Shown: positions 1-64,000 of the stretch, piece after piece
Layout: each line of letters starts with the position of its first letter
How positions within the stretch are numbered: the first letter of the stretch is position 1
Assembly (NCBI GenBank): GCA_964615335.1
Contig: CAZTMT010000005.1
Coordinates: 107,104-171,103 of the forward strand
Origin: an uncultured Clostridia bacterium
GTDB taxonomy: Bacteria > Acidobacteriota > Blastocatellia > HR10
Direction: 5' to 3'
DNA length: 64,000 nucleotides
The notes under the pieces: generated by a model
The model's input: the letters and a program-made list of their open reading frames with translations, nothing else
What the model was told of the DNA's origin: nothing
The model's database searches: none
Position numbers and translations under genes: made by a program

Positions 1-490
1 CGAGCGTCTGCTCAATTGAGATCCCTCGCGGATAGAGGAGGAACAGATGCCAGTCTATGACGGCGAGCTTGGCCGAAGGGTTCGTGCTGAAGCCTCCGGG
101 CGCCGTCGGAGAGAGGTAATCGAAGGTCACGTTCAGGCGAGAGACGCCCTGAGGGATCTCGGTGTGGAAGGCGAAGAGGTCGCCGGAGTCGCGCCGCCAG
201 GGGATCTCGCGGCCTTGCGCTTCCAGTTTCAACCCGGCGAGGTTCACGATCGGGCCTGTCGGCCCGTGCTCGCCCGGAATCCATTTCGGATAGACGAGCA
301 CAAGCGGACCCGGCGCGACCGGGATCACCATCCGCACATGGAAGATCTTGCGAGGAGCTTCGGAGGCGTCTACCCACAGCTCAATCGGAGGGGCTTCTCG
401 CTGAAGCGAAGCTCCCGAGATCGGTCCGAACGCCAGAAGGATAACAAGGCCAACTCCCAGCGAGAACGTGCGTTGACTTCTGCTGCGCAT
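1..490 (-). CDS. Hypothetical secreted protein, 5' part only (gene continues past the window start)
   Basis: ATG at 490-488 is preceded by AAGGAGG with 6-nt spacing. The translation MRSRSQRTFSLGVGLVILLAFGPISGASLQ... has a signal-peptide-like N-terminus and protein-like composition. The track ORFs at 12..377(-) and 47..505(+) are other frames and look like GC artefacts. Confidence 0.55.
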   Translation of the reverse strand, partial: MRSRSQRTFSLGVGLVILLAFGPISGASLQREAPPIELWVDASEAPRKIFHVRMVIPVAPGPLVLVYPKWIPGEHGPTGPIVNLAGLKLEAQGREIPWRRDSGDLFAFHTEIPQGVSRLNVTFDYLSPTAPGGFSTNPSAKLAVIDWHLFLLYPRGISIEQTL

Positions 491-562
491 GTGACTCCTC
501 CTTGAGGGGGCACCTGGTCGGCCGGAGCGATCGCCGTCGGCAGAGGCGTCTGCGGCAGATCC

Positions 563-1231
563 TCACGCCAGGAACAGCTTCGAGGTCCGTTCCTTCGTGC
601 TCTGAATATGTCGCTCCATCGCGCGGCGCGCCTTGTCGGGATCGCCCTCGCGCAGGGCGTGGACGATGGCCGTGTGCTCCTCGACCAGAAGCGGACCGTA
701 AGCCCCCAGTCCGATCGTCTGATAGAAAAAGCGCTGAAGCTTGTTCTCCACTTCCGTCACAATCTCATGCAACAGACTGTTGCCCGTCGCTTCGGCGATC
801 AGCGTGTGAAACCGGAAATTGGCTCGGATGAACTCGAAGTAGCTCTTTCGATCCTCGAAGGTGTAGGAGTGTTGGCAGAGTTGCTCCAGAACATGAAGCT
901 GCTCGGGCGTGACGGCGCGAGCGGCCAGCTCGGCGCAGGCGCTCTCGACAATGAGCTGCACCTGGTAGAGCTTCTGCAGATCCTCGAAGGTGATCGGTGG
1001 GATGAGATATCCTCGGTAGGGGATGCTCTGCAGCAAGCCCTCCTTCTCCAGGAGCGTGCAGGCTTCCCGAATCGGCGTGCGACTGACCTTGAAGCGTCGC
1101 GCGAGTTCGGTCTCCGAGAAATAGTGTCCGGGTTTGAGAGCGCCGGTGATGATCTCGGCTTTGAGCCGGTCGTAGATGCCATCGGATAAAATGCGCCGTG
1201 GTGGCGCGCTCGTTGGCCGGCTTCGTCGCAT
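563..1231 (-). CDS. GntR-family transcriptional regulator with FadR/FCD C-terminal domain
   Basis: N-terminal winged helix motif (YDRLKAEIITGALKPG...LARRFKVSRTPIREA) followed by an all-helical FCD-like C-terminal domain. 222 aa. Confidence 0.8.
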   Translation of the reverse strand: MRRSRPTSAPPRRILSDGIYDRLKAEIITGALKPGHYFSETELARRFKVSRTPIREACTLLEKEGLLQSIPYRGYLIPPITFEDLQKLYQVQLIVESACAELAARAVTPEQLHVLEQLCQHSYTFEDRKSYFEFIRANFRFHTLIAEATGNSLLHEIVTEVENKLQRFFYQTIGLGAYGPLLVEEHTAIVHALREGDPDKARRAMERHIQSTKERTSKLFLA

Positions 1232-1303
1232 ACGAAGAGCCGTATTATTGCGATCGTCCCGGAGACTGTCAAGGCGCGTTCGAGAGAACGCCCGGTTGGC
1301 GTC

Positions 1304-1885
1304 TCAACGGGGCGAGGTTTCGATCAGGCGCAGGAAGCGTTCGTGGACGCGCCGGTCTTCGGTCAGCTCGGGATGGAAGGTGGCCGCCAGGCAGCGTCCC
1401 TGCTGCACGAGCACGGGGTGTCCTCCGTGTTCGGCGAGCACTTCGACGCCCGGACCGACGCGCGTGATGATGGGGGCGCGGATGTAGACCATCTCCAGGG
1501 GAGGGGGGCCCAGGGCGGGGCTGAGCGCGCGATCCACGAAGCTATTGATCTGACGGCCGTAGGCATTGCGCTGCACGGAGATGTCTATCAGGCCGAGCGA
1601 CGGTTGACGGGGATTGGTGACTTCGCGCGCCAGCAGGATCGCGCCCGCGCAGGTCCCGAAGAACGCTCCTCCCTGACGGGCGAAATCCTGAAGCGGCTCC
1701 CAGAAGCCCTCCTCCCGAAGGAACTTCAACATCGTCGTGCTCTCGCCGCCAGGGAGAATCAAGCCCGATATCTCGCGCAATTGCTCGGGATGTCGCACCT
1801 CGCACCAGGGCACGCCGAGCTGCTGCAGGACGCGCCCGTGAGCGGCGAAATCTCCTTGAACGGCCAGCACCCCGATCCTGCGCAT
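1304..1885 (-). CDS. pdxT: Pyridoxal 5'-phosphate synthase glutaminase subunit PdxT
   Basis: Class I glutamine amidotransferase motifs (GVLAVQGDF, GTCAG with catalytic Cys, HPE). Lies immediately downstream of pdxS. Confidence 0.9.
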   Translation of the reverse strand: MRRIGVLAVQGDFAAHGRVLQQLGVPWCEVRHPEQLREISGLILPGGESTTMLKFLREEGFWEPLQDFARQGGAFFGTCAGAILLAREVTNPRQPSLGLIDISVQRNAYGRQINSFVDRALSPALGPPPLEMVYIRAPIITRVGPGVEVLAEHGGHPVLVQQGRCLAATFHPELTEDRRVHERFLRLIETSPR

Positions 1886-1888
1886 CGC

Positions 1889-2773
1889 TCACCATCCGCG
1901 CGTTTGCAAAAGCTCCTCTTTGGCCAGCCGGGAGACATCCAGCCCGCGCATGGGTTCGCCCAGCTCCTCGCTCGCCTCCAGAATCATCTTGGGATCGTTA
2001 TAATAGGTCACGGCCTTGACGATCGCGCGGGCGCGTCGCGCGGGATCTTCGGATTTGAAGATCCCCGATCCGACGAAGACAGCCTCCGCCCCCAATTGCA
2101 TGCAGAGCGCCGCGTCGGCCGGAGTGGCAATGCCTCCGGCGGCGAAGTTGGGAACGGGCAAGCGCCCGTGTTCGGCGACCCATTGGACCAATTCGTAGGG
2201 AGCGCCCAGGCGTTTGCTCTCAGCCATCAACTCCTCTTTGGGGAGGACCGTCAGGCGCCGGATGGCATCCATGACGTGGCGGAGATGGCGGACGGCTTCG
2301 ACGATGTTCCCCGAGCCCGCTTCGCCCTTCGTGCGAATCATGGCCGCGCCCTCAGCGATGCGGCGCAAGGCCTCTCCGAGATCGCGCGCGCCGCAGACGA
2401 AGGGGACTTTGAACTGGTGTTTGTCAATATGATGCTCCTCGTCGGCGGGTGTGAGCACCTCGCTCTCGTCAATGAAATCCACGCCCAGCTCTTGCAAGAT
2501 CTGCGCCTCGACGAAATGGCCGATGCGCACTTTCGCCATCACGGGAATGGAGACGGCTTCCATGATCTCCCGAATCCGCCGGATCGAGGCCATGCGGGCT
2601 ACGCCCCCTTCGGCGCGAATGTCCGCCGGCACGCGCTCCAGAGCCATCACGGCGACAGCCCCTGCTTCCTCGGCAATGCGGGCTTGCTCGGCCGTGGTGA
2701 CGTCCATGATGACGCCCCCTTTGAGCATTTCGGCCAATCCGACCTTCACGCGGAACAGATCATCCATCCTCAT
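1889..2773 (-). CDS. pdxS: Pyridoxal 5'-phosphate synthase lyase subunit PdxS
   Basis: Highly conserved PdxS/SNZ sequence ([36 protein letters not shown]). 294 aa. Confidence 0.95.
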
Positions 2774-2923
2774 GCCGTTTCCTCCCTCCTGACCTCGGGG
2801 ATTGGAGCGAGCCCCCTTCTGAGATCGTAAAGCGGGAATCTCTTCCCCCTCGAAGGGGTCCTGCCCGGAGCCGATCGTTCGCTCGTACGGCCCATCCTCT
2901 TCATCGCTTCCAAGCCAGAAGCG

Positions 2924-2953
2924 ATTATACTCGAACTCTCAGGAGGAGGGCAA
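2924..2953 (-). promoter_or_regulatory. Sigma70-type promoter for pdxST (TTGCCC-N18-TATAAT on the minus strand), giving a ~145-nt leader
   Basis: Perfect TATAAT (revcomp at 2924-2929) and -35 TTGCCC (revcomp at 2948-2953) with an 18-bp spacer. The leader contains perfect hairpins (CGCTTC..GAAGCG, CCCCTTCGAGGGG). Confidence 0.45.
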
Positions 2954-3024
2954 AATCCCTTTTTGCGGAAATCCCCGCCGCACGAAGCGACCTTTGGGCC
3001 GGCGGTCCGAGGACGCGGGACTCG

Positions 3025-3408
3025 TCAGAGAGGTCGCCGTTCCGGCGCCAGATCCGCCCCCTCGCCCAGGCGACGGTCGCCGGAACGATAGCTCCTGAGC
3101 ACCTGGTCGAGCAATTCGCCCGCTTCTGCGCTGCGCTGCGCCAGTTGAGCGTCCAACTGCTCGTACCGCTGCTTCATCTGATGCAACTCGTCGGCGATCA
3201 GCAACGCCGCCAAAATGGCGACCTTCAGGGAGTCCACCGTGAGGGTCTTCGAGGCGATCTCGCGCATGTGGCGATCCACATACGCGGCCAGTTGCTGGAT
3301 GTACTCGGCGTTGCCGTCGGCGCGCAAGTTGTAGGTTTGATTGTAGATCTCGACTTTCACTGTTTGTGTGCGCGTTGTCTCCATAGGCTCCTGCGTTCCT
3401 CGTCTCAT
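3025..3408 (-). CDS. zapA: Cell division protein ZapA
   Basis: ZapA-like sequence (VKVEIYNQTYNLRADGNAEYIQQLAAYVDRHMREI) with a coiled-coil C-terminus. The ATG at 3408 overlaps the upstream stop (ATGA). An alternative ATG at 3384 follows AGGAG. Confidence 0.75.
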   Translation of the reverse strand: MRRGTQEPMETTRTQTVKVEIYNQTYNLRADGNAEYIQQLAAYVDRHMREIASKTLTVDSLKVAILAALLIADELHQMKQRYEQLDAQLAQRSAEAGELLDQVLRSYRSGDRRLGEGADLAPERRPL

Positions 3409-3689
3409 CGCATGGAATCCACCATCTCCTGCTCCAGAACCGAGAGAGCTTCGAGCATGGCTTCGATCTTGAGCTTGATCGCATCGCGTTCGGTCAGCAG
3501 GCGCTCCACCTGAGCTTCCAGGCGATCTTTCTCGGCCAAAAGCGCGCTGATCTCTCGCCGCATCGTCAGGATCTCTTTCTCCAGCGCTTCCTTCTCTTGC
3601 CGCAGAGCCTTAAACTGCTCAATGGCGCGGTAGATCTTATCTTCCAGGTGCGCGAACTTTTCCAGCCCACTTAATCCCGCCACGATCAT
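3405..3689 (-). CDS. ZapB-like coiled-coil cell-division protein (DUF904-like)
   Basis: LSGLEKFAHLEDKIYRAIEQFKALRQEKEALEKE... is fully coiled-coil and resembles the ZapB family. The ORF is open to 3746; start chosen at the internal ATG after GGGGAGGG. Confidence 0.55.
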   Translation of the reverse strand: MIVAGLSGLEKFAHLEDKIYRAIEQFKALRQEKEALEKEILTMRREISALLAEKDRLEAQVERLLTERDAIKLKIEAMLEALSVLEQEMVDSMR

Positions 3690-3772
3690 CCCTCCCCACG
3701 ACGCACAACTGAACCGTATTGTACTCCGATAGGCCGGATCTGGCAACTCCTTTTTTCCCGCGCGGACCCGCG

Positions 3773-5824
3773 TCAGGCGCGCGGCTCGATCCGAAACCGC
3801 TCGCGCAGGTGCGCCAGAAGACGCGCCTGGATCTCGGTGATCTCCTCTTCGGTCAGCGTGCGGTCCTCCGCCTGCAGGCGGACGCTGATTGAGAGCGAGC
3901 GTTTCTCGGCCGGGATATTCGGGCCCACGTAGACGTCAAAGAGACGCACGTCGGCGATCTCCGGAATTCCCAGCTCCGCAATACTGCGCTCGATCTCGGC
4001 GTAGGAGACTCCGCGGGGGACCAGCAGCGAGAAGTCGCGGACGACGGCGGGGAATCGAGGCAGCGGCTGGTATCGGATCGCTTCCCCTTCGGCACGGAGG
4101 AGCTTCTCCAAATCGAGTTCGGCGACAAAGACCGGTTGCTTGAACTTGAAAAGAGCGGCCACGCGCGGATGGAGCTGCCCGAAATCCCCGATCACTTCTC
4201 CTTCAAGGAGCAGACGGGCCGATTGGCCCGGATGCAAATATTCCTGCGGGGAGGTGTCGAAGGTGATGCGCCGAAGGCGCAGCTTGTCGAGCAGGGCTTC
4301 GAGCGCCCCCTTCATCTCGTAGAATCCGAACGGGCGCTGATGCTCTCGCCACGCACGCTCGTTGAGCAGGCCCGTCGCCACAAGTCCCAGCCGCTCTCGC
4401 TCCTGGGGTCGTTCTCCCATCCCGCCGGCGAAGAAGCAACGCCCGATCTCATACAGGCGCACCGAGCGCACCCCATGATGCAGGTTTCGCAGCACCGATT
4501 CGAGCAGGCCCGGCAGCAGACTCGTCCGCAGTTGCGCGCGCGTCTCATCGAGCGGGTTCTTCAAACGGCAAACGCGCACCTCTTCTCCCCGGAAGAGGGC
4601 GTCCCATTGCTCGTTGACGAAGCTGAAGGTGATCGCTTCGCTGAAGCCCAGCGCCGAGAGGACCGCACGCACGGCGCGCCGCTTCTCTTCGCCGGGCAGC
4701 AATTCTCCGTAGCCGTTCCACGCCGGCAGCGTCATGGGAATCGCTTCGTATCCGACGTGTCGGGCGATCTCTTCGACCAGATCATCCTCCCCGTCAATAT
4801 CCACGCGGAAGCTCGGCGGCGTCGCCCAGAGCTGCTCCGAGTCCGCGCGCTCGACATGGAACCCGAGGGCGCCGAGAATGCGTAGGGCTTCCTCCCAGGG
4901 GACATCAAACCCCAGAAGGCGGCGCACGCGCTGACGCCGCAAACGCACGGGCTCACGCCGGAGAGGATGGGGGTAGACATCCAGAGCCCCGCGCAGAACG
5001 CGCCCTCCGGCGACCTTCTGAATGAGCCCAGCCGCGCGATCGGCCGCGCGCCGAGGCGCGCCGTAATCGGCGCCGCGCTCGAAACGGTAGGAGGCTTCGG
5101 TGCTCATGGCGAGGGCTCGCGCCGTGCGCCGGATCGAGAGGGGATGAAAGTAAGCGCTCTCCAGAAGCACGTCGCGCGTCGTCTCAGAGATCCCCGTTTC
5201 CTCTCCCCCCATGATCCCGGCCAGAGCGACAGGGCGCGCAGCGTCAGCGATCACCAGCATATCCTCGCGCAGCGTTCGCTTCACCCCATCCAGCGTCACC
5301 AGCAGCTCGCCCGCGCGCGCCCGGCGCACGACGATGCGTCGCCCGATGAGCTTCTCCAGATCGAACGCATGAAGGGGATGGCCCAATTCCAGAAGGACGA
5401 GATTCGTGATGTCCGTGACATTGTTGATGCTGCGCTGGCCCAGCCGCTCCAATCGCTCCGCGATCCACGGCGGCGAAGGGCCGACGCGTACTCCGCGAAT
5501 CACCCGCGCGACGTATCGGGGGCAGAGATCGGGGTCCTGAATCTCCACCGACGTCACGCGCGCCGTCTCTTCGTCATCTTCTTCGAGATGGGCCTCCGGG
5601 TATCGGACGGATGTGCCGCAGAGGACGGCGATCTCGCGCGCCACGCCCAGATGCGAGAGACAATCGGGCCGATTCGACGTCAGATCTAACTCCAGAAGGA
5701 AATCTCCATCCTTCTCCTCCACGCGATCCACAGCCAAACCCACCTGCGTGAGTCTTTCGGCCAGCTCGCGCGGCGAGAGATCGAAATCCACCAGCTCCTT
5801 CAACCAGCGGTAGCTGACTCTCAT
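3773..5824 (-). CDS. pheT: Phenylalanine--tRNA ligase beta subunit
   Basis: N-terminus [16 protein letters not shown] is the canonical PheT start. 683 aa with B3/4, B5 and FDX-ACB-like regions. Lies downstream of pheS. Confidence 0.95.
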
Positions 5825-5857
5825 ACGTCGGTATGTCCCCGCGCCAGAGAACGCATC

Positions 5858-6886
5858 TCAGAAGCCGAACTGTTCGAGGAACCGAAGATCGTTTTCATAT
5901 AAGAGCCGGATATCGTCCAAACCGTAAAGCAGCGCCGCCATGCGATCCAGGCCCAGGCCGAAGGCGAATCCGGTGAACTCCTCCGGATCAATCGAGACGC
6001 CTCGCAGCACGCGCGGGTGCACCATGCCGCACCCTCCCAGCTCGATCCACCCCGCCCCTTTGCAGACGCGGCAGCCTCTTCCCTGACAAACGAAGCAACT
6101 GAAGTCCACTTCGGCGCTCGGCTCCGTGAAAGGGAAGTAGCTCGGACGGAAGCGCGTGCGCACCTGCGGCCCGAACATCCGCCGGACGAATTCTTGCAGC
6201 GTCCCTTTCAGATCGCCCATCGTGATCTCGCGATCCAGCGCCAATCCCTCGACCTGAAAGAACATGGGATTGTGCGTCGGATCGGGCGTATCGCGGCGGA
6301 AGACCTTCCCCGGCGCGATGATGCGCAGCGGAGGACGGCGCCGCTCGAGGGTTCGGATCTGCACGGTCGAGGTCTGCGTGCGCAGGGCCAGGTCCTCGCT
6401 CAGATAGAACGTGTCCTGGGCTTCGCGCGCGGGATGTCCGGGGGGGATGTTCAGGGCGTCGAAGTTATAGTAGCTCGTCTCGACCTCGGGACCGTCTTCG
6501 ACGGAATAGCCCATGGAGACGAAGATGTCTTCGATCTGCTGGCGGATGAGGGTGATCGGATGTCGGGCGCCGAACGAGGGTCTCAATCCCGGCAGCGTGA
6601 TGTCCAGGCGCTCTCGCTCGAAGCGCTCGGCTTCGGCCTGTTCTTCCAGTCGGAGGCGGAGCTGCTCGAGCGCCGTTTCGGCTTCTTCTTTCAGCTCGTT
6701 GAGCAGACGTCCGATCTCCCGACGCTGCTCCGGAGCCAGCGCGCCCAGCTCTTTGATGAGCTGCGTGATCAGGCCGCTTTTGCGCCCCAGATACCGATCG
6801 CGCACGCGGGCCAGGGCCGAGAGATCCGCGACCTGTTGCAGCTCCGCGCGCAATTGGGCGCGCACTTCTTCGATGCGCTCGCGCAT
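5858..6886 (-). CDS. pheS: Phenylalanine--tRNA ligase alpha subunit
   Basis: Class II aaRS motifs ([32 protein letters not shown]). Start set at the internal ATG (MRERIEEV...) to avoid overlap with rplT. Confidence 0.92.
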
Positions 6887-6921
6887 CGCCGGGATCTCCT
6901 CGCCGATCGGAGCGCTTCCGG

Positions 6922-7290
6922 TCAGCTCGACGGCGCCGCGAGGGCTTCTTTGGCCGCCGCGGCCAATTCGGCGAAGGCCGCCGCGTCGCAAACCGCCAGA
7001 TCAGCCAGGACCTTTCGATCCATCGCGATGCCGGCCCGCTTGAGCCCGTGCATGAATTGCGCGTAGTTCAATCCGTTCAGACGCGCGGCGGCATTGATGC
7101 GAATGATCCAGAGCCGGCGGAAGTCGCGCTTCTTGAGCCGCCGTCCGATGTAGGCGAATTTCCAGGCGCGTTGCACGGCCTCTTTGGCATACCGGTGGAG
7201 CCGGCTCTTAGCCCCCCAATACCCTTTGGCCAGGCGCAAGTACTTCTTGCGCCGCTGCACGCGCTTATGACCGCGTTTGACTCGTGGCAT
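6922..7290 (-). CDS. rplT: 50S ribosomal protein L20
   Basis: [26 protein letters not shown]... is the canonical L20 sequence. Confidence 0.95.
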
Positions 7291-7334
7291 GGTCGTTCAC
7301 TCCCGGATCCAGAGTGGTGCCTGAGAGCGCCTCT

Positions 7335-7538
7335 TCACTCCCGGCCATAGGGGAGCAGGCGCGTGACACGTCGGACATCGGTCGGGTCCACGTAGGTATC
7401 CCGATCGAGCTGCCTCTTGCGCTTCGGCGACTTCTTGGTCAGCAAGTGGCGGGCATGAGAATGTCCCCGCTTGATCTTCCCCGTCGCCGTCAGGCGAAAT
7501 CGCTTGTACGCTCCCCGGTGTGTCTTCAGTTTCGGCAT
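7335..7538 (-). CDS. rpmI: 50S ribosomal protein L35
   Basis: [24 protein letters not shown]... is the canonical L35 sequence. Confidence 0.95.
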
Positions 7539-7568
7539 TCTCTCCTCCTTCCTTGCATGCGCTCAGCG

Positions 7569-8102
7569 TCACGACTTCCCGTGCTTCTTCGGGGCGAAGA
7601 CGGCCACCAGATTGTTCCCCTCCAGACGCGGAGGAGACTCGACGATGGCCACCGGCGAGAGATCGGCGATCAACCGCTGGAGGATCTGCTCGCCCAGGTC
7701 CTTGTGCACGATCTCGCGCCCGCGGAAGTGGACGATCGCTTTCACCTTATCCCCCTCGTTCAAGATGCGCTGGGCATTGCGCATCTTGAACTCGTAGTCG
7801 TGGTCGTCAGTCGCCGGACGCAGCTTGATCTCTTTGACCGTGATGATCGTCTGTCGCTTCTTGGCCTCTTGCGCCTTCTTCTTTTGCTCGTAGAGATATT
7901 TCCCGTAGTCAATGATGCGACAGACGGGGGGATCGGCCTGCGGGGCGACTTCGACCAGATCCAGATCGCGTTCCCGTGCCAGCGCCAGCGCTTCCCGAAG
8001 GCTCATGATCCCAATCTGGCGGCCATTCTCATCCACGACCCGGACGCGTTCGGCCCGGATCCGCTCATTGACGCGATAGCGTAAGCCGTGTGCGTCTCTC
8101 AT
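7569..8102 (-). CDS. infC: Translation initiation factor IF-3
   Basis: [22 protein letters not shown] and the C-terminal domain are conserved. The ORF is open to 8147; the true start is ambiguous because IF-3 often uses a non-ATG start. Confidence 0.88.
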
Positions 8103-8180
8103 GAGACCTCGACCCCAATATGGGAGAGCCGCGCGATCTCCCTCCATCGCGCGGCGTCCTCTGGTGGGCGGACCAGGAGT

Positions 8181-10166
8181 TCACTCTCGCACGGGTATGG
8201 GGTGCGCATCGTGGGTCGGATCGCTCGTCGTCTCCTCCTGAAGGGCGCGCGTGCGCACCAGATGGAGCGCATGCTCCAGGAACGCGTCCACGGACATAAC
8301 CCCTTTCTCCCCGCGGGTGCGCTCGCGAACCGATACGGTCCCGGTCGCGGCTTCGCGGGCGCCGACGACGAGCATGAAGGGGATCTTCTGCAGTTGGGCG
8401 TGACGAATTTTCGCGCCGATCTTCTCCCCCCGCAGATCGGCTTCGACACGCAGTCCGGCCTGACAAAGGCGCTCCTGAACCGCCCGCGCGTATTCGTTCT
8501 GCTTGTCGGTGATCGGCAGGACAATGGCCTGCACCGGGGCCAGCCAGAGGGGAAACGCTCCCGCGTAGTGCTCGATCAGAATGCCGAAGAACCGTTCGAG
8601 CGATCCCAGGATCGCCCGGTGGATCATGATCGGACGATGCGGCCGATTATCCTCGCCGATGTACTCCAGATCGAAACGCTCCGGGAGGTTGAAGTCCAAC
8701 TGAATCGTCCCGAGCTGCCAATCGCGCCCGATCGCGTCCACGACTTTGATGTCAATCTTCGGCCCGTAGAAGGCGGCTTCGCCTTCGATCACCGCGTAGG
8801 AGAAGCCCACCTGTTCTAAAGCCTCAGCGAGCGTGTGCTCGGCCCACGCCCAGCGCTCCTCGCCGCCCATGTACTTGGAAGGATCGCGGGGATCGCGCAC
8901 CGAGAGTTCGACCTTGTACTGAAAGCCGAACGTGCGATAGACCAGCTCGGCCAGATCCAGACACCCCACGATCTCCTGCCGGAGCGTCTCCGGAGTACAG
9001 AAGATGTGGGCGTCATCCTGAGTGAATCCGCGCACGCGCAAAAGCCCGTGCAGCACACCGCTTCGCTCGTAGCGATAGACGGTCCCGAATTCGGCCAGTC
9101 GAATGGGCAGCTCCCGATAGCTGCGGGGGCGCGAGGCATAAATGCCGATGTGAAACGGACAGTTCATCGGCTTGAGTTGATACGGGATCTCTTCGACCGA
9201 CATCGGCGCGTACATGGATTCGCGGTAAAACTCCACGTGGCCGGATCGCTCCCAAAGCCGATACTGAGCGATGTGAGGCGTGTACACCAGCCCATATCCG
9301 CGCCGCAGTAGCTCGTGCTTGAGGAAGTCCTCGATCTCCTTGCGGATGATCCCCCCCTTGGGGTGCCAGAAGATCAATCCGGGTCCGTAGTCCTCGTGGA
9401 TGCTGAACAGATCCAGCTCGCGCCCGAGCTTGCGATGGTCCCGCCGCTGGGCTTCCTCGCGGCGCCGGAGGAACTGCTGCAGCTCCTCCTCGGTGAAGAA
9501 AGACGTCCCGTAGATGCGTTGCATCTGCGGTCCGCGCTCATCGCCGCGCCAGTACGCCCCGGCCAGGCTCAGAAGCTTGAAGGCCTTGATGTAGCCGGTC
9601 GAGGGAATGTGCGGTCCCGTGCAGAAGTCAATCATGTGGTCGCCCAGCTTATAGCAACTGACGATGTCCCCTCCTTTATCGGTGATCAGCTCGCACTTCA
9701 GGTGATCCCCCATCTGCGCGAAGAAGCGCAGAGCTTCCTCCTTGGGAATCTCAATCCGTTCGTAGGGGATATCGCGCTCGATCAGCTCGCGCATCTTCGC
9801 CTCGATGCGCTCCAGATCCTCGGGCGTGAAGCGCTCCGGGCGAAGAAAATCATAGAAGAATCCCTCGTCAGTCGCCGGGCCGATCCCCAGAAGCGTGCCG
9901 GGGAAAAGTTCCAGCACGGCGGCCGCCAGCAGATGAGCCGTCGAATGGCGATAGACCTCCAGAGCCTCTGCCGTCCCGATGAGGACGGGCTCCACCAGGC
10001 TCCCTTCTTCGGGACGATGAGCCAGATCCACGAGCCGACCGTTAACGCGTGCGACAAGCGCCCGCTTGGCCAATTCTCCATCGGCGTGGGCAATAGCCTG
10101 GCCCGCCGTCAGTCCCGAAGGGACTTCCACCGCTTCCCGTCCAGGTAAACGAACCCAAATGCCCAT
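8181..10166 (-). CDS. thrS: Threonine--tRNA ligase
   Basis: TGS, second-additional, class II catalytic and anticodon-binding regions are present (e.g. HRDLKPEN-like, [10 protein letters not shown]). Start at the internal ATG (MGIWVRLP...). Confidence 0.93.
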
Positions 10167-10239
10167 CTTCGATCCGCATCGCGCTTCTTTACGTCTCGCC
10201 CCGTGGACGAGATCGGATCTGAAAGATACCAAATAAAAA

Positions 10240-10314
10240 TGGTAGGCGCGAGCGGATTTGAACCGCTGACCCCTACCGCGTCAAGGTAGTGCTCTCCCCC
10301 TGAGCTACGCGCCT
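10240..10314 (-). tRNA. tRNA-Val (anticodon GAC), CCA encoded
   Basis: Minus-strand sequence AGGCGCG-TA-GCTC-AGGGGGA-GAGC-A-CTACC-TTGACGC-GGTAG-GGGTC-AGCGG-TTCAAAT-CCGCT-CGCGCCT-ACCA folds as a cloverleaf. Acceptor stem is 7/7 paired, the T-loop is TTCAAAT, and the anticodon loop TTGACGC gives GAC. Confidence 0.9.
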
Positions 10315-10363
10315 AACCCATTCACTCAACGCCGGAGAATTTAGCAGAGAACGCGCCTCTCTG

Positions 10364-10696
10364 TCAAGAGGAAGCAGTTTCCTGCGCCAAGAGGACCGCT
10401 ATCCGGAGGTCTTGAACTTTCTGCACAGGGCCAGTGTTCCTGTCTGAGAGTATAAGCGTCTTGCCCGGGCGGGTTTTCTTCTGGAAGATGACCGCGTGGA
10501 ACTCATCGAAGGGGAGATCCTGGAAATGCCTCCCATTGGGCCTTCGCACGCCGGAGGGGTAAATCGCTTCAGTCACTCCACCGCCTGGCTGCGGGGCAGG
10601 CTCTCGTTGCTGTTCAAAATCCGCTTCGCCTGCCGGAGTACAACGAGCCGCAGCCCGATCTGATGCTCCTTGTTCCTCGGGAGGCAGAGTCGTCAT
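10364..10696 (-). CDS. Hypothetical protein (low confidence)
   Basis: Track ORF of 110 aa with no recognisable motifs. Sits in a ~950-bp poorly coding stretch next to tRNA-Val. Confidence 0.25.
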
Positions 10697-10763
10697 CCCA
10701 CTCCTCAGGAAGTGCTTCTTCTGGTGGAAAGTGCCGAAACCTCCCTGGAGTATGACCGGAGGA

Positions 10764-11114
10764 TCAAGCTCCCTCTCTATGCCCGGTATGGAGTGAGGTC
10801 TGGCTGGTGAACCTGTTGGAGCGGAAGGTGGAGGCGATCGAAGGCCTTCGGAGGAAGGCTATCGGGAGGTTGGGGGAGCGCAGCCTGGAGACGTTCTTTC
10901 CCCCTCTCTCCTTCCCGATCTGAAAATCCGTGTGGAGGAGATCCTCTAGGCGGGTGGGCAGCTCCTCCTTGTGATAAGCCTCTAGGCTCACGGGCAGGGC
11001 TGGTTCAGCACTTTGAGGAGGCGCGTGAAGCTGTGATTGCCATCGGCTCCTGGTCTCTTTCTCCCCAGGAAGCAGATGATCTCGGTCATCGTGGGGGCTC
11101 AAGGCCGTCTCCAT
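10764..11114 (-). CDS. Hypothetical protein (low confidence)
   Basis: Track ORF of 116 aa in a different frame from the 10364-10696 ORF. Possibly a remnant or frameshifted gene. Confidence 0.25.
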   Translation of the reverse strand: METALSPHDDRDHLLPGEKETRSRWQSQLHAPPQSAEPALPVSLEAYHKEELPTRLEDLLHTDFQIGKERGGKNVSRLRSPNLPIAFLRRPSIASTFRSNRFTSQTSLHTGHREGA

Positions 11115-11263
11115 CTCGATGCGGGAAGGGGCGCAGGGCCTTTGTCGCCGCGGCCGCGCGTCCAGGCAGGAGATGGCCTGCTCTGGTCTCGCTGTCAGAG
11201 GCGCGCTATCATTGAGATTCCCTGCGCCGAGGACATCTTCTGTGAAGGAGGCCGGGGGAGGAG

Positions 11264-11562
11264 ATGTTGATCACGAAATCGGATGTGGAGAAGATCGCCG
11301 AGCTGGCCCATCTGGAGCTCACCGAAGAGGAGAAGGAGTTGTTCACGGTTCAGTTGGCGGCTATTGTCGCCTACGTTGAGAAGCTGAACGAGCTGGACAC
11401 GACGGATGTGCCCCCGATGGCCCATGCCGGTCGCGACGAGCGCACCGACTATGCCCAGCGCGAGGACATCGTATGCAAAGGGCTTGGGCAAGAGCTGGCC
11501 CTTCAGAATGCTCCGGATGCCGCGCGCGGCTACTTCCGCGTGCCTCGGGTGATTGAGGAGGG

Positions 11563-11566
<4 letters not shown>
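11264..11566 (+). CDS. gatC: Asp-tRNA(Asn)/Glu-tRNA(Gln) amidotransferase subunit C
   Basis: [14 protein letters not shown]...[12 protein letters not shown] is typical of GatC. Overlaps the gatA start. Confidence 0.9.
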
Positions 11567-13023
<1,457 letters not shown>

Positions 13024-13080
13024 TCCGCCCCGAGAAGTCCGGAGCGCGAGTCGGTCAGAACACCTGGAGGAGAGAAGCCG

Positions 13081-14274
13081 ATGCCGGTCATCATCAACTC
13101 AGATCTTCCGACAGAGCATCGGCCCACGTGGGTGGAGATTCGCCTGGATCATCTCATCCACAATTTTCGCGCCATTCGCGCGCGCGTGGGCCCGGACGTG
13201 AAGATCTGCGCTGTCGTGAAAGCCGACGCCTACGGACATGGGGCGGTGACCGTGGCGCGATGTCTTGAATCGGTCGGAGCCGATTGGTTCGGTGTCGCGC
13301 TGGTAGAAGAAGGTGTGGCCTTGCGGGAAGCGGGCGTCACACGCCCGATCTTGTGTTTTGGAGTCGCGCGGGGCCAGGAGGAACTTCTCTTCCGGTACCG
13401 ACTGACGCCTGTGGTCTTTGACGTGGAGTTGCTTGAGCGGCTCAATGCGAGGGCGCGCGCGCAGGGCGAGATCCTGAGTTATCATCTGGAAGTGGACACG
13501 GGGATGGGGCGCGTCGGTATCCCCTGGCGCGAGCTGGTTCATGTCCTGCCGTGGGCGGAGCGATTTCAGAGCGTTCGACTGGAAGGCTTCATGAGCCATC
13601 TCGCGGCGGCCGATGATCCGGCGCACGAGGAGTTCACGCGGGAGCAGATCGCGCGTTTCCACAAAGCCGCGCGCGTGGTGGAGGCCTCGGGCTTTCGCCC
13701 CATCTATTGGCATCTGGCTAACAGTGCGGGCGTTCGCTGGTATCCGGAGGCGTGGGGGAACATGGTTCGCCCCGGCGGTCTGCTCTACGGGCTCTGGAGC
13801 GGCCCATCAGCCGAGGAGGACGCGCCCCTCTCGATCGAGACGCCGACGGGACTGTGCCCGGTGAAACCCGTTCTCTCCCTGCACACGCGCATCGTGTTTC
13901 TCAAGGACGTGGACGCCGGGACACCTCTGGGATATGGGGGGGCGTTTGTCACTTCTCGTCCGAGTCGCATTGCGACTCTGCCCATCGGGTATCACGATGG
14001 ATATCGGCGCGCCCTCTCGCCGGGAGGGCGCGTCCTGGTGCGCGGGCATTTCGCGCCGGTCGTCGGGCGGGTGAGCATGGATTGGACGCTGGTGGATGTC
14101 ACCGATGTCCCCGGCGTCCAGATAGGGGATGAGGTGCTTCTGATCGGACAGGCGCAGGGGCGGCACCTCACGGCGGAAGAGCTGGCCCGACTCTGTGGGA
14201 CGATCTCCTACGAGATCACCTGCGGGATCGGCGCGCGCGTCCCTCGCGTGGTCATCTCCGGAGATGCCGCGTAA
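13081..14274 (+). CDS. alr: Alanine racemase
   Basis: AVVKADAYGHG PLP-binding motif. 397 aa. Confidence 0.92.
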   Translation: MPVIINSDLPTEHRPTWVEIRLDHLIHNFRAIRARVGPDVKICAVVKADAYGHGAVTVARCLESVGADWFGVALVEEGVALREAGVTRPILCFGVARGQEELLFRYRLTPVVFDVELLERLNARARAQGEILSYHLEVDTGMGRVGIPWRELVHVLPWAERFQSVRLEGFMSHLAAADDPAHEEFTREQIARFHKAARVVEASGFRPIYWHLANSAGVRWYPEAWGNMVRPGGLLYGLWSGPSAEEDAPLSIETPTGLCPVKPVLSLHTRIVFLKDVDAGTPLGYGGAFVTSRPSRIATLPIGYHDGYRRALSPGGRVLVRGHFAPVVGRVSMDWTLVDVTDVPGVQIGDEVLLIGQAQGRHLTAEELARLCGTISYEITCGIGARVPRVVISGDAA

Positions 14275-14291
14275 TCCCTTGGCTCGATCGA

Positions 14292-14957
14292 GTGTCCAAG
14301 AGAATGAAGATGAAGACATCGAGCCCTCATCCTCTGGTCGAGATCCTTTTGGGATTGGCACCTGTGCTCACGATCATGTGGGTGACGCCGCTTGTTGTCG
14401 AGGATCGCGCGACATTTCTGCGGGTGAATTTCTCCCTTTCGCTCGTGACCTTCGCCGTTGCTCTCATGTCCAACATCGTTCACGGCGATACGCTCAAAGA
14501 GATCGGCCTGCGGGTGGACAATCTCGGGCGGGCGCTTCGATTGCTGGCTCTTCCGACAGCAGGAGCAGCCCTTCTGATCCTGGCCGCAGGCCTGGCCTTC
14601 GGGAGCGTGAATCTCGGAGATCGGTTTTTCTTCCACTTGAAGAGTCTTCCTCTGTGGACGCTCGCGCAGCAGTATGCGCTCCAAGGGTTCCTGCATCGGC
14701 GCGTGCAGGATCTCTGCGGGAAGGGGTGGAAGTCCATCCTCTGGGTCGCTGCGATCTTCTCCGCCCTGCATCTGCCGAATCCCATGTTGACGGTGGGAAC
14801 GTTTCTGGGGGGCGCCCTGTGGGCGTGGACGTTTCAACGCGAGCCGAATCTGCTGGCGCTCATGGTTTCGCACACGCTTCTGAGCGCCGTGCTGGCGAAT
14901 TCGCTGCCCCCCTGGATTTTACCGAACATGAAAGTCGGGTGGGGATATTGGGGGTGA
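14292..14957 (+). CDS. CPBP-family intramembrane metalloprotease (CAAX protease/Abi)
   Basis: Multiple TM helices with the conserved EE...F..R...H and ALHLPN-type motifs. GTG start. Confidence 0.7.
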   Translation: MSKRMKMKTSSPHPLVEILLGLAPVLTIMWVTPLVVEDRATFLRVNFSLSLVTFAVALMSNIVHGDTLKEIGLRVDNLGRALRLLALPTAGAALLILAAGLAFGSVNLGDRFFFHLKSLPLWTLAQQYALQGFLHRRVQDLCGKGWKSILWVAAIFSALHLPNPMLTVGTFLGGALWAWTFQREPNLLALMVSHTLLSAVLANSLPPWILPNMKVGWGYWG

Positions 14958-14961
14958 GACG

Positions 14962-15780
14962 ATGTGGCCTTTTCGTCGGTGGAGGAAGAAGAATCGTATC
15001 GCTCTGGTCACCATTGAAGGGATCATCACGGATATGAGCTGGGGCGCGTCGCGAGAGAGCGTCCTGGCCGCTCTGGAGCGCGTCCCGCAGATGAAGGCGC
15101 GCGCTCTGGTTGTGCGCATCAACAGTCCCGGGGGAACCGTCGGGGCCTGTCAGGAAATCCACGAGGCGATTCGCCGGCTGCGCGCGCAGCAGAAGATCCC
15201 GGTCGTCGCCTCGCTCGGGGATGTCGCCGCTTCTGGGGGGATCTACATCGCCGTCGCCTGTGAGAAGATCGTTGCCAATCCGGGGACGATCACCGGCTCG
15301 ATCGGTGTCATCTTGAAGGCCAACAATCTGCGCGATCTCTATCAGAGGCTCGGCGTTCAGTCCGAAGTCATCAAATCGGGCCCCTACAAGGACACGCTCT
15401 CGACCTTTCGGCCTCTGACCGAATCCGAGCGCGCGCTGCTTCAGGGAGTCATTGATACGACCTACGGGCAGTTTGTGAACGCCGTCGCGCAAGGCCGTGG
15501 GCTGACGCCGGAATCCGTTCGGACCTTCGCCGATGGACGCATCTTCACCGGGCAGCAGGCCCGGGAATACGGCCTTGTGGATGAATTGGGGAACGTGCAG
15601 CGCGCCATCGAGCTGGCCGCCGAGATGGCCGGGATTGTCGGCAAGCCCGTCGTCATGGAAGCGACGCCCAAAAAGAAAGGGCTTTGGGCGCGACTCTTTC
15701 CCTGGTGGGGACGGGTGCCCGAGGACGCGTTCCTGTGGAGCGCCTTGCGCGGCCTTCCTCTGTGGCTCATGCCCCTGTGA
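14962..15780 (+). CDS. sppA: Signal peptide peptidase SppA (36K type)
   Basis: ClpP/crotonase-like fold with the S49 motif GDVAASGGIYIA. Confidence 0.88.
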   Translation: MWPFRRWRKKNRIALVTIEGIITDMSWGASRESVLAALERVPQMKARALVVRINSPGGTVGACQEIHEAIRRLRAQQKIPVVASLGDVAASGGIYIAVACEKIVANPGTITGSIGVILKANNLRDLYQRLGVQSEVIKSGPYKDTLSTFRPLTESERALLQGVIDTTYGQFVNAVAQGRGLTPESVRTFADGRIFTGQQAREYGLVDELGNVQRAIELAAEMAGIVGKPVVMEATPKKKGLWARLFPWWGRVPEDAFLWSALRGLPLWLMPL

Positions 15781-15788
15781 GCGCTGCT

Positions 15789-16349
15789 TCACGGCAGCGC
15801 GCGCTGGATGCGAGTGAGGCTACTCTCGGCGGAGAAGAGAGCTGATTCCGCTCCAAGCAGATCGCGCCGTCCGAGAGCCAGGCGCACGCGCGAGAGATCC
15901 AGAGCGAGCTGCGCGCTCGCCTGTTGGATCTCCGCCAGGCGGAGGCGCAGATCGGTCAGCTCGCGCCCCATCTGCGATCGCGCCGGATCTTCCCCATCTC
16001 TCTCACCGGAGGAGCGAGTCAGGATCTCACCCGACGTTGTGGCGCTCAGCGTCAGCAGCAGGTGAAGCATCCAGCGGTCCAGCCGGTCGCGTTCTTCAGC
16101 CGAGAGCTTCGCCAGGCCGCAGGCTTCGAACTCCTCCGACTTCATGAGCCCCAGAACCAGATGGGAGGTCTCGTGAAGACGGCCCTGGGACGCCGTTTGG
16201 GCCTCCGGCTCGTTCGGGGACTCTGTCTTTGGCGCCTTCGCGCGGCCCGACTGCTCCGGAGCGCGCGCCCCGTGTGGGGAGTGAGGACGTGTCGCCGCGC
16301 CCCCGATCAGCAGAGCGGTCAGAAGCAGACTCGCTGGGACGATTCTCAT
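15789..16349 (-). CDS. Hypothetical secreted protein
   Basis: Signal peptide (MRIVPASLLLTALLIGGAA). Its start overlaps the nusB stop, suggesting a ribH-nusB-hyp operon. Confidence 0.55.
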   Translation of the reverse strand: MRIVPASLLLTALLIGGAATRPHSPHGARAPEQSGRAKAPKTESPNEPEAQTASQGRLHETSHLVLGLMKSEEFEACGLAKLSAEERDRLDRWMLHLLLTLSATTSGEILTRSSGERDGEDPARSQMGRELTDLRLRLAEIQQASAQLALDLSRVRLALGRRDLLGAESALFSAESSLTRIQRALP

Positions 16350-16843
16350 GGTTCCTCCTCATCCCAATGCCAGGAGGTCGCGCCGGGGGGCCTGAAGGGA
16401 GCCTCGCTCGATTCCGGACTCGGGCGAGATGCAGCCTCCACCTGTTTTCGAATGGCATCCAGAAGTCCGTTGATGAACTGCGTCGCCTCGTAAGTCGAAT
16501 ACCGGCGGGCGATCTCGATGGCTTCGTTGATGATGACGACCTTGGGAGTTTCCGTCTCGTAGAGCAGCTCATACACGGCCAGTCGCAGGATATTCCGGTC
16601 CACGGTCGCCATGCGTTCGATGCGCCAGTGTTCGGCTCGGCTTGCGAGCAGGCGGTCAATCAGGTCCAGATGTTCGATCGTTCCCAAAACGAGCGAGGTC
16701 GCGAAGCGACGCACATCCTCATCCACATCGGGGCGAAGCTCGCTCCAGTACGTCTCCAGAAGCTCGTCAACGGGTGGACGGGCGACGTCATACTGGTAGA
16801 GCATCTGCATAGCCGATTCCCGCGCTTTGCGCCTCGAACCCAT
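16346..16843 (-). CDS. nusB: Transcription antitermination factor NusB
   Basis: ARESAMQMLYQYDV...VDRNILRLAVYEL is the canonical NusB sequence. Confidence 0.92.
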   Translation of the reverse strand: MGSRRKARESAMQMLYQYDVARPPVDELLETYWSELRPDVDEDVRRFATSLVLGTIEHLDLIDRLLASRAEHWRIERMATVDRNILRLAVYELLYETETPKVVIINEAIEIARRYSTYEATQFINGLLDAIRKQVEAASRPSPESSEAPFRPPGATSWHWDEEEP

Positions 16844-16921
16844 AAGCCATCGGGGATGTCAAACATCGCCTCGGCGAGCGCGCGCCCGCCCCGCATGGGG
16901 TCCCCCGAGGGATCCCGAGAG

Positions 16922-17389
16922 TCACATCTCGCGGTACAGGTTGGCCAGCTCGACGGCCACCATCGCCGCTTCGAAGCCCTTATTTCCCCCCTTGGCTCCG
17001 GCGCGGTCCAGGGCCTGTTCCAGCGTGTCGGCCGTGATCACTCCGAAGACAATGGGCACGCCGGTCTCCATCGCGGCCGTAGCGATGCCTCGGGCCGCCT
17101 CGGCCGCAACGTATTCGAAATGGGACGTCTCCCCGCGGATGATCGTCCCCAAGCAGATGACGGCATCCCAACGACCGCTCGCCGCGAGTCGTTTGGCCAC
17201 CGGGGGGAGATCGAACGAACCCGGCACCTTGTAGACGGTGACGTTTTTCTCCTCAGCGCCCAATCGCTCGAGCGCGTCCAGCGCTCCGGCCAGCAACCGG
17301 TTCGTCACCAGATCGTTGAAACGACTCACGAGGATCGCCACGCGAAGGCCTTCAGCTCGCAATCTCCCCTGCACAATGCGCGGCTCCAT
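16922..17389 (-). CDS. ribH: 6,7-dimethyl-8-ribityllumazine synthase
   Basis: [11 protein letters not shown]....GAIATA...VPIVFGVIT motifs. Start set at the internal ATG. Confidence 0.92.
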
Positions 17390-17526
17390 ACCTGGCTCCT
17401 TCGACATCCGAGTCGAATTGTAGTCTCCTGGGGGGAAAGGTGCAAGGAAGACGGGAGTTGGCGCCCTTCTGGTCAAAAGCGGGAGGCCGAGGGAGACGCC
17501 GAAGCTCTCTCCTCGGCCCGCATCCT

Positions 17527-18063
17527 TCAAGGAACTAAACGCGAGAAGACGTAGTCGTTGTCCTTCTGCGAGGCGTGGCAGTCGAAGCAGGCCGATTTCA
17601 CATCAGCGCTCTTAATGAGCGGCTTACGCGTTTGCGGATCGAAGGCCTGAAAGCCCCATCCGCCGGTCTCCGGAAATCGCCGGCTATCTTTGATCATCAG
17701 GGCTTCGACCTTTTTCTTTCCGGCCACATACGCCCCTTGCTCGTTCACGTGCTCGTAGAGGACAAAGACGAGCTGGCTTCCTTCGGGGAAGGGACCTCCT
17801 CTCTCGCTCGCTCGCCGCCCCACAGCGTTCACATAGATGTGGTGAATGCCCCCGAAGGAGCCAAAGAGCGGATGCTTCTCATCGAAGATGACCATGCTCT
17901 TGACATGGGTCCACTGCCGATAATTCGGCAGGGTGAGGCTCTCGACATCCCCTCGGGCGGCCGCCCTCCGAATTTGAGAGGGGGAGAGCGTGCGCGAAGC
18001 CACCAGAACGAGGCTTCCCAAGACGACGATCAGAAAGATCGAAAAGCGTTCTCTTCGCAACAT
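17527..18063 (-). CDS. Cytochrome P460 / cytochrome c'-beta family protein
   Basis: This is the C-terminal 178 aa of track ORF 17527..18882, starting at the ATG at 18063. It has a signal anchor, then [10 protein letters not shown]...GWGFQAFD...[10 protein letters not shown]...DYVF, with a CXXCH near the C-terminus typical of the P460 family. The upstream part of the track ORF is a GC artefact. Confidence 0.75.
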
Positions 18064-18201
18064 CCTCCGAACCTCCCGACAGAGATTTTCACGCCCGCGC
18101 GCGAGCGCGAGCTTTTCGTTAGCGCGCATGTTAAGATAGAGATGAACTGTGCGGTCGTCAATTAGGCACTTTTCGGTAGCTTGCTGACGGGAAGGTGAGA
18201 G

Positions 18202-18813
18202 ATGAAACGAGAGCAGCAGGGACTCGATTGGGCATCTGCCCAAGCGATCTTGCGCTGCAAATGGACGGCTCTTGTTCTGGAGCGGCTGGCCGAAGGGATC
18301 ACGCGTCCTGCCCACTTGCGACGCGCGATCGCCGGGCTCTCGGCGAAGGTGCTGTACGAGCGATTGCGTGAGTTGCAGAAGAGCGGGTTCGTCATGGTCC
18401 AGACCTTCGCCGGGTATCCGAGGCGCACGGAGTATCGTCTGACAAGCTCCGGGTGGCAACTGGCTCGTCTTGTCTCCGTATGTCACCGACAGGGAGTCTC
18501 CGTGCCCGTTCTCGCCGAGGTGTTGAAGTGTCGCTGGCTGCCGGAGATCCTGACGCTTTTGCGGACGGGACCGCATCGTCCGAGTCAGCTTCAGAGACAG
18601 CTTTCGGGAATCAGCACAAAGGTGCTCTCGGAGAAGTTGGAGAAATTGGAGCGCCTGCATCTGATCGTGCGCCAGGTCAGCGCGACCCGCCCCGTGGCCG
18701 TCTGGTATCGGGTGAGCGACGAAGGAGAGCGATTGTGCGCGGTTCTGGCCGGCATGGAGCGCGCACCTGAGCCCAGCGAGTCCCTGGTCGGAGTGATCTC
18801 CCACAGGCTGTGA
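18202..18813 (+). CDS. Transcriptional regulator with two tandem HxlR-type winged-helix domains
   Basis: Two copies of the HxlR signature in one 203-aa chain: LRCKWTALVLERL...LSAKVLYERLRELQKSG and LKCRWLPEILTLL...ISTKVLSEKLEKLERL. Confidence 0.75.
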   Translation: MKREQQGLDWASAQAILRCKWTALVLERLAEGITRPAHLRRAIAGLSAKVLYERLRELQKSGFVMVQTFAGYPRRTEYRLTSSGWQLARLVSVCHRQGVSVPVLAEVLKCRWLPEILTLLRTGPHRPSQLQRQLSGISTKVLSEKLEKLERLHLIVRQVSATRPVAVWYRVSDEGERLCAVLAGMERAPEPSESLVGVISHRL

Positions 18814-18989
18814 ATCCTCCATCGCCCTTCTTGAACCCGGCTGTGCCCTCGTCTTGTTGCTCGCACGGAGATTCTGAGCCATTTGCTCCGCCTATGTGTT
18901 GAGGGTTCGCCCATTGGAAATTGCCATTTGATGTGCTCGTCGAATCCGTGCTATATACCCGCCCTTGACATTTCCACAGGGGAGGCCAT

Positions 18990-20390
18990 GTGAGGCGAGG
19001 AGCTGCTCTGATCGGGATGTTCTTTTTCGCTTTGCCCGCGATGGGGCGCGCTCAAGATCCTCCATCGGGGGAACACGCGAGAGCTGAGATCCAACAGCTC
19101 AAGCGTCGGATCGAGGAGCTGGAGGCGCAGAATCAGGCGATCTTGCGTCGGCTCGAAGAGCTGGAGCAGCACCTGCGGCGCGAGCGCGAAGTCACGACGG
19201 CCACATCGGGTTCGGCTTCGTCACCGGCACAGACATCCCCCTCGCTCACCCGTTCGAACCGACAGGAGCCCATCCGCTGGGGCGATCTGGTGAGCGGAGA
19301 GAGCCGCCTTCGATTCTATGGGTTCCTCCGCGTGGATCTTGTGGCTGACGATTCGCGGCCCGACAATAGCCAGAGCATCTTCTTCATCCTCTCGGAAGAT
19401 CCGCGCGTAGGCCGTCCCAATGCGAGGAACTTCACGCTCTATCCCCGGCTGACGCGCTTGGGGATCGCCTACGACGGTCCAGTGGTCGAAGCGCTTGGGG
19501 AGGCGCGCATGAGCGGGCAGCTTGAGGTGGATTTTCAAAACGGAGGGCGCGAGTCGCGCCCGATCATTCGTATCCGGCATGCGAATCTGAAGCTCACGCG
19601 TGGAGATTTCTGGCTCCTGGGCGGGCAGACCTGGGACGTGATCTCTCCTCTCTTCCCGACAGTCAACGGAGACACGCTCATGTGGAATGCGGGCAATATA
19701 GGGGATCGGAGACCGCAGCTCATTGCGGCCTATGAGCCGCGGTTTGAGCACGGGCAGTTCTCCTTTGTGGGGGGGATTGGCCTGACCGGTGCTGTGGATG
19801 CGCTCGATTTGGATGGCAATGGGATCCGGGATGGAGAGGAGTCGGCGCGTCCCAACGTGCAGGCGCGTCTGGGATATGCGCGGGATTCCTGGGTGAGAGG
19901 GCAACGGGTGAGCTTCGGCGTGTGGGGACATCGGGGATGGATGCGGACGACGCGTCCTGTCGCCGGGCGCACGTTTTGGGGAAGCCAGTCTCTCGGATTC
20001 GATTATGCGGTGCCGTTGCATGAGCGCGTGCTTCTGCGCGGAGAAGCGTGGTGGGGGCGCAATCTGAGCGACATGCGCGGCGGGATCGGACAGGGAGTCA
20101 ATGGGACGACCGGAGCCGCGATTCGAAGCCGCGGAGGATGGGTGGAAACAAGTTTCCGCATTCACCCGCGCTTCACGCTCCATCCCGGTTTCTCCACCGA
20201 TGACCCGCGGGATGAGGACCTCTCTTCAGGAGGACGCACGCGCAATCGCGCCTGGTGGATCGCTTCGCGCTTCCCCTTGGGGGGAGGCTTTTTGCTCGGG
20301 GCCGAGTATCTGCGCTGGATCACCGATTACAAAGGATTGCACCGAGGCACGGACAATCGGTTCAACCTCTTTCTGCAATACAGCTTCTGA
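18990..20390 (+). CDS. Outer-membrane beta-barrel porin-like protein with N-terminal coiled coil
   Basis: Signal peptide, then a coiled-coil segment (IQQLKRRIEELEAQNQAILRRLEELE). The rest has alternating amphipathic strands and ends ...LFLQYSF with a C-terminal Phe. GTG start after GGGGAGG. Confidence 0.7.
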   Translation: MRRGAALIGMFFFALPAMGRAQDPPSGEHARAEIQQLKRRIEELEAQNQAILRRLEELEQHLRREREVTTATSGSASSPAQTSPSLTRSNRQEPIRWGDLVSGESRLRFYGFLRVDLVADDSRPDNSQSIFFILSEDPRVGRPNARNFTLYPRLTRLGIAYDGPVVEALGEARMSGQLEVDFQNGGRESRPIIRIRHANLKLTRGDFWLLGGQTWDVISPLFPTVNGDTLMWNAGNIGDRRPQLIAAYEPRFEHGQFSFVGGIGLTGAVDALDLDGNGIRDGEESARPNVQARLGYARDSWVRGQRVSFGVWGHRGWMRTTRPVAGRTFWGSQSLGFDYAVPLHERVLLRGEAWWGRNLSDMRGGIGQGVNGTTGAAIRSRGGWVETSFRIHPRFTLHPGFSTDDPRDEDLSSGGRTRNRAWWIASRFPLGGGFLLGAEYLRWITDYKGLHRGTDNRFNLFLQYSF

Positions 20391-20405
20391 GTGGAGGAAA
20401 AGATC

Positions 20406-21386
20406 ATGAGGAAGACTTTCGCAACGGCAGCCATTGGGCTTCTGCTCCTTGCGCTTGGAGGGCGAGCCAGCGAGCCGCGCACGCGCACCTTCGAATTCAC
20501 CTATGTGGCCGAGGTGCGGGACATTCCTGCGGGGGCTCGCACGGTTTCGATCTGGATCCCGTACCCTCCCAGCGATGAGAATCAGCGCATTGGCGACGTG
20601 CAGATTCGCGCGCCGGCGCCGTGGCGTCTGACGCGCGATCCCGAATATGGGAATCAGATCCTCTACGTAGAGGTGCATTCTCCTCGGGAGCCTTCGCTTC
20701 GTGTGGAGATGCGATTTCGCGTCGAGCGTCGAGAGCTCGTCCGCCGTCCCACGAAGATGCCTGTCGCTCATCTGGCCGAAGATCCTGATCCGCAGCTTGT
20801 GCGCTGGTTGCAACCCGATCGCCTGGTTCCCATTGACGGCTGGGTGCGCGAGCGCGCGCTGGAGGTGACGCGAGGCGTCCAAACGGATCTGGAGAAAGCG
20901 CGGGCGATCTACGACTGGACGGTCTCCAATATCCGCTACGACAAGAGTGGGACCGGCTGGGGGCGTGGCGATATCTTCTACGCCTGTGATGTCAAAAGAG
21001 GGAATTGCACCGATTTCCATGCCGTCTTCATCGGCTTCGCGCGGGCCGTGGGAATTCCGGCGCGGTTCGAGATCGGCTTTCCGCTGCCTCCGACGCGCGG
21101 CGAGGGGGAAATCGGGGGCTATCACTGCTGGGCGCAGTTCTACCTGAAGGGATACGGATGGGTGCCCGTGGATGCCTCCGAAGCGAGCAAGAATCCGAGT
21201 CTGCGGGAGTACTTCTTCGGCGCTCACGACGAAAACCGCGTGCTCTTCACGATCGGACGCGATATTCGCCTGGAGCCTCCCCAAAAGGGCGAGCCGTTGA
21301 ACTATTTCATCTATCCCTATGTCGAAGTGGACGGCCAACCCTTCTCGAAGGTGGAAAAGTCCTTTCGCTTCCGGGACCTTCCCTGA
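20406..21386 (+). CDS. Transglutaminase-like cysteine protease domain protein (secreted)
   Basis: Signal peptide. Transglutaminase core catalytic triad context GNCTDFH...H...D. Starts 16 nt after the porin stop. Confidence 0.75.
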   Translation: MRKTFATAAIGLLLLALGGRASEPRTRTFEFTYVAEVRDIPAGARTVSIWIPYPPSDENQRIGDVQIRAPAPWRLTRDPEYGNQILYVEVHSPREPSLRVEMRFRVERRELVRRPTKMPVAHLAEDPDPQLVRWLQPDRLVPIDGWVRERALEVTRGVQTDLEKARAIYDWTVSNIRYDKSGTGWGRGDIFYACDVKRGNCTDFHAVFIGFARAVGIPARFEIGFPLPPTRGEGEIGGYHCWAQFYLKGYGWVPVDASEASKNPSLREYFFGAHDENRVLFTIGRDIRLEPPQKGEPLNYFIYPYVEVDGQPFSKVEKSFRFRDLP

Positions 21387-21478
21387 GGGAGGATCTCCCG
21401 CGCGCCTCGGAAGGCCGTCCCTCGTATTCGGCGGCCCGATGAGAGGCCGCCGCTTCTTGGCCGCCAGATGGATTCGGG

Positions 21479-21874
21479 TCACGATCGGCCCAGGGCGGCC
21501 AGTGCTTTCTCGATGTTGGACACAACCAGAATCACCGTCGCTTGCACTTGTCCGGGCATCGTCGTCGCGTAGGCGTATTTGATATTGACCTTGGCCTGAG
21601 CCAGCTTCTCGGTGATCTCAGCCAAAGCTCCCGGCCGGTGCTCCGCCGAGAGAGCCAGGGCTTCTTCTTCGGAGAAGCGGATCCGCGCCGCGCGCAGGGC
21701 ATCGCGCGCGCGGCCGAGATCTTCGACGACGACGCGCACTTTCCCCTTCCCTTTGACCTCGGGGACGAAAAGGGCCGTGATGTTGACTCGGGCCTGAGCC
21801 AAAGCCGCGCAGACGCGATGAAGCGCCCCCGGCTTGTTCTCCAGCGTGATCGCAATTTGCGTGACCGTGGACAT
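21479..21874 (-). CDS. ACT-domain protein
   Basis: Two ACT-like β-α-β-β-α-β units (ITLENKPGALHRV..., SAEHRPGALAEITEKL...). Start at the internal ATG of track ORF 21479..22279. Confidence 0.7.
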   Translation of the reverse strand: MSTVTQIAITLENKPGALHRVCAALAQARVNITALFVPEVKGKGKVRVVVEDLGRARDALRAARIRFSEEEALALSAEHRPGALAEITEKLAQAKVNIKYAYATTMPGQVQATVILVVSNIEKALAALGRS

Positions 21875-21943
21875 CGGGTGACCTCCTCCAAGGGATCGCA
21901 CCGCTTTCATTATACGGGAAGCCGAGCTGTGAGCAAATAATTC

Positions 21944-21972
21944 TTGACATTCCCGAAGACTTTGGATAAAAA
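21944..21972 (+). promoter_or_regulatory. Sigma70-type promoter (TTGACA-N17-TAAAAA) for the 22122 surface-protein gene
   Basis: Perfect -35 TTGACA at 21944-21949. An A/T-rich -10 follows, then a perfect 5' stem-loop GGCCGAGCGTTCGGCC. Confidence 0.4.
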
Positions 21973-22121
21973 TACGGCCGAGCGTTCGGCCTATGGAGAT
22001 TTCGCCGAAAGAGCCAGCGAATTCGGGATCCGGTGAAAACGACAGTGACCATAGCCAGCAGGTGCACGGGTGAGCGAGAGACGATGTCGGGAGAACGTTC
22101 CCGCTTGGCGAGGAGGAAGAC

Positions 22122-25100
22122 GTGGCGCGACGGTTCTGGCTGCTGGTGGGGCTCGCGATCGCTCTTGTGGTGCTGCTTCGATCGGATCGGCTTCTTCGCA
22201 GGGCTTCTGAAATCACGGCACAGGCCTCTGCGATCCCCCGTCTGATCCTTTCAGGAGCCCGCACGACGAGCGCTTTCATCGGGCGGATTGGCCGAAGGGA
22301 GCGTCCTCGCGCGTTCGATGCCCCAGAGGCTGCTTCTTCAGGGGCGTTTCGAACGCAGGTTCTGCCGATTCCGGGTGAGCTTGGCCTCCTTTTTCAACGG
22401 CGGGAGCTGGTCCCCCTTTCGTTCGCCTTCGCCGATTTCGATGAAGATGGGCGTCCGGATGTAGTGGCGGGATTTCGCGGGCCGTGGGGGGGAGTGCTCG
22501 CGCTCTCTTCGGCCGGGGCGCTCTCTCGGACGATCGCTGTTCCGATCGAGCCAGGTGCGCTGTGTGCCGGCGATTTCAACGGCGATGGGCATACCGATGT
22601 CGCTTTGGCCGATGGGCGTTCGGCGCAGGTGCTTCTTCTTCTGGGCGATGGTCGAGGGGGATTCGCTGGCTCGCAAACGCTCGCCGTGCCCTTTGTGCCG
22701 CATGCGCTCGATGCGGCCCCGCGCGTGGGTCCTCCGCTTCGCCCTTCGGCTCAAGGGATTCTCCGCGTGCCGATGGATCTCTTTGCGCTCGGGGAGCGGG
22801 AAGGCCGATGGGAGATCGCGCGCCTGCGCGATCGGACCGTGATGCTTCGCCGATCGCTCCCGGAGTATTCCTCTGGGGAGGAGATCTCGCTTCGGGTGAC
22901 CGATTGGAACGCAGATGCGCGCGCCGATCTGTTGGTCGTCGGAGGCGATCGGGTGCTGATCTTCTCCGATCTCGCGCCCGAAGGACTTGGGATTCCACGG
23001 ATCGTCCGGCTGGATGTCTGGGTTCGTGCGTTTGCCGAGGGGGATTTCGATGGCGATCGGCGCGCGGATCTCGCTCTGCTGGATACGAGCGGTTTTCGTG
23101 TGGATGTGCTCTGGGGGGCGTCCTCACAGGTCACGTCTTTTGCGCTTCCGTGGGAAGCGCAGGCGCTCGTTTCGGCCGATATGGATGGGGATGGAGCATC
23201 GGACCTGGTGCTTGTGGCTGCGGAAGCTGCCAGGCTCGATATCTGGCCCGGAGCTCAGCTTCTTCTGCAGCGAGAAGGCATTCTCTTGGCGGGGAGCCGA
23301 CCGGGTGCGTCGGAGTCATCGGTCGCGCTGGCAGCGGGATGTCATCCCCTTGTGGCGCGCGCCGTATCCCTTCTGGGAGGCGGGCCGGATGTTCTTTTCC
23401 TTCTCAGTCGCGATCGGCCAGGCGTGGAGTGTCCGAGTCCGCTCCACATGGTGATGGCGCAGGCCAACGAACTTCAGGTCACCACGACGGCCGACAGCGG
23501 GCCCGGATCCCTGCGACAGGCGCTTCTGGACGCTAATGCAAGTCCCGGGCCCGATGTGATCCTGTTCCGCATTCCGACTTCGGATCCCGGGTTTGCCGGA
23601 GGGGTATTCACGATCCGCCTGCGCAGTCCGCTGCCGGAGATTCGCGGCGGAGGAGTCACTGTGGACGGCTCTACCCAGATCGCCTTCACGGGGGCGACCA
23701 ACGGAGATCGCCCGGTCATCGTCCTGAGCGGAGAGGAGATCTCGGAAGCCTCGGGCCTCATCCTGGCCAGCGATCGGAATGTCATTCGCCAACTGATCCT
23801 CTCGCGGTTCACCGGAGCGGGGCATGCGGCCATTGTGATTCGCGGAGGAGCAGAGAATGTCGTCGAGGGGTGTTTGATCGGAACGACAGCGACGGGAACC
23901 GGTCTGTCCGGGAATACGGTGGGCGTGCTCGTGACCGAGGGAGCGCGGGATAATCGAATCGGAGGGACGCACGCCGGTGCTCGCAACGTCATTTCCGCCA
24001 ACACGACGGGCATCCTCATTCGCGATACGACGACAACGGGCAATCTCATTGTGGGGAATCTCATCGGGGCGGCGACTGATGGCCGGACGCCTCTGTCCAA
24101 CGTGGATGGCGTGCGCATCGAGAACGGAGCCTCCGGCAATCGCGTGGGGATGCCCGGTGCCGGCAACATCATCGTCGCCAGCGTGGGAAATGGCGTGTGG
24201 ATTCGCGCTCCTGGAAGCGCGGATCGAAATCTCGTTCAGGCCAATCGCATTGGGATCACAGCGGGCGGAGAGCCTTTGGGGAATCGCGTGGATGGCGTTG
24301 CCCTCAGCAGTGGTCAGGAGAACCTCATCGGGGGAACCGAGCCCGGCGAGGGGAACGTGATCGCCTATCAGCGAGGAAATGGGATTCGCGTTCTCGCTCC
24401 TTCGCGGAGGAATCGGATTCTGGGTAATTCCATTTTCGGGAACGAGGGATTGGGGATTGACCTTCGTGGGGACGGACCGACTGAGAATGATCCCGGGGAT
24501 GGAGACAGCGGTCCCAATGATCTGCAGAATTTTCCCGTGATCGAGTCGGCCGTGCAGCGCGGCAACCGGCTCGTCCTGAGCGGACGGCTCGATACGCAGG
24601 CGGGCGACGTCCGCGTGGAGTTCTTCGCCAGCGCCACCTGTCACGCTTCGGGGTTTGGAGAGGGGGAGAGATTTTTGGGCGCGATCACGGTGCGGGCGAC
24701 AGGCCAGGCGCAGAGTCCGGCCTCTTTCGTCGCCGAGTTCTCGGTTCTCGCAGCGCGTCAGGTGATCACGGCCACAGCGACCGATGCTGCGGGCAATACG
24801 TCGGAGTTCTCGCAGTGCGTGCTCGTGAACACCGCGCCGATCGCCGAGGCGGGGCCCGATCAACTTGTGGATGAGGGCGCAGAGGTCGTTCTGGACGGTA
24901 CGGCGAGCCGCGATCCCGATGGAGATCCGATCTCCTTCCGCTGGCGGCAGGTGGCTGGTCCCACTGTCGCTCTCTCGGATGCGACATCGCCGCAACCTCG
25001 GTTCACGGCTCCGATCGTGGATCCTGCTGTGCCGCCTCCGGTTCGCCTCATTTTCGAGCTTGTGGTGAGCGATGGTCGGGCCGAGAGCGATCCGGATCGC

Positions 25101-25691
25101 GTGACGATCACCGTCAATCGGCGGCCGATCGCCAATGCGGGACCGGATCAAACGGTTCCTGACGGCACGCTCGTCACGCTGGATGGAACGCGCAGTTTCG
25201 ATCCCGATGGGGATGGGATCACCTTCCGCTGGACGCAGACGGCCGGGCCGGCGGTCGCGCTCACCGGAGCGACGACCCCGCGTCCGAGCTTCACGGCGCC
25301 GAATCTGGCTGTCACTGATGCCGCGTCGGTTCGCTTGACCTTCTCGCTCGTCGTTCACGATGGGCGCATCGAGAGCGCTCCGGACACGGTGGATGTCATC
25401 GTGCAGAACCTCGTTCGACTGGATGACACTCGTCGTAGCGGCAATCGGCTCGTCCTCAATCTGGCAACCCAGACCTTCGAGTTCCGCGCCGAGCGCGTCG
25501 CTCGGACCTTCACCGGAACGATCACGCGCCTGGTGCGCGGAGGCGGCGAGGGAAGCATGATCGAGGTGGTCGGATCCGGCGCGGAAGGGCTCGCGCTCAC
25601 GGTGCGTATTGACGTGCGTCGGAATGTCGCCGTGGCCGTTCTTCTCACCTCGAGCGAGACGTTCACCTTGTTCACCGGTGATGTGCAATAG
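22122..25691 (+). CDS. Giant surface protein: signal anchor, FG-GAP/VCBS β-propeller repeats, CSLREA-like plus right-handed parallel β-helix region, two PKD-like domains
   Basis: N-terminal FG-GAP motifs (ADFDEDGRPDVV, GDFNGDGHTDV, DMDGDGASDL). GPGSLRQALLDANASPGPDVILF is CSLREA-like. NVI/NRIGG repeats indicate a β-helix. ANAGPDQTV...DPDGDxIxFRW are PKD-like. 1189 aa, GTG start after GAGGAGG. Confidence 0.85.
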   Translation: MARRFWLLVGLAIALVVLLRSDRLLRRASEITAQASAIPRLILSGARTTSAFIGRIGRRERPRAFDAPEAASSGAFRTQVLPIPGELGLLFQRRELVPLSFAFADFDEDGRPDVVAGFRGPWGGVLALSSAGALSRTIAVPIEPGALCAGDFNGDGHTDVALADGRSAQVLLLLGDGRGGFAGSQTLAVPFVPHALDAAPRVGPPLRPSAQGILRVPMDLFALGEREGRWEIARLRDRTVMLRRSLPEYSSGEEISLRVTDWNADARADLLVVGGDRVLIFSDLAPEGLGIPRIVRLDVWVRAFAEGDFDGDRRADLALLDTSGFRVDVLWGASSQVTSFALPWEAQALVSADMDGDGASDLVLVAAEAARLDIWPGAQLLLQREGILLAGSRPGASESSVALAAGCHPLVARAVSLLGGGPDVLFLLSRDRPGVECPSPLHMVMAQANELQVTTTADSGPGSLRQALLDANASPGPDVILFRIPTSDPGFAGGVFTIRLRSPLPEIRGGGVTVDGSTQIAFTGATNGDRPVIVLSGEEISEASGLILASDRNVIRQLILSRFTGAGHAAIVIRGGAENVVEGCLIGTTATGTGLSGNTVGVLVTEGARDNRIGGTHAGARNVISANTTGILIRDTTTTGNLIVGNLIGAATDGRTPLSNVDGVRIENGASGNRVGMPGAGNIIVASVGNGVWIRAPGSADRNLVQANRIGITAGGEPLGNRVDGVALSSGQENLIGGTEPGEGNVIAYQRGNGIRVLAPSRRNRILGNSIFGNEGLGIDLRGDGPTENDPGDGDSGPNDLQNFPVIESAVQRGNRLVLSGRLDTQAGDVRVEFFASATCHASGFGEGERFLGAITVRATGQAQSPASFVAEFSVLAARQVITATATDAAGNTSEFSQCVLVNTAPIAEAGPDQLVDEGAEVVLDGTASRDPDGDPISFRWRQVAGPTVALSDATSPQPRFTAPIVDPAVPPPVRLIFELVVSDGRAESDPDRVTITVNRRPIANAGPDQTVPDGTLVTLDGTRSFDPDGDGITFRWTQTAGPAVALTGATTPRPSFTAPNLAVTDAASVRLTFSLVVHDGRIESAPDTVDVIVQNLVRLDDTRRSGNRLVLNLATQTFEFRAERVARTFTGTITRLVRGGGEGSMIEVVGSGAEGLALTVRIDVRRNVAVAVLLTSSETFTLFTGDVQ

Positions 25692-25808
25692 TCCAGTTCA
25701 CCTGGGATCGCCTCTCTCATGCGATCTTCGGCATCGCGGGGAAGAGATCCGGTTCTTTCTCTCACGAGCCAGGGCGATCGGTCGTGCGGTTTCTTCGAGG
25801 AGGGGGAA

Positions 25809-28508
25809 ATGAGGGCTCGATCTCCGGCCAGAGCGCTTGTTCAAGGGCTGCTCCTGATCGTGCTGGGGGGATGGGGAGGGCGCGGGATCGCGCAAGAGCG
25901 TCGCTCCGTTGAACCGGCCAACCAAACGGCGTCCACGACGACCGGGGGAACCAGCACCGGTCTCTTCCTGACCTGGAGCGGGCGCACGCTGCGCCGGGGG
26001 GAGTATACGCTGGGCCTCTTTTGGAATAATTTCGATCGGGATCCCGGCGATTTGGATATCAATCAAGCCTCGATCGCCTTCACGCTCGGCCTGACCAATC
26101 GGCTGGAGCTTTTTCTGGCGGCGAATGTTCTGCAGCAGGTGACTTCGCGTCAGCCTTTCGCCCTCTCCGGATATCAGTTTCATGGCCTGCGCAGCGCCTT
26201 CGGGGGCGATCCGTTTGTCGCCTTCGGATCGCCGGTGGGAGGGCGTGAGGGGGCAGCGGCGTTCTTCCCGTTGAGCGGAGCGCGCCTGGGGGGGATTTTG
26301 CCTCCGCCGGGCAGTTTCTTCGGACCCGCGATTTTGGCCGATCGGCCGAGTTTCTTCAACGAATGGCCCTTTTTCGGTCCGGCGGCCTTCCTCTCGCGCG
26401 AGCAGGGATTTGATCTGCAGCGCTCGGCCAACGGCATGGGGGATGTCACCCTGGGCCTGAAAGCGGCGCTGGCGGATCCGGCCGGCTCGTTCCCCCTGGC
26501 TCTGGCGGCTGTGCTGCGGTTGCCTTCGGCTCGGCACCTGGAAGCGTTAGCTCGCGGGAGGAGTTCGGGAGCTACAGATTTCGGCGTGATTGCGATCTCC
26601 GGCCAGAATGCCTGGGGCCACCGCCTGCGCCTGGTGCAAAACATCGGATATATTCGTTCGGGCGATCCGAAACTCAGCGGGGTGAAAATCCTCGATCGGC
26701 GCGATCAACTGCTGCTCAACGCGGGCGTTGAGATCGCGCCAGCCCAATGGCTTGTGCTTGTGGCCGAATGGGCGAATACGATCTATGTCTCTTCGGGGAC
26801 GCCCAACCTGAACGCGGTGAATCCTTCCGACCTGCTTCTTGGGGCGCGCCTGTATGCTTACGAAGGGCGCGTGCAGGTCGGAGGAGGGTGGCGACGCTTC
26901 CTCACCCAATCGGATCGGCGTGCGATCCCCGTCTTTCAGCCCGGCCGGGGTGTGTCCTCTCTGGACATCAGCTCGCGTGAGGCCAACGGCTTCGTCTTCA
27001 ACTTCGCTCTGGCGCGTCGAGCCTCTCTTCTTCCTCCTCCTGTGCCCAATCGCGCGCCGAGCGTCACGCTCTTTGCCGATCGCACAGAGGTGCGCGATGG
27101 GGAGCGCGTGATGCTCGAAGCGCGCGCCTTCGATCCGGATAACGATCTGTTGACCTACGCGTGGACGATTGAGCCTCCGGTCCCTCGCGAAGCTCTTCAG
27201 GCTGTCGGGGTGCCGCCGGGAGCGCCGCCGGGGAACCGTCTGCTGCTCGATACGACAGGATGGAATCCGACGCCGGGGGCTCCGGCTCGCACTTTCACCG
27301 TGACGGTTCAGGTCGAGGATGGGCGAGGGGGGATCGCTTCGGATCGGCGCGTGATCACGGTAGCCTCGCCGCCTCCTTCGCCCCCGCCGCCTCCTCCTCC
27401 GCCTCCCCCGCCGCCGGCGAATCGTCCTCCGGTGATTCGCGAGATCGAGATCGCGCCCGTCGGGGCTCCGCAAGTTCCCGGGCAGATCACCGATGGGGAT
27501 CTGCTGCGTCTGCGAGCCATTGCGGAAGATCCCGATGGAGATGTGCTTGTGTATCGCTGGAGCGCGACAGCCGGGCGCTGGGTCGGCGTCGGAAGTGAGA
27601 TCACCTTTGATACAGCGGGCATCACAGCCGGTCCCGGACAGCCGCCGGTCGCCGTGACGATCACGGTGACCGTGGATGATGGCCGAGGTGGTGTGGAGAG
27701 AGCTTCGCGTACGATCACAGTCGTCGCCGTGAAGCGTCCGGAACCAATCCCGCAGCCGGCGCTCTTCTTCGCTCGCCCGAACGCAGCGCGCATCACCAAC
27801 GCGCATAAGGCGATCCTCGATGATGTCGCCGATAAGCTGCGGCAGGACCCGCGCGCGACGCTCATCATAGATGGGCATCAGGATCGGGCCGAGCGGGCAA
27901 ATGTCGCCCGCGCACGCGCACAAAACGCGGCCGATTATTTGATTCGGCAACGCAGGATCGAACGGAGGCGTATTCGCGTGCGGAGCTTCGGAGCCCAACG
28001 TCCTCATCCCAGTGGACAGCGGCGGCGAAATCGGCGCGTGGAGCTGTGGATCCTCCCGGTCGGAGCGGAGGCGCCTCCGGAAGGGCAAGCGACTCCGCAG
28101 GCATTTCGTTTAGAACGGCATCCCGTGAGCGCCGTGGCGAGGGCCGGACAATCTGCCGGAGAGAGCACGCGGGCCTCCGCTTCCCCGGAAGACCAGAGGC
28201 CGATTTCGGCGCCAGCCGATCCGCGACGCCGTCCCTTGCGCGTGGGATCTTCGAGAGAGACACAGGTTGTGTCTCAGGCGGCCGGAACGTCGGCGCTCGT
28301 CGCTTCTGCGGCTTCGCGTCGTTTTGCTTCGGCTGTGCCGCAGGCGCGGAACGCCTCTGAATCTCGTCCGGCCCGTCGCGGACGAAAGCTAGCAGCTTCT
28401 GCACGTCAGGCGCTGGGCGTCCGATCCTCTTCGGTTCGCGCTGCCCTGAAGGGAAAGCCTTCGCGCGTCGGGCGGATCTCCTCTCAACTGGCCCGCCGCA
28501 TGGAGTGA
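25809..28508 (+). CDS. Surface/outer-membrane protein: β-barrel-like N-terminal region, two PKD-like domains with a poly-Pro linker, OmpA/MotB C-terminal peptidoglycan-binding domain, basic low-complexity tail
   Basis: Signal peptide with GAGGAGGGGGAA RBS. Amphipathic β-strand-rich N-terminal ~400 aa. DPDNDLLTYAW and DPDGDVLVYRW are PKD-like. A P12 stretch is present. The OmpA-C motif is IDGHQDRAERANVARARAQNAADYL...VELWI. Confidence 0.8.
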   Translation: MRARSPARALVQGLLLIVLGGWGGRGIAQERRSVEPANQTASTTTGGTSTGLFLTWSGRTLRRGEYTLGLFWNNFDRDPGDLDINQASIAFTLGLTNRLELFLAANVLQQVTSRQPFALSGYQFHGLRSAFGGDPFVAFGSPVGGREGAAAFFPLSGARLGGILPPPGSFFGPAILADRPSFFNEWPFFGPAAFLSREQGFDLQRSANGMGDVTLGLKAALADPAGSFPLALAAVLRLPSARHLEALARGRSSGATDFGVIAISGQNAWGHRLRLVQNIGYIRSGDPKLSGVKILDRRDQLLLNAGVEIAPAQWLVLVAEWANTIYVSSGTPNLNAVNPSDLLLGARLYAYEGRVQVGGGWRRFLTQSDRRAIPVFQPGRGVSSLDISSREANGFVFNFALARRASLLPPPVPNRAPSVTLFADRTEVRDGERVMLEARAFDPDNDLLTYAWTIEPPVPREALQAVGVPPGAPPGNRLLLDTTGWNPTPGAPARTFTVTVQVEDGRGGIASDRRVITVASPPPSPPPPPPPPPPPPANRPPVIREIEIAPVGAPQVPGQITDGDLLRLRAIAEDPDGDVLVYRWSATAGRWVGVGSEITFDTAGITAGPGQPPVAVTITVTVDDGRGGVERASRTITVVAVKRPEPIPQPALFFARPNAARITNAHKAILDDVADKLRQDPRATLIIDGHQDRAERANVARARAQNAADYLIRQRRIERRRIRVRSFGAQRPHPSGQRRRNRRVELWILPVGAEAPPEGQATPQAFRLERHPVSAVARAGQSAGESTRASASPEDQRPISAPADPRRRPLRVGSSRETQVVSQAAGTSALVASAASRRFASAVPQARNASESRPARRGRKLAASARQALGVRSSSVRAALKGKPSRVGRISSQLARRME

Positions 28509-28682
28509 GCACGGCGCTTCGAGGCGCGAAAGCTCTTCCGGGCTTCAACTCTGCTCTGTCGGCGTGTCGCCGCGCGCTCCGTGGGCATTACGCGTGATGT
28601 CCCCATCAGGCGGATACCGCGAGCGCGGGTCTTGACCTTGACACGTGCTATAGGGTTTATCATGGGGAGCCGGGAGGGAGAG

Positions 28683-29144
28683 ATGCCGGGCCGACACTTC
28701 TTCATCGGCGAGCTGGCCAGGGCCGTCGGGGTGAACCCGCAAACGGTTCGCTATTACGAACGCGCGGGGTTACTGCCGCGCGCGGCGCGGACGCCGTCCG
28801 GGTATCGCCTCTACGATGAGGAGGCCGTTGCGCGGCTCCGATTCATCAAGGCCGCTCAGTCCCTTGGCCTGTCGCTGCGAGAGATCCGTGAGATCATCGC
28901 GCTCAGTCGTGCGGGCCGATCTCCCTGCGCGCGCGTGCGCGCTCTGCTTCACCAGAAGGTGCGGGAGCTGGATCACAAGATCGCGCAGTTGCGCGCCTTC
29001 CGCCGAGAGCTGGCCGCGCGCCTCACACAGTTGGAGCATATGCCCGATGATGCGGATTCCTCGCCCTATGTCTGCTCGCTCATCATGGCCGTTGCCCGGC
29101 ATCGCTCATCCAGAAATCCCCATGAAAGGAGGGAAAGCGTATGA
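28683..29144 (+). CDS. MerR-family transcriptional regulator (metal/redox sensor type)
   Basis: MPGRHFFIGELARAVGVNPQTVRYYERAGLL is the canonical MerR helix-turn-helix N-terminus. Coiled-coil dimerisation helix with Cys in SPCARV, plus a C-terminal Cys (YVCSL). GGGAGGG RBS. Confidence 0.85.
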   Translation: MPGRHFFIGELARAVGVNPQTVRYYERAGLLPRAARTPSGYRLYDEEAVARLRFIKAAQSLGLSLREIREIIALSRAGRSPCARVRALLHQKVRELDHKIAQLRAFRRELAARLTQLEHMPDDADSSPYVCSLIMAVARHRSSRNPHERRESV

Positions 29145-29311
29145 AGCGCACACGCCGATGGGTGCTTGTTTCTCTGCTCGGAGCTGCCGTGGGGATCGGG
29201 ATGCTCTCGGCATTGTGGGCATCCTCAGGTGATCCCACGAGCTGTCCGGGACGCATCGTCTGTCCGCTCACGGGGAAGGTCATCTGCCGAGACGCCTGCC
29301 CGCTCAGGTGA
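29141..29311 (+). CDS. Small secreted 4-Cys peptide (56 aa), translationally coupled to the MerR gene
   Basis: ATG at 29141 overlaps the MerR TGA stop (ATGA). AAAGGAGGG sits 8 nt upstream. Sequence is MKRTRRWVLVSLLGAAVGIGMLSALWASS|GDPTSCPGRIVCPLTGKVICRDACPLR, with a Sec-type signal peptide and a mature part bearing C-x5-C-x7-C-x3-C with three CP dipeptides. Not in the ORF track because it is shorter than 60 aa. Confidence 0.55.
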   Translation: MKRTRRWVLVSLLGAAVGIGMLSALWASSGDPTSCPGRIVCPLTGKVICRDACPLR

Positions 29312-29744
29312 GCGGCGCACTCGGGGGCACTCCGGCGAGCCTTCGGCGTGCGGAGAGCCCCCGCTCGGTTTGTCATCCACCGAACCGGATGAAGCGTCGC
29401 GTCCTGAGGCATTGTGGGCGTGGCGTCGGTTTGTAAGAGGCGCGAGAGCCCCCTCACCGGTGATGCCGCACCGGTGAAGACGTGACGTGCGCGTTACTCC
29501 GGTTTCCTCACCTCTGGCGGCCCATCCCCACTATGTCCTCGCCGAGCCTTTTCGCCGACTGCCACGACCGGAAGGGACCTAATCGAGTTCAAACAACCTT
29601 AAAATCGTCCTAGACAAACCGTCATCCCATCGCTTACTAGTGACGGGCGGGCGCAGATCAGGAAGAAGCACGAGGGGTTGGGGATGCGCCCAGTTGCCGG
29701 TTTGGGGTGGTGTTTGATCTTCCCTGAGAAAGGAGACCAAGAGC

Positions 29745-32399
29745 ATGTTATCCGGGAGACGGATCATCGGACTTCTCATGGCAGTCGTGATGGCGGGAGG
29801 AATTCCTTCCCGGGCGAGTTCCCAGGAGCGCCTCGATGAGATCATTCGCAGTGGCTTCATCTACCGCAATCTCGGGCCGTTTCGCGCAGGCGCGTGGATT
29901 TCGGATATCGCCGTGCCGGAGACGCCGTTGAAGTCGCACTTGTATACCTTCTACGTGGCCGCGCGACATGGCGGCGTCTGGAAGACGACCAACAACGGGA
30001 CGACGTTCGAACTCGTCTTTGACCACCATTTCTCGATCGGGGCGATCGCCATTGCTCCGTCGAACGAGAACATCGTATGGGTCGGTACGGGTGAAGCGTC
30101 CAATGCCCGAAGTTCCTACGCAGGGGATGGCGTGTACAAATCCCACGACGGCGGGAAGACCTGGCAGAACATGGGTCTGCGGGACTCCTATCACATCGCG
30201 CGCATCGTGATTCATCCGACCAATCCCGACATCGTTTATGTCGCTGCGGTGGGCCACTTGTTCACGACCAATGAAGAACGCGGCGTGTTCAAGACGACCG
30301 ATGGCGGCAAGACGTGGACGAGAGTTCTCTACGTCAACGACCGGACGGGAGCCATTGACCTCGTCATGAGCCGGCGCGATCCCCAGGTGCTCTACGCGGC
30401 GATGTACGAGCGGCGGCGCCTTCCCTGGGGATTCGAGGACGGAGGGCCGGGAAGCGGCATCTACAAGACCACCGATGGCGGAACGAGTTGGAAGAAGCTC
30501 GAGGGGGGATTGCCCAGCGGAACCATCGGGCGCATCGGATTGGACCTCTATCAGAAGAATCCCCGTATCGTCTACGCAGTCATTGACAACCGCAATCCTC
30601 GCGCCAGAATCGAGGGCGAACAGGAGATGACCGCGCCGGTCATCGGGGGCGAGGTTTATCGCAGCGATGATGGTGGAGCGACCTGGCGGAAGATGAATTC
30701 GGAGCGCGACGATGTGAGCCGCAAATCGGGATATGCTTTCAATCAGATCCGGATTCGTCCCGATAATCCCGACCGGATTTATGTCACGGGCGCCTCTCTG
30801 ATCAGTTCCTCCGATGGGGGGAAGACATGGGTAGGGCTGAGCGGCGGGCCGCAGGAGGATCGTCCCTTCCGACGCGCCTTCGGAGATTTTCGCACGCTCT
30901 GGATTGATCCGCAGAATCCCGATCGAATGATCGCGGGCACCGATGGGGGTGTCTACATCTCTTACGACGGCGGCAAGACGTGCGATCACTACTGGAACAT
31001 CCCGCTGGGTGAAGTCTACGCGCTGACGGTGGACATGGAAGAGCCGTACAACATCTACGCTGGGCTTCAAGATCACGAGTCGTGGAAGGGACCGAGCAAC
31101 GGCTGGTCCGGCAGCGTCGGGCTGGCCGATTGGGTGACGGTGGGAACTGGCGACGGCATGTACAATCAGGTGGATCCGACCGATAGCCGCTGGGTTTACA
31201 ACACGCAACAGTTCGGAGGTCATGCCCGGTTCGATCAAAAGACGCGCGTGCGGAAGATCATCGCGCCGACGCGCCCGCCGGGCCAGCCCCCCCTGCGGTT
31301 CAATTGGGTCGCTCCGCTTCGGCTCTCGCCGCATAATCCGCAGATCCTCTACGCGGGCGCTCAGGTGCTCCTGCGCTCACTGGATCGCGGAGAGCACTGG
31401 CAGGAGATCAGTCCCGATTTGACGACCAACGATCCGCGCAAGATCAGTCCGCCGGGCGCTCCCATTCAACATTGTACGATCACGACGATCTCGGAATCCC
31501 CGGTCACGCCGGGCGTCATCTGGGTGGGCACCGATGATGGCCGAGTTCAGGTGACGCGCGACGGCGGCGCGACGTGGACCGATGTGACGCCGGCCCTGGC
31601 GAAAGCGGGAGGTCCCGAAGACGCCTGGGTGACGCGCGTCTTCGCCTCGCACTTCGAGGCCGGAACGGCTTATGTGGCCAAGTCGCGGCGCTACCAGGAC
31701 GATTTCCGCCCCTTTCTCTACAAGACGACCGATTACGGCGCGACGTGGACGTCCATCGCCGGCGATCTGCCGATGCGCTCGATCAACGTCATCTTCGAAG
31801 ATTACAAGAATCCCGATCTGCTCTTTGTCGGCAACGACTGGGGCGTCTACGTCTCGCTGGATGGGGGGAAACATTGGGCGGTGCTGCGAGGCAATATGCC
31901 TCCGGTTCCGGTGCACGATCTGGTGATTCATCCGCGCGATGGCGATGTGGTCGTGGGCACCTACGGGCGTGGCCTCTGGGTGACCGACATCGCGCCGCTC
32001 CGCGAGGTGAGTCCTCAGATCCTCGACCGCGAGGTCTATTTCTTCGCCATTCGTCCCAGAGCCCGAAGACCAGAAGGCGCTTTGGGAAATTACCGGCTTT
32101 TCGGAGATCGTTTGATCGTGACGCCGAACGAGCCCAATGGGCTCACGTTCACATACTATGTGAAGGAGGCCCGAGAAAGGGTCACGCTCACGATCACCGA
32201 TCTCTCGGGCGCTCCGGTGCGCACTCTGGAGGGGACGGCTAAGGCTGGGATCAATCGCGTCGTCTGGAGCTTCCAGCCGACGGGCTCGCCGGGACGTTCC
32301 CGCGGCTCAACCCAGCGCGAGGTCGAACCGGGAGAGTACGTGGTGACGCTCCGAGTCGGCGAGAAGGAGTACACGCAGAGAGCGCGCGTTCTGCCGTGA
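29745..32399 (+). CDS. BNR/Asp-box repeat (sortilin/VPS10-like, GH74-like) secreted protein
   Basis: Signal peptide. At least 9 S/TxDxGxTW repeats (SHDGGKTW, TTDGGKTW, TTDGGTSW, SDDGGATW, SSDGGKTW, TRDGGATW, TTDYGATW...). 884 aa. Confidence 0.85.
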   Translation: MLSGRRIIGLLMAVVMAGGIPSRASSQERLDEIIRSGFIYRNLGPFRAGAWISDIAVPETPLKSHLYTFYVAARHGGVWKTTNNGTTFELVFDHHFSIGAIAIAPSNENIVWVGTGEASNARSSYAGDGVYKSHDGGKTWQNMGLRDSYHIARIVIHPTNPDIVYVAAVGHLFTTNEERGVFKTTDGGKTWTRVLYVNDRTGAIDLVMSRRDPQVLYAAMYERRRLPWGFEDGGPGSGIYKTTDGGTSWKKLEGGLPSGTIGRIGLDLYQKNPRIVYAVIDNRNPRARIEGEQEMTAPVIGGEVYRSDDGGATWRKMNSERDDVSRKSGYAFNQIRIRPDNPDRIYVTGASLISSSDGGKTWVGLSGGPQEDRPFRRAFGDFRTLWIDPQNPDRMIAGTDGGVYISYDGGKTCDHYWNIPLGEVYALTVDMEEPYNIYAGLQDHESWKGPSNGWSGSVGLADWVTVGTGDGMYNQVDPTDSRWVYNTQQFGGHARFDQKTRVRKIIAPTRPPGQPPLRFNWVAPLRLSPHNPQILYAGAQVLLRSLDRGEHWQEISPDLTTNDPRKISPPGAPIQHCTITTISESPVTPGVIWVGTDDGRVQVTRDGGATWTDVTPALAKAGGPEDAWVTRVFASHFEAGTAYVAKSRRYQDDFRPFLYKTTDYGATWTSIAGDLPMRSINVIFEDYKNPDLLFVGNDWGVYVSLDGGKHWAVLRGNMPPVPVHDLVIHPRDGDVVVGTYGRGLWVTDIAPLREVSPQILDREVYFFAIRPRARRPEGALGNYRLFGDRLIVTPNEPNGLTFTYYVKEARERVTLTITDLSGAPVRTLEGTAKAGINRVVWSFQPTGSPGRSRGSTQREVEPGEYVVTLRVGEKEYTQRARVLP

Positions 32400-32553
32400 C
32401 GAAGTCGAAGGACAGATGCGGCGGGGGATCCTTCAGGAGGAACTCATCAGCTCGGCATCGGTCGCAACCAGGACCACGCGGATCATCGTCTTGGATGTTG
32501 GATGAATGGGAGGCTGGGTCTTTCGGTCAGGAAACCACAGAAGGAGTTTCAAT

Positions 32554-34950
32554 ATGTCACGCGCACATGTCGTACGGTGGAGCTTTGGGATGACGGTGGC
32601 GATCCTGGTGATCGCCGGCATCGCCGGAGCACAACACGTCCCGAGTGTTATTTCTCCGGCTGTCCCTGAGCTGGCTCGTCCGTTGCCTCTCTCGGCCGTT
32701 CGGCTAACGGGGGGACCGCTCAAACGGGCGCAGGACTTGACGGCCGATTACCTGCTCAAGCTCGAACCGGACCGCATGTTGGCGTTCTACCGCCAGCGGG
32801 CCGGGTTGGAACCGAAAGCGCCCCCTTACGGGGGATGGGATGGCGACGGTCGAAACCTGACAGGGCATATCGCCGGTCACTACCTGTCTGCCGTGAGCTT
32901 GATGTATGCGGCCACGGGCGATGTGCGCTTCAAGGAGCGCGCCGATTACATCGTCCGCGAGCTGAAAGAGGTGCAGGATAAGCACGGGGACGGTTACCTG
33001 GGCGCGCAAGCGAATGCCAAAGAGCAGTTCCTTGAGATCTCCAAAGGCAACATTCGTTCGACGAGCTTCGATCTGAACGGACTGTGGGCTCCCTGGTACG
33101 TGATGCACAAGATCTTCGCGGGATTGCGCGATGCGTACCGCTATACGGGGAATCGCACGGCGCTGGAGGTGGCGATCCGGCTCGCCACCTGGGTCGAACG
33201 GATCCTCTCCCCATTGGACGATGCGCAACTGCAGAAGATGCTCAACACGGAGTTCGGCGGCATGCCCGAAGTGCTGGCCGATCTCTACGCGGATACGGGC
33301 GACGCGCGCTGGCTCGCCCTCTCGCATCGCTTCGATCATCGCGCCGTGCTGGAGCCGCTCTCGCGCGGGCAGAACATTCTGCCGGGCTTGCACGGCAACA
33401 CGCAGGTCCCGAAACTGCATGGCTCGCTCGTGCGCTACGCCTATACGGGAAACAAAGCCGACGGCGATGCCGCGCGCTTCTTCTGGGAGATCGTCGTCCG
33501 AGATCACAGCTTCGCCACCGGCGGCCACGGTAAGGATGAATACTTCGGTCCTCCGCGCGAGCTGAGCAATCGCATTGACGGGCGCACGGCGGAGAGCTGC
33601 AACGTCTACAACATGCTCAAGATGACGCGCAAACTCTTTGCGCTTCAGCCCGAGAGCAAATACGCGGAGTTTCACGAGCGCGCGCTTTTCACTCACGTTC
33701 TGGCCTCGATAGATCCCGAAGATGGGCGGATGTGTTACATGGTTCCTGTCGGTCGGGGCGTGCAGCGCGAATACCAGAACATGCTGGGCAGCTTCACCTG
33801 CTGTGTCGGCACGGGCATGGAGAATCACGCCCTGCACGGCGATGGGCTCTATTACGAATCGGGCGACACGCTATGGGTCAACCTCTATGCGCCTTCCACG
33901 GCCCGATGGGAAGCCATGGGGGTGGACCTGACCGTGGAGACCGACTTCCCCCAGGGGGATGTGGTGACTGTGCGGCTTGCGCTCCGGGAGCCCAAAGAAT
34001 TCACGCTGGCGTTGCGCCGTCCGTCCTGGGCGGGCGTGGGGTTCAGCGTCCGGGTCAACGGTCGGTCCGTCCGATCGCTTCCGGTGCCGGGTTCCTATAT
34101 CCGGTTGAGGCGCCAGTGGAGAAACGGGGACACAGTGGTCCTGAGGATGCCGAAGACGCTGCGCCTGGAGCCGCTTCCGGATAATCCCCGCGTGGTCGCG
34201 ATCTTGTGGGGTCCACTGGTTCTGGCTGGCGATCTCGGACCGGAACCTTCTCGCGGAGGGCGCGGCGCGCGCTCCTCTGTCGAGCCCCCCGACATCCCCG
34301 TGCTTGTAGCGGCAGGTCGCCCTCCGGCGGAGTGGATCAAGCCAGTGCCCGGCAAGCCGGGCCACTTTCGGACTCAAGGCGTCGGGCGCCCACGCGATGT
34401 GGACCTGGTGCCCTTTTACCGCCTGCACCGGCGCACGTACTCGGTCTATTTCGATCTGCTGACGCCAGAAGAATGGGCGAGGAAGGTCGCCGAGTTGCAG
34501 GCTCAGCGCGAGCGCCAACACCAACTGGAAGCCGCGACGATCGTCTTTCTGCAGCCCGGGGACACCTCCATCGAACGCGAGTTCAATCCGCAGGGCGAAG
34601 AGACCACTCCGATACGACGAGCTGGTCGTCTGGGCCGGAGCGCCCGACGGTGGTTCTCCTTCGATCTGCCGGTTGATCCGGATCGGCCGGTGAAGCTCAT
34701 CGTGACGTATCATGGGGAGGAGCGGGCCACCCGAACCTTCGAGATCCTCGTGGAGGGCGTGCGCGTTGGCCAGCAGCGGATCGAGCGGCATCAACCCGGC
34801 AGCCCCTCGAAGAGCTTTTTCGATGTCGAATACGCGATCCCGGCGGAGCTGACTCGGGGGAAGCAGCGGGTGACGGTGCGGTTCCAGGCCACAGGCGAGA
34901 GCGAGACCGCCGGCGTCTTCGGCATTCGCCTGGTTCGCCTCACTCCTTGA
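32554..34950 (+). CDS. Glycoside hydrolase family 127 (β-L-arabinofuranosidase-like, DUF1680) protein
   Basis: Signal peptide. Conserved GH127 regions (GHYLSAVSLMYAATGD, ESCNVYNMLKMT, CCVGTGMENH with the catalytic and zinc-binding Cys). ATG at 32554 follows AAGGAG. Confidence 0.85.
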   Translation: MSRAHVVRWSFGMTVAILVIAGIAGAQHVPSVISPAVPELARPLPLSAVRLTGGPLKRAQDLTADYLLKLEPDRMLAFYRQRAGLEPKAPPYGGWDGDGRNLTGHIAGHYLSAVSLMYAATGDVRFKERADYIVRELKEVQDKHGDGYLGAQANAKEQFLEISKGNIRSTSFDLNGLWAPWYVMHKIFAGLRDAYRYTGNRTALEVAIRLATWVERILSPLDDAQLQKMLNTEFGGMPEVLADLYADTGDARWLALSHRFDHRAVLEPLSRGQNILPGLHGNTQVPKLHGSLVRYAYTGNKADGDAARFFWEIVVRDHSFATGGHGKDEYFGPPRELSNRIDGRTAESCNVYNMLKMTRKLFALQPESKYAEFHERALFTHVLASIDPEDGRMCYMVPVGRGVQREYQNMLGSFTCCVGTGMENHALHGDGLYYESGDTLWVNLYAPSTARWEAMGVDLTVETDFPQGDVVTVRLALREPKEFTLALRRPSWAGVGFSVRVNGRSVRSLPVPGSYIRLRRQWRNGDTVVLRMPKTLRLEPLPDNPRVVAILWGPLVLAGDLGPEPSRGGRGARSSVEPPDIPVLVAAGRPPAEWIKPVPGKPGHFRTQGVGRPRDVDLVPFYRLHRRTYSVYFDLLTPEEWARKVAELQAQRERQHQLEAATIVFLQPGDTSIEREFNPQGEETTPIRRAGRLGRSARRWFSFDLPVDPDRPVKLIVTYHGEERATRTFEILVEGVRVGQQRIERHQPGSPSKSFFDVEYAIPAELTRGKQRVTVRFQATGESETAGVFGIRLVRLTP

Positions 34951-35059
34951 GGGCGGGGAATATCCCCGGGGGAGCACCGAGCCTTCGCTCATCATGTCGT
35001 TTGGCCGAAGCTTCCCCCGACGGATATTCCCTCGGTGTTTTGGAGACGGGCCGACGTCG

Positions 35060-36706
35060 CTACTTCTTCCCGGCCGTCGCGCTTGTGGCGGGAACCTTCA
35101 TCCGCTCTTGTTTTTGCTTCTCGACCATTCGGGCCACATCGGCCAGCAGTTTCTTGGCATCGTAGACGATCCCATCTTTGATCGTCCACTTGATACCGCC
35201 CACGCGCTCGACTTTGCCCGTTTGATCGTTGAGCTTGAGAGCGCCCGTGCCGTAGAGCACCTTCAGATTCTCCAGGGGATTCTGATCCACGATCACCAGA
35301 TCGGCCAACATTCCCTCTCGCACGATGCCGAATTCGAGCGGTTTCCTCATGGGCTCATGCAGCGTCAAGGCGCCATTCATCGTCGCCGCCTGAATGACTT
35401 CGAGCGGATGAAAGCCCGCTTCCTGAAGCAGCTCCATCTCCTGGATGAATCCGAAGCCATAGGTGTTATAGATGAATCCGGAATCGGAGCCGACCGTCAC
35501 GCGCCCGCCGATCCGCTTGTAGTCGTTCAACAGTCGGAACCACACCTGGTAGAAATTCTTCCAGGCGACTTCGTCCCAGGTCGTCCAGTAATACCAGTAG
35601 GAGCCATGATTGGTGCGGTTGGCCTCGTAAAATTCCATGAGCGAAGGGAGCGTATACTTCTCGTGCCAATCGGCGTTGCGCATGCGCATCTGGTCGCGGC
35701 TGGCCAGATAGGCGACCATGGTCGGATCGAATGTCGTCCCCAGCTTCTTGTGCTCTTTCAGATACTCGTTCCATTCGGGGCTTCCTGGCGGATAAATCTT
35801 GTCCCACAGCCGCGCGACCTGACCGAAGCGATCTTGCTCGTTGTAGTAATTGTAGTTGGGGGGCCAGGGCTGCACGACATGATCTTTGAGCAGCGCTTCG
35901 AAATGGCCGTAGAAGTGGGTGACTGTTCCCAGCCCCAGCCGAGCCGCTTCGAGCGCGTCCATCTGCGCCACGCCGAGTTGCGAGAGATGAGCCGTCGAAC
36001 CGAGTCCGAGCTTCTTCGCTTCATCCAGCAGCGCGGCCATGATCTCTGGGGGGTAGGCATCCAGCTTCAGCCCATCCACGCCATTTTGCGCGGCCCAGCG
36101 AACCCAGGCGCGCGCCTCATCCGGAGTCCGCACCGGCCCGCGGTTCCATCCCGTGCCCGGACGTTGATAGTTGAAGATGCGCGGGGCCACGATCTCATTG
36201 CGCGCGCTGCGCTCTTTCTCCTTCACCGCGATCTCGTTGGGGGCCAGAGGAACGCCGCGCACGGTCGTGACTCCATGAGCCAGCCACAGTTTGTAGGGAT
36301 ATTCGGCTTCGGGATTCTTCGGGGGACCGCCGGCGTGCACGTGCATGTCCACGAATCCCGGCAGGACATACATTCCGGTCGCATCAATTTCGTAATCGGG
36401 ATTCTCCGGGGGACGATTCCGCCGGAGAGGCAGTCCCGGCGTGCCGGCCACCCGGATGGCGCTGATGCGATTGTTCTCGATGACAATATCCACGGGCCCG
36501 CGCGGGGGCGCGCCCGTGCCGTCAATCAGAATCGCTCCGCGAATGACCAGGGTCCTGAACGGGCCCATTCCCTCGTCGGGTCGGCGTGGGGGAGCAGGAA
36601 TGAGCTGCGCCTCGGGTTGTCGTTGTTGCGCTCCCACCAGAAGCTCCCCGATCCCGGGAAGGCTCAAAGCCAGAACACTCACAATGAGCAGCGCTCTTCT
36701 TCTCAT
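35060..36706 (-). CDS. Amidohydrolase-family metal-dependent hydrolase (secreted)
   Basis: Signal peptide. The HxH metal motif (FVDMHVHAGG) and overall amidohydrolase fold signature. Start at ATG after GGAGGAG. Confidence 0.8.
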   Translation of the reverse strand: MRRRALLIVSVLALSLPGIGELLVGAQQRQPEAQLIPAPPRRPDEGMGPFRTLVIRGAILIDGTGAPPRGPVDIVIENNRISAIRVAGTPGLPLRRNRPPENPDYEIDATGMYVLPGFVDMHVHAGGPPKNPEAEYPYKLWLAHGVTTVRGVPLAPNEIAVKEKERSARNEIVAPRIFNYQRPGTGWNRGPVRTPDEARAWVRWAAQNGVDGLKLDAYPPEIMAALLDEAKKLGLGSTAHLSQLGVAQMDALEAARLGLGTVTHFYGHFEALLKDHVVQPWPPNYNYYNEQDRFGQVARLWDKIYPPGSPEWNEYLKEHKKLGTTFDPTMVAYLASRDQMRMRNADWHEKYTLPSLMEFYEANRTNHGSYWYYWTTWDEVAWKNFYQVWFRLLNDYKRIGGRVTVGSDSGFIYNTYGFGFIQEMELLQEAGFHPLEVIQAATMNGALTLHEPMRKPLEFGIVREGMLADLVIVDQNPLENLKVLYGTGALKLNDQTGKVERVGGIKWTIKDGIVYDAKKLLADVARMVEKQKQERMKVPATSATAGKK

Positions 36707-36875
36707 CGTTTCTCCTCCTGGCAAAGAGTCACCGTTTTTCATCTCTGCTGAGACCGTTCGGATATGGGTTCCGAAGGCTGTCAGGCGCCGCCCATTCTAC
36801 CACAGAGCGCCTCGTGGGGCGATCGCACCCACGCACCTCCGAAGACCATCGCAGATCGAGCCGTGATCCTCCGCT

Positions 36876-39800
36876 TCAAAAGGCGAGTCGGAGGCGGAAC
36901 TGGACCTGCCGAGGCAGCGTCATCGTGCTTGTCGTCCGACCAAAATTGGTCGCCGTGATACTGATCGGAGTGACGGCGAATGTTCCTCCTGTGGGGACTT
37001 CGAAGACCGGATGATTGAAGGCGTTGACCATCTCCGCGCGAAACTCCATGCGCACCCTCTCTCCGGCGATCGGGATCTGCTTGGCCAGCGAGAGATCGGC
37101 CGTCGCAAACCGCGGCCCATACAGGTAGATGAAGCTTCCGAACTGCCCCGGCGTCGTGGGAGGAGATAGGAAGCTGGGATTAGCCCGTCCGTCGCTTCCC
37201 ACCAGCCGCGGATGGAGGAAGAAAACATCCGGACGGCCGGACGGCTTGAATACCCCTACCAGCTTCTGCAAGTCGGCCGTCGTCACCCCGTTGAGGATCA
37301 CGCCAGCGTCCGATTGATTGACCGTCGCCCGACCGCTGGAGAGCTTGAAGGGAAGACCGGATTGCACGCGGATGATCCATCCCACTGTCCAACCGCCCGC
37401 GATGCTGTTGAGGACCGGATGCGTGGTCGAAAATCGGCGCCCGGGGCCAAACGGCACGTCATAGGTGCCGAACACCTGAAAGACATGCCGGATGTCGAAG
37501 GGCGAAGGCCCATAATCCAGCCGCCGATTCCGCAGCGTCGTGAAGTCGCTCAGATTATCCACGTTCTTGGTATAGCGGTCGGTCAAGGCATGAGCCCACG
37601 TGTAGTTCACATTCAGCGTCAATCCGCGCGAGAGTCGGTGGCGGAACTCGATCTGAAGGGCATTGTAGTTCGAGAAGGAGTTGTCGCTGAGCACTCGAGC
37701 CGTACCCAAGAAAGGGTTGAGCCTGAAGAAATTGATCGGATACCGTCCGGGCGTCTGAAAGCCCAAATTGGCGCACGGCCCAAAGGCATTGCCCACCAGA
37801 CGGCAGAAGTAGATCGGGGTCGAAGCGAGAATATTCGCTAAAGCCCCTGCTTGCCCTGTCTGAAGCAGCGTGATGAAGCTCCCATTGCTGAATCCCTGTC
37901 CGGCCGGCAGGCCCGCGAACGCCGTCTCGAAGATCGGGATCGCCGCTTGTCCTGGTAATCCGTTATTGAGGAAAGTAGGTCCCCGCCCCTGAGCGAGGTT
38001 GACTTCGAGGTTCTTCTGGGCCTGAAGGAACTCGCGCAGGAAGCCGTTCTCGAAGATGTTCACCTCGTTGACGTTGAACGTATGCCACAGCCGCACGCCC
38101 CGATTGCCGACGTATCGCACCTCGATCGCCGTGCTTGTGGTCAGCTCCCGTTGAAGCCCCAAAGACCAGCTCTGTACATAGGGCGCGCGGATGTCCGGAT
38201 CTATTGTGGAGATGACCGTGTTGGTGAAGGTGAAATTCGCCAGCGCCAGAGGAAAACTGAAGCTCGCCGGAAACATCCGGAAGGGCGGCAACGGATCGCC
38301 CAGATGGAGCGAGCCCGGAGCGAAATCCACACCGGGCACCAGCGTGCCCGATTGGCGCAAGCCGGGATTATTGCCCGCGTTGTTGGTGAAATTGAGCAAG
38401 CCTTCGGAGTAATAGCTGATGGAGTAGCCGCCCCGAATGACCGTCTTCTGATCTCCCAGCACTCGTCCCAGGAAACCTTGCGAGAACTTCGGATTCCACG
38501 CGATTCCCACATGAGGGGCCGGATTGATGTAATCGCGCCGATAGGCATGCGAGCGTTGATAGATGGCTGGATGGGCGATGCCCAGCAGGGAGCCCGGAGC
38601 GAAGAGGTTCGGAGCCAGGCCGGAAGATCCTCGCGCGACGCCCGAAGGTCCAAACAGGTCCAGAAGCGTCGGACTGGTGTAGATGCCGTTTGTGTTGAAG
38701 ATGTCTCCTTGAAAGTCCCATCGCAGGCCGTAGTTGAGGGTCAGCGAGCGGTGGACGCGCCAGGAGTCCTGGAAGTAAAAACCGAAGAGAGTTTGTCGTT
38801 CCCGCAGGACGACGGGCGCATCTTCCACATACTGCCGCGTCTTCTCATCCACGTTGACGGACTTGGTCACGCTGGAGACGCGACCCACAAGCAGGGCGTA
38901 GAGCGCCAAGGCATCGTTGCGCGCGTCATTGGGGATGGAAGGAAGAGTGGTGCTGTTGAAGATGGCATTCACCGGATCATCGCTCACCACTCCGAACGTG
39001 AAGCGCGGGATACCGGCATCGCCGAGCGTGCTCTGGTACATGTCGATGCGAATATAGTTTCCTCCGAAGCTGAACGAGTGGGTGCCCCGCTGGTAGTGAA
39101 AGTTGTTGACCAGGTTGTAGACCGGATTGTTGCGCGGTTGAAAGGTGATCCCAAAGCCCAGGCCATTGACCGCCTCCAGCCCGCTCGCCAAACCCAGGGG
39201 GAAGTTCATGAGCCAGGGCTTGAAGAGGTCGCGGTTGTAGCCGATGTTGAAGATCTCTTGATTGCTCTGGATGCCGAAGTTGAACTCGTTGATCATGTTC
39301 GGTCGCAGAGTCCAGGTCGCGCTGATATTGGCGATATAGGGATTGGAGATCTGCCCGACCGATTGTTCCTGCGCGAAGATACCGGGCAGGACCGTTCCCC
39401 GAAATCCCCGTGCGTTCACATTATGATTGTAGGTATCCGAGACGCTGATGCGGAGCTTCTCGGTCACCTGGTAGTCGATCCGCAGCGTGGGATAGTGGTT
39501 GGTCACGGGAGAGGGGGCCACCCACCGGAGGCGATTCCGAATCAGATCGAATGGCGAGAGCGCCCCGGCCGATGTGGCTGATTGAATCTTCTGAAGTTGC
39601 GCGGCGATCGTCGGATTGACGCGGCTCGGGAAGCCGTGTTGTCCGGCGATTTGCAGCAGGTTCACCGTGCGCGTCACCCCATCGGTTCCGACATAGGTGA
39701 ACAAGCCGGTCTGAGCCGCGGGCGTCAAAACTCGCGCTTCGAACTCCGACGACTGAGGCGTGTTCACATACGCGTAGCTGGCGAACAGGAACAGGCGGTC

Positions 39801-40700
39801 CTTGATCAAAGGCCCGCCGAGACTGCCGCCCTGATCGTTGCGGATGAAAATGGGGCGCCGGATCCTGCGAGCGTTATTGAACCAGCTATTGGCGTTAAGT
39901 GCCGAGTTCTCATGTTGCCAGAACAGCTCGCCGTGCCAGGCGTTGGTTCCCGATCGGGTGACGAACTGAATCTGCATGGCCCCTTGCCCGGTGCTGTTGG
40001 CGCCCAGATTGGACGTCGCCACGGTCACTTCCTGCACGGCCTCCAGACGGGGTACGACGAAAGCGAAGAAGCTCGTGCCGCCACTTTTGAATCGCTGGGC
40101 GTTGTTCGCAATCCCGTTGAGCGTGATGTTGAGCGCCGCACCCGGTAACCCGTTAATCGTGCTGTCGCGCGCCGTTACGCCTTGCTGCGCCCCCGCCATG
40201 AGCAGGGCGAAGGGCAGAGTGCTCCGACCCGGCAGCGGCAGATCCTGGAGATATTTCTGGTCCACCGTGTCGGAGATCGTGGAGGTCGTCGTGTGCAGCA
40301 CGGCCGCGCCGCCGACAACCTCAACGGTTTCAGAGACAGCGCCCACCTTCAGGGTGATCGTGACGTTGGTGGTGCGCGCCGCATTGACGACAATGCCTGT
40401 ATAAACCGCTGTCTCAAAACCAGACATCGTGGCTTTCAAGCTGTAGGTCCCGGGCGGGAGCGTCGGGAAAACAAATCCCCCCTCGGCATTGGAAAAGGTC
40501 GTCTGTGTGGCTTTCGTGTCCAGGTTCTGCAGCTCCACCCTGACGCCGGGAATGACGGCGCCAGCTGGGTCCTGCACCGTGCCGACGATCTGCCCTGTCG
40601 TCACCACTTGACCGAAGGCCACCCTGCTGAAAGCCCAGAGGGTCACAAGAAGCCACGTCGTGAGGGAAAGGCATGGGCCTCTTCGTCTTCTGGTCCGCAT
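36876..40700 (-). CDS. TonB-dependent receptor with N-terminal carboxypeptidase-regulatory-like domain
   Basis: Signal peptide. CarboxypepD_reg motif (GQIVGTVQDPAGAVIPGVRVEL...TNAEGGFVFPTLPPGTYSL). Plug and 22-strand barrel region. C-terminus ...FRLRLAF ends in Phe. RBS AAGGAGGAG. Confidence 0.9.
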   Translation of the reverse strand: MRTRRRRGPCLSLTTWLLVTLWAFSRVAFGQVVTTGQIVGTVQDPAGAVIPGVRVELQNLDTKATQTTFSNAEGGFVFPTLPPGTYSLKATMSGFETAVYTGIVVNAARTTNVTITLKVGAVSETVEVVGGAAVLHTTTSTISDTVDQKYLQDLPLPGRSTLPFALLMAGAQQGVTARDSTINGLPGAALNITLNGIANNAQRFKSGGTSFFAFVVPRLEAVQEVTVATSNLGANSTGQGAMQIQFVTRSGTNAWHGELFWQHENSALNANSWFNNARRIRRPIFIRNDQGGSLGGPLIKDRLFLFASYAYVNTPQSSEFEARVLTPAAQTGLFTYVGTDGVTRTVNLLQIAGQHGFPSRVNPTIAAQLQKIQSATSAGALSPFDLIRNRLRWVAPSPVTNHYPTLRIDYQVTEKLRISVSDTYNHNVNARGFRGTVLPGIFAQEQSVGQISNPYIANISATWTLRPNMINEFNFGIQSNQEIFNIGYNRDLFKPWLMNFPLGLASGLEAVNGLGFGITFQPRNNPVYNLVNNFHYQRGTHSFSFGGNYIRIDMYQSTLGDAGIPRFTFGVVSDDPVNAIFNSTTLPSIPNDARNDALALYALLVGRVSSVTKSVNVDEKTRQYVEDAPVVLRERQTLFGFYFQDSWRVHRSLTLNYGLRWDFQGDIFNTNGIYTSPTLLDLFGPSGVARGSSGLAPNLFAPGSLLGIAHPAIYQRSHAYRRDYINPAPHVGIAWNPKFSQGFLGRVLGDQKTVIRGGYSISYYSEGLLNFTNNAGNNPGLRQSGTLVPGVDFAPGSLHLGDPLPPFRMFPASFSFPLALANFTFTNTVISTIDPDIRAPYVQSWSLGLQRELTTSTAIEVRYVGNRGVRLWHTFNVNEVNIFENGFLREFLQAQKNLEVNLAQGRGPTFLNNGLPGQAAIPIFETAFAGLPAGQGFSNGSFITLLQTGQAGALANILASTPIYFCRLVGNAFGPCANLGFQTPGRYPINFFRLNPFLGTARVLSDNSFSNYNALQIEFRHRLSRGLTLNVNYTWAHALTDRYTKNVDNLSDFTTLRNRRLDYGPSPFDIRHVFQVFGTYDVPFGPGRRFSTTHPVLNSIAGGWTVGWIIRVQSGLPFKLSSGRATVNQSDAGVILNGVTTADLQKLVGVFKPSGRPDVFFLHPRLVGSDGRANPSFLSPPTTPGQFGSFIYLYGPRFATADLSLAKQIPIAGERVRMEFRAEMVNAFNHPVFEVPTGGTFAVTPISITATNFGRTTSTMTLPRQVQFRLRLAF

Positions 40701-40911
40701 CGTTTTCTCCTCCTTTCTTTCCGATCTTTCCGACCCCGCCACACTTCGGCCACAGTGTACAGGCGGTCTCCACCCGTTGTCTTGAACAATCCAAGTCCTT
40801 TTGGAACAGACTTAATGTCTTCTGAAACCAGCTCGCGAGTGCCCGGGTCGCGTCCGAACGGAAGGCCCAAGGGGAACGAACCCCTGTGCCGAAAGTTTTT
40901 ATATATTTTCG

Positions 40912-40941
40912 TTGACAAAGTCGCCTAACTTCGGCTATCCT
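40912..40941 (+). promoter_or_regulatory. Sigma70-type promoter (TTGACA-N18-TATCCT) for the reductase operon, giving a ~290-nt leader
   Basis: Lies in an AT-rich island (gaaagtttttatatattttcgTTGACAaag...) within otherwise GC-rich DNA. Confidence 0.5.
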
Positions 40942-40979
40942 CATACCGCTCGAGCGCACGGGATGGGAGGACTCAGACG

Positions 40980-41126
40980 ATGGCCTACGAAGGACGAAGC
41001 GACAGGCGGGCGGCGCTCGACAGAACGAACGCGCGTCGCCTGAAGAGCATCGCGGTCCTCTTCGTGCGAGGACCGTGGACATCCGAGCAGGGGAGCGCCC
41101 TGGCCGACGACGTCTGTTGTCGCTGA
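40980..41126 (+). CDS. Upstream ORF (48 aa) ending ...DDVCCR*, in the leader of the first reductase gene
   Basis: ATG at 40980 lies 9 nt after GGGAGG. Two consecutive Cys codons (TGT TGT) precede Arg-stop. Duplicated TTCCCCCCGA motifs follow at about 41150 and 41191. Confidence 0.35.
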   Translation: MAYEGRSDRRAALDRTNARRLKSIAVLFVRGPWTSEQGSALADDVCCR

Positions 41127-41234
41127 GTCTGCTGACGCCTTCCGACGATTCCCCCCGAATTGGGATTTGCTCTCAGGGAACCTTCCTTCCCCCCGAGGGG
41201 AGCGGAGGCGAATGATCATTTCTCGGGAGAGGGC

Positions 41235-42941
41235 ATGGGAGATCAACTCACGAGGGAAAAGAAGGAGAAGGAATCGAAGGCCGCGCGGATCGAACGGTTG
41301 AAGGCGGAGAAGAATCCGTGGGAGCATTTGGAGGAGATCCTCCGGTTCGCCCAAGAAGGACATGAGGCGATCCCGCGCGAATGGCTGGAGACATATTTTC
41401 GGTGGTGGGGAGTTTACACGCAGGGGGATGGGCGCGGCGTCTTCGGGCAGGCGACGCCGCATTTCATGCTGCGGATTCGCATCCCGAATGGCCTTCTTCT
41501 GGCGCATCAGCTTCGCACGATCGCCGATCTGGCCGAGCGGTACGCACGGGGTTTTGGCGACATCACGGTGCGTCAGAATATCCAACTGCACTGGGTGCGG
41601 ATCGAGGACATGCCGGATATTCTCTTCCGCCTCTTTCGCGTCGGATTGACGACGATGGGGGCCTGCGGCGATGACACGCGCAATATCACGGGGTGTCCCC
41701 TGGCGGGCGTGGATCGAGACGAGATTTGCGATGCCTCGCCCCTTGTTGTGCAGGCGACGCGTATGCTCGTCGGAGATGAGGCCTTTTACAATCTGCCGCG
41801 CAAGTTCAAGATCTGCATCACGGGGTGTCGCGTCTGGTGCTCCTATCCGGAGATCAACGACATCGGTCTGACGGCCATCGAGCGCGTGCGCGCCACTGGA
41901 GAGCGCGAGATCGGATTCTCGGTGCGCGTGGGAGGAGGGCTTTCGACAGCGCCCCATTTCGCCGTTCGCCTGAACGCCTTCGTCCGATGGTCGCAAGTCC
42001 TGCCGGTCATTCGCGGGATCGCCGAGATCTTTCGCGACAGCGACGTCCTGCGTCGGGATCGGGCGAAAGCGCGGTTGAAGTTTCTCTTCCTGGAGCACGG
42101 GTGGACGGCCGAGCGGTTTCAACAGGAGCTGGAGCAGCGCATCGGCTTTCGGCTCGATCCGGCGGTGGAGGAAGAGCCGCCGGATCATCCCTATCGAGAT
42201 CATGTGGGAATTCATCCGCAGAAGCAAGAGGGGTACTACTACGCGGGATTCGCCATCTTGCGGGGACGGATCACGGCGGAGCAGATGCGCCGCGCCGCCG
42301 ATCTGGCCGAGCGCTATGGGGACGGACAGCTCCGCACGACGAACATGCAGAATCTCATCGTGCTCAACATCCCGCAGGCACGGCTCGGGGCGTTCGTTCG
42401 AGAGGTCGAGGAGACGGATTTGCGCCTGGAGGCCTCCCCGTTCTGGCGCGGAGCGATCGCCTGCACGGGGACGGAGTTTTGCAAGTTGGCCATCGCGGAG
42501 ACCAAGAGCTTCGCGCGCTGGCTCGTCGAGGAGTTGGAGCGTCGCGTTCCCGAATTCGACGAGCCGATCAAGATCAACGTCAACGGGTGTCCGAATTCCT
42601 GCGGGCAGCACTGGATCGCGGACATCGGATTGCAGGGGTGCAAGATGAAGGTCGGAGGCGAGCAGGTGGATGCCTTCGACGTCTTGCTCGGGGGAGCTAT
42701 TGGCCGGGGGGCGACGTTCACTCGCCGCGTGGGATTCAAGGCTCCGGCGCGAGAGATCCCCGATGTCCTGGAACGCTTGCTTCGAGCGTATCTGGCCTGT
42801 CGGAGGCCGGGAGAGCGCTTCCATGAGTTCTGCCGCCGTCAGAGCGAGGCCGAGTTGCGCGCCCTGCTCGCCGGAGAGGTCGTGGAGGCTGCCGAAGCGC
42901 CCCCCTGGCCGGGTCCGCCTCCGCATGGCGTGGAGGGGTAA
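41235..42941 (+). CDS. Ferredoxin-dependent assimilatory sulfite/nitrite reductase (NirA/Sir family), paralog 1
   Basis: Two nitrite/sulfite-reductase ferredoxin-like half-domains. Siroheme/[4Fe-4S] Cys cluster motifs (TGCP...C; NGCPNSCGQHWIADIG). 568 aa from the ATG at 41235. Confidence 0.9.
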   Translation: MGDQLTREKKEKESKAARIERLKAEKNPWEHLEEILRFAQEGHEAIPREWLETYFRWWGVYTQGDGRGVFGQATPHFMLRIRIPNGLLLAHQLRTIADLAERYARGFGDITVRQNIQLHWVRIEDMPDILFRLFRVGLTTMGACGDDTRNITGCPLAGVDRDEICDASPLVVQATRMLVGDEAFYNLPRKFKICITGCRVWCSYPEINDIGLTAIERVRATGEREIGFSVRVGGGLSTAPHFAVRLNAFVRWSQVLPVIRGIAEIFRDSDVLRRDRAKARLKFLFLEHGWTAERFQQELEQRIGFRLDPAVEEEPPDHPYRDHVGIHPQKQEGYYYAGFAILRGRITAEQMRRAADLAERYGDGQLRTTNMQNLIVLNIPQARLGAFVREVEETDLRLEASPFWRGAIACTGTEFCKLAIAETKSFARWLVEELERRVPEFDEPIKINVNGCPNSCGQHWIADIGLQGCKMKVGGEQVDAFDVLLGGAIGRGATFTRRVGFKAPAREIPDVLERLLRAYLACRRPGERFHEFCRRQSEAELRALLAGEVVEAAEAPPWPGPPPHGVEG

Positions 42942-42942
42942 G

Positions 42943-43062
42943 ATGATTCCGACACTGTTCATCGAAGGGATCGCCGAAGGCCTCGTGCCCGAGGGAGCGA
43001 TCTGTTCGTGTATGTGTGCCAGCAGGCCGAGAGCGGGCCCTCCGCAGCGCTCTCCCGGATGA
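42943..43062 (+). CDS. Candidate leader peptide (39 aa) with C-S-C-M-C codon cluster
   Basis: ATG lies 2 nt after the paralog-1 stop and is preceded by GGAGGGG. Sequence is MIPTLFIEGIAEGLVPEGAICSCMCASRPRAGPPQRSPG*, with three Cys codons in five (43003-43017). It is followed by alternative hairpins and a terminator. Confidence 0.4.
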   Translation: MIPTLFIEGIAEGLVPEGAICSCMCASRPRAGPPQRSPG

Positions 43063-43087
43063 GCGCGGTGGACGGCAGAAGAAAGCG

Positions 43088-43124
43088 AGGCCCGCTCTCG
43101 GAGATTCCGAGGCGGGCCTTTTTG
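43088..43124 (+). terminator. Intrinsic terminator/attenuator between the two reductase genes
   Basis: Stem AGGCCCGCTCTCGG-agatt-CCGAGGCGGGCCT (13 bp, one bulge) followed by TTTTT. The 5' arm (43089-43101) is also perfectly complementary to 43027-43039 inside the leader ORF, giving an antiterminator alternative. Confidence 0.6.
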
Positions 43125-43146
43125 ATTCCGGATGGGAGGGGAAGCC

Positions 43147-44943
43147 ATGGGAGAAAAGGAACGTTTTGCTGAGCTGGAGCCACTTCTGGTCGGGCTGCCT
43201 CCGGAGGTGCAAGCCGAGATCCGTCGCTTCGCCGAAGAGATCGAGGCGTTTGAAGCCGGAGAGCGCGATCCGGAGGACTTCAAAAGGTTTCGTCTGGAGA
43301 ATGGCGTTTATGGGATTCGCGGAGCGCCGGAATGGCACATGGTGCGGGTGAAGGTGCGACTGGGACGCATCACGCCGGAGCAATTGGAGGCTTTGGCCGA
43401 TCTGGCGGACCGCTTCACGCCGAATCGGCGCGTGCATCTCACGACGCGGCAAGACATTCAATTTCACCGGGTGCGGCGCGAGGATGTTCCCCTTCTGCTC
43501 GCGCACATCGCGCGAGTGGGCCTGACGACGCGCGAGGCGTGCGGCAACACGGTGCGCAACGTCACGGCCTGTCCGCTGGCCGGCATCTCGCCGACCGAAG
43601 CCTTCGACGTGACGCCTTATGCCGATGCCGTCTCGCGCTACTTTCTGCGTCATCCGATCGCGCAGAACCTGCCGCGGAAATTTAAGATCGCCCTCGAGGG
43701 ATGCCGCCAGGATCACGCGCGCGTGAGGATCCACGACATCGGAGCGGTCGCCCTGGTGCGCGAGCGCGAGGGGGCGAAGGAGCGAGGCTTTCGCCTCTAC
43801 ATCGCCGGGGGATTGGGCGCGCAGCCGCGCGCGGCAGAGTTGTTGGAAGAGTTCACGCCGGCCGATCTGCTGATCCCCACCTGCGAAGCCATCCTCCGCG
43901 TCTTCGATCGGCATGGGGAGCGACGGCCCGAGCATACGTTCCGCATGCGCGCGCGGATGAAATTCCTGGCCCGACAGTGGGGGATCGAAAAGCTCCGCGA
44001 GGCGATCTTCGCTGAGCGTCGTGTGCTTCTGGCCACGCGTTCGGGTCTGGTCCGGTATGAAATCGCAGAGGAGCAAGAGGAGGAGCCTCCGGTCCTCGAA
44101 CTCCCGAGAGGGGGAGCGGCCGGCTGGTCATCGTCGCCCGACTACCAGCGGTGGCGGCAAGCGAACGTCCTGGCGCAGAAGCAGCCGGGCTACTACGCCG
44201 TCACCGTGCGCTGCGCGCTGGGGGATGTGACCAGCGACGCATTGCGTCATATCGCGCGCATTGCGCGCCGTTTCTGTGGCGGGCGCCTTCGGACGACGAT
44301 CGCGCAGAATTTTCTTCTCCGATGGGTCCCGGAAGCAGCCCTGCCCTACGTGTATCGCGAGCTGGCGGCCATAGGACTGGCCGAAGCCGATCAGCTTGCG
44401 GATATCACCCGCTGTCCGGGTGCCGATACGTGTCAACTGGCTCTCACGCGCTCGCGGGGTTTGGCCGAAGCGCTTCGTCAGGTATTGCGGAGCGACGGGT
44501 TCGGGGACATCCCGGAGCTTCAGGATCTCACCATTAAGATCTCCGGCTGCATGAATTCCTGCGGGCAGCATCACATCGCCGACCTCGGTTTCTATGGGGC
44601 GTCGAGCGGCGTGGATGGGCACGCGCTGCCCCAGTACGTTTTGCTCGTCGGAGGAGGCACAGGGTTTGAACGCGTCACATTCGGGCGGGCCCTTGCGCGC
44701 GTTCCGGCGCAGTGGGCTCCCGAGGCGGCCCGGCGCCTGCTCATGTTCTATCGGGAACAGCGATACGCGGGCGAATCCTTCCGGGAGTTCGTCGAGCGCG
44801 TCGGTGCCCCACGTCTTCGAGAGGTGCTCGCGCCCTTTGAACGCGTGCCTTCGTTTGAAGAAGCGCCCGAGCTGTATCGCGATCTCGGAGCCGAGGAGGA
44901 GGTCTTTCGCCCCGAGATCGGTCCGGGCGAGTGCGCCGCATGA
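43147..44943 (+). CDS. sir: Ferredoxin-dependent sulfite reductase (NirA/Sir family), paralog 2
   Basis: Same domain architecture as paralog 1 (ACGNTVRNVTACPLAG; GCMNSCGQHHIADLG). Adjacent to siroheme synthesis and cysH genes. RBS GGGAGGGG. Confidence 0.9.
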   Translation: MGEKERFAELEPLLVGLPPEVQAEIRRFAEEIEAFEAGERDPEDFKRFRLENGVYGIRGAPEWHMVRVKVRLGRITPEQLEALADLADRFTPNRRVHLTTRQDIQFHRVRREDVPLLLAHIARVGLTTREACGNTVRNVTACPLAGISPTEAFDVTPYADAVSRYFLRHPIAQNLPRKFKIALEGCRQDHARVRIHDIGAVALVREREGAKERGFRLYIAGGLGAQPRAAELLEEFTPADLLIPTCEAILRVFDRHGERRPEHTFRMRARMKFLARQWGIEKLREAIFAERRVLLATRSGLVRYEIAEEQEEEPPVLELPRGGAAGWSSSPDYQRWRQANVLAQKQPGYYAVTVRCALGDVTSDALRHIARIARRFCGGRLRTTIAQNFLLRWVPEAALPYVYRELAAIGLAEADQLADITRCPGADTCQLALTRSRGLAEALRQVLRSDGFGDIPELQDLTIKISGCMNSCGQHHIADLGFYGASSGVDGHALPQYVLLVGGGTGFERVTFGRALARVPAQWAPEAARRLLMFYREQRYAGESFREFVERVGAPRLREVLAPFERVPSFEEAPELYRDLGAEEEVFRPEIGPGECAA

Positions 44944-44954
44944 GGGAGGACGTT

Positions 44955-45782
44955 ATGAGTGAACGGCATCGGTTGGGGAAAGTCTATCTGGTCGGCGCGG
45001 GGCCGGGCGATCCGGGCCTTCTCACCGTGCGCGGCCTGGAGGTGCTCAGCACGTGCGATGTCGTCATCTACGACGCGCTCGTCAATGCGCGTCTGCTGAA
45101 CTACGCTCCTCCGGAAGCCGAGCGTCTCCCGGTTGGCCCTGCGCATGGCGCGCATCGCCTGACACAGGAGGAAATCCATCGGATCATGATCGAGCGCGCG
45201 CGGCGCGGTCTGATCGTCGTGCGCCTGAAGGGGGGAGATCCGTTCATCTTCGGGCGCGGGGGGGAGGAAGCGCTGGCCCTTCGCGAGGCGGGCATCCCGT
45301 GGGAGGTCATTCCCGGCGTCTCAGCCGGACAGGCCGTGGCCGCTTATGCGGGAATTCCGCTCACCCATCGCGGCCTCTCCTCCAGCGTCGCCTTCGTGAC
45401 AGGTCACGAGTGCGCCGACAAAACAACGCAGGTGAACTGGGAAGCGCTCGCCCGGGCCGTGGACACGCTGGTCGTCTTCATGGGCGCGCGGACCCTTCCG
45501 CAGATCGTCGCGCGGTTGCTCGAAGCCGGGCGTGCGCCCGAGACGCCCATCGCCGTCATCGAGTGGGGAACGTATCCGTATCAGCGCGTGCGCGTGGCGA
45601 CGCTGGCTACGATCTGCGAACGCACGGCCTGTGATCCCGTGTGCGCGCCGGCCTTGATCGTCATCGGGGAAGTCGTCGCGCTGCGGGAGGCGCTGGCCTG
45701 GTTTCCGACCGAGGAGGTTACAGCTTCTGTTCCAGAGCCGGAGGCTCTAGCGCTTCTCCTCAGCGAGGAGGTGGAGAGATGA
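44955..45782 (+). CDS. cobA: Uroporphyrinogen-III C-methyltransferase (SUMT)
   Basis: VYLVGAGPGDPGLLTVRG...VVRLKGGDPFIFGRGGEE is the class III SAM methyltransferase signature of CobA/CysG-C. Confidence 0.92.
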   Translation: MSERHRLGKVYLVGAGPGDPGLLTVRGLEVLSTCDVVIYDALVNARLLNYAPPEAERLPVGPAHGAHRLTQEEIHRIMIERARRGLIVVRLKGGDPFIFGRGGEEALALREAGIPWEVIPGVSAGQAVAAYAGIPLTHRGLSSSVAFVTGHECADKTTQVNWEALARAVDTLVVFMGARTLPQIVARLLEAGRAPETPIAVIEWGTYPYQRVRVATLATICERTACDPVCAPALIVIGEVVALREALAWFPTEEVTASVPEPEALALLLSEEVER

Positions 45783-46453
45783 GGTATTATCCGGCTTTTC
45801 TCGATCTGCGCGAGCGCGAGGTTCTGGTCGTCGGGGGAGGGAAGGTCGCCGAGCGCAAGGTGAAGACGCTGCTTGAAGTCGGAGCGCGCGTGCGCGTGGT
45901 CAGCCTCGATCTCACCCCCGCGCTCGCCGAGATGGCCGCTCTGGGCCAGATCGCTTATCGCGCGGGCGAGTTCGAAGACGCGGATCTGGAGGGCGTCTGG
46001 CTCGTCATCGGGGCGACGAACGATCCCCGGGCGAATCAACGCGTGGCCGAAGCGGCCGCCCGACATCGTCTCTTCTGCAACATCGTGGACGTTCCCGCGC
46101 TTTGTTCGTTTCTGGTCCCGGCTCTTATCGAGCGAGGGGATGTTTTGATCGCGATCTCCACGAGCGGGCAGAGTCCGGCCCTCGCGCAACGACTCAAGCG
46201 CGAGATCGAAATGATGATCGGTCCGGAGTATGGGCGGTTGGCGGAGCTGCTCGGGCGCCTGCGCGCATTCGTGAAGCAGAAGATTCCGGACGCCGAGCGA
46301 CGAGCTGACATATTCCATCGGCTCGTCCAGTCCGATCTCCCGGAGCGGCTTCGCGCCGAAAACCCCTCCAATGTGGAGCGCCATGCGCGCCAGCTCATCG
46401 AGCGCTGGATCGAAGAGGAATCTCATCAGAAGGAGGTGAACGAGTATGAGTGA
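45779..46453 (+). CDS. sirC: Precorrin-2 dehydrogenase / sirohydrochlorin ferrochelatase (SirC/CysG N-terminal domain-like)
   Basis: Rossmann motif VLVVGGGKVAERK. ATG overlaps the cobA stop (ATGA). Confidence 0.8.
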   Translation: MRYYPAFLDLREREVLVVGGGKVAERKVKTLLEVGARVRVVSLDLTPALAEMAALGQIAYRAGEFEDADLEGVWLVIGATNDPRANQRVAEAAARHRLFCNIVDVPALCSFLVPALIERGDVLIAISTSGQSPALAQRLKREIEMMIGPEYGRLAELLGRLRAFVKQKIPDAERRADIFHRLVQSDLPERLRAENPSNVERHARQLIERWIEEESHQKEVNEYE

Positions 46454-47225
46454 CGCCGTGTTTCAGGCAGAAGAGATTCGACATCTCAACGAGGAGTTCG
46501 AGAAGCGACCGCCTCAGGCGGTGCTCCAATGGGCTCTGGAGCGCTTTCATCCGCGGATCGCTCTGGCCTCAAGTTTCGGAGCGGAAGACGTTGTCCTCAT
46601 TGATATGCTCTGGCGGATGAATCCGCAAGCTCGCGTCTTCACGCTCGATACGTGGCGTTTGCCGACGGAGACCTACGAGGTCATAGATCGTATCCGCGAG
46701 CGCTATGGGATCGAGGTGGAGATCTACACGCCGGATCCCGAGGAGGTCACCGAGATGGTGCGCGCGCACGGGTACAACCTGATGTATCGCTCGATCGAGC
46801 TGCGCAAGCTCTGTTGCCACGTGCGGAAAGTGAAGCCTCTGGAGCGGGCGCTTGCGGGGCTGGATGCCTGGATCACGGGCTTGCGTCGCGAGCAGGCCGT
46901 GACGCGCGCGCACGTGACGAAGATCGAATGGGATGCGCAGCATGGGGGGCGTATGAAGGTGAATCCTCTGGCCGATTGGTCGTGGGATCAGGTCTGGGAG
47001 TACATTCGCCGACACAAGGTGCCGTACAATGCGCTGCACGATCGCGGATACCCCTCCATTGGATGCGCTCCGTGCACGCGAGCCGTTCGACCGGGCGAGG
47101 ATCCGCGCGCCGGACGATGGTGGTGGGAGCAAAATCCCGCCCTTCAGGAATGCGGGTTGCACGTCACTCCGGATCCGGCGCGCGTGGGAGTCGTTCTCCC
47201 GGAGACGCCTTCAGGACGCGGGTGA
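46446..47225 (+). CDS. cysH: Adenylylsulfate (APS)/PAPS reductase, thioredoxin-dependent, with Fe-S Cys motifs
   Basis: PP-loop (ASSFGAEDVVLIDM). Cys pairs CC...CxxC (LCCHVRK, GCAPCT) are typical of Fe-S APS reductases. C-terminal ECGLH catalytic Cys. Confidence 0.9.
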   Translation: MSDAVFQAEEIRHLNEEFEKRPPQAVLQWALERFHPRIALASSFGAEDVVLIDMLWRMNPQARVFTLDTWRLPTETYEVIDRIRERYGIEVEIYTPDPEEVTEMVRAHGYNLMYRSIELRKLCCHVRKVKPLERALAGLDAWITGLRREQAVTRAHVTKIEWDAQHGGRMKVNPLADWSWDQVWEYIRRHKVPYNALHDRGYPSIGCAPCTRAVRPGEDPRAGRWWWEQNPALQECGLHVTPDPARVGVVLPETPSGRG

Positions 47226-47291
47226 AAAAGATGCCCTCGCTCCTCCGGAGGACGTTCGCCGCGTGAGCATTTCCCAAACGAGTGAGGTGGG

Positions 47292-48119
47292 ATGAAGATG
47301 CCGATCGAGCTGTGGGGTATCACGATCGTCGCCGGATTTCTCGCGCAGCTTGTGGATGTGACGACGGGAATGGGTTTCGGAGCGATGGCGAGCAGCCTCA
47401 TGCTTGCGACGGGATTGCCTCCCCTTCTTGTCGTCACGACGGCCAATCTCGTGAAGGTCGGCAATGGGCTGCTGGCCGGTCTCTCGCACTGGGGCTTCGG
47501 CAACGTGCGTCGAGACTGGGTGATCCCCCTGGCTGCATCCGGTGTCCTGGGTGCTCTCGCGGGAGCGGCGTGCATCGGTCGGTGGTCCGAGGCGGTCCGC
47601 CTGTGGAGCCCTCTGGTCCTGCTCATTCTCGGAGGGCTCCTCCTCTGCCGCTTTCTCCTGGCCGTGGAAGGGAAGCTCACGGTGGAGATTTTCTCCCCCC
47701 GGAAACCGAAAGAGGATGTCTCGAGGATCTCTTGCGACGGGGAGCAGACCGACAGCTTCGGGCTTTTGATCGGCATCGGGTTTCTGGCCGGTTTCTTCAA
47801 CGCGATGAGCGGCGCGTATGGGCCGCTGGTGACCACGCTCCTTGTGCTCATCCGGCGCGCTCCTGCGCGCTACGTCATTGGGACGGTGAGTCTCGCCGAG
47901 CTGTTTGTCGCTGGTGCCAGTGCGATCGGTTTGCTTCAGGCGCTGGATTCTCGTGCGTTCTCGCTCGGGCTTCCGGCTGCTCTCATGGCCGGAGGGGCGC
48001 TCGCCTCTCCCCTGGGAGCATATCTCTGTCGCTATCTCCCGGGACGCGTTCTGGAAGGCTTCGTGGGCCTTGCTGTCGTGAGCCTCAATCTCTGGAATGT
48101 ACTGCATCTGCCGCGCTGA
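47292..48119 (+). CDS. TauE/SafE-family sulfite exporter-like membrane protein (DUF81)
   Basis: Eight predicted TM helices with the internal duplication typical of TauE/SafE. Located in the sulfur assimilation cluster. Confidence 0.75.
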   Translation: MKMPIELWGITIVAGFLAQLVDVTTGMGFGAMASSLMLATGLPPLLVVTTANLVKVGNGLLAGLSHWGFGNVRRDWVIPLAASGVLGALAGAACIGRWSEAVRLWSPLVLLILGGLLLCRFLLAVEGKLTVEIFSPRKPKEDVSRISCDGEQTDSFGLLIGIGFLAGFFNAMSGAYGPLVTTLLVLIRRAPARYVIGTVSLAELFVAGASAIGLLQALDSRAFSLGLPAALMAGGALASPLGAYLCRYLPGRVLEGFVGLAVVSLNLWNVLHLPR

Positions 48120-48140
48120 GCCTCTGGCGCGACAAGAGCG

Positions 48141-48990
48141 TTACGCTGTTCTCCGTTCGGCGAGCTTGGCTTTCTTCTCCTTGAGAAGGGCCAGATGGCG
48201 ACGCGCGTAGGCGATCTGGGCCAGAAGGCGCAGCGGAGGATTCTCCAGTTGAGAGAGGAGAAGCAGCGTTCGCGCCGGATCCACTTCCGTGAGCGCGCTG
48301 ACTGTGCGGTCGAGCATCCGCATGATGTCCCGTTCGGCGAGGCCGATGATTATCCCCATGGCCTTGACCTTGAATTGAAAACTGGCTCCCCGCATCTCGG
48401 CCAAGATCTCCGGCGGACGAAGCGAACTCACCGTGTGGGCGAACGCCTCGAAGGCGCGCTCCCCATCCAGTGGGAGCCATGCTTCGACCAGAAGCAGAAG
48501 CGCGCGAGCCTTCTCCACCGATGTCGGGAGCCGTCGAATCTTCGCCTCCGCTTCCTGCAAGACCGAGAGCGCTGCCTCCTTCTCCTTGCGCTCCGCGAGC
48601 TGTCGGGCCAGCGCGCTGAAGGCATACGCGAGTCGCTCCGGGTTGTTCAGCTCCAGGGCCGTTCGGCGCGCCGTCTCGAAATCCCCTTCGGCGCGCGCGC
48701 TCGCTCCAGCGGAGGAAGACGTAATCGGAGGCCTCTGCCCGAAGGTTCAGATCCCCGAGGCGGGCGACCAGGCTCGTGGCGCTCTGGAAGTCCTTCGCCC
48801 TTAAGGCCTCAAGGATCGCCTGAAGGAGGAACATATCTCGCTCCTCGGCATCTTTGGTCTGTTCGGCGCGCCGCGTGAGGTCAGCGATTTTCTCCTCGGG
48901 AGTGAGCGTTTCCCGTGGAGGGGAAGTCTCGGTCGTCGCGGGTTCGCGGGGGGGAAGGGCGAAGGAGATCTGATTCAGAAGCGCATCCAC
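48141..48990 (-). pseudogene. Hypothetical helical-repeat protein with apparent +1 frameshift in a (GC)n run near 48700 (pseudogene or sequence error)
   Basis: Track ORF 48085..48990 is protein-like only in its N-terminal ~95 aa and then becomes G/R/A/S-rich junk. Track ORF 48141..48560 (TTG start) is protein-like and stays protein-like when extended upstream in its own frame (…ARAEGDFETARRTALELNNPERLAYAFSALARQL…). The two frames meet at gagcGCGCGCGCcgaag. The N-terminal frame is also open upstream to 49077. Confidence 0.45.
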
Positions 48991-49255
48991 TTGTGCGACG
49001 CGATCGGGCAGATACTGGAGGACATGGGGGTTGAAACTGCTCCCTAAGAAGTTGACGACACGGGACAGATCGGTTGGTTATTCTATCCACATGAAGCTGA
49101 GCGAATTGCGCTCGCTCTGGCCGGGCAGGGGGCCGGCCAGCTACCGCCAGTTCGGCGGGAAGTGACGCCTGTGGAGATGGGAGGCTGCAGGCCGTAAGGC
49201 CAGTGCCCGTCGATGAAGCAGGAAGCAACTAAGACAAGTGTCATGGGACATTTGT

Positions 49256-49978
49256 CTATGAGTTGCAGAACGGCTGCGTGACTCCTTCGCTCAGGGCCGC
49301 CGCGGCCGCTTCGCTCGCCTTCTTGGGATCGTGCTCGAGCAAGACATTGGCCAGGTTCACGAGCGCTTGCGCGCGTTCGGATCCCGCGGCTTGGCGCATC
49401 TGGCGCTCTTCCAGGCTCTCTTCCCGCCTGGGCTCTTGCTCCGGCTCTATGCTCTTGGCCATCTCCGTGGCGAAAAGAGGGTCGAGCTTCGCCACCCGGT
49501 TCAGGATTTCCGTCCGCAGAACATCGGGAGCGCGCGTGCTCCCAAGCCAGGCGCGGAGACCTCGCGGACGCCCCGGAGTCGGGACCTGCTGGGTTCCCTC
49601 AAAAGCTTCGCGGAAGAGGCGGCGAGCCAGCGGCTCGTTCGGCTCCCACAGAGCTTCGGCGATCGCCGCCAGGCTGCGAACGCGCACCACGGGATCGCCG
49701 ATGTCTTCAGCGAGATCCCGAGCATAGAGGAGGAGTTGTATGACCTGCTGGATCTCCCGCTCGAGGACTTCACGTTCTTCCTCAAGCTCTTTCGCCGGAG
49801 CTTTCTCCTGCTGAGCCGGAGGTCGGGAAGGGGCTTGCTGCCCCCACAGGAGAGCACCTCCCCAACCCGTGAGAGAGAACGTCAAAAGCCCGATGAGTAC
49901 ATTGCTCAGTAGCCGACACGGTGTGCTTTGAGCCATGGCTTTCGTCCTCCTTGTCGGGGCTTGACGTTTTTCATTCAC
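49256..49978 (-). CDS. Hypothetical membrane-anchored helical-repeat protein
   Basis: Signal anchor (LLSNVLIGLLTFSLTGWGGALLW), then an acidic coiled coil and helical repeats. 240 aa. Confidence 0.55.
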   Translation of the reverse strand: MNEKRQAPTRRTKAMAQSTPCRLLSNVLIGLLTFSLTGWGGALLWGQQAPSRPPAQQEKAPAKELEEEREVLEREIQQVIQLLLYARDLAEDIGDPVVRVRSLAAIAEALWEPNEPLARRLFREAFEGTQQVPTPGRPRGLRAWLGSTRAPDVLRTEILNRVAKLDPLFATEMAKSIEPEQEPRREESLEERQMRQAAGSERAQALVNLANVLLEHDPKKASEAAAAALSEGVTQPFCNS

Positions 49979-50073
49979 GCGGGTCTTCGCTTCTGGGTTC
50001 CACAGATTCGCTTCCCCGGCCGGAGCGCAGTATACTACCGAAGTTCGCCGAAGGTAAGACAGTGAGTGCCGAA

Positions 50074-50748
50074 ATGCGAGAACGGGTTCTCATCTCCTGG
50101 AGCGGGGGCAAGGACAGCGCGATGGCTCTCTGGGAGATTCAGAAGGCAGGAGCTTATGAGGTCGTCGCGCTTCTGGCGACGGTGACCCAGAATTACGACC
50201 GCGTGAGCATGCATGGGGTTCGCCGGACGCTTCTGGCGGCGCAAGCGCACGCTGTGGGCGTGCCTGTTCACGAAGTCTTTCTCCCTCCGAACGCGAGCAA
50301 TTCGGAATATGAGGCCCGGCTGGAAGCCGCTCTCCGACCGTATCAGGAGGCGGGTGTGCGCTCGGTTGTCTTCGGCGATATTTTCCTGGAAGATCTGCGG
50401 CAGTATCGCGAGGCGCATCTGGCCCGGATCGGGATGCGCGGTCTTTTCCCCCTCTGGAAGCGCGACACAGGCGAGCTTGTGCGCGCATTTCTCGCTGCCG
50501 GCTTTCGCGCCGTCATCGTCTGCGTGGACACGCGTGTCCTGGATGCCTCCTTTGCCGGTCGCCTGATTGATGAGAGTTTCCTGACCGATCTCCCCTCAGG
50601 CGTTGATCCCTGCGGCGAGCGGGGCGAATTCCACTCCTTCGTCTTTGAGGGGCCCATCTTCCGAGAACCCGTGCGCTTCGTCCTCGGTGAAGCCGTCATG
50701 CGCGAGAACTTCTGTTTTCGCGATCTCCTGCCGGAGACTTCCGAATGA
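50074..50748 (+). CDS. Dph6-related ATP pyrophosphatase (MJ0570-family PP-loop ATPase)
   Basis: ISWSGGKDS PP-loop at the N-terminus. C-terminal E-GE-HS/T motif (CGERGEFHSFV). Start at the internal ATG of track ORF 49921..50748. Confidence 0.75.
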   Translation: MRERVLISWSGGKDSAMALWEIQKAGAYEVVALLATVTQNYDRVSMHGVRRTLLAAQAHAVGVPVHEVFLPPNASNSEYEARLEAALRPYQEAGVRSVVFGDIFLEDLRQYREAHLARIGMRGLFPLWKRDTGELVRAFLAAGFRAVIVCVDTRVLDASFAGRLIDESFLTDLPSGVDPCGERGEFHSFVFEGPIFREPVRFVLGEAVMRENFCFRDLLPETSE

Positions 50749-50868
50749 GGGATTTCGGGAAGCGCACGAGATCTTCATCGCGCAGCGAGTCCCGAACTCC
50801 CGTTCATGGGGGAGAAGGCCTCTTCCGCTCTTACGACGCATAAGGCCTTCTCCCGCTATACGTTCATC

Positions 50869-52620
50869 TTACGGTCGCTTCCTGTTGCCGAAGTCCCGAT
50901 GAGTGATGACTTCTCTGGGGTCCAGGTCTACGGTGTGCGTTCCCGGAGCGGGCGGATAAGTTTGCGTCCAGCCAGACTGCGAGACTTCGGAGACGGTGTA
51001 TCTTCCCGGTGGCAGATCGCGGAAGCAATAAGCCCCATACCGGTCCGTGGTCTCCGTTCTCACGACCATTCCCTGGTCATCGCGCAGGACGATGGTCCAT
51101 CCGGCCAGCGGCCGGTCCTGCGAATCCATTCGCCCATTGCCGTCCACGTCCTCGAACGTGACGCCGCAGATCGTTCCCCCCTCGCAGCAGAGGTCCGGAG
51201 GAGCGGTGACTTCTCCCACCAGGTCGAAGCCCGCTTGAGGTCCAAGGCCCCCGAATCCCGGCAGAAAGCTCGGCGGCCCGCCGGTGATGACGACCTGCAG
51301 GCAATTGAGGCCGGGACGGAATCCGTTGGACACCGTTATCGTCGTGGGGTTCGGCTGCTGGTATGAGCGCGGAGGCGTCACACCGATCTGCGTCCCGTTG
51401 AGGAAAACGATGGCTTCCTCAGCGGCCCAGAGGCTGAGTCGAAGGCTGGCTTTCGGGAGATCATCAGCATCCAGACAGAAGCAGCGCTGGAAGACATATT
51501 GCCCGGTCTGACGAACTCGACCGAGCTGATCCGCCGAGATCCATTCCGATTGGGGCTGCTTCCGCGTCTGGGGATTGGAGATCACCGTCGCCGGACGCGG
51601 TTCCGACGTCCCCGGATCGGGATCTTGAAGGACCAGCCATTCCTCATCATGACCGCTCAGCGGGATCGAAGTCGAGGTGCGCTGATCCCATCCCGTGTTG
51701 AGGTTCTGCGGGCGGTCTTCGCATTCCTTGGCCGCAGCGGCCGCTTGCACGTTCGGGAAGGAGCACATGATGCAGTCATAGCGGTCAATGTCCTGACGGT
51801 ATTCGCAATTGAATTGGCAAGTACCAAGGCCGCAGGAAATCGGTGTCGGCTGGTTCCCCGGAATAGGGATGAATTTGAAGCAGCGCATTGGTCCGGCTTG
51901 CCAACCGGATTGAATGCCCTCCGAAATAGTGTATGGCCCTCGTGAGGGATCCAGGTTGTAGAAGCAATACATCCCCCATGGGTTCGTCTGGGTCGTCACC
52001 GTATTACCGCCCGCATCGGTGAGAGTGATCGTCCAGTTCGGAAGAAGCGGCTCATTACCATCCCATTTGCCGTTGCCGTTCAGATCTTCGAACTTTTGTC
52101 CGCAGACCCAGCATCCCTGTGGGCATGTGAGGGGCACAGTGGTCGAACAGGTCGTCTCTATTGGGCCTGTGACGCTCCACTGGATGGTGAGTGTGGCTGA
52201 GGTGTTGTTCTGGAAATCCAGACAGAATCGCCCAATGTTCGTCGTCCCGGAAGGGATTGGGCCCGGCGAGTAGCTGAGCGTAAGAGATGAAGTGGGAAAG
52301 GTAGGGGAACCAGTGACCGTCCATCCAGAAGCCAGGGTCATTCCGAGGAAGTCACGGTTGGCCGTGAGCTGCAGTGTGGGTTTCAAAGAGAGTCTTGAAG
52401 GAAGCGTATTGTTCACACTCAGGGTCCAGCAACAGGTCGGACCCGTCGGCTGCAGCGAGAAAGTGACGTTCTGTTGGAGCTCCGAACAATAATCCTGACG
52501 AAGGGCGAGAGCTGTTCGAAGCCCTGACGTCCCCACCCGCGACCCCGGGTGGGGACTTGTCCCTGCGATGAGAAGACTCGCCACGGCGAATCCCAGTATG
52601 CTTTCCGTTCGCCACTTCAT
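50869..52620 (-). CDS. Secreted protein with two SdrD B-like/Cna-B-type domains flanking a Cys-rich central region
   Basis: Signal peptide (MKWRTESILGFAVASLLIAG). CGQKFEDLNGNGKWDGNE...WTITL and CGVTFEDVDGNGRMDSQDRPLAGWTIVL...GRYTVSEVSQSGWTQTYP match SdrD-B/Cna-B repeats. The central region holds 10+ Cys. Confidence 0.75.
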   Translation of the reverse strand: MKWRTESILGFAVASLLIAGTSPHPGSRVGTSGLRTALALRQDYCSELQQNVTFSLQPTGPTCCWTLSVNNTLPSRLSLKPTLQLTANRDFLGMTLASGWTVTGSPTFPTSSLTLSYSPGPIPSGTTNIGRFCLDFQNNTSATLTIQWSVTGPIETTCSTTVPLTCPQGCWVCGQKFEDLNGNGKWDGNEPLLPNWTITLTDAGGNTVTTQTNPWGMYCFYNLDPSRGPYTISEGIQSGWQAGPMRCFKFIPIPGNQPTPISCGLGTCQFNCEYRQDIDRYDCIMCSFPNVQAAAAAKECEDRPQNLNTGWDQRTSTSIPLSGHDEEWLVLQDPDPGTSEPRPATVISNPQTRKQPQSEWISADQLGRVRQTGQYVFQRCFCLDADDLPKASLRLSLWAAEEAIVFLNGTQIGVTPPRSYQQPNPTTITVSNGFRPGLNCLQVVITGGPPSFLPGFGGLGPQAGFDLVGEVTAPPDLCCEGGTICGVTFEDVDGNGRMDSQDRPLAGWTIVLRDDQGMVVRTETTDRYGAYCFRDLPPGRYTVSEVSQSGWTQTYPPAPGTHTVDLDPREVITHRDFGNRKRP

Positions 52621-52652
52621 CTTCTCCTTCTCCTTTCCAAGATCGAGATGGT

Positions 52653-53633
52653 TCAGATGCAGAAGCCCACGGAGACGTAGGGCGGAAGAGGGTGAAATGG
52701 ATGGCACAGGAAGCCGATGCATGTGAGAACAAGGACGAAAGGCGGCACAGGGATGAACGTCAGGCTGAAGCTGATCGTGGGCCCGGTGCATCCGGCAAAG
52801 ACCATCGGCTCGACGGGCTCATCCAGAACCGACGTCGCTTGACATGCGGAAGCGGCCGTGAGAGCGAGCGGCTCGCTGGAAGCCGCCACAGGTCCTGCTA
52901 CCGGTTCCATTTGAGCGGGTACCGTGCCCCGGATGTTCCCTAGAGGGTCGCGGAAGCGAATCTGCTGCGCGGTAAAGTCCACCTCCATTCGATAGTTCCC
53001 GGGAGGCAGGAGAGTACTTCCGATCGTCATGGGACTTCCGAGCTGCATGACACCCAAGTTCGAGCCCGCCGTCGTGGCGGGAGCGATCATTATAGGCACG
53101 TTGTTGATCTGGAAGAGCTTGGCTTGATTGGGGTCTACGGGGACGCCTACCTGACTGGCTGCGCTCGAAATCAGGTTTTGCATCTGGGTGAAGAGACCGC
53201 CCGCTTCGCTTTGCAGGCCGCTGAGAAGGATGCGCAGGCAAGACTGCTCCTGAGGCTGGCCAAGCGCGACGGGGAAGAAGGTCGTCGTGAGTGTTTGCTC
53301 GCCGCGTCTCCAACTGATCGTTACATCATTGGGCGTGAGTGTCCCCAAAGCGGGGAATTGCGAGACGGGGAATTGGAAAGTCGTTGTTTGATTAGTAGAC
53401 AATGAGCGCAGGCTCGCTTGAGTGGCAATCGGAAGCCCGTTGAATGTGAGCGTCACGCTCAAGATCTGGATCGTCTCGGGAGACGTGGGCGATCCGCAGA
53501 TGTTCATGATCGTCACCGCAAAGCCCTGTTGCGTTCCGGGCGCTTGGGCCAATGCAACGCGTTGATGCGGGAACCCAAGCCGAAAGCACAGGGCGAGCGT
53601 CAGAAGAAGAGCCCAGGAACTTCGCTTTCGCAT
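52653..53633 (-). CDS. Hypothetical secreted protein with Cys-rich hydrophobic C-terminal segment
   Basis: RBS GGAGGTGG. Signal peptide (MRKRSSWALLLTLALCF). C-terminus ...VLDEPVEPMVFAGCTGPTISFSLTFIPVPPFVLVLTCIGFLCHPF.... Lies 33 bp upstream of the SdrD-like gene. Confidence 0.6.
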   Translation of the reverse strand: MRKRSSWALLLTLALCFRLGFPHQRVALAQAPGTQQGFAVTIMNICGSPTSPETIQILSVTLTFNGLPIATQASLRSLSTNQTTTFQFPVSQFPALGTLTPNDVTISWRRGEQTLTTTFFPVALGQPQEQSCLRILLSGLQSEAGGLFTQMQNLISSAASQVGVPVDPNQAKLFQINNVPIMIAPATTAGSNLGVMQLGSPMTIGSTLLPPGNYRMEVDFTAQQIRFRDPLGNIRGTVPAQMEPVAGPVAASSEPLALTAASACQATSVLDEPVEPMVFAGCTGPTISFSLTFIPVPPFVLVLTCIGFLCHPFHPLPPYVSVGFCI

Positions 53634-53984
53634 AGCTCCACCTCCTCTTGCCATCATTTTTGGCCAGAGTATGGGACGCCCACGAGGCGATGTCAAGTAT
53701 CTTTTGCTCACGAACACAAAAAGGAATGCACGAAGTCGGGAGCAGAAAACGGCTTGAGGTGGGGTCTCCCGAAAGGTTGATCCCCTCACATCTGAGCCTG
53801 CGAATGACGCGTCACGTCGTTCTCGATCCGTCTGAGTCGCCGCAGGTATCATCCGCTCCGCGAAGCTGGGTTGCTGAAGACAGTGGGAGCGCGATTTTCT
53901 CCCGGCGCGAGCGCGCGCTTGCCTTTGGGGCGAGCTCTAGTATAATGCTACATCTGTTGCGTGCGTATGCGGGTGAGAGATCGC

Positions 53985-54494
53985 ATGAAAGCTCCGGTCC
54001 TGGTTCTCAACTCGACCTACGAGCCGATCAACGTCACGACGGCTCGTCGGGCGATCGTGCTCATTTTGAAAGGCACGGCGCGGCCGGAAGAAGTCACATC
54101 GCGGATCGTGCGTTCGGCGCACGTCGTGATTCCTGTTCCCTCAGTGATTCGCCTTCTCGAATACGTGCACATCCCGTTTGAGCGGAAGGAGCTGTCGCGC
54201 AGAAACGTCTTGCTGCGCGATGGATACACCTGCCAGTACTGCGGGCGGAAGCTCCCCTCGTCAGAGCTGACCGTAGATCACGTCATCCCGCGCTCGAAAG
54301 GAGGACGGACATCCTGGGACAATGTGGTCGCCTGCTGTCGCCGGTGCAATGTCCGGAAGGGGAATCGCACGCCGGAGGAGGCGGGGATGACGCTTCTCAA
54401 ACACCCGCGAGCCCTCTCCTGGCGCGTGAGCCATCAGATTCTTGCGCATCTGGGGCGCCAGCAAGAGGCGTGGAAAAAATATCTGTTGCTCTGA
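53985..54494 (+). CDS. HNH endonuclease-family protein
   Basis: CQYCG...[10 protein letters not shown]...[18 protein letters not shown] is the ββα-Me HNH motif with a Cys4 zinc site. An upstream TATAAT sits at about 53936. Confidence 0.85.
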
Positions 54495-55061
54495 ACGGCG
54501 CGCTGCGAAAGAGCCTACTGCAGCAAGCGACAGAGAAGAACCCGGGGTGAGGCGAAGCACCCCCCACGTGAGATCGAACCCCGTTCCGCAAAGAGCCCTC
54601 GAAGAAGGCGACAGGAAATAGCCCAGGGTGAAGCGCAAGCGGAACCCCGGGAAACGCGGTCCCCAATTATTCATTCCCGAGCTCGCGCCCGGCGGGCGGC
54701 ACATCGGGTCAAAAGCCTGACGAATCGAAGGAGGCCATTCGTGTATCCCCCGATGTCGTGACCTGGCGTGTGTGAGCCAGACCGGTTGGGTGGCCGCCCG
54801 ATGTGTCGCCCCCTTCGGGGGCTCCATGCGGAAATGGATCGTTCTCGCGATGGGGCTCGCGCGGGCTATGTCGCGCCTTGGGCTATTGGGCAATCGCGCG
54901 TGCGATCTCTGGATGCCCGACGCGCGATTTCCGGACAAGCTCTCGAAGGGCCCTCCGGACCTGGCGCTCACTTGATGACGGGACCTTACGGCCGGCTTCT
55001 CGGGAGTGCTTCTGCCGGAAGCCCCTCCCGCGTGAGAGGAGTTTCCGGCAGAGTGCCGCGA

Positions 55062-57344
55062 TCAAAAGATGCGCAGCGTATAGGTGAAGCGCACACCGCG
55101 CCCGATCTCCGGAGCGAAGTCTTTGATGAAGGAGAGGTGGTTGCGATAGAGCCGATCGCCGAGATTGAAGCCCGTGATGGAGAAAATATGCAGGACGTGC
55201 GCCTGGACGCGCGTGTAGTTCAGGCTCAGGTTGAAGACGGAGTATCCGGGCGTGCGCGTCTCCGTAGGGAAGATATCGTTCTGCGCTCGCGCCATGAGGA
55301 CTTCCGGAGCGAGAGTGAAGCCCTTGAGCTGAATATCCAGGCGCGCGCGTCCTCGGACCGGGGGGATGCGTGGCAGCGGAGTCTTCGAGGGGCGCAGCTC
55401 CGCATCCACGGCATCCAGGCCCAGAGCGAGCCATACTCGGGAGTGAAGCGCTACATCCAGCCCCAGCTCAGTCCCCAGGAATCGGCTGTCGGCTTGTCGA
55501 AAGACGACTTCTCGCAAGCCCTCGCGTATCTCTCCCGTCGGAGCGGGGAAGACGAAGTCGGCCAAGCGATAGTAATAGACGTTGGCTTCCGCGCGCCAGC
55601 GATCGCTCCGATGGCGCAGCGAGAAATCCACTCCATCGCCGCGTTCGCGCCCGAGCGTGGGATCACCGATTTCGAAAGCGAGGTTTCCGACATGCGGCCC
55701 TCGGTTATACAGCTCCTCCAGAGCGGGCGCTCTGTACGAATGCGTGTAATTCAGAACGAGCGTCCCCCCTTCCCAGAGGGGGAGGCGCAGGCCCGCGGCT
55801 CCGGAGAAACCGGTGAAAGATCGGCGCGGCAAGCCCACAGGATCATAGCCGTTGTATTCCAGGCGTCCGCCGAATTGCAGGACAAGACGCCGCACGTCCC
55901 ACTGTTGCAGGGCGAAAAGCGCCAGAGCCCGTTGCGTGACGGGAGGAGCCAAGACCTCTTCGCCGCTTGTCTCATATCGTCGGTGCATCAGCCAGAGACC
56001 AAAGCTTCCGGAGAACCCGCGCTGCCGCCGCTCATCCAGAACGATTCGGGCGACGACATGCCGGTTCTCAAAGAGCGTCGTCGGAACGTCGTCCTCCAAC
56101 TCCCAGTGCCGGTACCGGGTGTAATCCAAAGAGAACTGCATGCGGTCCAAAAACGAGCCGAGGTCACCGAGCCCGCCGCTCAAACGGACATTATGTCGTC
56201 GCATCCTCAAGTCAACAAGCGTCTCTGTCTCGTCATGGTCTTGCTCTTCATGCGGAGCGTGAAGACGGCCGGCGAAGGGGACCCCATAGAGGCGGGCATC
56301 GTAGCCGTAGCTGAGGCTGAAGAATCCGCGCTCGCTGTAGCGTCCGAAGCCTCCGGTCCCATTCCCCCCGTGCGTCCCCGAGTTCGGGATACGGCCGATC
56401 GGCGTGCGGTAGTCGCCGGTGCGCTGTCCTCCTCCATTGCCCCAGAAGAGCCAATGACCCACGCCGTATTCCAGGCCCGCGCTTCCTCCCCCCTGGGCAT
56501 TTGCGGAACCCCCTGTTCCCGTCATATAGCCGCGCAGGCCCTTGTGCGGATGTTGATGCATCTGGTGATGGCGCGTGATGGCATTGACGACGCCGCCCAG
56601 TGCATTACTTCCGTAAAGCAGCGTGGCCGGCCCTTTGACGATCTCGATCGTGTCCAGGCTCAAAACGTCTATCGGCTCGCCGTGCTCGCCCGATTGAGAA
56701 GAGAGCGAGCCGGTGCGGATGCCATCCTGCAGCACCAGAACGCGATCTCCATCGAAGCCGCGGATCACGGGACGCGATGTGCCCGGCCCAAAACTGCGCT
56801 TGGCGACGCCGGGCTGATGCTCCAGCGCTTCGCCGAGTGACGTCGTGTTTCGGCCAAGCAAGTCGGTCGCATCCAGTGAGGTCACAGCCTGAAAGGCCTG
56901 AGCGAGCGTCTCCGCTTGTCCGCTCGCTGTCACCGTGATTTGCTCTCGAACGGGTGAGAGCGTGAATTCGATATCGAGCGTCACGACAGCTCCAGCCGCG
57001 ATCTCAACGGTTCGGATGACATCGGGCAATCGCTCCAGATGCGCGATGACCGTATATCGGCCCGGGGAGACTTCAGGGAATTCGTAGACGCCATTCTCAT
57101 CGGTCACCGTCATGTGATTTCCGGGCACAAGAGTTACTGTCACTCCATGTACAGGAGTATTCGCCGGTCGAAGAACGACTCGCCCGCGCAATGCTCCCGC
57201 GGATTGGAGACCGTGCGCCGAACCGTGTCCCAGAAGGAGAAGGGCCACAACGCAGAGCGCGCTCGCACTGCGTCCTCCCCTGCGCCATTGACCTCTCATG
57301 GGATGAAGCGAAGCGTGCGAAAAGAGAGTGCCGCTTGGTCCCAT
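55062..57344 (-). CDS. TonB-dependent receptor with carboxypeptidase-regulatory-like N-terminal domain
   Basis: Signal peptide. VTVTLVPGNHMTVTDENGVYEFPEVSPGRYTV is CarboxypepD_reg-like. Plug and barrel region. C-terminal ...YTLRIF. ATG at 57344 follows GGAGGGAAAGAAAG. Confidence 0.88.
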   Translation of the reverse strand: MGPSGTLFSHASLHPMRGQWRRGGRSASALCVVALLLLGHGSAHGLQSAGALRGRVVLRPANTPVHGVTVTLVPGNHMTVTDENGVYEFPEVSPGRYTVIAHLERLPDVIRTVEIAAGAVVTLDIEFTLSPVREQITVTASGQAETLAQAFQAVTSLDATDLLGRNTTSLGEALEHQPGVAKRSFGPGTSRPVIRGFDGDRVLVLQDGIRTGSLSSQSGEHGEPIDVLSLDTIEIVKGPATLLYGSNALGGVVNAITRHHQMHQHPHKGLRGYMTGTGGSANAQGGGSAGLEYGVGHWLFWGNGGGQRTGDYRTPIGRIPNSGTHGGNGTGGFGRYSERGFFSLSYGYDARLYGVPFAGRLHAPHEEQDHDETETLVDLRMRRHNVRLSGGLGDLGSFLDRMQFSLDYTRYRHWELEDDVPTTLFENRHVVARIVLDERRQRGFSGSFGLWLMHRRYETSGEEVLAPPVTQRALALFALQQWDVRRLVLQFGGRLEYNGYDPVGLPRRSFTGFSGAAGLRLPLWEGGTLVLNYTHSYRAPALEELYNRGPHVGNLAFEIGDPTLGRERGDGVDFSLRHRSDRWRAEANVYYYRLADFVFPAPTGEIREGLREVVFRQADSRFLGTELGLDVALHSRVWLALGLDAVDAELRPSKTPLPRIPPVRGRARLDIQLKGFTLAPEVLMARAQNDIFPTETRTPGYSVFNLSLNYTRVQAHVLHIFSITGFNLGDRLYRNHLSFIKDFAPEIGRGVRFTYTLRIF

Positions 57345-57936
57345 CTTTCTTTCCCTCCTCTCTGCGAAGATCTCGTGCTATCCCTCGCCCTGAAGGGCGC
57401 CATGTCTTTTTCAGGTGGAGTTCGGATTTCAGAAGGCCTCTCTCGCAAGGTTCCAGGATCGCCGAGAGAAGCCTTCACGCTCAGGCGCCACGTGGGATTC
57501 GAGATCAGTTCAGAGGAGGGGATCGAATAACCCGATCCGTCTGCAGAAGACGAACCGTTCGCTCGACCGATGTCCATTCGGCCCGCGCCAGTGTCAGTGG
57601 GGAGAGGAATATCTCCAGCGTCGTGGAGAGAAAGGGGAAATGCCGGTGATGACATGCGCAAGGGCCATTGTGTGCGGCTTGGGGAGACGGGCAGGAGCTT
57701 GTGAGAGCTCCAATGGTCGGCTGTGGCGAGAGCGACCCGGAGGCCTCGGCCGAAGCCACGGCGTGTGCCAGCAGATCACATGCCAGAAGGAAGAGGAGCA
57801 GGAGGACAAGCCGGAAGTGTCGGGACATCCGCCCAGAGCAGGATGTAGGCCCCCTCGCCATAAGAGCAAAAGAGAATACCCACGGGTGTCCTCCTCTGTC
57901 AAGCAGGCGCTTCGGCATCCTTTCGCGCGATTCTTC

Positions 57937-57965
57937 TTGACTGTGCTCGGGGCGATCGGTATGCT
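57937..57965 (+). promoter_or_regulatory. Sigma70-type promoter TTGACT-N17-TATGCT
   Basis: Good -35/-10 match with 17-bp spacing, about 30 nt upstream of the GAGGGAGG RBS of the small membrane-protein ORF. Confidence 0.45.
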
Positions 57966-57996
57966 GAAACCCGTGAAAAATCTCGAGGGAGGTGCG

Positions 57997-58176
57997 ATGA
58001 TGAAGAAGCTCGTCAGCGCGCTCGTGCTCGCGGCGGCTCCTGTGATGCTCACGTTGGGCTACGCAGTGCTCCCTAGCATCTGTCTGGTCCTGTTCTTCAT
58101 CTTTCCTCCGCTTGTCCTTTTGTGCATTGGACCTTTTGCTGGCTTGCTCCCAACGGATTTCCAGACATTTCTGTAA
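57997..58176 (+). CDS. Small hydrophobic membrane protein (59 aa, two predicted TM segments)
   Basis: MMKKLVSALVLAAAPVMLTLGYAVLPSICLVLFFIFPPLVLLCIGPFAGLLPTDFQTFL. It is the C-terminal part of track ORF 57415..58176, preceded by its own RBS and promoter. The FG-GAP gene follows 96 bp downstream. Confidence 0.45.
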   Translation: MMKKLVSALVLAAAPVMLTLGYAVLPSICLVLFFIFPPLVLLCIGPFAGLLPTDFQTFL

Positions 58177-58272
58177 GGCTCGGAGCACAGCGTTCTGAGC
58201 ATTGAGGGAGGGGCCGCTTCCCTCTTGGTCCGGATGCGAAGCGGAGGGGGGGATATTTTCTCGCAGGGAGGT

Positions 58273-59676
58273 ATGATGGCTATGCGCCGGAGTGTACCGA
58301 TCGTTGTCGCCGTGCTTCTTGGAGGAGGGGGAGCGTTGGGCCTCCCTCCCACTTCCTTTCAACCCCCGATTCTCGTACAACCGAGCGAGCCTAACGGGAG
58401 TTTCGGTTTCGGCCTGGCTTCCGGAGATGTGAACGGAGATGGAATCGCTGATCTCGTAGTGGGAGCCGTCCTCTGGAGAGTGGAGAACAAGGCGGCGGCC
58501 GGACGGGCCTTCGTCTTCTTCGGGGGGGCGCCTTTTGATGGAGGGGCTGATCTTGTCCTTCAAGCACCGACGCCGGAGACGGATGCGCGCTTCGGATGGG
58601 CGATCGCCCTGGCCGATATGAATGGGGATGGGCAGAAGGACATTCTCGTCTCGGCTCCTTTTGCTCAGGGAGGGGCATCGCGAGGAACAGGGGCGGTGTA
58701 CCTCTTTTTCGGGGGCGCGCTCCTGGACGCGCAGGCTGACCTCGCGCTGGAGAGTCCGAGCGGATTGAATCCCCTGGCCCATTTTGGTTGGAGCCTGGCC
58801 GCTGGGGACATCAACGGCGATGGGCGGGAGGATGTTCTTGTCGGCGCTGAAAATCGGAAGATCGGAACCCTAGAGCAAGCGGGTCAGGTCTTCGTGTACG
58901 AGGGCCGTCCTTCGTTCACCGGAGCGCTCACACACACGCTTCAGGCGCCGACGCCGCAGCAGGGAGCCGCTTTCGGGAGCACCCTCGCTGTCGGAGATGT
59001 CACCGGCGATGGGGTGGACGATGTGCTCGTGGGTGCGCCCAACGAAGATGTGGGTTCTGTGTCGGAGTCCGGGCGCGTCCATCTCTTCTTCGGAGGAGCC
59101 TCTTTCGATACGACTGCGGATGTGGCGTTGCAGCAACCCGTCCTCGTGAGGAGCAGTGGCTTCGGGCAAGCTCTCGCTGTCGGGGACGTCACCGGAGATG
59201 GCATTGAGGACGTCCTCGTGGGAACCCCTCATCCGAACCTGCGGCGGTCTCTGCTGGGTGCCTCAAGCGATCCGGGCGAAGTCTATCTCTTTCGGGGCGG
59301 ACAGCCCTTTGATTCTGCGGCCGATCTCAAGCTGCAAGCTCCTTCGCCCAAGTCGAATGATGGTTTCGGGGGAACGCTCGCTGTGGGGGAGGTGACCGGA
59401 GATGGGCGCGCGAGCATCCTGATTGGATCCCTGCTTGTGCGGACAGCGGGTGTCGAGGGAAGCGCGTATCTCTTTGAGGGCGGGACGGCCCTGGATGCCT
59501 CGGCGGATGCCACCTTTCTCCCTTCTTCCGATCCGAACGCGCAGTTCTCCATTGCTCTGGCGATCGGGGACGTCAATGGCGATGGGCGAGGCGACGTGCT
59601 GATCGGCTCGGTCAAGCCGGGAACGCTCGGGCTTCCGGGAGGGCAGGGAAAGGTTTACGTCTTCCTCGCTTCCTGA
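58273..59676 (+). CDS. FG-GAP repeat (integrin-α-like β-propeller) secreted protein
   Basis: Signal peptide after an AGGGAGG RBS. Seven FG-GAP repeats with the motif (V/I)GDVNGDG..D(L/V)(L/V)VGA. 467 aa. Confidence 0.85.
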   Translation: MMAMRRSVPIVVAVLLGGGGALGLPPTSFQPPILVQPSEPNGSFGFGLASGDVNGDGIADLVVGAVLWRVENKAAAGRAFVFFGGAPFDGGADLVLQAPTPETDARFGWAIALADMNGDGQKDILVSAPFAQGGASRGTGAVYLFFGGALLDAQADLALESPSGLNPLAHFGWSLAAGDINGDGREDVLVGAENRKIGTLEQAGQVFVYEGRPSFTGALTHTLQAPTPQQGAAFGSTLAVGDVTGDGVDDVLVGAPNEDVGSVSESGRVHLFFGGASFDTTADVALQQPVLVRSSGFGQALAVGDVTGDGIEDVLVGTPHPNLRRSLLGASSDPGEVYLFRGGQPFDSAADLKLQAPSPKSNDGFGGTLAVGEVTGDGRASILIGSLLVRTAGVEGSAYLFEGGTALDASADATFLPSSDPNAQFSIALAIGDVNGDGRGDVLIGSVKPGTLGLPGGQGKVYVFLAS

Positions 59677-59694
59677 AACTCGCCTGCTCCGGGT

Positions 59695-60468
59695 TCATGA
59701 GGAGGCAGCCGCTTCCTCGGGCACTTTCTCCAAAGCGAGAGGATCGAGCAGGGCCAGGCGCTCGCGGGCTGCGCGGCCGGCTTCTTGAGTGCGGAAGTCC
59801 GTAGCGATTTTGACGTAGAGCTGAACGGCTTCGGCCTTCTTCTGCTGCAGCTCGAGCGCGCGGGCCAGTCCGAGCCGCACGCTCGCTTCGGGGAGTTCGC
59901 CGAGGTCGCCGAGCAGGTGGCGATAGTGCTTTTCGGCGCCGGCCGGATCGCCACTGGCCAGCAGGTGTTCGGCCAAGGCCAAACGAGCGAGCCGGGCTAT
60001 TTCAGCTTTCCCCTGAGCCAGTTGCTCCAGAGCCCGCCGCCCTTCTGAGGGATTGAGATGAAGTTGGCAGAGTGCAGCATAGTAATTGGCCAGCTCGCGA
60101 TAGCGGGAGTACTTCTGAGCAACCCGGCTGAAGGCGTTCAGGGCCTCTCGATACTTCTGCTCTTCGCTCGAATAAGTCCGGTGGGTCGGATCCGAAGGAG
60201 GAGAGCTCGACGTCACCTCGGCCGTGAAGATCTCGTACGCTTCGGCCAGGGCTTTTTCGGCGTTCTCTCGCTGAGAGGCGCGGAAAAGAAGCGTGCCGAG
60301 AATGAGGAGGAGAAGAGCGATCAGAGCGACGCCTGTTCGTATGATCCGAGACCGGTGGTGCTTGGCCCAGCCGGCCAACCGCTCGTAGCGATCGCGGAAG
60401 GCATCATGCTTGAGTTCGCGCGTGGTGATCTTCGCTTTCTTTTTCTTTTTGAGCGCCGCCTTGGCCAC
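59695..60468 (-). CDS. Membrane-anchored tetratricopeptide-repeat protein (YfgM/YbgF-like)
   Basis: Lys-rich N-terminus, a single TM segment (VALIALLLLILGTLLF), then TPR-like helical repeats. Confidence 0.65.
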   Translation of the reverse strand: MAKAALKKKKKAKITTRELKHDAFRDRYERLAGWAKHHRSRIIRTGVALIALLLLILGTLLFRASQRENAEKALAEAYEIFTAEVTSSSPPSDPTHRTYSSEEQKYREALNAFSRVAQKYSRYRELANYYAALCQLHLNPSEGRRALEQLAQGKAEIARLARLALAEHLLASGDPAGAEKHYRHLLGDLGELPEASVRLGLARALELQQKKAEAVQLYVKIATDFRTQEAGRAARERLALLDPLALEKVPEEAAASS

Positions 60469-60618
60469 GGCTTCTGTCTCTCCGAACCGTTCCGCTGAAA
60501 TTCTCCTTTGTCCCCTCTGCTCGGGGTGCTATAATGTAGTAGCAGCCGTATGGCCCTGTCAAGGAAGAGGGTCGGATGGCGGTGTTTGAGAGCATGAGAG
60601 TCGGGCAAGGAGGAGGGG

Positions 60619-61437
60619 ATGTCGCAGAAGGTGAGCCCAACTGTACAGCCAGGGACCGCCGTTGGGGTTTTAGGGCAATTCGTTCTTGAAGATTCCCGCC
60701 AGCGACGCCGTTTGCTCTGGGCCACGGGCGTGGCGATCCTCTTCCACGTGGTTCTGTTTCTGCTGCATCTGGAGAATCTCTTTCCGAGCCGTCCGCTGCC
60801 GGAGCCGGAGCCGCCCGAGCAATTGGTTGCCATTCAGTTTGAGTTCCCGGAGATGGATGTTGCCGGCGGTGGAGGGAATCGCGAATACTCTCGACCTCCG
60901 GAGCCAGTGCCCCGGAAACTCCCGCTGCGTTCGGAGCCTGTGCCGATGCCCATCCCGGTTCCTTTCAAAGCGCCCCCGCCTCCGGAGCAGGCCCAATTGC
61001 CTTCACTGGATACGCGGATGCAGATCACATCGCCTTTCAGCTTCGGGCCTGTGGAAGCTCCTCCAGGAACCGGTGGGACGGGAGGGGGTAACGGAGCGGG
61101 AGAAGGGCGAGGGATTGGAGATGCGTCGGGAGAGAGTGTCGGAGAGGGGATTGCCGGGCGTGGCGGCTATGGCCGGCCGATCATCACTTATAAGCCCCGT
61201 CCGGAATGGACGGAAGAAGCCCGGCGGAATCGGATTCAGGGCGTCGTTGTACTCAGTGCGACGTTCGGCGCCGATGGCGTTGTGCGAAACATTCGCGTCA
61301 TCCGGGGACTCGGATACGGATTGGATGAGAAGGCCATTGAGGCGGCCAAGCAGATCAAGTTCATTCCCGCGCGAGGGCCTGATGGACGCCCGGCCAGCGT
61401 GCGCGCGACCATCAACGTGGAGTTCAACCTGCTCTGA
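60619..61437 (+). CDS. tonB: Energy transducer TonB
   Basis: N-terminal TM anchor, a Pro-rich spacer (PEPEPPE...PVPMPIPVPFKAPPPPE), and a C-terminal TonB domain (ARRNRIQGVVVLSATFGADGVVRNIRVIRGLGYGLDEKAIEAAKQIKFIPA). An extended -10 TGCTATAAT sits upstream. Confidence 0.85.
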   Translation: MSQKVSPTVQPGTAVGVLGQFVLEDSRQRRRLLWATGVAILFHVVLFLLHLENLFPSRPLPEPEPPEQLVAIQFEFPEMDVAGGGGNREYSRPPEPVPRKLPLRSEPVPMPIPVPFKAPPPPEQAQLPSLDTRMQITSPFSFGPVEAPPGTGGTGGGNGAGEGRGIGDASGESVGEGIAGRGGYGRPIITYKPRPEWTEEARRNRIQGVVVLSATFGADGVVRNIRVIRGLGYGLDEKAIEAAKQIKFIPARGPDGRPASVRATINVEFNLL

Positions 61438-61609
61438 AGCTGCGGTGTGGGGATCTCCCGGCGATGTCCCGGATCTCTGATGACGGGGAACATCCCCGAT
61501 AGTGAATCGCGGTGCGCCGTCCTGTGAAGAGGAAGGCGTCGGCGTCTTGCTCCCAAGTCCTCTGCGCGCGGATCTGCCGGCGGTCCCCTGTGGGGCATTG
61601 ATTTTCCCG

Positions 61610-61634
61610 GGAACCTATCGCACATTTTGGTGTC
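61610..61634 (+). promoter_or_regulatory. ECF-type promoter GGAAC-N17-GTC upstream of the ECF sigma gene (likely autoregulatory)
   Basis: GGAAC at 61610-61614 and GTC at 61632-61634 with a 17-nt spacer. This matches the common AAC/-10 GTC(T) architecture of ECF sigma-dependent promoters. Confidence 0.5.
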
Positions 61635-61656
61635 TATGAGGGAGGGAACCGAAATT

Positions 61657-62343
61657 ATGGCGCGCGCGGAGACATGGGAGGAGTGCGCCTTGGGGATCGG
61701 CTGCGCCGAAGAGGCGCGCTATGAGGAGGCGGAAGCCCAGTTCCTGGAGCGCCTGCGCGCTGGCGAGCGCGAGGCTTTCGAGCAGCTCGTCATTCGGTTT
61801 CACCGCAACATCTATGGGCTGCTGTATCGGCTCCTGGGCGATCGCGAGGAGGCGCGCGACGCGACGCAGGAGACCTTTTTGAAGGTTTATCGCCATATCG
61901 GGCGATTTCGCGGCGAGTGCGAGCTGAAGACGTGGATCTATCGGATCGCTCTCAATCAGGCGGCGAACTGGCACCGCTGGTGGCGGCGCAATGGGGATCG
62001 AATTCTCTCCTTCGACTCCTTGAGGGATGAGACTCACGCCGGCTCCCTGGAAAACCTGGCGGACCCTCAGGCCGATCCCGAGCAGCAAGCGATCGCGCGA
62101 GAAGAGGAGCGCTTGCTGGCGGACGCGTTGGCCCGAATCAAGCCGGTTTTCCGAACGGCTCTTCTTCTGCGCGATGTCGAAGGGCTCACCTATGAAGAGA
62201 TCGCGGCGACGCTTCAAGTCTCCGTGGGGACGGTGAAATCGCGGATCGCGCGCGGGCGCGAGCTGTTGCGTCGGGAGCTGCGCCGGATTCGCCCGCGCCC
62301 GGAGGGGCGCCCTCCGGCACCGGAAGAGGAGCGAACGGATTGA
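61657..62343 (+). CDS. RNA polymerase sigma-70 factor, ECF subfamily
   Basis: Region 2 (FEQLVIRFHRNIYGLLYRLLGDREEARDATQETFLKVY) and region 4 (LRDVEGLTYEEIAATLQVSVGTVKSRIARGR). Start at the ATG after GAGGGAGGG; an alternative start is at 61627/61636. Confidence 0.88.
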   Translation: MARAETWEECALGIGCAEEARYEEAEAQFLERLRAGEREAFEQLVIRFHRNIYGLLYRLLGDREEARDATQETFLKVYRHIGRFRGECELKTWIYRIALNQAANWHRWWRRNGDRILSFDSLRDETHAGSLENLADPQADPEQQAIAREEERLLADALARIKPVFRTALLLRDVEGLTYEEIAATLQVSVGTVKSRIARGRELLRRELRRIRPRPEGRPPAPEEERTD

Positions 62344-62513
62344 CCAGCTCCGGTTCGAGATGAGTTCGCCGATGGGTCGAGGCGAGCTGTTTGACAATCA
62401 GGCCAGCACCAGGACATCGAACCGGAGCTGGTGAGTCGCGTTCCAGCCGAAGAGTGGCACGCCGAAGGCTCGTGGGCCAGAACGCGGCGGGTGCTTCTTG
62501 GAAGGAGGGCACA

Positions 62514-63245
62514 GTGAAGGCTTGTACGGTTGTGCGGCGAGATCTTTCCGAATACCTTGATGGCGAGCTTCCGTCGGATCGAGCGCGCGCCCTGCAAGAA
62601 CATCTTCTGGTCTGTTCGACGTGCGCGCGCGATCTGGAGGAGTTGCGGGATCTGACCCGACGCTTGCGACACTTGTCGCCTCCGGTCGCGCCCTCGGATC
62701 TGCTGGAGCAGGTCTTGGAGGCTCTGGATCGAGAACATCCGCGCGTGCGCTCTCGAGGGGGGCTCCTCCGGCGGATGGAGCGTTGGACCTTCGCTTATCC
62801 GCGAGTGGCGGCGGCACTGATGAGCTTCTTGATCACCATATCCCTTTTGGGAGCCTTGCTCTCGACACTTCGCCCTATTCCCGAAGTCCCTCTGGCCTAC
62901 CATCATGCTTCGATCGCTCTGGATGCCCGGCAATATGGCTTGCTCAATGGGGAGCCGGGATCTTCGTACGGACTCTATACATTCCCCCGCCTTCGCTCTC
63001 CCGGGAGTTTGGACGCCTTGTTTCAGGCCGTCGCAGAGGATCACCTTGTGGTCGTGACCTTCGTGTATCCGGATGGGCGCGCACGGTTGGTTGACGTCGT
63101 CGCTCCGTCGGGACATCCGGTGGACCTGTCCGAGATGAGCGCGTCGTTCTCGGGACTGCGCTTCGAACCGGCGAAACGAGCGGGACAGCATCCGGTGGGC
63201 ACGCAATTGGTCATGCTCTTGCACCGGCTGGAGGTGGGTCAGTAA
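62514..63245 (+). CDS. Anti-sigma factor with zinc-finger (ZAS-like HxxxCxxC) N-terminal domain, single TM, periplasmic domain
   Basis: GTG start after GGAAGGAGGG. LSEYLDGELPSDRARALQEHLLVCSTCARDLEEL is the anti-sigma N-terminal domain signature. TM helix AAALMSFLITISLLGALL. Confidence 0.75.
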   Translation: MKACTVVRRDLSEYLDGELPSDRARALQEHLLVCSTCARDLEELRDLTRRLRHLSPPVAPSDLLEQVLEALDREHPRVRSRGGLLRRMERWTFAYPRVAAALMSFLITISLLGALLSTLRPIPEVPLAYHHASIALDARQYGLLNGEPGSSYGLYTFPRLRSPGSLDALFQAVAEDHLVVVTFVYPDGRARLVDVVAPSGHPVDLSEMSASFSGLRFEPAKRAGQHPVGTQLVMLLHRLEVGQ

Positions 63246-63475
63246 TTCCCCGGACAGCTTCTCCGCCGGGAAGAGACGCGGAATACCTGAAAAGTCCCTG
63301 AAGAGACGTCTGCCCGGCCTGAACTCTGGAGGCAACCCCATCGCGAGAGAGCCGGATCGAGGATTGTCCCGGTCAGAGAGCCGCTTTCGTGTTGACCAGG
63401 CTCGATCGAGCCGATAGAGTATGCTCCCGATGAGTAGCGTGGTGCCGGATACTCAAGCCGATGTGGGAGAAACCC

Positions 63476-64000
63476 ATGGGAGAGCGACGCGCGAATCGGT
63501 TGTGGAGGTGTTGTCTTCTCATTGGAGTGTTCTCGTTCTCGTGGACGGCCTCGGCCACCCTTCCGACGGATGTGGAGAGCGGGGATGTTGTCCTCCGAGT
63601 CGTTCCGCCGCGCATCCTTTCGATTCAGGATGGAAGTCGGCTGTTTGCGTCCGGAGATGCCGCCGATCCCCATGGATATGGACGGCCGGGGGCCAGCGGG
63701 TTCGTCCTCATTTCGGGCATTGGGCTCGCGGGAGCCAGCGGGATTGAATTCGACGGAGGCGGCATCCGTGGGGAAGTGATCTCGGCGGGAGCGCCCGGAG
63801 AGCTGAACCCCTCGGTGCTGGTCCGCGTCACGATCGAAGAGACGGCTCAATTGGGAGCGCGCTCGTTCACGCTCATGACGCCGCGAGGTCCTGTGCGCAG
63901 CGGAGATGTCACCTTCGTCATCACCGAGCCGAAGATTCTCGCGATCTCGGATGAGGAGGGCTCGCCCGGATCGCACGGGCGCGTGGATATCTTGGGGATC
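63476..64000 (+). CDS. Hypothetical secreted protein, 5' part only (continues past the window end)
   Basis: ATG at 63476 lies downstream of TTGACC-N17-TAGAGT. Signal peptide (MGERRANRLWRCCLLIGVFSFSWTASA), then β-rich sequence. Open to the window end, so absent from the track. Confidence 0.55.
   Translation, partial: MGERRANRLWRCCLLIGVFSFSWTASATLPTDVESGDVVLRVVPPRILSIQDGSRLFASGDAADPHGYGRPGASGFVLISGIGLAGASGIEFDGGGIRGEVISAGAPGELNPSVLVRVTIEETAQLGARSFTLMTPRGPVRSGDVTFVITEPKILAISDEEGSPGSHGRVDILGI

What the first reader, a model, noticed from the sequence alone, without database searches (positions are those of the whole stretch)
42943..43124. Candidate cysteine-codon leader-peptide attenuator between two sulfite/nitrite reductase paralogs
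- A 39-codon ORF starts 2 nt after the stop of reductase paralog 1 with a good SD (GGAGGGG). It contains Cys-Ser-Cys-Met-Cys at 43003-43017.
- Downstream there are three mutually exclusive pairings:
  (i) a GAGAGCG/CGCTCTC hairpin at 43029-35 : 43048-54;
  (ii) a perfect 13-nt antiterminator pairing 43027-39 : 43089-101;
  (iii) a strong intrinsic terminator at 43088-43119 plus T5.
- The reductase-2 SD follows 10 nt after the T-run, so reductase-2 expression must pass through this terminator.
- This is the architecture of classical amino-acid attenuators (trpL/hisL), here with Cys regulatory codons in front of a cysteine-biosynthesis enzyme. Cys-codon attenuation is at most rarely described.
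Basis: seen in the sequence. Interest (0 to 1): 0.82.

Follow-up and report, generated by a model that had tools for sequence, protein, structure and literature searches.

The report
Cysteine-sensing leader-peptide transcription attenuator
A short reading frame with clustered cysteine codons, followed by a terminator that can be switched off, lies between two reductase genes and most likely turns on the sulfate-assimilation genes only when cysteine runs low; the mechanism is classical, but the element belongs to a widespread family that appears to be uncatalogued.

Summary
The 39-codon ORF is at 42943-43062 and carries Cys-Ser-Cys-Met-Cys. The 13-nt perfect pairing is 43027-39 with 43089-101. 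The strongest hairpin plus T-run on the + strand is at 43087-43123.

Six distinct relatives (sir1 ~88% identical, sir2 ~80%) keep four things:
- a uORF starting within a few nt of the sir1 stop;
- the Cys cluster;
- arm A, arm B and the terminator;
- the spacings between them.
The rest of the peptide diverges. More distant sir2 or cysH operons carry the same unit as a promoter-proximal leader.

The A:B helix is 93% paired over 10 sequences, with compensatory changes. It is the only conserved long-range helix.

Two corrections. Hairpin (i) is at chance level and not conserved, so this is a three-segment design, not the four-segment trpL design. Cys-codon attenuation has also been described before, in mycobacteria (translational) and upstream of Rhodobacterales cysS (predicted).

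Beyond the window, Cys-rich leaders with terminators and antiterminators precede sulfite reductase genes in several phyla: 46 of 145 loci, against 0-1 in controls. No Rfam family matches.

Verdict: a real new member of a known kind. Interest is moderate.

The parts
41235..42941 (+). sir1: NirA-like sirohaem/4Fe-4S reductase, the upstream cistron. Its stop codon is TAA at 42939-41.
   Evidence: Pfam NIR_SIR and NIR_SIR_ferr. The best NCBIfam match is ferredoxin-nitrite reductase at 420 bits, below the cut-off of 594. The start was set by comparison with 567-569 aa relatives.
42932..42938 (+). Shine-Dalgarno GGAGGGG for the uORF, lying inside the last codons of sir1
   Evidence: GGAGGG is conserved in all relatives, 5-7 nt before the uORF ATG.
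42943..43062 (+). Leader ORF (39 aa plus stop). It starts 1 nt after the sir1 stop, so it is probably translationally coupled to sir1.
   Evidence: In the relatives the ATG lies between -7 and +2 nt of the sir1 stop. The N-terminal 18-21 codons are not conserved, and there is no Pfam hit.
43003..43017 (+). Regulatory codons TGT-TCG-TGT-ATG-TGT (Cys-Ser-Cys-Met-Cys)
   Evidence: Relatives carry 2-5 Cys codons at the same place. All three use the minor codon TGT; in long ORFs of the window the count is TGC 123 to TGT 72.
43027..43039 (+). Arm A: the 5' strand of the antiterminator. It lies inside the leader ORF, 9 nt after the last Cys codon. A weaker extension may cover 43040-45.
   Evidence: A:B is 93% paired in 10 sequences, with compensatory changes at 2 positions.
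43060..43062 (+). Leader stop codon TGA, 20 nt after arm A and 26 nt before arm B
   Evidence: The spacing from A to the stop is 20 nt (21 in L085) in all 10 relatives, although the spacer sequence differs.
43087..43102 (+). Arm B: the 5' strand of the terminator. Its core, 43089-101, is shared with the antiterminator.
43106..43120 (+). Arm C: the 3' strand of the terminator hairpin. The loop is GAT at 43103-05.
   Evidence: Hairpin energy is -26.9 to -29.7 kcal/mol. The outer stem is 100% paired in 10 sequences, with 3 compensated positions.
43119..43123 (+). T-run (TTTTT) of the intrinsic terminator
43134..43141 (+). Shine-Dalgarno GGGAGGGG of sir2, 10 nt after the T-run. There is no room for a promoter in between.
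43147..44943 (+). sir2: sulfite/nitrite reductase family, the first gene controlled by the attenuator
   Evidence: Pfam NIR_SIR. Homologs in other phyla are preceded by Cys leaders.
44931..47225 (+). Downstream genes that depend on read-through: uroporphyrinogen-III methyltransferase (44931-45782), sirohaem synthase NAD-binding/chelatase part (45641-46453 as the longest ORF) and APS/PAPS reductase cysH (46446-47225)
   Evidence: Pfam and NCBIfam PRK02090 above its cut-off. Relatives show the same gene order, followed by a TauE-family gene.

Best explanation
This is a ribosome-mediated (leader-peptide) transcription attenuator that senses charged tRNA-Cys.

Transcription enters from the sir1 promoter. 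A ribosome finishing sir1 re-initiates, or a new one binds at GGAGGGG, on the 39-codon leader ORF.

When Cys-tRNA is plentiful, the ribosome runs through the three TGT codons, over arm A (43027-39) and on to the stop at 43060. Arm A is then inside or directly behind the ribosome, and the ribosome sits between A and B. So arm B (43089-101) pairs with arm C, the hairpin plus U-run forms, and RNA polymerase stops at about 43123. sir1 mRNA is made, but mRNA for sir2, the sirohaem genes and cysH is not.

When Cys-tRNA is scarce, the ribosome stalls with a TGT codon in its A site. Its front edge then reaches at most about 43025-43030, so arm A is largely free. A pairs with B as soon as B leaves the polymerase (13 bp, -29.7 kcal/mol). 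The terminator cannot form, and transcription continues into the sulfate-assimilation genes.

What is shown: the sequence elements, their alternative pairing, and their conservation and covariation.
What is inferred: translation of the ORF, stalling at the Cys codons, the timing of ribosome and polymerase, and the response to cysteine.
For: Anatomy
- All the elements are present at the stated coordinates.
- The terminator is in the MFE and centroid folds and is the strongest on its strand in 64 kb.
- With arm C absent, A:B is the MFE (-48.8 to -50.4 kcal/mol). With all the RNA present, the terminator fold (-59.1) and the forced A:B fold (-56.2) are nearly equal in energy, so the order of events decides the outcome.
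- Ribosome geometry: the last Cys codon ends 9 nt before A.

Conservation in the close clade
- There are six distinct relatives (L081, L082=L164, L161-163, L165, L166-167, and the window).
- All keep a uORF start at the sir1 stop, 2-5 Cys codons, and arms A, B and C.
- All keep the spacings: Cys, 9 nt, A, 20 nt, stop, 24-26 nt, B.
- The peptide outside the Cys cluster is not conserved.

More distant relatives
- In L083, L084, L085, L169, L170, L168 and L087 the same unit follows a TTGACA-type promoter as the 5' leader of sir2 or cysH operons.

Pairing statistics
- A:B is 93.1% paired over 10 sequences, against 34-50% when the partner is slid. Two positions carry compensatory changes.
- The terminator outer stem is 100% paired with 3 compensated positions. 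This includes a three-way change in L085 (GTGGG / CCCAC / GTGGG).
- RNAalifold independently returns A:B as the only conserved long-range helix.
- Complementarity between the upstream segment and arm B exceeds shuffles in 8 relatives, with z from -2.5 to -4.9.

Family level
- At least 4 Cys in 8 aa occur in small ORFs upstream of sir homologs in 46 of 145 loci. The reverse strand gives 0 and shuffles give 0-1.
- 49 of 62 such loci have a hairpin plus T-run behind the Cys cluster.
- In 47 units from distant phyla, antiterminator complementarity has a mean z of -2.3, with 29 of 47 below -2.

Context
- The controlled genes are sulfite reductase, sirohaem synthesis and cysH.
Against: - There are no expression data. 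Translation of the ORF, stalling and termination are all inferred.
- Only 10 alignable sequences were found, and they are related, so the covariation is modest: 2-3 compensated positions per helix, and the shuffle controls are not strict probabilities.
- The window has three non-adjacent Cys codons and L165 has only two. This is a weaker signal than the poly-Cys runs seen elsewhere.
- No 1:2 anti-antiterminator or pause hairpin was found. An untranslated leader would therefore read through, and nothing visible synchronises ribosome and polymerase.
- A ribosome at the stop codon would not physically cover arm A, which ends 21 nt upstream of the stop. The block of A:B in the cysteine-replete state rests on timing or steric arguments.
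- The T-runs of some relatives are interrupted (GTTTCGTT, TTCTCATTC).
Confidence: 0.8

Rival explanations
1. This is a plain intercistronic (partial) terminator that ends or down-tunes the sir1 transcript. The Cys-containing ORF and the A:B complementarity are incidental.
For: The hairpin plus T5 is a canonical terminator directly downstream of a gene. Spurious ORFs are common at 63% G+C.
Against: The ORF start, the Cys cluster, the stop position (20 nt after A) and arm A are all conserved, while neighbouring leader codons are not. The same unit occurs without any upstream gene in L083, L085, L169 and L170. Cys-rich uORFs are enriched about 50-fold over controls upstream of sir homologs. sir2 has no room for its own promoter after the terminator.
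Confidence: 0.04
2. This is an RNA switch that does not need translation. A protein or metabolite stabilises either A:B or B:C, and the ORF is not the sensor.
For: A, B and C alone form a complete two-state switch with nearly equal energies. In some Bacteroidota a SAM riboswitch sits next to the Cys leaders, which shows that these leaders also use ligand sensing.
Against: The spacer between A and B is not conserved in sequence or structure, so no aptamer-like conserved core exists. There is no Rfam match. The in-frame start, Cys codons and fixed stop position are conserved, which only makes sense if the frame is read.
Confidence: 0.07
3. This is translational attenuation of the mycobacterial type. 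Stalling at the Cys codons opens a structure that hides the sir2 ribosome-binding site, and the hairpin matters as a structure rather than as a terminator.
For: This is the only experimentally shown Cys-codon attenuator mechanism (10.1101/834739). T-runs are imperfect in some relatives.
Against: The sir2 SD (43134-41) lies outside the conserved helices and is not stably paired in the folds. The hairpin is followed by T5 in the window and by T-rich runs in most relatives and distant family members.
Confidence: 0.05
4. The ORF encodes a functional Cys-rich micropeptide, for example one that binds metal or takes part in redox chemistry. The terminator is unrelated to it.
For: The ORF has a good SD and is conserved in presence and length (36-42 aa).
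Against: Outside the Cys cluster the peptide diverges almost completely between relatives whose flanking proteins are 80-88% identical. The C-terminal half is conserved at the nucleotide level where it forms arm A, and the window keeps the pairing while changing the peptide (PRAG against PVAG). It has no family match. Across phyla only the Cys run is shared.
Confidence: 0.04

Closest known systems
Classical leader-peptide transcription attenuators (E. coli/Salmonella trpL, hisL, pheL, thrL, leuL, ilv leaders)
   Same: It has a short SD-led ORF with clustered codons of the pathway's end-product amino acid. It has an intrinsic terminator just before the biosynthetic genes, and an antiterminator that uses the terminator's 5' arm. 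Ribosome position selects between the two structures.
   Different: - It senses cysteine.
- It has only three segments: no 1:2 anti-antiterminator or pause hairpin was found, so the untranslated state should read through.
- The stop codon lies 20 nt beyond arm A rather than just before segment 2.
- In this clade it is inside an operon, with the leader start abutting the stop of the upstream gene.
- The organism is probably from Acidobacteriota, not a proteobacterium.
uORFC-8-2 motif upstream of cysS in Rhodobacterales (PMC8632094)
   Same: It is a predicted ribosome-mediated attenuator with conserved Cys codons in a uORF, followed by an intrinsic terminator stem and a U-run.
   Different: That motif has two tandem Cys codons at positions 14-15, lying inside the first stem, and it controls cysteinyl-tRNA synthetase in one alphaproteobacterial order. 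Here the Cys codons lie upstream of the stems and the target is sulfite reductase, sirohaem synthesis and cysH. The sequence and structure are unrelated: no Rfam model matched.
Polycysteine leaderless sORF attenuators of mycobacteria (Canestrari et al. 2020, 10.1101/834739; predicted earlier in PMC1262725)
   Same: Cys codons in a small upstream ORF report Cys-tRNA supply and control operons of cysteine and sulfur metabolism.
   Different: In mycobacteria the mechanism is translational (SD sequestration), the sORFs are leaderless at the transcript's 5' end, and no terminators are seen. Here the ORF has an SD, sits behind another gene, and is followed by a canonical terminator and antiterminator pair.
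B. subtilis trp attenuator inside the aro supraoperon (own knowledge, not tested here)
   Same: It is an attenuator located between genes of a longer transcription unit, so that read-through from an upstream promoter is gated by the end product.
   Different: In B. subtilis the sensor is the TRAP protein, not a translating ribosome.
S-box (SAM-I) riboswitch control of sulfur-assimilation genes
   Same: It also works through a choice between terminator and antiterminator upstream of sulfate-assimilation or cysteine genes. In some Bacteroidota loci it sits in series with the Cys leaders (L142, L036).
   Different: It senses its ligand directly through an aptamer. No SAM aptamer is present in the window.

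Membership tests
Leader-peptide (ribosome-mediated) transcription attenuator | Short ORF with a start codon and SD in the transcribed region upstream of the regulated gene | tested here: met
   ATG at 42943 lies 5 nt after GGAGGGG, and the ORF is 39 codons. It is conserved in 6 close relatives and in the distant leaders.
Leader-peptide (ribosome-mediated) transcription attenuator | Cluster of codons for the amino acid made by the regulated pathway | tested here: met
   There are 3 Cys codons within 5 codons (43003-17). Relatives have 2-5 and distant loci up to 13. Enrichment is 46 of 145 loci against 0-1 in controls. The regulated genes are sulfite reductase, sirohaem synthesis and cysH.
Leader-peptide (ribosome-mediated) transcription attenuator | Intrinsic terminator between the leader ORF and the structural gene | tested here: met
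   The hairpin at 43087-43120 (-27 to -30 kcal/mol) is followed by T5. It is conserved, with compensatory changes.
Leader-peptide (ribosome-mediated) transcription attenuator | Antiterminator pairing that is mutually exclusive with the terminator | tested here: met
   43027-39 pairs with 43089-101 over 13 of 13 bp. The helix is 93% paired over 10 sequences and is the RNAalifold consensus.
Leader-peptide (ribosome-mediated) transcription attenuator | Regulatory codons placed so that a stalled ribosome leaves the antiterminator strand free, while a ribosome that proceeds occludes it | tested here: inconclusive
   The last Cys codon ends 9 nt before A, and this is conserved, which fits a free arm A on stalling. 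The stop lies 20 nt beyond A, so occlusion at the stop codon rests on steric or timing arguments.
Leader-peptide (ribosome-mediated) transcription attenuator | Segment 1:2 anti-antiterminator or pause hairpin (four-segment trpL architecture) | tested here: not met
   Duplexes of A with the upstream 75 nt and of A with the spacer are at shuffle level in all 10 sequences. Hairpin (i) has z = -0.9 and is not conserved. This feature defines the trpL subtype, not the class.
Leader-peptide (ribosome-mediated) transcription attenuator | Read-through rises when the cognate charged tRNA is limiting and depends on translation of the leader | not testable with these tools
   This needs Term-seq or reporter assays.
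Mycobacterial polycysteine LL-sORF translational attenuators | Leaderless sORF at the 5' end of the transcript, with at least 2 consecutive Cys codons | tested here: not met
   The ORF has an SD and follows sir1. In the window the Cys codons are separated by Ser and Met.
Mycobacterial polycysteine LL-sORF translational attenuators | RNA duplex that sequesters the SD of the downstream gene | tested here: not met
   The sir2 SD at 43134-41 lies outside the conserved helices and is not stably paired.
uORFC-8-2 (cysS, Rhodobacterales) | Two tandem Cys codons inside the first stem, upstream of cysS, in alphaproteobacteria | tested here: not met
   The gene context differs and the Cys codons lie upstream of the stems. 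No covariance model of that motif was available to me, so sequence-level membership was not tested directly.
Known riboswitches, T-boxes and leader families in Rfam 15 | Match to a curated covariance model | tested here: not met
   Only a tRNA reaches its gathering score in the window. Nothing in 42600-43400 comes near a gathering score. Related loci match only SAM riboswitches, outside the Cys leaders.

The most novel reading that the evidence does not exclude
The window element is one instance of a large, uncatalogued family of cysteine-codon transcription attenuators. The family gates assimilatory sulfite reductase and cysH operons in Acidobacteriota-like, Bacteroidota, Ignavibacteriota and other lineages. 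Its units often occur in tandem or in series with SAM riboswitches.

In this clade the attenuator has been captured inside an operon, and its leader ORF is fed by ribosomes terminating on the upstream gene. One transcript could therefore give constitutive sir1 while the sulfate-reduction genes depend on cysteine. The three-segment design should read through by default when the leader is not translated.
Probability: 0.55. Interest if true: 0.65.

Novelty: new member of a known kind. Interest (0 to 1): 0.55.

Why it matters
Leader-peptide attenuation is textbook for Trp, His, Phe, Thr, Leu and Ile/Val in proteobacteria. For cysteine it is known only as a translational mechanism in mycobacteria and as a prediction for cysS in one alphaproteobacterial order.

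If confirmed, this element would show three things:
- Sulfate assimilation in several poorly studied phyla is controlled by tRNA-Cys charging through classical termination control.
- Such an attenuator can work inside an operon, coupled to the upstream cistron.
- A simple sequence signature (a Cys-rich uORF, a terminator, and complementarity to the terminator's 5' arm) can improve annotation of sulfur-metabolism regulation in metagenomes.

Cultivable carriers exist, such as Pontibacter, Chitinophaga ginsengisoli and Marinoscillum furvescens, so the family can be tested directly.

Tried and rejected
- **Source genome.** Exact look-ups of sir2 (both starts) and of the leader peptide found nothing. 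The GTDB species set has no close relative; the best is 57%. The cluster of the 100% identical protein P0001 carries no name. The phylum is therefore only inferred: the best named homologs are Blastocatellia, Solibacteraceae and Terriglobia.
- **Known RNA family.** None matched.
- **Hairpin (i) and any 'segment 1'.** Both are at chance level and not conserved, so the four-segment trpL model is rejected.
- **Dispersed repeat or mobile element.** Rejected.
- **Other Cys leaders in the window.** None is convincing; the hits lie in alternative frames of genes.
- **A second switch between the sORF upstream of sir1 and the sir1 SD.** The folds of 5 relatives share no structure.
- **Inner stem of the terminator.** Pair counts on the MAFFT alignments are unreliable, because the C arms differ by one nucleotide in register. 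Only the outer stem was counted, and the inner stems were checked by folding each sequence.
- **Arm-B finder.** In one search my automatic finder failed for L166 and L087, and those two rows should be ignored.
- **Prior reports.** Literature searches for Cys leaders at sulfite reductase genes or in Bacteroidota or Acidobacteria found nothing. The library is incomplete, so this is not proof of absence.

Full report
**1. Observation**

- The upstream reductase (sir1, 41235-42941) ends with TAA at 42939-41, and GGAGGGG lies at 42932-38.
- An ATG at 42943 opens a 39-codon frame, MIPTLFIEGIAEGLVPEGAICSCMCASRPRAGPPQRSPG, which ends at TGA 43060-62.
- TGT-TCG-TGT-ATG-TGT occupies 43003-17.
- CCGAGAGCGGGCC (43027-39, arm A) is the perfect reverse complement of GGCCCGCTCTCGG (43089-101, arm B).
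- Arm B is also the 5' strand of a hairpin whose 3' strand (arm C) is 43106-43120, followed by TTTTT (43119-23).
- The sir2 SD (43134-41) and ATG (43147) follow 10 and 23 nt later.

These features are more than chance would give.
- The hairpin appears in the MFE and centroid folds. It is the strongest hairpin plus T-run on the + strand of the whole window. Only one comparable terminator exists, at a gene end on the other strand.
- The A:B repeat is one of four inverted repeats of at least 13 nt within 120 nt in 64 kb.
- It is not part of a dispersed repeat.

**2. Context**

Both flanking genes are sirohaem/4Fe-4S nitrite/sulfite reductase family proteins. They are only 34% identical to each other. 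Neither reaches an NCBIfam equivalog cut-off, and sir1 is the closer of the two to ferredoxin-nitrite reductase.

Behind sir2 come uroporphyrinogen-III methyltransferase, the NAD-binding/chelatase part of sirohaem synthase, and cysH. In relatives a TauE-family gene follows.

The only promoter-like site nearby lies upstream of sir1, at 40912-41. There is no room for a promoter between the T-run and sir2. Expression of sir2 and the genes behind it therefore has to pass through the hairpin.

**3. Comparative evidence, close relatives**

The source genome is not in the species-representative set, where the best match is 57%. Metagenome and assembly collections, however, hold relatives with sir1 about 88% and sir2 about 80% identical and the same gene order.

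There are six distinct intergenic sequences, counting the window. Every one has the following:
- a uORF whose ATG lies between 7 nt before and 2 nt after the end of the sir1 stop codon, behind a conserved GGAGGG;
- 18-21 unconserved codons;
- a cluster of 2-5 Cys codons, 18 of 19 of them TGT, which is the minor codon here;
- then 9 nt, arm A, 20 nt, the stop codon, 24-26 nt, arm B, a loop, arm C and a T-rich run.

The peptide after the Cys cluster changes (window CASRPRAGPPQRSPG, relatives CPGAPVAGPRGG..M) while the A:B pairing is kept. The constraint is therefore on the RNA and on the reading frame, not on the peptide.

**4. Comparative evidence, more distant relatives**

sir2 homologs of 57-70% identity lack sir1. 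They have a TTGACA-type promoter, a Cys leader and the same A/B/C unit in front of sir2 (L083, L084, L085, L169, L170, L087=L001) or in front of cysH-sir2-cysG (L168). The attenuator is thus the ancestral 5' leader of the sulfate-assimilation operon. In the window clade, sir1 with its own promoter lies upstream, which makes the attenuator intra-operonic.

On a 10-sequence alignment:
- A:B is 93.1% paired, against 34-50% with slid partners. Two positions have compensatory changes and several have G-U/A-U exchanges.
- The outer terminator stem is 100% paired, with three compensated positions.
- In L085 the B-arm change G to A is matched in both partners (GTGGG / CCCAC / GTGGG).
- RNAalifold, run without any guidance, returns A:B as the only conserved long-range helix. 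This holds with and without arm C in the alignment.
- The spacer between A and B is conserved in length (47-55 nt) but not in sequence or structure.
- The stop codon lies 20 nt (21 in L085) after arm A in all ten sequences, although the 20 nt differ between subclades. This is hard to explain unless a ribosome reads the frame and its end position matters.

**5. Energetics and mechanism**

- The terminator hairpin is worth -27 to -30 kcal/mol, and the A:B duplex -29.7.
- If arm C is not yet made, the RNA from 43018 or 43027 onward folds into A:B (about -50 kcal/mol).
- With the full RNA, the terminator fold (-59.1) and the A:B fold (-56.2) are close in energy. The outcome should therefore depend on what is free when B emerges.
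- A ribosome held with any of the three TGT codons in its A site reaches at most about 43025-43030 and leaves A essentially free. A ribosome that continues covers A and then sits at the stop codon, in the loop between A and B, while the terminator (which starts 27 nt after the stop) can still fold.

This gives read-through when cysteine is limiting and termination when cysteine is plentiful, which is the correct sense for a cysteine-biosynthesis operon.

It is worth -11.4 kcal/mol with z = -0.9, it competes with a -18.9 kcal/mol hairpin at 43041-72, and it is absent in relatives. No upstream 'segment 1' pairs with A either. The design therefore has three segments, and without translation it should read through. 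The juxtaposition of the sir1 stop and the leader start suggests that ribosomes finishing sir1 feed the leader. That would also place the leading ribosome close behind the polymerase. This last step is inference.

**6. The wider family**

I scanned the 450 nt upstream of 145 sir2 homologs from many phyla.
- Small ORFs with at least 4 Cys in 8 residues occur in 46 loci. The reverse strand gives 0, and dinucleotide shuffles give 0-1. Examples are MRGKSHLRRIMCCCCCCCV (Terriglobia) and MPVMCCCCCCSC (Pontibacter); Saprospiraceae have runs of up to 11 Cys.
- 49 of 62 loci with a Cys uORF (at least 3 Cys in 7 aa) have a hairpin plus T-run behind the Cys cluster. The typical spacings are 27-51 nt from the last Cys to the stop, and 20-37 nt from the stop to the hairpin. 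Several loci carry two such units in tandem.
- In 47 distinct units from loci no more than 60% identical to sir2, complementarity between the post-Cys segment and the terminator's 5' arm exceeds shuffles. The mean z is -2.3, 29 of 47 are below -2, and only 4 are above 0.
- None of this matches an Rfam family. In two Bacteroidota loci a SAM riboswitch lies directly upstream of the Cys leaders.

**7. What is known**

- Candidate Cys leader peptides without terminators were predicted upstream of actinobacterial cys operons (PMC1262725).
- In Mycobacterium smegmatis, polycysteine leaderless sORFs were shown to act as translational attenuators by SD sequestration (10.1101/834739).
- The uORFC-8-2 motif, with two Cys codons and an intrinsic terminator, was predicted as a ribosome-mediated attenuator of cysS in Rhodobacterales (PMC8632094).
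- I found no report of Cys-codon terminator attenuators at sulfite reductase or cysH operons, or in Acidobacteriota or Bacteroidota. The searchable library is incomplete.

The element works like a classical leader-peptide attenuator and meets that class's defining sequence features. It does not meet the four-segment trpL subtype, the mycobacterial leaderless translational type, or the uORFC-8-2 description.

**8. Verdict**

- It is a new member of a known kind: a cysteine-specific leader-peptide transcription attenuator.
- Its unusual traits are an intra-operonic position abutting the upstream stop codon, a three-segment design, and a fixed distance from arm A to the stop codon.
- It appears to belong to a widespread family across several phyla that has not been catalogued.
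- Confidence in the mechanism is about 0.8, and all functional steps remain to be shown experimentally.
- Interest is moderate (0.55). The mechanism is not surprising, but the result usefully extends it and is readily testable.

Noticed in passing
window 40890-41126: A strongly conserved promoter block lies upstream of sir1: TTTTTATATATTTTCGTTGACAAAGTCGCC...GGCTATCCT, with TTGACA and TATACT in relatives. It is followed by a conserved 48-aa sORF (40980-41126), MAYEGRSDRRAALDRTNARRLKSIAVLFVRGPWTSEQGSALADDVCCR, which in relatives ends ...ISRGPWASESGSALADDVCRR. Differences in its C-terminal half are mostly synonymous, so it looks like a real coding sORF. It has no Pfam or NCBIfam match. No conserved RNA switch to the sir1 SD was found. 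Its function is unknown; it may be a second regulatory peptide.
   Followed up: partly
L142 3535-3950; L036 5468-5947: In these Bacteroidota loci a SAM riboswitch (RF00162) sits directly upstream of one or two poly-Cys leader ORFs in front of the sulfite reductase gene. This suggests control by both SAM and Cys-tRNA in series.
   Followed up: partly
L059, L064, L136, L047, L112, L130, L124, L156 (300-450 nt upstream of the sir homolog): Each of these loci has two successive Cys-rich uORFs, each with its own hairpin plus T-run. These are tandem attenuators.
   Followed up: partly
L168 1800-2040: The Cys leader MKKGGFTIHTFHLTPGGCMCCCCQMCLRGLRKVVGVESDDVRVAA and its terminator precede cysH-sir2-cysG here, rather than sir2 itself. 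A further 37-aa Cys-free ORF lies between the terminator and cysH.
   Followed up: no
window 42918-42936: CCTCC (42918-22) and GGAGG (42932-36) at the end of sir1 could pair and hide the leader's SD until a ribosome finishing sir1 opens the pairing. The motif CCTCCGCATGGC(G/A)T(G/A)GAGGG is conserved in relatives.
   Followed up: no
window 43040-43062 and the equivalent positions in L081, L082, L161, L165, L166, L083, L085, L169, L170: The distance from arm A to the leader stop codon is fixed at 20-21 nt even though the spacer sequence is not conserved. A ribosome at the stop would not cover arm A, so the reason for the exact spacing is unexplained.
   Followed up: partly
window 17479-17521 (- strand): This is the only other canonical strong terminator in the window (-27.2 kcal/mol, followed by TTTT). 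It lies immediately after the gene at 18882-17527 on the - strand, which shows that this organism uses intrinsic terminators at gene ends.
   Followed up: no
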